Positions 1 through 22,743 are shown, numbered from the stretch's first letter. The stretch: 22,743 bases of DNA from Candidatus Acetothermia bacterium (GCA_046543235.1 JBKGZT010000019.1:1-22743), one strand, 5' to 3'. A program made the numbers and translations. Notes: generated by a model from the sequence alone, not told the origin.

Positions 1-74
1 CATTCCCTTTCCAGCCTTATTTCGGTGAATTCGCCCTTGCTTGCTTGTAGTGCATTTTTGAGTTTGCTGAACAA
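1..74 (-). CDS. 5' fragment of a probable TldD/PmbA-family metalloprotease (runs off the window)
   Basis: Own translation: TTG at 74 with AAGGAGG RBS (80-86) gives MFSKLKNALQASKGEFTEIRLERE; resembles the 'xDYADIRxE' N-terminal strand of TldD/PmbA. Only 24 codons visible; an in-frame ATG at 95 is an alternative start. Confidence 0.45.
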   Translation of the reverse strand, partial: MFSKLKNALQASKGEFTEIRLERE

Positions 75-225
75 GTTGTCCTCCTTCTTAAACATGGTTA
101 GAATACTGGAACTTTTCTAACTATAATCAACGTCGGGTTTTCGGACAACTAAACCGGAACGCGGTTTTAGCTTATATCACCGCACCGAATGGAATTTATC
201 TCCTAATAGTGAGGAGGATCTTCAG

Positions 226-1185
226 TTGAGCCAGTTTATCGATTCTTTTTTTACGGTGGGGCGGGCACTCGTCAAAATCTTTTTTCTAGGGGCCGCCGGT
301 TTCTTTCTATCCCGGATGAATTTGATATCCGAAGAAGGCTTCGACGACCTGAGCAAGGTAGTTATCTATTTCACCCTGCCTGCACTGATATTTTCCAACT
401 TCCTGGGGAGCTCCAAGCTCGGGGAGATTCCGAACTGGTGGATCTATCCTCTGGGAATGGCGGGAGTTATCCTCCTGAGCCTCCTCCTGGGCCTGGTTAT
501 TTCGAACTTCCTGGAGTGGCCTGAAAGACGGCAATTTAGTGCTTTGCTCGGGTTTCCCAATACGGGATATTTACCCCTTGCACTGGTGGCTGCCCTGATA
601 GCCGAGGCACATCAACCCAAGGCTTTTCAGCTGGTTTTCCTGATGACCCTGGGAATGACTCCCAACATGTGGTCGATAGGGGTGGCTTTGCTGTCCGGTA
701 AGTTCGTTAGTCCGGTGAAGTTCCTGAGGAATGTCTTTACATCCCCACCCTTCTTTACCATTCTGGCATCCATTGGCCTGGTTATCGCCGGTTGGGAGGG
801 TTATGTGCCGGAACTGGCCATCGAGACGGCTTCCTACGCCGGTGACGTGACGGTACCTTTGATCATGATAGTGCTTGGTGGCATGCTCGCGAGGGTCGAT
901 AGTACCGACAAGAAGTACCCAAAAGCGGTTGGAATCCTGGTTTTGTTGAAGCTGGTGGTTTACCCGGCCCTCGGTTTGACGGCGATCTACCTCTTCCGTC
1001 CACCGAAGATACTGGCGTTCGTTATATTGATCGAAGCGGCGACCCCTCCAGCTACCAACTTGGCGGTAGTTGGAAGCCATTACGGGGACGAAACCGGTCT
1101 ACTAAAACAGGGCCTGGTTTACAGTTACCTGACAGCTGCGGTGACGATTCCCTCCTTTATTTCCCTGTTTATGTTCATCTATTGA
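226..1185 (+). CDS. AEC (auxin efflux carrier / malate permease-like) family transporter
   Basis: 319 aa, about 10 hydrophobic segments, family motifs 'TLPALIF', 'FPNTGYLPLAL', 'PLIMIVLG', 'EAATPPA'; GAGGAGG RBS before the TTG start. Confidence 0.9.
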   Translation: MSQFIDSFFTVGRALVKIFFLGAAGFFLSRMNLISEEGFDDLSKVVIYFTLPALIFSNFLGSSKLGEIPNWWIYPLGMAGVILLSLLLGLVISNFLEWPERRQFSALLGFPNTGYLPLALVAALIAEAHQPKAFQLVFLMTLGMTPNMWSIGVALLSGKFVSPVKFLRNVFTSPPFFTILASIGLVIAGWEGYVPELAIETASYAGDVTVPLIMIVLGGMLARVDSTDKKYPKAVGILVLLKLVVYPALGLTAIYLFRPPKILAFVILIEAATPPATNLAVVGSHYGDETGLLKQGLVYSYLTAAVTIPSFISLFMFIY

Positions 1186-1233
1186 GAGGGGCAAATTCGG
1201 CCCATTGGGGCCTTTGAATCGGAGGTGAAGTTC

Positions 1234-1734
1234 ATGGCTGTTCTTGCCGTAGCCCTGTTTTTACCGATCTCCCTTGCTGGCCTCGCCCTGCTGCCAATCG
1301 GGGTACCGGGTACCTTTGTGGTTGTAGGTGCTTCAGCTCTGGCTGGCCTTTTGTCCGGCGGGGAGCTCGTGGGTTTTGAACTTTTCCTGGTCTTTCTCGG
1401 CCTGGCGGTACTTGGCGAGATCCTGGACTGGACCTTCAGTCTGGTCGTAGGAAAGAAATACGGGGCCAGCACCCCCGGGCTCGTGGCTTCCTTCATCGGG
1501 GCGATCGCCGGCGCGATTGCAGGCCTTCCGCTTCCGCTGATAGGGAACTTGATCGGGGCTTTCCTGGGAGCATTTGCCGGAGCCTTCATAGTGGAGCTGT
1601 TTTTGCGGAAGGACGCCGGCCAGGCAATGAAGAGCGGGCTCGGCGTGATGTTCGGCAAGGTATTTGGTTCAGTTTTCAAGGTCGGAATCGGAACGTTCAT
1701 GATAGTCAAGGTCTTGATAAATTTCTTTAGTTGA
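1234..1734 (+). CDS. DUF456-family small Gly-rich membrane protein
   Basis: 'LPIGVPGT', 'GKKYGAS', 'GAFLGAFAGAFIVEL' pattern. Start moved to ATG 1234, which follows GGAGGTGA at 1221-1228. Confidence 0.85.
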   Translation: MAVLAVALFLPISLAGLALLPIGVPGTFVVVGASALAGLLSGGELVGFELFLVFLGLAVLGEILDWTFSLVVGKKYGASTPGLVASFIGAIAGAIAGLPLPLIGNLIGAFLGAFAGAFIVELFLRKDAGQAMKSGLGVMFGKVFGSVFKVGIGTFMIVKVLINFFS

Positions 1735-1759
1735 AAGCAAGGAGGTAAGGAGGAGTTTC

Positions 1760-2542
1760 ATGAGTAAGCTCGATTTGGACGACTACGAAGTATTTTTCCT
1801 CGACATGGATGGGGTAATCGTGATGTCAGGGCGACCGATCCCCGGGGCGGTGGAAAGCGTAAACAGGTTGGAGTCCTACGGAGAAGTTTACGTTCTTTCC
1901 AACAACTCAACGAGAACCAGGGAAAGGTTTGCTGAAAACCTGTTTGACCTGGGAGCCGATCTGCCCCCGGAAAGGGTCGTGAACAGTGCCTTTGTCCTCG
2001 CTGAATACCTTCTGGAAAAGCGAGGACCCTCATCGGTATTCACCGTAGGCGAAGAGGGCCTGGATCAGGAGCTGGAAGAGGTCGGTCACGACGTCGTGGT
2101 GCCCGAGGAATCGGAGGTACTGGCTGTTGGAATGGACAGGGAACTTACCTACGACGAACTTGACAGAGCCCTTACCGGGTTGGCGAAGGGTGCTACTTTT
2201 TTTGCTACCAATTCTGACGGTACCTTTCCAACCCCTGACGGCGAGTCTCCCGGTGCCGGCGCCTGCGTCGGCGCGATCAAAGGAATGGGCTTTGAACCGA
2301 AAAGGATCGTCGGAAAACCATCCCGTATAGCCGCAGAAATAGCCCTGGAAGCGGCGGGAAAACCCGAACCCGGCGACTGTCTCGTCATCGGCGACAGGCT
2401 CGAGACGGATATACGGCTCGCCGAAAGAGCGAACATGGATTCCGTACTTATATTAAGTGGCGTGGAGACAACGGACAGTTTGAGGGAGAGCGAACTAAAA
2501 CCCACGTACGTTCTTGAGGAGCTATCCGACCTCTTCAGTTAA
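1760..2542 (+). CDS. HAD-IIA (NagD/AraL-like) phosphatase
   Basis: Motif I 'FLDMDGV', motif II 'SNNS', 'VGKPS', motif IV 'IGDRLETDI'; AGGAGGAG RBS. Confidence 0.93.
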   Translation: MSKLDLDDYEVFFLDMDGVIVMSGRPIPGAVESVNRLESYGEVYVLSNNSTRTRERFAENLFDLGADLPPERVVNSAFVLAEYLLEKRGPSSVFTVGEEGLDQELEEVGHDVVVPEESEVLAVGMDRELTYDELDRALTGLAKGATFFATNSDGTFPTPDGESPGAGACVGAIKGMGFEPKRIVGKPSRIAAEIALEAAGKPEPGDCLVIGDRLETDIRLAERANMDSVLILSGVETTDSLRESELKPTYVLEELSDLFS

Positions 2543-2611
2543 CGGGCCGTGATGATGCAGCTTCTTTAGCCGGCAATCGGCCTTTGTCAGTATGGGTGAA
2601 TGATCTGAGCT

Positions 2612-2656
2612 AAAAAATGTAGTCCCCGGCCATAAATCGATCGACGGCCGGGGGCT
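2612..2656 (-). terminator. Intrinsic terminator after nrdJ (possibly bidirectional)
   Basis: Stem AGTCCCCGGCC (2621-2631) / GGCCGGGGGCT (2646-2656), followed on the minus strand by ACATTTTTT; lies between convergent genes. Confidence 0.65.
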
Positions 2657-2667
2657 TGTAAGGCTGA

Positions 2668-5319
2668 TTATTTTATGGAACAAGTACTCCATCCACACTC
2701 GACGCATTTATTGCAGCCACCTTCGTGGATGACCTTACCGCCGCAGTCGGGACATTTTTCGAGCGGCTCGACCTGGTCGAGGGGGCGAGGTCCTTCGTCC
2801 TCAAGCAGATCCTTGTTTTTTCCTCTTTCTCCCTCAAGGGATTTGTAGAAGTTCTGTGGCTCCAGGAACTTGTCCCCGTTCGATTCCCCGGCGAACTCCC
2901 TCTCTAGGAAAGTTTTTACGTAATCACTCGGCTCCAGGTTTCTCTCGCCGGTTCTTTCGCCGTCCATGTTGACCACCTGGCGTGATTTTGATCCGTCCCT
3001 GTAGACGGTGACGCCCTTTAGGCCCAATCGATGTGCCAGCAGGAAAGAGTTGAGTATGTCATCGGGCGTTACGCTGTTTGGCATGTTGATGGTCTTGGAG
3101 ATCGAAGCCGTTATCCAGTCCTGCCAGGAAGCCTGAGCCATCAAGTGGTCGGTATAATGAACGTCGAGGGCCGTCACGAAGACTTCCTTCAACCTTTCCG
3201 GTATTCCCTCCAGTCCGGAGAGACTCCCGTAGTTGTTGTTAATTTTTTCGAGTAGCTCCTCGCTGTAGATTCCTTCTTCCTTCAGTTTCTCTTCGAATAC
3301 CTCGTTGGCGTAGTAAAAACTGCCGGCCGTTACGTTCTTCTCGTAGGCAAGCGAAAACTCGGGCTCGATCCCGTGGGAAGTGTCGGCGATCATCGATATG
3401 CTTCCGGTCGGGGCAATTGTCGTCGTCATTCCGTTGCGGATTCCGTTTTGTTTTATCCTGTCAATCAGACCTTCCCAGTCCCGGCCGTGGTCCTCATGTT
3501 CGTAGTAACCGGCCACCGGTATTTTCCCCTCCGGATAACCGGATTCTTCGTAAAGTGGAAAGACGCCCCTCTCCCTGGCCAGTTCTACCGATTCGTCAAG
3601 GGAAAAGTACGTAAGGGACTCGGCGAGTTTTTCCATGGTTTTAAAGCCTTCTTTCGAGTTATATTTTATCTCTCGCTCGTACATGAGGTCCGATAGACCC
3701 ATAACTCCCAGACCGATTTTTCTTGTTTCCTTTGTCGATTCTTCGATCTTTTCAAGCGGGAAACTATTCATGTCCAGTATGTTGTCCAGGAAGCGGGTGG
3801 CATTCCGAATTGTCTCTCGGTATTCGGACCAATCGAAGCCGTCTTCTCCGATTAAGCCATGGAGGTTTATCGAACCCAGGTTACATGATTCGTAGTCGTA
3901 AAGTGGCTGTTCACCGCAGGGGTTTGTTCCGCTAATACGTCCTTTGGCTGGTTCCAGCACGTTGTACTCGTTGATCCTGTCGAAGAAAATCATCCCCGGG
4001 TCGGCGGATTCCCAGGCGGAGTGTGAGATAAGTTCTAGGATTGCTTTCGGCTTTTCCCGGGATACCGCTTCACCGGTTCGAGGGTTTATCAGCTCATAGT
4101 GGGATCTATCCTCGTCCACCAGGGCATCCCAGAAGTCGTTTTGTGTCCCCACGGAGATGTTGAAGTTCTCGAGCTTTCCTTCCGTCTGCTTTACGTTGAT
4201 GAAGTCCTTTACGTCGGGATGATCTATGTTGATGATTCCCATGTTGGCGCCCCGCCTCTTTCCTCCCTGTTTGACGACGTCCGTCACCGTGTCTATTATC
4301 CTCATGAAGGATATCGGGCCGGAAGCGACGCCGGAGGTGGAAGCGACGAGGTCGCCTTCCGGACGGAGGTCGGAGTAGTTGATGCCGACCCCTCCGCCGC
4401 TCTGGAAGATCAGCGCGGCGTCCTTGGAGGCGTCCATTATTCTACCCATATCGTCCTCCATCGGGAGGACGAAGCAGGCGCTCAGCTGTCCCAGCCTGGT
4501 CCCTGAATTCATCAGCGTGGGGCTGTTGGGGAGGAATTTTTGCTGAGTCATCATGTCGAAGTAGGTTTCCCATCTATCCTGGTATTTGTCGAAGTAGCCC
4601 TCGTCAAGGAGGTCGAGAAAATCCGGGAAAGGAACCTTCATCTGGCCGTTCCTGGCAAGTTCTTCGTATAGCTCTGCCATCGCCTTGAAGGTCCACTCGT
4701 TTATCGGGTGATCGGCGAAACCGTAGCGGTTTTCGTAGTCGCGAAAGGAGTCGATATAGCTCTCAGTACCTGGTGCCGTGTCTTGACCGCCATCCCTATG
4801 GAAGATCCTTTCGTCCCGTAACAGGTCGGGTATAGTTACATTTGTCGCTACTCTTTCGAATAGCTCTTTGGGGGTCTCTACTATTTCTCCTTCGTTGTCT
4901 CGCAGGAGATAGCGAGAAGCCAGTACCCTCAAGGCTTTCACGCTAAATTTCTTACCGACGCTGCCGATTTTCGTCTCGTTGAGTAGCTGTTCCTTTTCCC
5001 TTCTCTTCTGCCTGTGCTCCTGTCGATATAAAATGTATTTTTTTGCGGTAGTATAATGACCTTCTTCGATCAGGACTTTTTCTACCGTATCCTGAATATC
5101 TTCCACTTCGGGGTACTCTTCTTCCCCCAGTCCTTCATCCCCGTATATCCCCTGGAGGTCTTCCGTAACTTTCTCAGCTAGCTGGCCCGCCCGGTTTATG
5201 GCATCCGAGTCCGCTGTCTGTGCGGCCTCCTGGGCAGCCTTTAGAATTGCATCTCTGATTTTGGATTGATCGAAATCTACAATAGAGCCATCTCTTTTTT
5301 TGACTTTTTTTATTTCCAC
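2668..5319 (-). CDS. nrdJ: Class II (adenosylcobalamin-dependent) ribonucleotide reductase with N-terminal ATP cone
   Basis: ATP cone 'KVKKRDGSIVDFD', 'FLPNSPTLMN', 'LSACFV', 'QGGKRRGANM', thiyl-radical motif 'TNPCGEQ', 'TIAPTGSIS', 'GLKGVTVYRDGS', C-terminal CxxC cluster; no tyrosine pair or nrdB neighbour. GTG start with GAGGTGG RBS. Confidence 0.95.
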   Translation of the reverse strand: MEIKKVKKRDGSIVDFDQSKIRDAILKAAQEAAQTADSDAINRAGQLAEKVTEDLQGIYGDEGLGEEEYPEVEDIQDTVEKVLIEEGHYTTAKKYILYRQEHRQKRREKEQLLNETKIGSVGKKFSVKALRVLASRYLLRDNEGEIVETPKELFERVATNVTIPDLLRDERIFHRDGGQDTAPGTESYIDSFRDYENRYGFADHPINEWTFKAMAELYEELARNGQMKVPFPDFLDLLDEGYFDKYQDRWETYFDMMTQQKFLPNSPTLMNSGTRLGQLSACFVLPMEDDMGRIMDASKDAALIFQSGGGVGINYSDLRPEGDLVASTSGVASGPISFMRIIDTVTDVVKQGGKRRGANMGIINIDHPDVKDFINVKQTEGKLENFNISVGTQNDFWDALVDEDRSHYELINPRTGEAVSREKPKAILELISHSAWESADPGMIFFDRINEYNVLEPAKGRISGTNPCGEQPLYDYESCNLGSINLHGLIGEDGFDWSEYRETIRNATRFLDNILDMNSFPLEKIEESTKETRKIGLGVMGLSDLMYEREIKYNSKEGFKTMEKLAESLTYFSLDESVELARERGVFPLYEESGYPEGKIPVAGYYEHEDHGRDWEGLIDRIKQNGIRNGMTTTIAPTGSISMIADTSHGIEPEFSLAYEKNVTAGSFYYANEVFEEKLKEEGIYSEELLEKINNNYGSLSGLEGIPERLKEVFVTALDVHYTDHLMAQASWQDWITASISKTINMPNSVTPDDILNSFLLAHRLGLKGVTVYRDGSKSRQVVNMDGERTGERNLEPSDYVKTFLEREFAGESNGDKFLEPQNFYKSLEGERGKNKDLLEDEGPRPLDQVEPLEKCPDCGGKVIHEGGCNKCVECGWSTCSIK

Positions 5320-5334
5320 TTTTTGCCACCTCGG

Positions 5335-5355
5335 TATGAATAAAGTTTATTCATA
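5335..5355. promoter_or_regulatory. Perfect 10-1-10 palindrome, candidate operator upstream of nrdJ
   Basis: TATGAATAAA-G-TTTATTCATA, immediately upstream of the nrdJ RBS. Confidence 0.55.
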
Positions 5356-5533
5356 AAATTTCTTGAGACAAGCGAAGGAAAATTTCGATGATATCGATAC
5401 TATCCCGTATGATACGGCTTTAAGAGGTAATTTTAAGTCGTAGTTACCTTCTATCGGGAAGCGAAGAGTTATCTGTCATTACGCCCGTTGCCTTCGGACC
5501 TCGGCTGGTTTAAACTATTCTAAGTTATAACTC

Positions 5534-6214
5534 ATGACTGAATACTATATCGAAACGGACGGCAAAGTTTATTTGGTGGAAGAAGCTGGGCAACTTAGGT
5601 TTCCCAGGTCCCGGGAGGAGTTTCCCTTCAAGATTCAACCTAAAGGTAAAATGGTCGTCGGTTCCCGGGAGGTAGTCTTTTCCGAACCGGAACTATCGAA
5701 CCACCCGAGCAAGTGGCATAACAAGGAAGACGTTCCATTGTTGGACGACATTGACCCGGTGGTTCGAAAGGCCGTAGACCTGTCGCTTCCCCGAATAGTG
5801 GTGGAGGCCGTGATAAGGGACGGGAAAAGTAACAGGGTCCTTCTTGTCAAGGCGTCCCGGGGCTATAACAAGGACTGCTGGACTTTACCGGGGGGTTTCT
5901 TAGTTTACGGTGAACCGCCAGAAGAGGCCGTCAGGAGAGAAGTAAAGGAAGAAATCGGGGTGGAACCGGACCTGAGTGGCCTGGTAAACGTCTTCAGCGG
6001 GATAGGTGCCAGTAACAGCCACCAGTGGGTAATTTTCTACTACCTGGCCGAAGTTGCGGGAAATGAAGAACAATTGAAGCCAAGCCACGAGGTAAAGGAA
6101 ATGAAATGGTTTCCGAAAGAGGAAGTCGTGGACCTGCTTCACAGTCCGGTAATGGCCAGAGGTTACGAGGAAGTTCTATCCAAGATTGACCGAGAAGACC
6201 AAGGAACCGATTGA
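5534..6214 (+). CDS. Nudix hydrolase with N-terminal extension
   Basis: Nudix box 'WTLPGGFLVYGEPPEEAVRREVKEEIG'; about 85 extra N-terminal residues. Confidence 0.9.
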   Translation: MTEYYIETDGKVYLVEEAGQLRFPRSREEFPFKIQPKGKMVVGSREVVFSEPELSNHPSKWHNKEDVPLLDDIDPVVRKAVDLSLPRIVVEAVIRDGKSNRVLLVKASRGYNKDCWTLPGGFLVYGEPPEEAVRREVKEEIGVEPDLSGLVNVFSGIGASNSHQWVIFYYLAEVAGNEEQLKPSHEVKEMKWFPKEEVVDLLHSPVMARGYEEVLSKIDREDQGTD

Positions 6215-6340
6215 AGTATCGTTATCTTGTGGATCTAGCAACAACGGAGTTCGAGTCCGTATGTTTAGCAGGCATAGTATCTAAAACGACTTCGATTCCT
6301 GGACTCGATAGTCTATCTGTATGAACAACTACAACTACTC

Positions 6341-8425
6341 TTATCTCGAGTAAAGGCTGTTTTTTAACACCTTAAAGTCATCCATCGAGGATTGAAGGGT
6401 TGAGATACGCTCTGACAGTGTAGAGTTTAACTCCGAGAACTCGCTGTTGAAGTAACCTCGCATCTGCTCCAGTGTCCACTTCCTGCTTACCTTTTCTTCG
6501 TCGAGTTCGTCCAGGTCGTTTTTGAGGTCGTTTACTCTTTTGTCTAGCCGGGAATTAAGGTCGTCGACTCGTTCATTCAAACTTTCTCGGAGCTCTTTTA
6601 ACGTTTTTACCTTGGAATCCAGCCGTTCCGTTAGGGCGTTAAGATCCTTCTTCATTTCCGCCCGTTTCTCGTTAAGCGTCGAAAGCTTCGACGAGAGTTC
6701 TGTCTGTTCGGATTCCATCGCGGAAATTTTTCCGGAGACCTCTTCGTCCTTTTCGGAGAGTTCGGTTGTTTTCTGTTGAAATTCTTCCATCATTGTTTCG
6801 ACTTCTTTCCTCAGGTCGGTTTCCCTTTCCTTTACCCGGTTTATCCTTTCCCTCAGATCCTGGTTTGTCTGGACTAACTGTTTGGCGATGGAACCCGTTT
6901 CTTCATCGAGATTCTCCACCTTCCTTTCCAGCCCCTGGATAGAAGATGAAGTCTTATCCATGAAGTCGTTTAGTTCCATCCGGAGGTCGGAATCCACCTC
7001 AAAGAGGTGTGCGAGGTTCTCCCGGAGCCGCTCGTCGAGGTCCTCTATCTTTTCCTCGAAGCTTGTATCCTTATCCTTTAGTTGGGAAATTTCGTCCTCT
7101 ATCCGCGAGCTAAATTGGTTGTAATTGGTTCTCAGGGTCGAAAACTCGGATTCCAGGTTGTCGAGTCTTTGGCTCAACTTCTCGTTTCTGGATTTTAGCT
7201 GATGGAGTTCTTCGTTTACCTTATCTCCCAGGTTACCGAGGGAGGACTTGAGCTCCTGGTTCTTCTTACTTAGGTCCTCCACTTTACTCCGTAGCTCCTG
7301 ATCGCTGCCCTCCAATGCGGCCTCCAGTTGATCTATTTTTCGGCTTAGCTGATCCGAAACTAGACTTATTTCTTCTTTCAGAGAGGATAGCTCCGAATTG
7401 AGTCGTGCCTTCTCGGATTTAAGGTTCGATATCTCCTCTTCTAGATCGGCGTCTTTCGAAGAAAGTTCGGACCCGACCTCTTCCAGTTTTCCCTCCAGAG
7501 ATGCCGACGTATTCTTCTGTTCTTCTTCAAACGTTTCCAGTCGGTTTAAAAGTACATCAACCCTGTTTTCGACGTTTTTTATATCGTTTTCAAGGGCTTT
7601 ATCCTTTTCGTCAGAAGAGCTTTTAACCCGATTGAGCTGATTCTCGAATTCCGAGGAGACCTTATCCAGGTCCGTTGCGACTCCTTCAACCTCCTTCAAG
7701 AGGTCACTTTGATTGCCTGCCAGGTCCTTGTATTTTTCCCGTAAATCTGCTATTTCAGCATCCGTGTCTTCCCCGGCCTGATTCAGGTTGTCGACGGAGT
7801 CCCGAAGCTTGGCCAAACTCTCCTGCTGGCCCCGGGTTTCCGCTTTGAGGTCCTCGGTTCTGCTTTCGACCGAGTTTAACTTCTCCGTAAGATTCTTCTC
7901 CACGGAGACGATCTCTTCCTGGTTTTCTTTTTCTTCTGTCTTCAGGGAGGCCAGTTCTCCCTTGAGATCTTCCCTGACCCCCTTTAGTTCGCCGGCCAGG
8001 TCTTTTGTCGTTTCCTCCAGCCCCGAATACCTCTCGGATAGGCTGGCCAGCTTTTCTCCGGCGTCGCTTAAGTCGATATCGACGCTCTCGAACCCAGCCT
8101 CCAGTTCGCCCGTCTTGGATTCAAGTTCCTCTATTTGTGACCTTAAACCGGACTCGACTTCGTCGATCCTGGACTGAAAGTTTTTCACCGTGGTGTCGAA
8201 ATCTTCGATTTCCTCCCGTAGGCCGGTCTGACCTTCCTGTAAGCTGGATATAACATCTGCCTGAGAGCTTGTACTATCCTCCAGGTCGGACAGTTCCTGC
8301 TGGATGGAAGAAGTATCATTCCCCAGGGAACCGAGCCTGTTGTTATAGCTTATCCCCACGAAAAGCAGACCGCCTATCAAAACCAGAATGGAGCCATAAA
8401 CGAGGATTTTGCTCAATCTTGTCAT
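6341..8425 (-). CDS. Long acidic coiled-coil protein with a single N-terminal membrane anchor/signal; function unknown
   Basis: Hydrophobic residues 7-26, then about 660 aa of E/K/L/S/D-rich heptad-type sequence with no Pro or Cys; GGGGTGG RBS. Confidence 0.85.
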   Translation of the reverse strand: MTRLSKILVYGSILVLIGGLLFVGISYNNRLGSLGNDTSSIQQELSDLEDSTSSQADVISSLQEGQTGLREEIEDFDTTVKNFQSRIDEVESGLRSQIEELESKTGELEAGFESVDIDLSDAGEKLASLSERYSGLEETTKDLAGELKGVREDLKGELASLKTEEKENQEEIVSVEKNLTEKLNSVESRTEDLKAETRGQQESLAKLRDSVDNLNQAGEDTDAEIADLREKYKDLAGNQSDLLKEVEGVATDLDKVSSEFENQLNRVKSSSDEKDKALENDIKNVENRVDVLLNRLETFEEEQKNTSASLEGKLEEVGSELSSKDADLEEEISNLKSEKARLNSELSSLKEEISLVSDQLSRKIDQLEAALEGSDQELRSKVEDLSKKNQELKSSLGNLGDKVNEELHQLKSRNEKLSQRLDNLESEFSTLRTNYNQFSSRIEDEISQLKDKDTSFEEKIEDLDERLRENLAHLFEVDSDLRMELNDFMDKTSSSIQGLERKVENLDEETGSIAKQLVQTNQDLRERINRVKERETDLRKEVETMMEEFQQKTTELSEKDEEVSGKISAMESEQTELSSKLSTLNEKRAEMKKDLNALTERLDSKVKTLKELRESLNERVDDLNSRLDKRVNDLKNDLDELDEEKVSRKWTLEQMRGYFNSEFSELNSTLSERISTLQSSMDDFKVLKNSLYSR

Positions 8426-8581
8426 TTAAATTCCACCCCTTTTGAAGCTGGACCGGATAATACCAAACCTTCCGCTTTCGTTTAAGTTTACAGCCGGAAC
8501 CGGTAAAACTCCTGACTCCTCCATGGACATTTCATCACGAAAACGATTTATGGATCTAAACGGTAGCCCCACATACTCTAC

Positions 8582-8609
8582 ATTATGGGGAAATTAAACG
8601 GTTTGTCAA
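8582..8609 (-). promoter_or_regulatory. Sigma70-type promoter for the coiled-coil gene
   Basis: Minus strand TTGACA-16 nt-CATAAT, about 155 nt upstream of the start codon. Confidence 0.55.
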
Positions 8610-8767
8610 ATTGGGGATTTGAATAAATAACGATGGCAAATAGTCCCCGTACGAAAACCGTTTTTGCTTAGTTAAAGGGGTATTTTTGTTACACAAAGGG
8701 TCTAAAAAAAGGGGGTGTGGTGAAAGGTCTGGATAATTCAAGTTTTTCCGACTTGGGTACCACGTCT

Positions 8768-9397
8768 CTAAAGCAAAACCACTTCGCCTCGATTCCTCTC
8801 CAACTTGCCCTCGCTTTCCAGCTGCCCGAGACTTCTGGTTACGGTTTCTTCCGTCATCCCTGCCATCTCGGCTAGTTCTTGGCGGGTAAGGAATCCGATC
8901 CTCGCACCCTCTTCGGATTCCTCACCTAAAGGGGCAAGTTTACGGAGAATGGAATGAATGCGTTCCTTGGCAGACAGGGAGATCTGGTTCTGCAGGGTGC
9001 GGTCTCTCGACTGAAGTTCGTCGGAAATCATGTCTACTACATCAAGAGCGAGGTTTGGATTTTTGATCAACTGTTTACGGAACGAATTCCGGAGGACTTC
9101 TTGGAGCGCCGTATCTACCAAGGCCTTAGCAGTACAGGGCTGGTTGACGACCTGGGAAGAGAGGTGAAAAGTCGAAAAGATGTCCCCGGACCGTAGGATC
9201 TGGTAAGTTAAAAGTTTCCCGTTCGGAATTCTTTGAGACTGTGAGACCCCACCAACTTCGACGCGATACACCTTGTTGTCCGGTTCTCCTTCCTTATAAA
9301 TCGTCTCCCCGTGTTCGTATTCTACCCTGGCTCCTTCGCTTTCGACCAGGCAATCGAAGAGGTCGGTTAGGCTAGAAAATTCTCTGTCGTTGGTCAT
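8768..9397 (-). CDS. Crp/Fnr-family transcriptional regulator
   Basis: cNMP-binding-like barrel ('GETIYKEGEP', 'GDIF') and HTH 'LTRQELAEMAGMTEETVTRSLGQLESEG'. Start set at ATG 9397 because the ORF-track extension runs through two tRNAs. Confidence 0.9.
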   Translation of the reverse strand: MTNDREFSSLTDLFDCLVESEGARVEYEHGETIYKEGEPDNKVYRVEVGGVSQSQRIPNGKLLTYQILRSGDIFSTFHLSSQVVNQPCTAKALVDTALQEVLRNSFRKQLIKNPNLALDVVDMISDELQSRDRTLQNQISLSAKERIHSILRKLAPLGEESEEGARIGFLTRQELAEMAGMTEETVTRSLGQLESEGKLERNRGEVVLL

Positions 9398-9401
9398 TTT
9401 T

Positions 9402-9478
9402 TGGTACGCCCGGGAGGATTTGAACCCCCGACCTACGGATCCGCAATCCGTCGCTCTCATCCACTGAGCTACGGGCGC
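9402..9478 (-). tRNA. tRNA-Arg (anticodon GCG)
   Basis: Folded by eye: GCGCCCG/CGGGCGT acceptor, GCTC/GAGC D arm, ACGGA-TTGCGGA-TCCGT anticodon arm, GGGGG-TTCAAAT-CCTCC T arm, encoded CCA. Confidence 0.96.
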
Positions 9479-9486
9479 ATGAAAGC

Positions 9487-9575
9487 TGGCGGAGGAGGTG
9501 GGACTCGAACCCACAGGGCCATACGGCCTTACCGGTTTTCGAGACCGGCTCCTTGCCAAATTCGGTCACTCCTCC
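9487..9575 (-). tRNA. tRNA-Ser (anticodon CGA)
   Basis: GGAGGAG/CTCCTCC acceptor, CCGGT-CTCGAAA-ACCGG anticodon arm, long variable arm GGCC-GTAT-GGCC, GTGGG-TTCGAGT-CCCAC T arm, G73 discriminator, encoded CCA. Confidence 0.96.
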
Positions 9576-9587
9576 AAGTACGATTCT

Positions 9588-9616
9588 ATAGTAGTGCCGA
9601 GCGTTCTTTAGTTCAA
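9588..9616 (-). promoter_or_regulatory. Sigma70-type promoter for the tRNA pair
   Basis: Minus strand TTGAAC-17 nt-TACTAT, ending 12 nt before tRNA-Ser. Confidence 0.55.
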
Positions 9617-9699
9617 GGCAGTTTCCCGGTTGAAGCGCAGCTATCGATTTTTTGGACCCAAGTCCTAGGTTAAATCCCTGCTGGCGAATCTTGATGGAA

Positions 9700-9728
9700 T
9701 TGTAAAATAAAGAGTGCCCCGCTAAAAT
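9700..9728 (+). promoter_or_regulatory. Sigma70-type promoter for sucD
   Basis: TTGTAA-17 nt-TAAAAT, 42 nt upstream of ATG 9771. Confidence 0.55.
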
Positions 9729-9770
9729 ACCTTTTGGTGCAGGTAGTTGAAGTTAAGAAAGGGAGGGGAG

Positions 9771-10643
9771 ATGTCGATACTAATCGATAGTTCTTCTAAT
9801 GTACTCGTCCAAGGGGTTACGGGCGGGGAAGGGAAGTTTCATAGTCGCCGTATGCAGGAGTACGGGACGAACATCGTGGCTGGTGTAACGCCGGGCAAAG
9901 GAGGGGAAGAGGTAAGCGGAGTTCCTGTCTACGATAGCGTAAGAGGGGCTAGATCGGACGTCCGGATCGATGCTTCAGTGATCTTTGTACCGGCGAAGTT
10001 TGCAAAAGATGCCATCCTGGAAGCTGTCAGTAACGAGATCGGGCTCGTGGTTTGTATAACTGAAAACATACCGGTTCATGACATGGTTGAAGTTTACAAT
10101 TACGTAAATAACTGTACCGGATCGACCTTAATAGGGCCCAACTGTCCGGGTATTATATCGCCCGGAAAAAGCAAGGTCGGCATAATGCCCGGAGATGTGT
10201 TTAGTCCGGGAAGGGTTGGTATTGTTTCCAGGAGCGGGACACTTACTTACGAAATTTCCTCCGAGCTAACCGATGCGGGTCTGGGTCAATCCACCGTCGT
10301 CGGGATTGGGGGGGATCAAATCGTTGGAACCGGTTTCGTCGAGGTCGTATCAAGGCTTGACGAAGACCCGGAAACCGATTTAATCGTCATGGTTGGAGAA
10401 ATAGGTGGTTCGGCGGAAGAAAGGGTGGCCGAGTTCATCTCGGGAAAGGTTTCCACCCCTTCAGTGGCCTACATAGCTGGGTTTAGTGCTCCCAGGGGCA
10501 AAAGAATGGGGCACGCGGGGGCGATAGTTTCGGGTGAAGAGGGAACCGCCGAGTCAAAGGCAAAAGCTCTGAGGGATGCTGGTATACCGGTTGGGCGGAG
10601 CCCTGCTGAACTGGCGGATCTTGCCAGGAAGGCTCTTAGCTGA
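9771..10643 (+). CDS. sucD: Succinyl-CoA synthetase alpha subunit
   Basis: 'VQGVTG', 'GVTPGKGG', 'IGPNCPG', 'SRSGTLTYE', phospho-His motif 'MGHAGA'; GGGAGG RBS before ATG 9771. Confidence 0.95.
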   Translation: MSILIDSSSNVLVQGVTGGEGKFHSRRMQEYGTNIVAGVTPGKGGEEVSGVPVYDSVRGARSDVRIDASVIFVPAKFAKDAILEAVSNEIGLVVCITENIPVHDMVEVYNYVNNCTGSTLIGPNCPGIISPGKSKVGIMPGDVFSPGRVGIVSRSGTLTYEISSELTDAGLGQSTVVGIGGDQIVGTGFVEVVSRLDEDPETDLIVMVGEIGGSAEERVAEFISGKVSTPSVAYIAGFSAPRGKRMGHAGAIVSGEEGTAESKAKALRDAGIPVGRSPAELADLARKALS

Positions 10644-10678
10644 TCTGAGCCGGTACGAGTTGGGCTCCTTGGGACCAA

Positions 10679-11827
10679 TTAGGTGCTTCCGGCCCCGATA
10701 ATTGTCTCGGCACCGTCTTCAAGCGAGTCGGCGGCCGAGATCCCGTTTTCCTTTAGTATTTTCCTGCCCTCTTCCTCGTTAGTGCCGGTTAGCCTAACGA
10801 CCAGGGGTAGTAGATCACCTTTCGTGTTTTCAAGGGCTTTTACTATCCCACTGGCAATCTCATCACAGCGCGTTATTCCTCCAAATATATTGACAAAAAC
10901 CCCCTTTAGACCTTCCTTTTCGGTGACTAACTCGTAAGCCTTTTTCATTAGTTCGGCATCGGCTCCGCCACCTACGTCGAGGAAGTTCGCGGGTTTACCG
11001 CCCTTTTGGCTCAGCACGTCGAGGGTCGACATAACCAGACCGGCACCGTTACCTATGACCCCGATACTCCCGTCCAATTCGACGTATTGAAGGCCAATAG
11101 CTTCCGCTTTCCTTTCCAGGATGGTCTTGCTACCCCCCTCGATCCCCTGGGGAAGTATTTCTTCAATTTTCTCGGAAGCTCTCGTGTCATCGTCTATTTT
11201 GACTTTTGAATCTAGCGCGAGCAGCTTCCTTTCTTTTGTCAGGGCGACCGGGTTGATTTCGACTAGGGTGGCTCCGTATTCCTCGTAAACCGAAAAGAGC
11301 TTCTCCAGGAGCCGGTAAAAGTCCCCAAAGTGTTCATCGTTCACTTCGGTCCGGTAAAGCAGCTCTCTTATGGTATAAGGTTGGAGACCAATAAGGGGGT
11401 CAGGCGAGGCTTCGTAAATCGCATCGGGACTGTTAGTGGCTACTTCTTCGATGTCCACACCGCCCTGTGGCGAAAAGATTATTACCGGACCCTTCCTCTC
11501 TCTGTCCAGCAGGATGGAAACGTAGTATTCTTTTTCTATATCAACCTTTTCAACTAGCAGGACCTTGGAGACCTTCTCACCTTTTAGCTCGGAACCGAGG
11601 AGTTCTTCCGCGGCTTTCCGAGCTTCCTTGGGGGTCTCCACGATCTTAACGCCACCGGCTTTTCCTCTTCCTCCCACCGGCACCTGGGCTTTTACTACGC
11701 CTTTGCCCTCCAGTTTATACCTGGCTATCCTGTAAGCTTCCTCGCCCGTTTCGGCGACCTCACCAAGGGGTAGAGGTACTCCGGTTTTCATCAATAGCTT
11801 CCTGCCCTGGTATTCCAGTAACCTCAT
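10679..11827 (-). CDS. sucC: Succinyl-CoA synthetase beta subunit
   Basis: 'MRLLEYQG', 'VKAQVPVGGRGKAGG', 'EINP', 'GNGAGL', 'NFLDVGG', 'NIFGGI'; AAGGAGGT RBS. Confidence 0.95.
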   Translation of the reverse strand: MRLLEYQGRKLLMKTGVPLPLGEVAETGEEAYRIARYKLEGKGVVKAQVPVGGRGKAGGVKIVETPKEARKAAEELLGSELKGEKVSKVLLVEKVDIEKEYYVSILLDRERKGPVIIFSPQGGVDIEEVATNSPDAIYEASPDPLIGLQPYTIRELLYRTEVNDEHFGDFYRLLEKLFSVYEEYGATLVEINPVALTKERKLLALDSKVKIDDDTRASEKIEEILPQGIEGGSKTILERKAEAIGLQYVELDGSIGVIGNGAGLVMSTLDVLSQKGGKPANFLDVGGGADAELMKKAYELVTEKEGLKGVFVNIFGGITRCDEIASGIVKALENTKGDLLPLVVRLTGTNEEEGRKILKENGISAADSLEDGAETIIGAGST

Positions 11828-11878
11828 TACGACCTCCTTTTAGTTCGAGTCGACCTTATTTTTGCCTTGAAAACACCA

Positions 11879-13363
11879 TTAGAATAATAAACCGATTAAC
11901 GGTTGCAGTACAAAGTAGCCGAATGCGGTAATAACGACCAGAGCTATTATGTTCAGACCGAAACCGTTTTTGACCATCTGTGGGATCGTCACGTGGCCGG
12001 TACCGAATACGATCGCGTTTGGTGGCGTCGCCACGGGCAGCATGAAGGCACCGGATATCCCGAGTATCGCCGGTACGGCAAGCACGAGGAACTCTATCTC
12101 CATGGCTGATGCGAGGGGGACGAGAACCGGCAACATCATCGCCGCGGTTCCGGTGTTGGAAGTCAGCTGGGTCAAAGCGACCATCAGACCGATTACCAGC
12201 AGCAAAAACAGGAACAGGGGAAGATGGGTAAACCAGTCCAGCCCCCCGGCTAGCCAGGTAGCCAGCCCGCTTTCCTCGATCCCCTTTGCCAGTGCCAGGC
12301 CACCGCCGAAAAGAATAAGCGTGCCCCAGGGGATCTTGACCGCCCATTCCCAGTCCAGGGCGAACTCTCCCTGATCCAGGTTGATTGGTATCATAAACAG
12401 AAGTACTGCCATGGCGATACCTATTGTGGCATCTCCGACCATTGGAAGAAGCGGAGAGATGAGAAAACTCCTAATAATCCAGAGGAAGGCCGTCAGGGCG
12501 AAAACGACTAGCACTCGTCTCTCGCCCTTTCCCATAGGACCCAGTTTCTGCAACCTTTCTTCTATCAAATCATCCCCACCCGGGATGCTCTCCATATGGA
12601 TTGGACTGCTCACACTGGTGAGGTACCACCAGGAAACTGGAAGCAAAATAATCACAACGGGAATTCCGACGATCATCCAGTTCAGGAAGGAAATGTTTTG
12701 CCCCAGGTTGTTTTCCATGAAGGCCGCAAGGAGGGCATTGGGCGGGGTCCCAATTATCGTCCCCATACCTCCGATGTTACATGCGTAAGCAATGCCCAGC
12801 ATGAGAGCCACGCCGAAGTTGGTTTCGAGCTTTCCTTTTGATTCTTCTTTCTCCTTGTTTGCGTTTTTGACGAAGGACACCACGGCCAGGCCCACCGTCG
12901 CCATCATCATTGCCGTCGCGGTATTGGAAATCCACATGGAAAGAAAGCCGCTGGCGACCATGAAGCCCAGAATTAACCTCCTGGGTCCGGTTCCGATCCC
13001 TCGGATAATATAAAGGGCAATCCGCCGGTGGAGCCCCCACTTCTGCATGGCAACTGCAATCAAAAATCCTGCCATGAACAGGAAGACCAGCCTGTGCCCG
13101 TACTGAGATGCCACGTCCCCGGAGTCCATGATGCCGAAGGCGGGAAACAGGACTAACGGCAACAGCGACACGGCCGCAATTGGCAGCGCTTCGGAAACCC
13201 ACCACGTCGCCATCAATACCGCGATTGCCAGGGTCCTTTTGGCTTCCGGGCTGTGAATTTCTAGGGGAAGAAGCAATATTAAGGTGAAGAAAGCGAGGCC
13301 AAGGACTAATCCCATCCGCTGCCTAAATCCAAAGTTTTTTGAAGATTCCTCGTTGTTTAACAA
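11879..13363 (-). CDS. DASS/SLC13 sodium:dicarboxylate symporter (SdcS/VcINDY-like)
   Basis: Two SNT motifs ('SMWISNTAT', 'LTSNTGT'), 'IGTPPN', 'PVATPPNA', many TM segments. Confidence 0.93.
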   Translation of the reverse strand: MLNNEESSKNFGFRQRMGLVLGLAFFTLILLLPLEIHSPEAKRTLAIAVLMATWWVSEALPIAAVSLLPLVLFPAFGIMDSGDVASQYGHRLVFLFMAGFLIAVAMQKWGLHRRIALYIIRGIGTGPRRLILGFMVASGFLSMWISNTATAMMMATVGLAVVSFVKNANKEKEESKGKLETNFGVALMLGIAYACNIGGMGTIIGTPPNALLAAFMENNLGQNISFLNWMIVGIPVVIILLPVSWWYLTSVSSPIHMESIPGGDDLIEERLQKLGPMGKGERRVLVVFALTAFLWIIRSFLISPLLPMVGDATIGIAMAVLLFMIPINLDQGEFALDWEWAVKIPWGTLILFGGGLALAKGIEESGLATWLAGGLDWFTHLPLFLFLLLVIGLMVALTQLTSNTGTAAMMLPVLVPLASAMEIEFLVLAVPAILGISGAFMLPVATPPNAIVFGTGHVTIPQMVKNGFGLNIIALVVITAFGYFVLQPLIGLLF

Positions 13364-13527
13364 TGGTTGCTATCACCGGTGGTTATTATCTTAATTCTCG
13401 AGCTCTCTTCTATTGCGTCAACTCTACTGAAGAGTGTCAATATATGGTGAGGGCAAGAACTTCTCTCATCAACCGTAAAAAATTATCATCTCCCCGTAAG
13501 AATATTTTTACCTGCCAGTCCTAGTTC

Positions 13528-14118
13528 CTAAAGTAATTCGAGTTCCTTGGATAGATTTCGATCGACTTGCTCCGAGATCTCCCGGTGGATGGAATCACCG
13601 TTCGAGTCCATCGTCACGAGCAGAGGGCCGAACTCGACGACCTCCAACAACCAGACCGCCTCGGGAACCCCCAGTTCCTCCAGATAAAAGACGTCGACCA
13701 CTTTTTCGACGGAACCTGCCATGAGGGAGCCCGCGCCTCCGGTGAATTGGGCGTAGACTCCACCGTGTTTTTCTAACGCTTTTGAGGTTTCCTCGCCCAT
13801 CCCACCTTTACCGATGAATATTTTCGTTCCGAACTCCTCCATAAAATCGGGTTCGAATATCTCCATCCTAATACTTGTCGTAGGGCCGGCCGAGATTACC
13901 TTCCAGACTTCATTATCTTTCTTCATTACCGGGCCGCAGTGGAAGCAGGGGGAAGCCGAAAGGTCGAAAGGTGGTTCCTCACCCTCTTCTTTCAGGTCAA
14001 GGAGCTTCTCGTGGGCCGCGTCGCGAGCGGTAAATATTTTACCAGTTATCTTGAACGGATCGTTTACTCTCAACCCGTTTACTTCTTCCGGGTCGAGAGG
14101 GGTCTGCAGCACTTTCAT
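13528..14118 (-). CDS. Fe-S hydro-lyase (class I fumarate hydratase / tartrate dehydratase) beta subunit
   Basis: 'TARDAAH', 'GPTTSIRME', 'IGKGGM', 'LGVPEAVW', 'FGPLLVTMDS'. Confidence 0.92.
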   Translation of the reverse strand: MKVLQTPLDPEEVNGLRVNDPFKITGKIFTARDAAHEKLLDLKEEGEEPPFDLSASPCFHCGPVMKKDNEVWKVISAGPTTSIRMEIFEPDFMEEFGTKIFIGKGGMGEETSKALEKHGGVYAQFTGGAGSLMAGSVEKVVDVFYLEELGVPEAVWLLEVVEFGPLLVTMDSNGDSIHREISEQVDRNLSKELELL

Positions 14119-14120
14119 CC

Positions 14121-14990
14121 TTACACCTCCTCGATTTCTCCTTCCGGGGTAATCCGGAACGAGTTACGTCTGTTGGCCCAGCACTGTGGCGTTATACCAA
14201 CGGGATAGGAAGCGGGGTGTCTGTAGTCGTATTCTATTTTTACGTCCAGAACCGTAGTTTTTCCTCCGACGCCCATCGGTCCGACGCCCAAGTTGTTTGC
14301 TCTTTCCTTTAGCTCCTCTTCCAGGTTAGCTATTTCACTTTCCTCGTTCCGCTCGCCTACAGGCCTCAGTAAGGATTTCTTGGCAAGGCTCATTGCAATG
14401 GATGCGGATCCTCCCAGACCCACTCCTACGATCGTAGGCGGACAGGGTTTTCCCTCCATTGAAGCTATCCTCTCCAAAATGAGTTCTTTTACTCCTTTTA
14501 TACCTTTCCCCGGTGTCATCATCGTCAGCTGGCTCATGTTCGTGCTCCCTCCACCCTTTGGCAGGTAAGTCACCTTCAGGTCCGAGCCGTCGACGATATT
14601 CCAGTTTATCCAGGGAATTGAACGCCCTGTATTGTCTCCAGGGTTTTTCCCCGAAATTGGATGAACGGTATTTGGTCGGATCGGAACTTCTTCCGTTGCA
14701 AGCCTGATGCCCTCTCTTACCGCTTTTTTGACCTCGGCCAGCTGATCGATTGCAGGATAATCGGACCCCAGTTGAACGTAAAAAGTGGGCGTCCCCGTAT
14801 CCTGGCATATAGGTATCTCCTCTTTCTGGCCGATCTCCACGGCTTCCAATATTGCATCCAGCTGGACGCGGGCGCCATCTTCTTCTCTTTCTCTTGCCTC
14901 TTTTAGCGCTGTCAGCGTCGGCTCCGGTAGCGTGGTAACCGACTTTTTAATCGGACCGACCAAATCCCGAGCCAGTTTCTCCGGAATCAT
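14121..14990 (-). CDS. Fe-S hydro-lyase (class I fumarate hydratase / tartrate dehydratase) alpha subunit
   Basis: 'PICQDTG', 'KGGGS', 'CPP', 'RHPAS', 'CWANRR'; the KGGGS motif favours fumarase. Confidence 0.92.
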   Translation of the reverse strand: MIPEKLARDLVGPIKKSVTTLPEPTLTALKEAREREEDGARVQLDAILEAVEIGQKEEIPICQDTGTPTFYVQLGSDYPAIDQLAEVKKAVREGIRLATEEVPIRPNTVHPISGKNPGDNTGRSIPWINWNIVDGSDLKVTYLPKGGGSTNMSQLTMMTPGKGIKGVKELILERIASMEGKPCPPTIVGVGLGGSASIAMSLAKKSLLRPVGERNEESEIANLEEELKERANNLGVGPMGVGGKTTVLDVKIEYDYRHPASYPVGITPQCWANRRNSFRITPEGEIEEV

Positions 14991-15105
14991 GGTCTATCAC
15001 CTCTTGATTCACTTCATGAAAAGGACAGTTTAAGCACGCGAGTCGGAAATTTCTCGGCCCGGGGAGCCCGGAGCCCTCTAGATGAGTTAACCTCAAAGAA
15101 AAACT

Positions 15106-16461
15106 TCATTCCTCAGGTGGTTCCTCGATAAGGCCTTCCTCCATGGCCTTCTGGGTCCACTCTCTCGCCTTTTCGATTCTCGACCGGGCTGACTCGGCAA
15201 GTTCTTTCTCCGTCATTTCGTTTCGTGCAATCCCCTGTTCAATTGCCTTTTTTCCGACGGCGACGGCCTGGTTTATGAATACCTCCCACTCGTCCATATT
15301 TGGAACGACGTATTCTTCACTCAGTCCTTTCTCTTCAGCAGTATCCGCTATGGCGTGCGCGGCCGCGATCGCCATCTCGTCGGTGATGGTCTCTGCGTTT
15401 ACGTCCAGGGTTCCCCGGAATATTCCGGGAAAACCTATGGAGTTGTTGATCTGATTGGGGAAGTCGGAGCGTCCGGTGCCGACGATCCTTGCCCCCGCTT
15501 CCTTCGCCTTCCAGGGCCAGATCTCGGGAATCGGGTTGGCTACGACAAACACTACCGCGTCGTCGTTCATCTTTTCGATCCATTCCTTCTTGATCGTGTC
15601 CGGGCCGGGTGCAGAGGCGGCAACCAGCACGTCGGTATCGCGGATGGTCTCCTCCAGACCGCCGGTTCTGCCTTCTCCGTTCGTCTTTACGGCCAGGTCC
15701 CACTTGTAGGGGTTATGGTCTTTGTTCTCTTCCAGGTCCTCGCGTCCCTGGTGCAAAATACCTGTACTGTCCGCAATTACCACGTTTTCCGGAGGTACTC
15801 CTGCGTTAAACATAACCCGGGTCAGCGCGACGTTTGCAGCCCCGGCGCCAATTATCGAGTACTTTGCCTCTTCCAGCTCCTTACCCACGATCTTGAGCGA
15901 GTTTATGATACCGGCCAGCTCGATCGAGGCTGTACCCTGCTGGTCGTCGTGCCATACGGGAATACTCATTTCCTCCCTCAATCGATCTAGAACCTCGAAG
16001 CACTTTGGCTTCGCGATGTCCTCCAGGTTTATCCCCCCAAAACTGGGTTGCAGGATCTTGACCGTTTTGATGATTTCTTCGGGATCTTCGGTATCCAACG
16101 TAATCGGAAAGGCGTCTATACCGCCCAGATATTTGAACAGCAGGGCCTTGCCTTCCATCACGGGGAGCCCGGCCTCCGGACCGATGTTCCCGAGACCGAG
16201 AACTCTGGAACCGTCCGACACGACGGCTACGGTGTTGGCTTTGTTGGTATGCTCGAATACCTTTTCCGGTTCCTCCTCTATCTCTCTGCAGGGTTCGGCA
16301 ACTCCGGGAGTGTACCAGATTCCGAAATCATCGAAACTCCTTATCGCACATTTGGGGTTGGTCTGGATCTTCCCTTTATAGAAAGGGTGAAATTTGAGCG
16401 CGTCCTTCCCCGGTTTTTCCGCCTTTTTTAGCAGTTCCTCTTCGCTGATTTCCTCCTCCAT
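15106..16461 (-). CDS. NAD(P)-dependent malic enzyme (short type, no PTA domain)
   Basis: 'YTPGVA', 'VLGLGNIG', 'PVMEGKA', 'INLEDI', 'HDDQQGT', 'GAGAA', 'TGRSDFPNQINN'. Confidence 0.95.
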   Translation of the reverse strand: MEEEISEEELLKKAEKPGKDALKFHPFYKGKIQTNPKCAIRSFDDFGIWYTPGVAEPCREIEEEPEKVFEHTNKANTVAVVSDGSRVLGLGNIGPEAGLPVMEGKALLFKYLGGIDAFPITLDTEDPEEIIKTVKILQPSFGGINLEDIAKPKCFEVLDRLREEMSIPVWHDDQQGTASIELAGIINSLKIVGKELEEAKYSIIGAGAANVALTRVMFNAGVPPENVVIADSTGILHQGREDLEENKDHNPYKWDLAVKTNGEGRTGGLEETIRDTDVLVAASAPGPDTIKKEWIEKMNDDAVVFVVANPIPEIWPWKAKEAGARIVGTGRSDFPNQINNSIGFPGIFRGTLDVNAETITDEMAIAAAHAIADTAEEKGLSEEYVVPNMDEWEVFINQAVAVGKKAIEQGIARNEMTEKELAESARSRIEKAREWTQKAMEEGLIEEPPEE

Positions 16462-16495
16462 GTTTACCTCCTTTTATCTTTTTCTCCCCCACCGG

Positions 16496-17359
16496 TCAGT
16501 CCAGGTAACTATCCGCGACGTCGCAGTAAGTGGGGCGGTCGGTGTCTACGAACTTTCCGACGATTATCTCCGATTCCGGGTCCCGTTCTATCTCGGCCTC
16601 CGCCGGATCCGAATCGTGCTTGATTACCGCCCTTTCCTGATAACTTTTCAGCTCGTCAATACCTTCACCGAGCTGGTTCTTGCGTCCGTATCCGGTGGGG
16701 CAGGGAGACAGGATCTCTATGAAGGAGAACCCGTTCTTGGAAAGGGCTTCCACCATGCTCTTTTGTATTCTCCGTGCGTGGACGGTTGTCCAGCGGGCGA
16801 CGTAAACAGCTCCCGATGAAGCAGCCAGGTCCGGGAGGTTAAAGGGCTTTTCGTAGTTACCGTATGGCGAGGTGGTGGCATTTGCTCCCTGGGGCGTCGT
16901 CGGTCCGAACTGTCCTCCCGTCATACCGAAGTTGTAGTTATTTACACAGATTACGTTCATATTGAGGTTTCGCCGGGCAGCGTGGATAAAGTGGTTCCCC
17001 CCGATGGCAAAAAGATCCCCGTCACCGCTAAAGACGGTCACGTTCATCTCTGGGTTGGCAAGTTTTAACCCTGTTGCAAAGGGGATGGCTCTTCCATGGG
17101 TGGTGTGGTACGAATCAGTTTCGAAATATCCTGCTCCACGACCGGCGCAACCTATACCTGACACTATACCTATGTCATCTATTGGAAGCTCTAACTCATC
17201 GAATGCATTCGTTAGACCCGTGACTGCCGACCCGAGACCACAGCCGGAACACCAGATGTGCGGCAATCTTTCTTCTCTCAGGTACTTCGTGGCCGGATGG
17301 TTTGCCTCAGTGATCTCCGGCTCGGTAAATTCCTTTCTCTCTTGCATCTCCGTCGTCAT
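16496..17359 (-). CDS. korB: 2-oxoacid (probably 2-oxoglutarate):ferredoxin oxidoreductase beta subunit
   Basis: 'WCSGCG', 'SGIGC', 'HTTHGRA', TPP motif 'GDGD...NN', 'GMTGGQ', 'SPCPT'. ATG 17359 overlaps the korA stop (ATGA) and has a GGAGG RBS. Confidence 0.92.
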   Translation of the reverse strand: MTTEMQERKEFTEPEITEANHPATKYLREERLPHIWCSGCGLGSAVTGLTNAFDELELPIDDIGIVSGIGCAGRGAGYFETDSYHTTHGRAIPFATGLKLANPEMNVTVFSGDGDLFAIGGNHFIHAARRNLNMNVICVNNYNFGMTGGQFGPTTPQGANATTSPYGNYEKPFNLPDLAASSGAVYVARWTTVHARRIQKSMVEALSKNGFSFIEILSPCPTGYGRKNQLGEGIDELKSYQERAVIKHDSDPAEAEIERDPESEIIVGKFVDTDRPTYCDVADSYLD

Positions 17360-18510
17360 ATCAAAGCCTCCAGAGCTTCGAGTATCCGTTCTGGTTCGTG
17401 CAGACCTCCGCCAGGGTGGGGAACTAACTTCACGTCGGCATTCCCTTTGCTGGCGCGTTCGACTTCCCGGACTATCTGCCCCAGGTTGATTTCGGGGACG
17501 ACTATACCTTTGACCTGTTTGCTGAGTTCCCTTATCTCTTCTTCCGGGAACGGCCAAACCGTAACGAGCCTGATTATACCGGCTTTTATTCCTTTTTCGC
17601 GAGCCCGCCTGTAGGCTCCCATTGCGGTTCTGTAAGCCATTCCGTAGGAAACTATTAGAACTTCTGCGTCCTCCACTCCTTGTTTTTTGATTTCTACTAT
17701 GTCGTCCTTGTTTTCCTCTACTTTATCGACCAACCTGCCGACCTTTTCTCCCTGGGTTTCCACGTCCAGTTGCGGATACCCTTTCTGGTTGTGGGTCAGA
17801 CCGGTAACGTGGACGCGGTATCCCTCGCCCGCGGAAGCCATTTCCGGGACGAGATCCTCCTTTGGCTCGTAAGGCAAAAAGTCGTCGGGATCCGCTTCCG
17901 GCTTCCGCCTGGGGTAGATATCTACCCTTTCCTCGTCAATTACCACTCGCTCGCGCATATGACCGATCTTTTCGTCCGCCATGACGAATACGGGCATCAT
18001 ATACTGCTCTGCTTTGTTAAAAGCCTTTACCGTGTAGTCGAACATCTCCTGTGGAGACGTCGGAGCATACGCTATTACGCCGTAGTCGCCGTGTGAACCC
18101 CATTTGGCCTGCATCATATCTCCCTGACCAACGGCCGTGGGTAGTCCGGTGCTGGGCGAGCCCCTCTGAATATTGGCGATTACGCAGGGGGTTTCTGTCA
18201 TCATGCCCAGCCCGATGTTCTCCATCATCAGCGAGAACCCTGGCCCTGACGTGGCGGTCATCGCGCGCGAGCCGCCCCAGGAGCCGCCGAGTACGGCGGC
18301 GATAGAGCTTAGCTCGTCCTCCATCTGGATGAATCTGCCCCCGACTTCCGGCATTCTCTGGGACATCCTTTCGGCTATTTCGGACTGCGGGGTAATCGGG
18401 TAACCGGCGAAAAATCGGCAGCCGGCAGCAAGAGCCCCCTCGGCACAAGCCTCGTCACCGTTCATAAAGTACTTACCGGTCATTATCGCGACTTCGTTTT
18501 TTTCACTCAT
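17356..18510 (-). CDS. korA: 2-oxoacid (probably 2-oxoglutarate):ferredoxin oxidoreductase alpha subunit
   Basis: 'GYPITP', 'QMEDE', 'TATSGPGFSLM', 'QRGSPSTGLPT', 'WGSHGD', 'EINLGQ'. Confidence 0.93.
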   Translation of the reverse strand: MSEKNEVAIMTGKYFMNGDEACAEGALAAGCRFFAGYPITPQSEIAERMSQRMPEVGGRFIQMEDELSSIAAVLGGSWGGSRAMTATSGPGFSLMMENIGLGMMTETPCVIANIQRGSPSTGLPTAVGQGDMMQAKWGSHGDYGVIAYAPTSPQEMFDYTVKAFNKAEQYMMPVFVMADEKIGHMRERVVIDEERVDIYPRRKPEADPDDFLPYEPKEDLVPEMASAGEGYRVHVTGLTHNQKGYPQLDVETQGEKVGRLVDKVEENKDDIVEIKKQGVEDAEVLIVSYGMAYRTAMGAYRRAREKGIKAGIIRLVTVWPFPEEEIRELSKQVKGIVVPEINLGQIVREVERASKGNADVKLVPHPGGGLHEPERILEALEALI

Positions 18511-18772
18511 TCTTATCGCCTTCTTCGGACCAAATGGCGAAATCAGGACAGATCATCCCGCAGAAATTGCAATCAACGCACTCCCGCAGGTCGACAGGTA
18601 CTGGCGGGTGGTAACCCTTCTCGTTGAATTCCTCGGATTCTTCCAGGACGTCCTGAGGGCAGAACTCGATGCAGTAGCCACATCCTTTGCAGTAGTCTTC
18701 CTTGATATAAAGTTCGCCCTCGTCGGTTTCCCACTTCTTCGTCTTTGCTTCGTCTTTCGTGCTGGTTGTCAT
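18503..18772 (-). CDS. korD: 2x[4Fe-4S] ferredoxin-like delta subunit of the oxidoreductase
   Basis: 'CKGCGYCIEFCP' and 'CVDCNFCGMICPDFAI'; overlaps the korA start. Start is ATG 18772 or GTG 18778. Confidence 0.88.
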   Translation of the reverse strand: MTTSTKDEAKTKKWETDEGELYIKEDYCKGCGYCIEFCPQDVLEESEEFNEKGYHPPVPVDLRECVDCNFCGMICPDFAIWSEEGDKNE

Positions 18773-18796
18773 ATTCACCCTTTGTGTCTTTTAGTT

Positions 18797-20476
18797 TTAG
18801 AGGATATCAATTGAGCGTGATAACGCCTCTTCGCCTCTGTATTCGGGAATCAGCATAGGAGATTTACGGTCTTCGTCGACACCTGCTTCTTTCAGTTCCC
18901 TTGCGTATTTCTCCGCGTGGTTTAGGGTGATCTCTCCCCAGTCCGTTTCCCGGGCTCGCCTTGCGGCGGAAATCCCGGCACGCTTTCCGAATACGTTGTA
19001 ATCCAGCAGGGAATTTCCCATCAATCTGTTTTTCCCGTGCACTCCACCTTCTACTTCCCCTCCGGCAAAGAGGCCCTCGACGGCCGTCTTACCTTCTTCG
19101 TCGATTTCGATTCCCCCGTTCTGGTAATGCAGCGTCGGAAATACCAGAAGCGGGTCCTCGGTCGGATCGATACCAAATCTAGTGTAAAGCCTGTAGATAT
19201 AAGCAAGGTTCTCTTCGAAAGTTCCGTCTCCGTGTATCATGTCGATCATCGGTGTATCCAGCCAGACCCCCTTCATCCCGGTGGGAGTCTCTACTCCCAT
19301 CTCTCGGCCGTAGCATTCCCGTATTAGTGCCCCCGCTTCCACGTCCCTGGGCTCCAGGTTGAATACGAATGCTTCCCCTTCTCGATTTACCGGGATGGCG
19401 CCCGAACCGCGGACCTTCTCGGTTACGAGCAGGCCGACTATCTGTTCGGGAAAAGCGGCTCCGGTCGGGTGGTACTGAACCGAGTCCATGTCGAGCAGGT
19501 TTGCACCGGCCCGGTAGGCCATAACAAGACCGTCAGCGGTAGCCCCGTAGTGGTTGGTCGTCGGGAAGTCCTGTATGTGGAGTCTGCCGAACCCCCCCGT
19601 CGCCATAACCACCGACTTGGCCCGGACTACGTAGTACTGTTCGGTCTCCATGTTATAAAGCAGTGCCCCGGTTACGGACCCCTCCGAATCGGTCAGTAGC
19701 TCGACCGCCGGTGAAAACTCCTCAACGGGTACGTCAAGGTTTCTGGCTCTGTCCCGTATATTACGCATGAGCTCCATTCCCGTGTAGTCCTTGGCCGAAT
19801 GGAGACGCTTGTGCGATGTCCCCCCTCCGTGCAACGTCTTCATCGTTCCGTCCTCGCTCTTGTCGTACATAACCCCCAGTTGTTCGTGCCACTTCAGGAT
19901 CCCGGGCGCGTCCTTCGCCAGCGCCCGGGCAAGATCTGGTTTGTTTGCGAAATGCCCTCCGCCGATAATGTCGAGGAAGTGGGCCCCGGGGCTGTCTTCT
20001 TCCTTGTCCGCGGCCTGAATCCCGCCCTGGGCCATCATCGAATTGGCGTCACCGTGCCTGAGTTTGGTTGCGATCAATATATCGGAGGGGTCGATTCCCT
20101 CTCTGATTGCCCAGAGGGACGCGACGGTACCGGCGCCACCGCCACCAATTACGAGGACGTCTACTTCGTAGTCAACCTTCGTTAGATCAACCTCTTGAGG
20201 GTCAACGGCGGGGTAAGCTTCCAGCAGGTCGGCCAGTTCCAGGGGCATCTGGTCGCCCCGGTTCGGTCCTGCCTCCAGGCTACGCATGCCCTCTTCTCTG
20301 TAGTCCGGATGAAATTGGTTTAAGACATCTTCCCTCTCTGCCGGATCCATCCTGTCGATTTCCTTTCCAAGCCTGTCATCCCTGGTTTCTTCTACTTTTC
20401 GTATCGACTCCCGCATCGATTCTGGATAGGGGTCTTCGCCGGCCTTGCCGTTATTCTTCGATTTCCCTGTTCTCAT
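18797..20476 (-). CDS. Fumarate reductase/succinate dehydrogenase-family flavoprotein (TfrA-like, soluble)
   Basis: 'VIGGGGAG', 'AQGG', 'ATGG', 'QYHPTG', 'TEKVRG', 'PRD', 'HYQNGG', 'HGKNRLMGNSL'. Start moved to ATG 20476 (GGAGGAG RBS), overlapping the upstream gene end. Confidence 0.9.
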   Translation of the reverse strand: MRTGKSKNNGKAGEDPYPESMRESIRKVEETRDDRLGKEIDRMDPAEREDVLNQFHPDYREEGMRSLEAGPNRGDQMPLELADLLEAYPAVDPQEVDLTKVDYEVDVLVIGGGGAGTVASLWAIREGIDPSDILIATKLRHGDANSMMAQGGIQAADKEEDSPGAHFLDIIGGGHFANKPDLARALAKDAPGILKWHEQLGVMYDKSEDGTMKTLHGGGTSHKRLHSAKDYTGMELMRNIRDRARNLDVPVEEFSPAVELLTDSEGSVTGALLYNMETEQYYVVRAKSVVMATGGFGRLHIQDFPTTNHYGATADGLVMAYRAGANLLDMDSVQYHPTGAAFPEQIVGLLVTEKVRGSGAIPVNREGEAFVFNLEPRDVEAGALIRECYGREMGVETPTGMKGVWLDTPMIDMIHGDGTFEENLAYIYRLYTRFGIDPTEDPLLVFPTLHYQNGGIEIDEEGKTAVEGLFAGGEVEGGVHGKNRLMGNSLLDYNVFGKRAGISAARRARETDWGEITLNHAEKYARELKEAGVDEDRKSPMLIPEYRGEEALSRSIDIL

Positions 20477-21140
20477 ATCTCTCCTCCAGTTCTTCTTTTG
20501 GAAGGTTGACCAGTTCTTCGAGCTCCTCGTCGAATTTTCCATTCTGGATTTCTTCTACTCGTTCTTCCAGGTGATTTGAGTCCGGAGCCTGGTACCTGCC
20601 ATGAATTCTTCGTGCGAGCTGTGCGACGTGATGATGCGGAATTTCTGCCGGGCAGCGAGCTGCACAGAGTCCGCACTGGATGCAGTCGAAGGACAGTTCC
20701 GCGACGGATTCTATGTCTCCCCGGATCCCGTCGTTGACAAAGTCCATGACTTCCAGGTCCTGGGGACAGGTCTTGGTGCAGGTATTGCAGGAAACGCACC
20801 GGGCCAGTTCCGGGTAGAGATCCAGTAAAGGATTACCGGAAGGTTCTATTTGTTCTATATCGTATTCCTCCCTGCCCGCCGGCGTAAACGGTAGCTGCGT
20901 AAGGTACATTCCGTCCTGGACCGTTGTCTGACAGGCGAGATCAGTGTGGAGTTTGTAATCACCCTCTATCCGGTATATCGTGGCGCAGGCACCGCAAAAA
21001 CCCCCCCGGCAGCCTACCCCCCGTACGTACTGATAACCGCTGTACTCCATAGCCTTCATTATGGTGAGTCCTTTCGGTACTTCGTACTTCTTACCCATTA
21101 TAAATATCTCGACTGTTTCGGCTTCCGGCTCTTCGGGCAC
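20451..21140 (-). CDS. Fumarate reductase iron-sulfur subunit (SdhB/TfrB N-terminal-like)
   Basis: [2Fe-2S] motif 'GCRGGFCGAC...LACQ' plus 'CVSCNTCTKTCP' and 'CIQCGLCAARCP'; GTG start with GAGGTGA RBS. Confidence 0.88.
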   Translation of the reverse strand: MPEEPEAETVEIFIMGKKYEVPKGLTIMKAMEYSGYQYVRGVGCRGGFCGACATIYRIEGDYKLHTDLACQTTVQDGMYLTQLPFTPAGREEYDIEQIEPSGNPLLDLYPELARCVSCNTCTKTCPQDLEVMDFVNDGIRGDIESVAELSFDCIQCGLCAARCPAEIPHHHVAQLARRIHGRYQAPDSNHLEERVEEIQNGKFDEELEELVNLPKEELEERYENREIEE

Positions 21141-21144
21141 GGTA

Positions 21145-22032
21145 TCACCTCACGTTACCCGCTGTGCCCTCTAAGTCTAGGGCTTTCGTGGGTTCTATTG
21201 CGTGATCTTCGAATCTACAGAGATCGGAATGGCCAAAAGCGACGGCCATTAATTGTGTAAAGTAAAGGGCCGGTACTGGGTGATGGCCGGGGGCTATTTC
21301 GGCGTACTCCGCCTGCCTGGTATCCAGGTTAAACTGGCATAGGGGGCAGGCGGTAATCAGGACGTCCGCTCCCGCTTTCTCGGCTCCTCCGGTAATCGTT
21401 CCTGCCTTGTCCAGAACTACCTCCTTTTCGTCTACCGTGTTATACGAGCCACAGCATTCCGAATCGTAAGGGTATTCAACCGGGTTCCCGCCCAGGCTGC
21501 GAACGAGGTCGTCTAATATCGTCGGATTATGGGGATCGTCCAGACCGACTTCTTTCGGCCGGGTTAGCATGCATCCGTAGTAAGGCGCCACGTTCATGTT
21601 TTCCAGGGGATAAATGACCTTATCCCGAATCGCCTCCCAGCCCAGTTCGTCACGGAGAAGCTCCAGATAGTGGCGGACTTCGACTTCTCCCGAGTAATTC
21701 TCTTCCTGATCCATGAACTCGTTAATCTTGTTTAGTTTTTCCTCGTCTTCCCTTACGAGCGAATTCGACCGCTTCAACGTGTTGTCGCACATGGCGCAGA
21801 GCGTATAAAGCCGTTCAGCCCCTTCATCCCGCGCTCGTATAAGGTTCCTTATCGGCCCCAGCTGTTTCATCAGGTTGTCGTCTGCCAGGGAGTAAACGGT
21901 ACCACAGCAGTTCCACGGGGAAAGCTCTTTCAGATTTATCTCGAGATCTTCCGAAACGGCCATAGCAGAACTCTCGAAACCCTTTGCTGTATCTTTAAGG
22001 CTGCAGCCGGGGTAGTAAAAAAGGTCTTTCAT
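21145..22032 (-). CDS. hdrB: Heterodisulfide reductase subunit B-like (two CCG domains)
   Basis: 'YYPGC...WNCCG...CAMC' and 'YYGC...CCG...ACPLC', 'YFTQL'. Start is ATG 22032 or TTG 22041. Confidence 0.92.
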   Translation of the reverse strand: MKDLFYYPGCSLKDTAKGFESSAMAVSEDLEINLKELSPWNCCGTVYSLADDNLMKQLGPIRNLIRARDEGAERLYTLCAMCDNTLKRSNSLVREDEEKLNKINEFMDQEENYSGEVEVRHYLELLRDELGWEAIRDKVIYPLENMNVAPYYGCMLTRPKEVGLDDPHNPTILDDLVRSLGGNPVEYPYDSECCGSYNTVDEKEVVLDKAGTITGGAEKAGADVLITACPLCQFNLDTRQAEYAEIAPGHHPVPALYFTQLMAVAFGHSDLCRFEDHAIEPTKALDLEGTAGNVR

Positions 22033-22037
22033 GGAAA

Positions 22038-22421
22038 TCAACCCGTCTTCTTTCTCAGATTGCTGACTAAAGCTATCTCCGGTAATTCCTTCGTCTCGAT
22101 CTCGTCCAGATCAACCCTGTCCACGTTGAGCCTAAGGCTGATCTCCCTTATTCCTTCCATTATCGCCGGGACGTCGTTACCCTGGGGGCAGTCTACCTCG
22201 CAGCTGAGGCAGGAGGCACAGATCCACGGGGTTTCTGCCTCGAGGACGCCTTCGTTCCCCATCTGAACCTTTCTGATTACCTGGTTGGGTAACAGATCCA
22301 TTTCCTCGGTAAACGGGCAACCTGCAGAACACTTGCCGCACTGGTAACAGGAATAGACGTTTTCCCCGCTCAACTCCTCTACTTCAGCCGTCAATTCCCG
22401 GTTGGAGTTGGTTAAATTCAT
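22038..22421 (-). CDS. hdrC: Heterodisulfide reductase subunit C-like (short, 2x[4Fe-4S])
   Basis: 'CYQCGKCSAGCP', 'MDLLPNQVIR', 'WICASCLSCEVDCP'; directly upstream of hdrB; AAGGAG RBS. Confidence 0.9.
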   Translation of the reverse strand: MNLTNSNRELTAEVEELSGENVYSCYQCGKCSAGCPFTEEMDLLPNQVIRKVQMGNEGVLEAETPWICASCLSCEVDCPQGNDVPAIMEGIREISLRLNVDRVDLDEIETKELPEIALVSNLRKKTG

Positions 22422-22494
22422 AATGTCTCCTTCTCTTTAAGTTTCTTCCAATGTAACTCGTACGTTCGAATTGACTTGGGGTTCTCGTATGGAA

Positions 22495-22661
22495 GACGAG
22501 ATTTTTGGTAACCTTTCAGGAAAATCCTATCGGAGGCCGAGCGGGCATGGTTCCGCTCTTTCTCTGAAAGAGCGGAGAGCGAGGCCGAGATCGGAAGCAG
22601 CGATTTCCTCGCTGGGGAAATCGCCTGCGGTTTTGTCGAAAGGTTACCAAAAAAGCTCGTC
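22495..22661. repeat. Inverted-repeat-bounded palindromic element (MITE-like or structured RNA)
   Basis: Perfect 16-bp IR TTTTTGGTAACCTTTC (22502-22517) / GAAAGGTTACCAAAAA (22638-22653), extendable to GACGAG/CTCGTC; internal hairpins at 22552-22576 and 22597-22628. Confidence 0.7.
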
Positions 22662-22693
22662 ATAGCTTAGCTCCTCTAATATTATCCGTGGAA

Positions 22694-22743
22694 TTACCTC
22701 TCAATTTCCTCAACCAGCTTTCCATCCTCGTCGTAGATACTCA
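22694..22743 (-). CDS. 3' end of an upstream gene, possibly a [NiFe]-hydrogenase large subunit (MvhA-like)
   Basis: Own translation: ...SIYDEDGKLVEEIER-TAA; resembles the cleavable tail after DPCxxCxxH in group 3 hydrogenases and fits the hdr context. Only 15 codons visible. Confidence 0.4.
   Translation of the reverse strand, partial: SIYDEDGKLVEEIER

Follow-up and report, generated by a model that had tools for sequence, protein, structure and literature searches.

The window analysed here, a 22,743-nt stretch of DNA that makes up one whole contig (C85) of a Candidatus Acetothermia genome, carries the downstream half of a long gene array on one strand (Table 1). Adjoining or overlapping minus-strand genes (18797-22421) encode an HdrC-like protein, an HdrB-like protein, a 12-Cys Fe-S protein and a flavoprotein, all four placed as the initial annotation had described. 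hdrC and hdrB overlap by 4 nt, a 4-nt gap separates hdrB from the Fe-S gene, the Fe-S and flavoprotein genes overlap by 26 nt, and after 18 nt the flavoprotein gene is followed by korD, which overlaps korA by 8 nt. The source organism is a salt-lake bacterium. Its genome is bacterial, as had been supposed, with three sigma-70 matches and a control search positive only in bacteria; it is 87% complete, and absences from it are thus provisional.

Table 1. Features of the window, from the hydrogenase end downstream
Feature	Position	Strand	Details
mvhA-like [NiFe] hydrogenase large subunit, 3' end	22694..22743	-	remainder at C62:6-1463
MITE-like dispersed repeat	22502..22653		inverted repeats I1 and I2; inside 272-nt mvhA-hdrC spacer
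hdrC-like	22038..22421	-	127 aa; two CxxCxxCxxxCP ([4Fe-4S]) motifs, 8 Cys
hdrB-like	21145..22041	-	298 aa; two CCG domains (PF02754, 1.7e-17)
Fe-S subunit of reductase	20451..21140	-	229 aa; Fer2_4, Fer2, Fer4 families
fumarate-reductase-type flavoprotein	18797..20476	-	559 aa per public records; FAD_binding_2 4.6e-68
korD, delta (ferredoxin) subunit, 2-oxoacid:ferredoxin oxidoreductase	18503..18778	-	OGOR_delta 5e-22
korA, alpha subunit	17356..18510	-	PRK08659 563 bits, cut-off 411
korB, beta subunit	16496..17557	-	PRK09628 2.7e-74, match from residue 90
malic enzyme	15106..16461	-	malic and Malic_M families
class I Fe-S fumarate hydratase	13528..14990	-	alpha 14121-14990, beta 13528-14118
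DASS-family di/tricarboxylate transporter	11879..13363	-	TIGR00785 301.7 bits, over cut-off
succinyl-CoA synthetase	9747..11827		sucC 10679-11827 minus; sucD 9747-10643 plus, convergent

The final 50 bases of the window belong to a [NiFe] hydrogenase gene, of which they hold the 3' end (two bases of a Leu codon, the final 15 codons and the stop). The last 55 bases of the window are identical to C62:1-55, a 55-mer that is unique within the genome. Contig C62 continues with mvhA, mvhG, mvhD, hdrA and korG; the hydrogenase and hdrA genes that the initial annotation had advised looking for beyond position 22743 lie directly there. The order across both contigs is korG-hdrA-mvhD-mvhG-mvhA / hdrC-hdrB-FeS-Fp-korD-korA-korB-malic enzyme-fumAB-DASS-sucC (FeS, Fe-S subunit; Fp, flavoprotein), in which the module divides the kor genes, with korG before hdrA and korDAB after Fp. 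The join was made from the k-mer overlap and from synteny in relatives; no single contig of the source genome spans it. The array from korG through hdrA-mvhDGA-hdrCB-FeS-Fp-korDAB-ME to fumAB is complete on single contigs of a same-genus genome (G012) and of an Acetothermia MAG (L030), and the order is likewise found on a single contig in a third locus (L019, 88% identity).

The MITE-like repeat is bounded by 23-nt inverted repeats and encloses an 11-nt hairpin; 28 more partial copies lie on other contigs of the genome, and the Logan contigs show depth spikes and contig breaks at it. An 81-aa ORF of this repeat (22418-22663) had no family match. Both the hydrogenase 3' end and the repeat fall in the span covered by the initial annotation, which mentions neither. 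Promoter and terminator scans gave nothing above chance, and co-transcription of the array halves across the 272-nt spacer with its repeat is putative.

The mvhA-like ORF on C62 encodes 485 aa, matches VhuA at 1e-104 and retains both Ni-Fe motifs (RICGVCPEAH and DPCLACATH); HypD and one copy of MvhD were found in the genome. The HdrC-like protein matches Fer4_8 (4e-10) and scores 54-56 bits with HdrC models, all under the equivalog cut-offs, and a GGAG lies 8 nt upstream of its ATG. In the HdrB-like protein, the 10 Cys of the two noncubane [4Fe-4S] sites are invariant in 22/22 aligned sequences, and full-length matches of its profile were obtained only with 5 distinct HdrB sequences from solved methanogen Hdr complexes (E 1e-54 to 1e-61). 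Such full disulfide-reductase cluster motifs are also expected of a thiol-using enzyme. Among the downstream genes, translation of korB probably begins some way inside the ORF, the fumarate hydratase matches Fumerase (4.5e-90) and Fumerase_C (1.8e-45), and succinyl-CoA synthetase is identified by PRK00696 (436 bits, over cut-off) and the CoA_binding and Ligase_CoA families.

A distinct family of Fe-S and flavoprotein subunits

The Fe-S subunit consists of an N-terminal [2Fe-2S] domain, an 8-Cys dicluster domain (2 x [4Fe-4S]) and an acidic helical tail, and its 12 Cys are invariant in 28/28 sequences. It has no CCG domain, and no SdhB or FrdB appears among the best 60 of the 146 solved-structure matches of its profile. 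In the flavoprotein, the FAD_binding_2 match covers residues 128-512 of the 581-aa ORF; a conserved N-terminal extension of ~100 aa is present and the Succ_DH_flav_C domain is absent. Alignment to FrdA/SdhA shows that HPTG, TEKxR, EPRD, HYQNGG and GKNRL are kept, and these are invariant in 20/20 family members; all dicarboxylate catalytic residues are thus retained. The position of the covalent-FAD His is occupied by Asn here and in all 20 aligned members. Enzymes of the FrdA/SdhA type that lack this His have a lower flavin potential, which suits them to reducing fumarate more than to oxidising succinate. SdhA/FrdA are the top Foldseek matches, and the AF2 model of the flavoprotein is of moderate confidence (pLDDT 69.9). 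Fumarate is the probable substrate, judged from conserved residues that NadB also has.

All model scores of the flavoprotein are sub-cut-off: 313 bits for TfrA (cut-off 718), 278-313 for the Sdh/Frd models and 262.7 for the NadB models. The Fe-S subunit reaches 39 bits with the TfrB model (cut-off 385), through its 2Fe-2S part alone. Orthology to TfrAB or SdhAB was rejected on these scores, and in the tree a very long branch parts the flavoprotein family from TfrA/SdhA-like paralogues. Together the Fe-S protein and the flavoprotein make up a family of their own, with high conservation. The initial description as a split Tfr-like module stands in respect of architecture alone.

The absence of a membrane anchor, also part of that description, was confirmed by Pfam scans of the 21 window ORFs, which found no SdhC/D- or FrdC/D-like gene. 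A search for PF01127 in the 87%-complete genome gave no match either. Elsewhere the genome encodes a canonical SdhAB with a hydrophobic ORF behind it, and this SdhA has both the C-terminal domain and the His for covalent FAD binding. The window pair is therefore not the only candidate fumarate/succinate enzyme of the genome, and the canonical SdhAB could fill that role.

Conservation of the cluster and comparable systems

The family occurs in at least 600 species genomes, and the locus statistics come from 80 loci that were kept. The Fe-S gene adjoins the flavoprotein gene in 74/80, HdrB lies beside the Fe-S gene in 40/80 in both domains of life, and the four-gene order hdrC-hdrB-FeS-Fp, whose linkage is far beyond chance, recurs in 38/80, again in both domains. 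Of the 80 loci, 65 contain at least one Hdr or Mvh gene, 37 contain Kor, and 51 contain at least one gene for Kor, fumarase, malic enzyme or Suc. The flavoprotein is also carried by 14/14 other same-genus genomes. The linkage in relatives on which the initial annotation depended is thus real. HdrBC is nevertheless not an obligatory partner: 15/80 loci have the pair without an Hdr or Mvh gene within reach, many of these being short contigs or inspected only within 10 kb, and the hdrCB position is taken in 6 loci by another Fe-S protein, of ~370 aa. Flx-type proteins, including NADH modules in 3 loci of relatives (L042, L045, L062), a LUD/CCG pair or the ~370-aa protein adjoin the pair in some loci, and in one protein the Fe-S subunit is naturally fused to an NAD-binding flavoprotein domain. 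The Flx-type modules and the fusion fit a terminal reductase able to connect to modules of the HdrA type.

All six subunit types of the methanogen MvhAGD-HdrABC complex (5odc, 8rvu and others) are present here with their cofactor motifs. HdrC is short (127 aa), a search of the 87%-complete genome gave no ComA, and two extra subunits follow hdrB, with fumarate as the proposed acceptor. The Methanothermobacter thiol:fumarate reductase TfrAB, reportedly described by Heim et al. in 1998 and cited in PMC8542988, is likewise soluble and without an anchor and combines an FrdA-type flavoprotein, a 2Fe-2S and 4Fe-4S chain and CCG domains; TfrB, however, holds the Fe-S chain and CCG in one polypeptide, for which separate genes exist here.

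The arrangement is less novel than had been supposed. An Mvh-Hdr-fumarate reductase-OGOR cluster, with the reasoning behind it, is already in print as genomic inference (PMC8542988, section 9; PMC6315080, text and supplement note 3; PMC7282089). Williams et al. (2021) describe an Mvh-Hdr-'TFR'-OGOR cluster in Ca. Celaenobacter (Cloacimonadota), with group 3c [NiFe] hydrogenase, Hdr, fumarate reductase, OGOR, fumarase and succinyl-CoA synthetase, which they read as an H2-driven supply of reductive TCA steps; that organism belongs to another phylum and has the complete rTCA cycle, ATP-citrate lyase included, and a CoM-S-S-CoB-type heterodisulfide is assumed in the account (PMC8542988). The likeness of its 'TFR' is one of gene content, and a Cloacimonadota locus of the window family exists (L078). 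In tubeworm symbionts and Thioflavicoccus mobilis, the reported korABCD-'tfrAB'-flxABCD-hdrABC cluster interleaves frdB, frdA, hdrC, hdrB, kor and hdrA, and the input is NADH via FlxABCD in place of H2 via MvhAGD (Rubin-Blum et al. 2019, PMC6315080). The 'succinate operon' of Pseudoclostridium thermosuccinogenes, for which Koendjbiharie and van Kranenburg (2019) are cited, contains fumarase, Flx-Hdr and a two-gene 'novel fumarate reductase', a soluble two-subunit enzyme adjoining HdrABC; in this cultivated organism the operon is expressed and succinate formation is proposed to be coupled to ferredoxin reduction (PMC7282089). Compared by description only, it is NADH-driven and, as described, without kor.

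Proposed electron transfer and alternative explanations

It is moderately probable that the array encodes a soluble H2:fumarate, ferredoxin oxidoreductase, H2-oxidising and HdrA-bifurcating, with fumarate as the high-potential acceptor. MvhA would oxidise H2, and MvhG and MvhD would carry the electrons on to HdrA, whose FAD would bifurcate the pair. The low-potential electron would go to ferredoxin. The other would pass from HdrC through the two noncubane clusters of HdrB to the chain of the Fe-S subunit ([4Fe-4S], [4Fe-4S], [2Fe-2S]), which may associate with HdrBC directly, and on to the non-covalently bound FAD of the flavoprotein, reducing fumarate to succinate. The potential of H2 is -414 mV and that of ferredoxin near -500 mV. 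With fumarate/succinate at +33 mV, as given in PMC5861303, such a bifurcation would be exergonic.

Direct Fe-S wiring is tentatively preferred over a thiol shuttle. In the latter, which is unlikely, Mvh-HdrABC would reduce a heterodisulfide and the pair, with or without HdrB, would re-oxidise the thiols while reducing fumarate, a loop of the kind that Methanothermobacter TfrAB runs with CoM-SH and CoB-SH. It would need two thiol/disulfide sites, and searches of the 87%-complete genome gave one CCG protein, the HdrB-like protein, and also one MvhD; the HdrB-like protein does have all 10 Cys of the noncubane clusters that bind heterodisulfide in methanogen Hdr. The 39-bit TfrB match and the missing CCG domain of the Fe-S subunit argue against such a loop, as do family scans of the window and C62, which found no small thiol-carrier gene in the array. 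The search for CoM biosynthesis and dsrC that had been advised returned no ComA and no DsrC above cut-off, although a carrier may be missed at this completeness. The thiol option is named in published readings of sister clusters (PMC6315080 supplement note 3, PMC8542988). A further explanation, also improbable, is that two co-regulated enzymes are encoded, Mvh-HdrABC with some other acceptor and the pair as a stand-alone fumarate reductase on ferredoxin or NAD(P)H. The MITE-bearing spacer that divides the array, the 15 loci without Hdr or Mvh and the alternative donors elsewhere agree with this. The tight coupling of the four genes, the recurrence of the Fe-S gene immediately after HdrB in both domains, the short contigs and 10-kb limits behind many 'bare' loci, and the lack of another candidate acceptor gene alongside the genome's single HdrABC oppose it.

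Two other explanations are much less probable. The complex could run in reverse, confurcating succinate and reduced ferredoxin electrons to H2 in syntrophic or fermentative succinate oxidation, which is a very unlikely direction given the conserved Asn, the availability of a canonical His-bearing SdhA for oxidation, and a mean succinate (+33 mV)/ferredoxin potential that exceeds the H2 potential by far unless H2 is extremely low. In favour of this direction, flavin-based bifurcation can in principle go either way, oxidative operation is open to Kor and succinyl-CoA synthetase as well, and high-temperature succinate oxidation to H2 by another Hdr-linked complex is discussed in PMC9723716. Equally slight is the chance that the flavoprotein is an L-aspartate oxidase or another FAD_binding_2 enzyme with an Fe-S partner. 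Its NadB score lies near those of Sdh/Frd and its catalytic residues are common to NadB, but it stays under the NadB cut-off, no NadA turned up in the 87%-complete genome, and its gene lies among those for fumarase, malic enzyme, succinyl-CoA synthetase and Kor. NadB is not known to have an Fe-S partner, and here the partner is near-obligate (74/80 loci).

The initial interpretation, an H2-driven bifurcating fumarate reductase module, is thus partly supported. The checks that it had named came out in its favour: hdrA and mvh lie nearby, the pair has no linked membrane anchor, the linkage is kept in relatives and the flavoprotein scores under the NadB cut-off. The function itself is predicted from sequence. 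With H2 oxidation coupled to fumarate reduction in this way, one reduced ferredoxin would be gained per succinate formed. This ferredoxin would drive the interleaved 2-oxoacid:ferredoxin oxidoreductase in the carboxylation of succinyl-CoA to 2-oxoglutarate, and any excess could supply Rnf, for which two RnfD-like genes are present in the genome.

Gene order of the array and its continuation

The source MAG comprises 1.32 Mb in 97 contigs and is 87% complete; the window is its entire contig C85. Every gene from 22421 down to 10679 lies on the minus strand, and the flavoprotein gene is followed by korD, korA, korB (2-oxoacid:ferredoxin oxidoreductase, Kor), malic enzyme, an Fe-S fumarase of 2 subunits, a DASS carboxylate transporter and sucC. 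As the initial annotation had stated, hdrC, hdrB, the Fe-S gene and the flavoprotein gene abut or overlap, with 4 nt shared by hdrC and hdrB, a gap of 4 nt between hdrB and the Fe-S gene, and an overlap of 26 nt between the Fe-S and flavoprotein genes. The absence of an SdhC/D-like gene from the window was borne out as well, and PF01127 has no match in the 87%-complete genome.

Coordinates of the features discussed (C62 is the contig that continues the window; C75 is another contig of the same genome)
Feature	Contig	Position	Strand	Size or remark
Coiled-coil protein	C85	6341-8425	-	694 aa
sucC and sucD	C85	9747-11827	opposite (sucD +)	convergent
korDAB	C85	16496-18778	-	
Flavoprotein gene	C85	18797-20476	-	559 aa in the public annotation
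Fe-S protein gene	C85	20451-21140	-	229 aa
hdrB-like	C85	21145-22041	-	298 aa
hdrC-like	C85	22038-22421	-	127 aa
ORF, rejected as a gene	C85	22418-22663	-	81 aa
MITE-like element	C85	22502-22653		
korG	C62	4830-5390		
Canonical SdhA, SdhB and hydrophobic ORF	C75	21869-24942		568 aa, 254 aa and 186 aa; L017:5870-8943

The final 50 bases of the window encode, on the minus strand, the protein end "...SIYDEDGKLVEEIER" and a stop codon. The last 55 bases are identical with the first 55 of C62 and absent from the rest of the genome; 55-mers of this kind are common to 16 pairs of contig ends in the assembly, as is typical of assembly-graph overlaps. The genes mvhA (485 aa), mvhG, mvhD, hdrA (653 aa) and korG follow on C62 in the same orientation, so that the mvhA/G/D and hdrA genes predicted beyond 22743 were found there. 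The join is confirmed by three single contigs with the same order. The same-genus genome G012 reads KorG-HdrA-MvhD-MvhG-MvhA-HdrC-HdrB-FeS-Fp-KorD-KorA-KorB-ME-FumA-FumB, where FeS and Fp are the Fe-S subunit and flavoprotein and ME is malic enzyme; a locus of 88% identity (L019) holds MvhA through SucD in exactly the order of the window; and an Acetothermia MAG (L030) holds the full order.

The break between the two contigs falls near a repeat. The 272-nt spacer between mvhA and hdrC contains a MITE-like element with 23-nt terminal inverted repeats and an inner 11-nt hairpin, of which 28 more partial copies occur on other contigs of the genome, many at contig ends. A depth spike can be observed at the element in public contigs, and Logan contigs break at 22507-22640 without bridging it. 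Two Logan contigs (X2 record 16 and X3 record 24) pass the window end by about 2033 nt; their study is possibly the source of the MAG, so they do not count as independent. Two other same-genus contigs (L101 and L103) stop at hdrC, at the same break point, and the repeat probably caused the break in all three. The ORF abutting hdrC, located inside the repeat and without any family match, was rejected as probably no real gene. A promoter and terminator scan of 18400-22743 gave nothing exceeding shuffles, and no RNA run is among the public runs listed as holding the window DNA.

Other features of gene order can be observed here. The kor operon is split, with korG before hdrA, korDAB after the flavoprotein gene and eight genes between them; the same split occurs in L030, L044 and the same-genus locus L102. 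The sucC and sucD genes do not form the usual sucCD pair, and likewise in L019. The protein encoded at the low-coordinate side of the window is nearly all coiled coil, with weak matches to many coiled-coil families.

Family identity of the iron-sulfur subunit and the flavoprotein

In the Fe-S subunit, 12 Cys are invariant in all 28 sequences; they belong to a 2Fe-2S domain and to two complete 4-Cys motifs, both of the form CxxCxxCxxxCP. The subunit scores 30.9 bits against the dhsB model TIGR00384 (cut-off 88), and the best 60 of its 146 matches to solved structures are polyferredoxins and similar proteins, with no SdhB or FrdB among them. Alignment with hhalign to the SdhB of the same genome covers merely 56 columns of the 2Fe-2S part. 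Judged by sequence, the subunit is SdhB-like in layout only. Canonical complex II, which would call for an SdhB type with Fer2_3, 4Fe-4S and 3Fe-4S motifs and for a membrane anchor, was rejected on these scores and motifs and on the missing PF01127 match in the 87%-complete genome. Two longer relatives were found. The fusion partner is an NAD-binding flavoprotein domain in the first and a HycI protease in the second; neither fusion involves CCG or FAD_binding_2, which is weak evidence.

The flavoprotein falls into a clearly delimited family, whose members are about 549 aa long, share a conserved extension of roughly 100 residues at the N-terminus and lack the Succ_DH_flav_C domain. Alignment to E. 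coli FrdA and mycobacterial SdhA shows that the HPTG His, TEKxR, the EPRD Arg, the HYxxGG His and the NRL Arg are kept, and these catalytic residues are invariant in 20 of 20 family members. An AF2 model (pLDDT 69.9, pTM 0.76) has SdhA/FrdA folds as its first Foldseek matches, at TM of about 0.47, and this prediction confirms the SdhA/FrdA fold. The flavoprotein is not that of canonical complex II: Asn occupies the position of the covalent-FAD His, PF02910 is absent in a Pfam search, and TIGR01812 (Sdh/Frd) gives 278 bits against a cut-off of 567. In a tree, 79 family members stand apart from the canonical SdhA of the genome and from the TfrA/SdhA-like paralogues of deltaproteobacterial loci, on a very long and fully supported branch.

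In all curated models, the flavoprotein falls under the cut-off. An L-aspartate oxidase of the NadB type, named in advance as a grouping that would count against fumarate reduction, did not emerge: TIGR00551 gives 262.7 bits against 452.75, and NadA (PF02445) has no match in the 87%-complete genome. Type E succinate:quinone reductase or MFR (SdhABE), in which a CCG-domain subunit SdhE anchors a canonical SdhAB, was also rejected: NF042965 (MFR_anch_SdhE) gives 140.4 bits against 500, the MFR SdhA model gives 192 against 1100, and the partner flavoprotein is not canonical. The proposal of a split methanogen thiol:fumarate reductase (TfrAB) survives in architecture, since the SdhB-like Fe-S domain and the two CCG domains that TfrB combines in one chain are encoded here by separate genes. 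It fails as family membership: TfrA (NF004900) gives 313.3 bits against 718, with the match ending at model position 427 of 546, and TfrB (NF004898) gives 39.3 bits for the Fe-S subunit, from the 2Fe-2S part alone, and 33.4 for HdrB, against 385.

The genome contains another SdhA, on C75, which is canonical: it passes the TIGR01812 cut-off of 567 with 712 bits and has both the covalent-FAD His and the C-terminal domain. It is followed by SdhB and by a 186-aa hydrophobic ORF of about four helices without Pfam or NCBIfam match, possibly a membrane anchor of a kind not yet described. Immediately upstream is an operon for an ABC amino-acid transporter.

Hydrogenase, Hdr subunits and distribution of the locus

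MvhA contains both Ni-Fe Cys motifs, RICGVCPEAH and DPCLACATH, and the hydrogenase of the array is apparently intact. The three subunits match VhuA (1e-104), VhuG (1.2e-61) and FlpD (8.2e-51), all below the equivalog cut-offs, and together provide the group 3c [NiFe] large subunit, MvhG and MvhD of an MvhAGD-HdrABC system; HypD is also found in the genome. MvhA matches occur in 19 related loci: both motifs are kept in 14, a contig end truncates 3, the first pattern is missing from 2, and 1 is divergent.

The Hdr part of such a system is also present. HdrA gives 820 bits with the HdrA2 model (cut-off 1100), spanning 6-650; HdrC has 8 Cys in two CxxCxxCxxxCP motifs, as for two [4Fe-4S] clusters, in just 127 residues; and HdrB has both CCG domains, with 10 Cys invariant in 22 of 22 aligned relatives. 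Full-length matches of the HdrB profile are solely to five distinct HdrB sequences from methanogen Hdr complexes of known structure. This HdrB is the only CCG protein found in the 87%-complete genome, and MvhD the only FlpD; DsrC has no match there over the cut-off. ComA (PF02679) has none at all in that genome, and CoM-S-S-CoB, a substrate that calls for synthesis of CoM and CoB, is on this result not assigned to the array.

A pattern scan placed the family in at least 600 species genomes; 80 loci were retained, and their genes were counted by tblastn with the proteins of the window. The Fe-S gene adjoins the flavoprotein gene in 74 of the 80. HdrB stands directly before the Fe-S gene in 40, preceded by HdrC in 38, as the predicted linkage of hdrBC with the Fe-S/flavoprotein pair in relatives required. 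The hdrCB-FeS-Fp array is a real and conserved operon. Any Hdr/Mvh gene occurs in 65 loci, HdrA or MvhD in 47, MvhA in 19, any Kor gene in 37, and any Kor, fumarase, malic enzyme or Suc gene in 51; the 15 loci with no Hdr/Mvh gene include several short ones. Variant modules can also be observed, such as Flx-type NADH modules (L042, L045 and L062) and an LUD/CCG pair (L090). In six loci (L037, L059, L073, L074, L093 and L096), a conserved Fe-S protein of 362-379 aa takes the place of hdrC-hdrB between mvhD and the Fe-S gene; its C-terminal part carries the dicluster run CxxCxxCxxxCPxCxCxxC, and its N-terminal half has no Pfam match.

Among 40 relatives, the flavoprotein is present in all 14 same-genus and 17 of 18 same-family genomes, and in 27 of 41 genomes with the source MAG included. 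Loci of the family occur in Asgard, Thermoplasmata and Bathyarchaeota as well as Bipolaricaulota, Chloroflexota, WOR-3, Bacillota and other bacterial phyla. Among public runs, 17 DNA runs from 6 studies are listed as holding window DNA, and at least 88% of its words are present in 4 runs from a single study; these are hypersaline lake and mat metagenomes, a source that fits the very acidic proteins.

The closest named relatives of the flavoprotein are from Bipolaricaulota MAGs and one MAG labelled Thermotogae. In the flavoprotein tree (loci L019, L020, L025, L026, L028 and L029), the protein of the window clusters with those of a Bipolaricaulota MAG from Great Salt Lake and the MAG labelled Thermotogae; sister to this group are Thermoplasmata and a Spirochaetaceae MAG, and other Bipolaricaulota (L030 and L036) lie elsewhere. 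Transfer of the gene cluster from one domain to the other seems to have taken place, perhaps in saline habitats. Despite Thermoplasmata in the closest clade, an archaeal origin of the genome was rejected because it has 3 sigma-70 matches, for which the control gives signal in bacteria only. A tmRNA scan of the genome with aragorn found none.

Proposed electron path and its meaning

As read from the gene content, the module most likely oxidises H2 and bifurcates the electrons at HdrA, with fumarate as the high-potential acceptor and a gain of reduced ferredoxin. H2 would be oxidised by MvhAG, and the electrons would pass via MvhD to the HdrA flavin and be split there. One branch would reduce ferredoxin, and the other would run from HdrC through HdrB and the Fe-S subunit to the non-covalent FAD of the flavoprotein, where fumarate would be reduced. 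Fumarate/succinate is a better sink than the heterodisulfide of methanogens; PMC5861303 gives its potential as +33 mV.

The Mvh-Hdr-fumarate reductase idea is already in print, read from genomes. In Cloacimonadota, Williams et al. 2021 (PMC8542988) found a cluster that joins 'TFR' and OGOR with fumarase, succinyl-CoA synthetase, Mvh and Hdr, and they read it as H2-driven. Rubin-Blum et al. 2019 (PMC6315080) give the order frdB-frdA-hdrC-hdrB-korDABC-hdrA-flxDCBA in supplement note 3 and table S1, and offer two proposals: a thiol loop, or a new complex that bifurcates directly to OGOR and the fumarate reductase. According to PMC7282089, P. thermosuccinogenes expresses a 'succinate operon' in which Flx-Hdr is combined with a fumarate reductase of two genes. 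The window resembles the Hdr-associated two-subunit soluble fumarate reductases proposed in these three papers, as far as their gene layouts go, in placing an Fe-S/flavoprotein pair among hdrABC with Flx/Mvh input and TCA-branch genes, and is one further clean example of the published arrangement. In the available portions of PMC12542636, PMC12590816, PMC9723716 and PMC11287216, Mvh-Hdr and fumarate reductase are listed apart and unlinked. No assay or structure of an Hdr-linked fumarate reductase of this kind was found in the literature searched.

For the step between Hdr and fumarate reductase, direct wiring is favoured here because the genome shows a single CCG protein and no thiol-carrier or CoM gene was found in it. 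A thiol loop, in which a thiol pair would carry electrons between Hdr and the reductase, is less favoured; the HdrB site is intact as such a loop would need, and a genome that is 87% complete leaves room for the genes of a carrier. Binding of the Fe-S subunit to HdrB was modelled by complex prediction from alignments A2 and A3, run without controls; the scores of 0.19, 0.37 and 0.06 lie on both sides of the mark of 0.32 and weigh neither for nor against such binding.

A further step from direct wiring is conceivable, though less likely than not: HdrB may have no disulfide reductase role, its noncubane clusters acting as a plain relay from HdrC to the Fe-S subunit, in a thiol-free, eight-subunit bifurcating machine from H2 to fumarate and ferredoxin that is physically joined to Kor. 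If so, each fumarate reduced would hand one ferredoxin directly to carboxylation of the resulting succinyl-CoA, and a substrate of 'Hdr' would be identified for many non-methanogenic members of both domains.

With fumarate as the acceptor, one reduced ferredoxin would be gained per succinate, matching the need of the interleaved Kor for carboxylating succinyl-CoA. The position of the kor genes on both sides of the module agrees with this. The role may be biosynthetic, providing 2-oxoglutarate, or fermentative, with malate or fumarate as sink, succinate leaving by the DASS carrier and ferredoxin feeding Rnf; two RnfD-like genes occur in the genome.

HdrABC-MvhAGD genes are frequent among non-methanogenic bacteria and archaea lacking CoM and CoB synthesis; as a rule, the high-potential acceptor is either not specified or wrongly called 'heterodisulfide'. 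The present cluster names a concrete high-potential acceptor proposed for Mvh-Hdr, fumarate. If this reading is true, many metagenome-based metabolic maps would have to stop taking 'fumarate reductase' as an indication of respiration and Mvh-Hdr as an indication of a methanogen-like disulfide.
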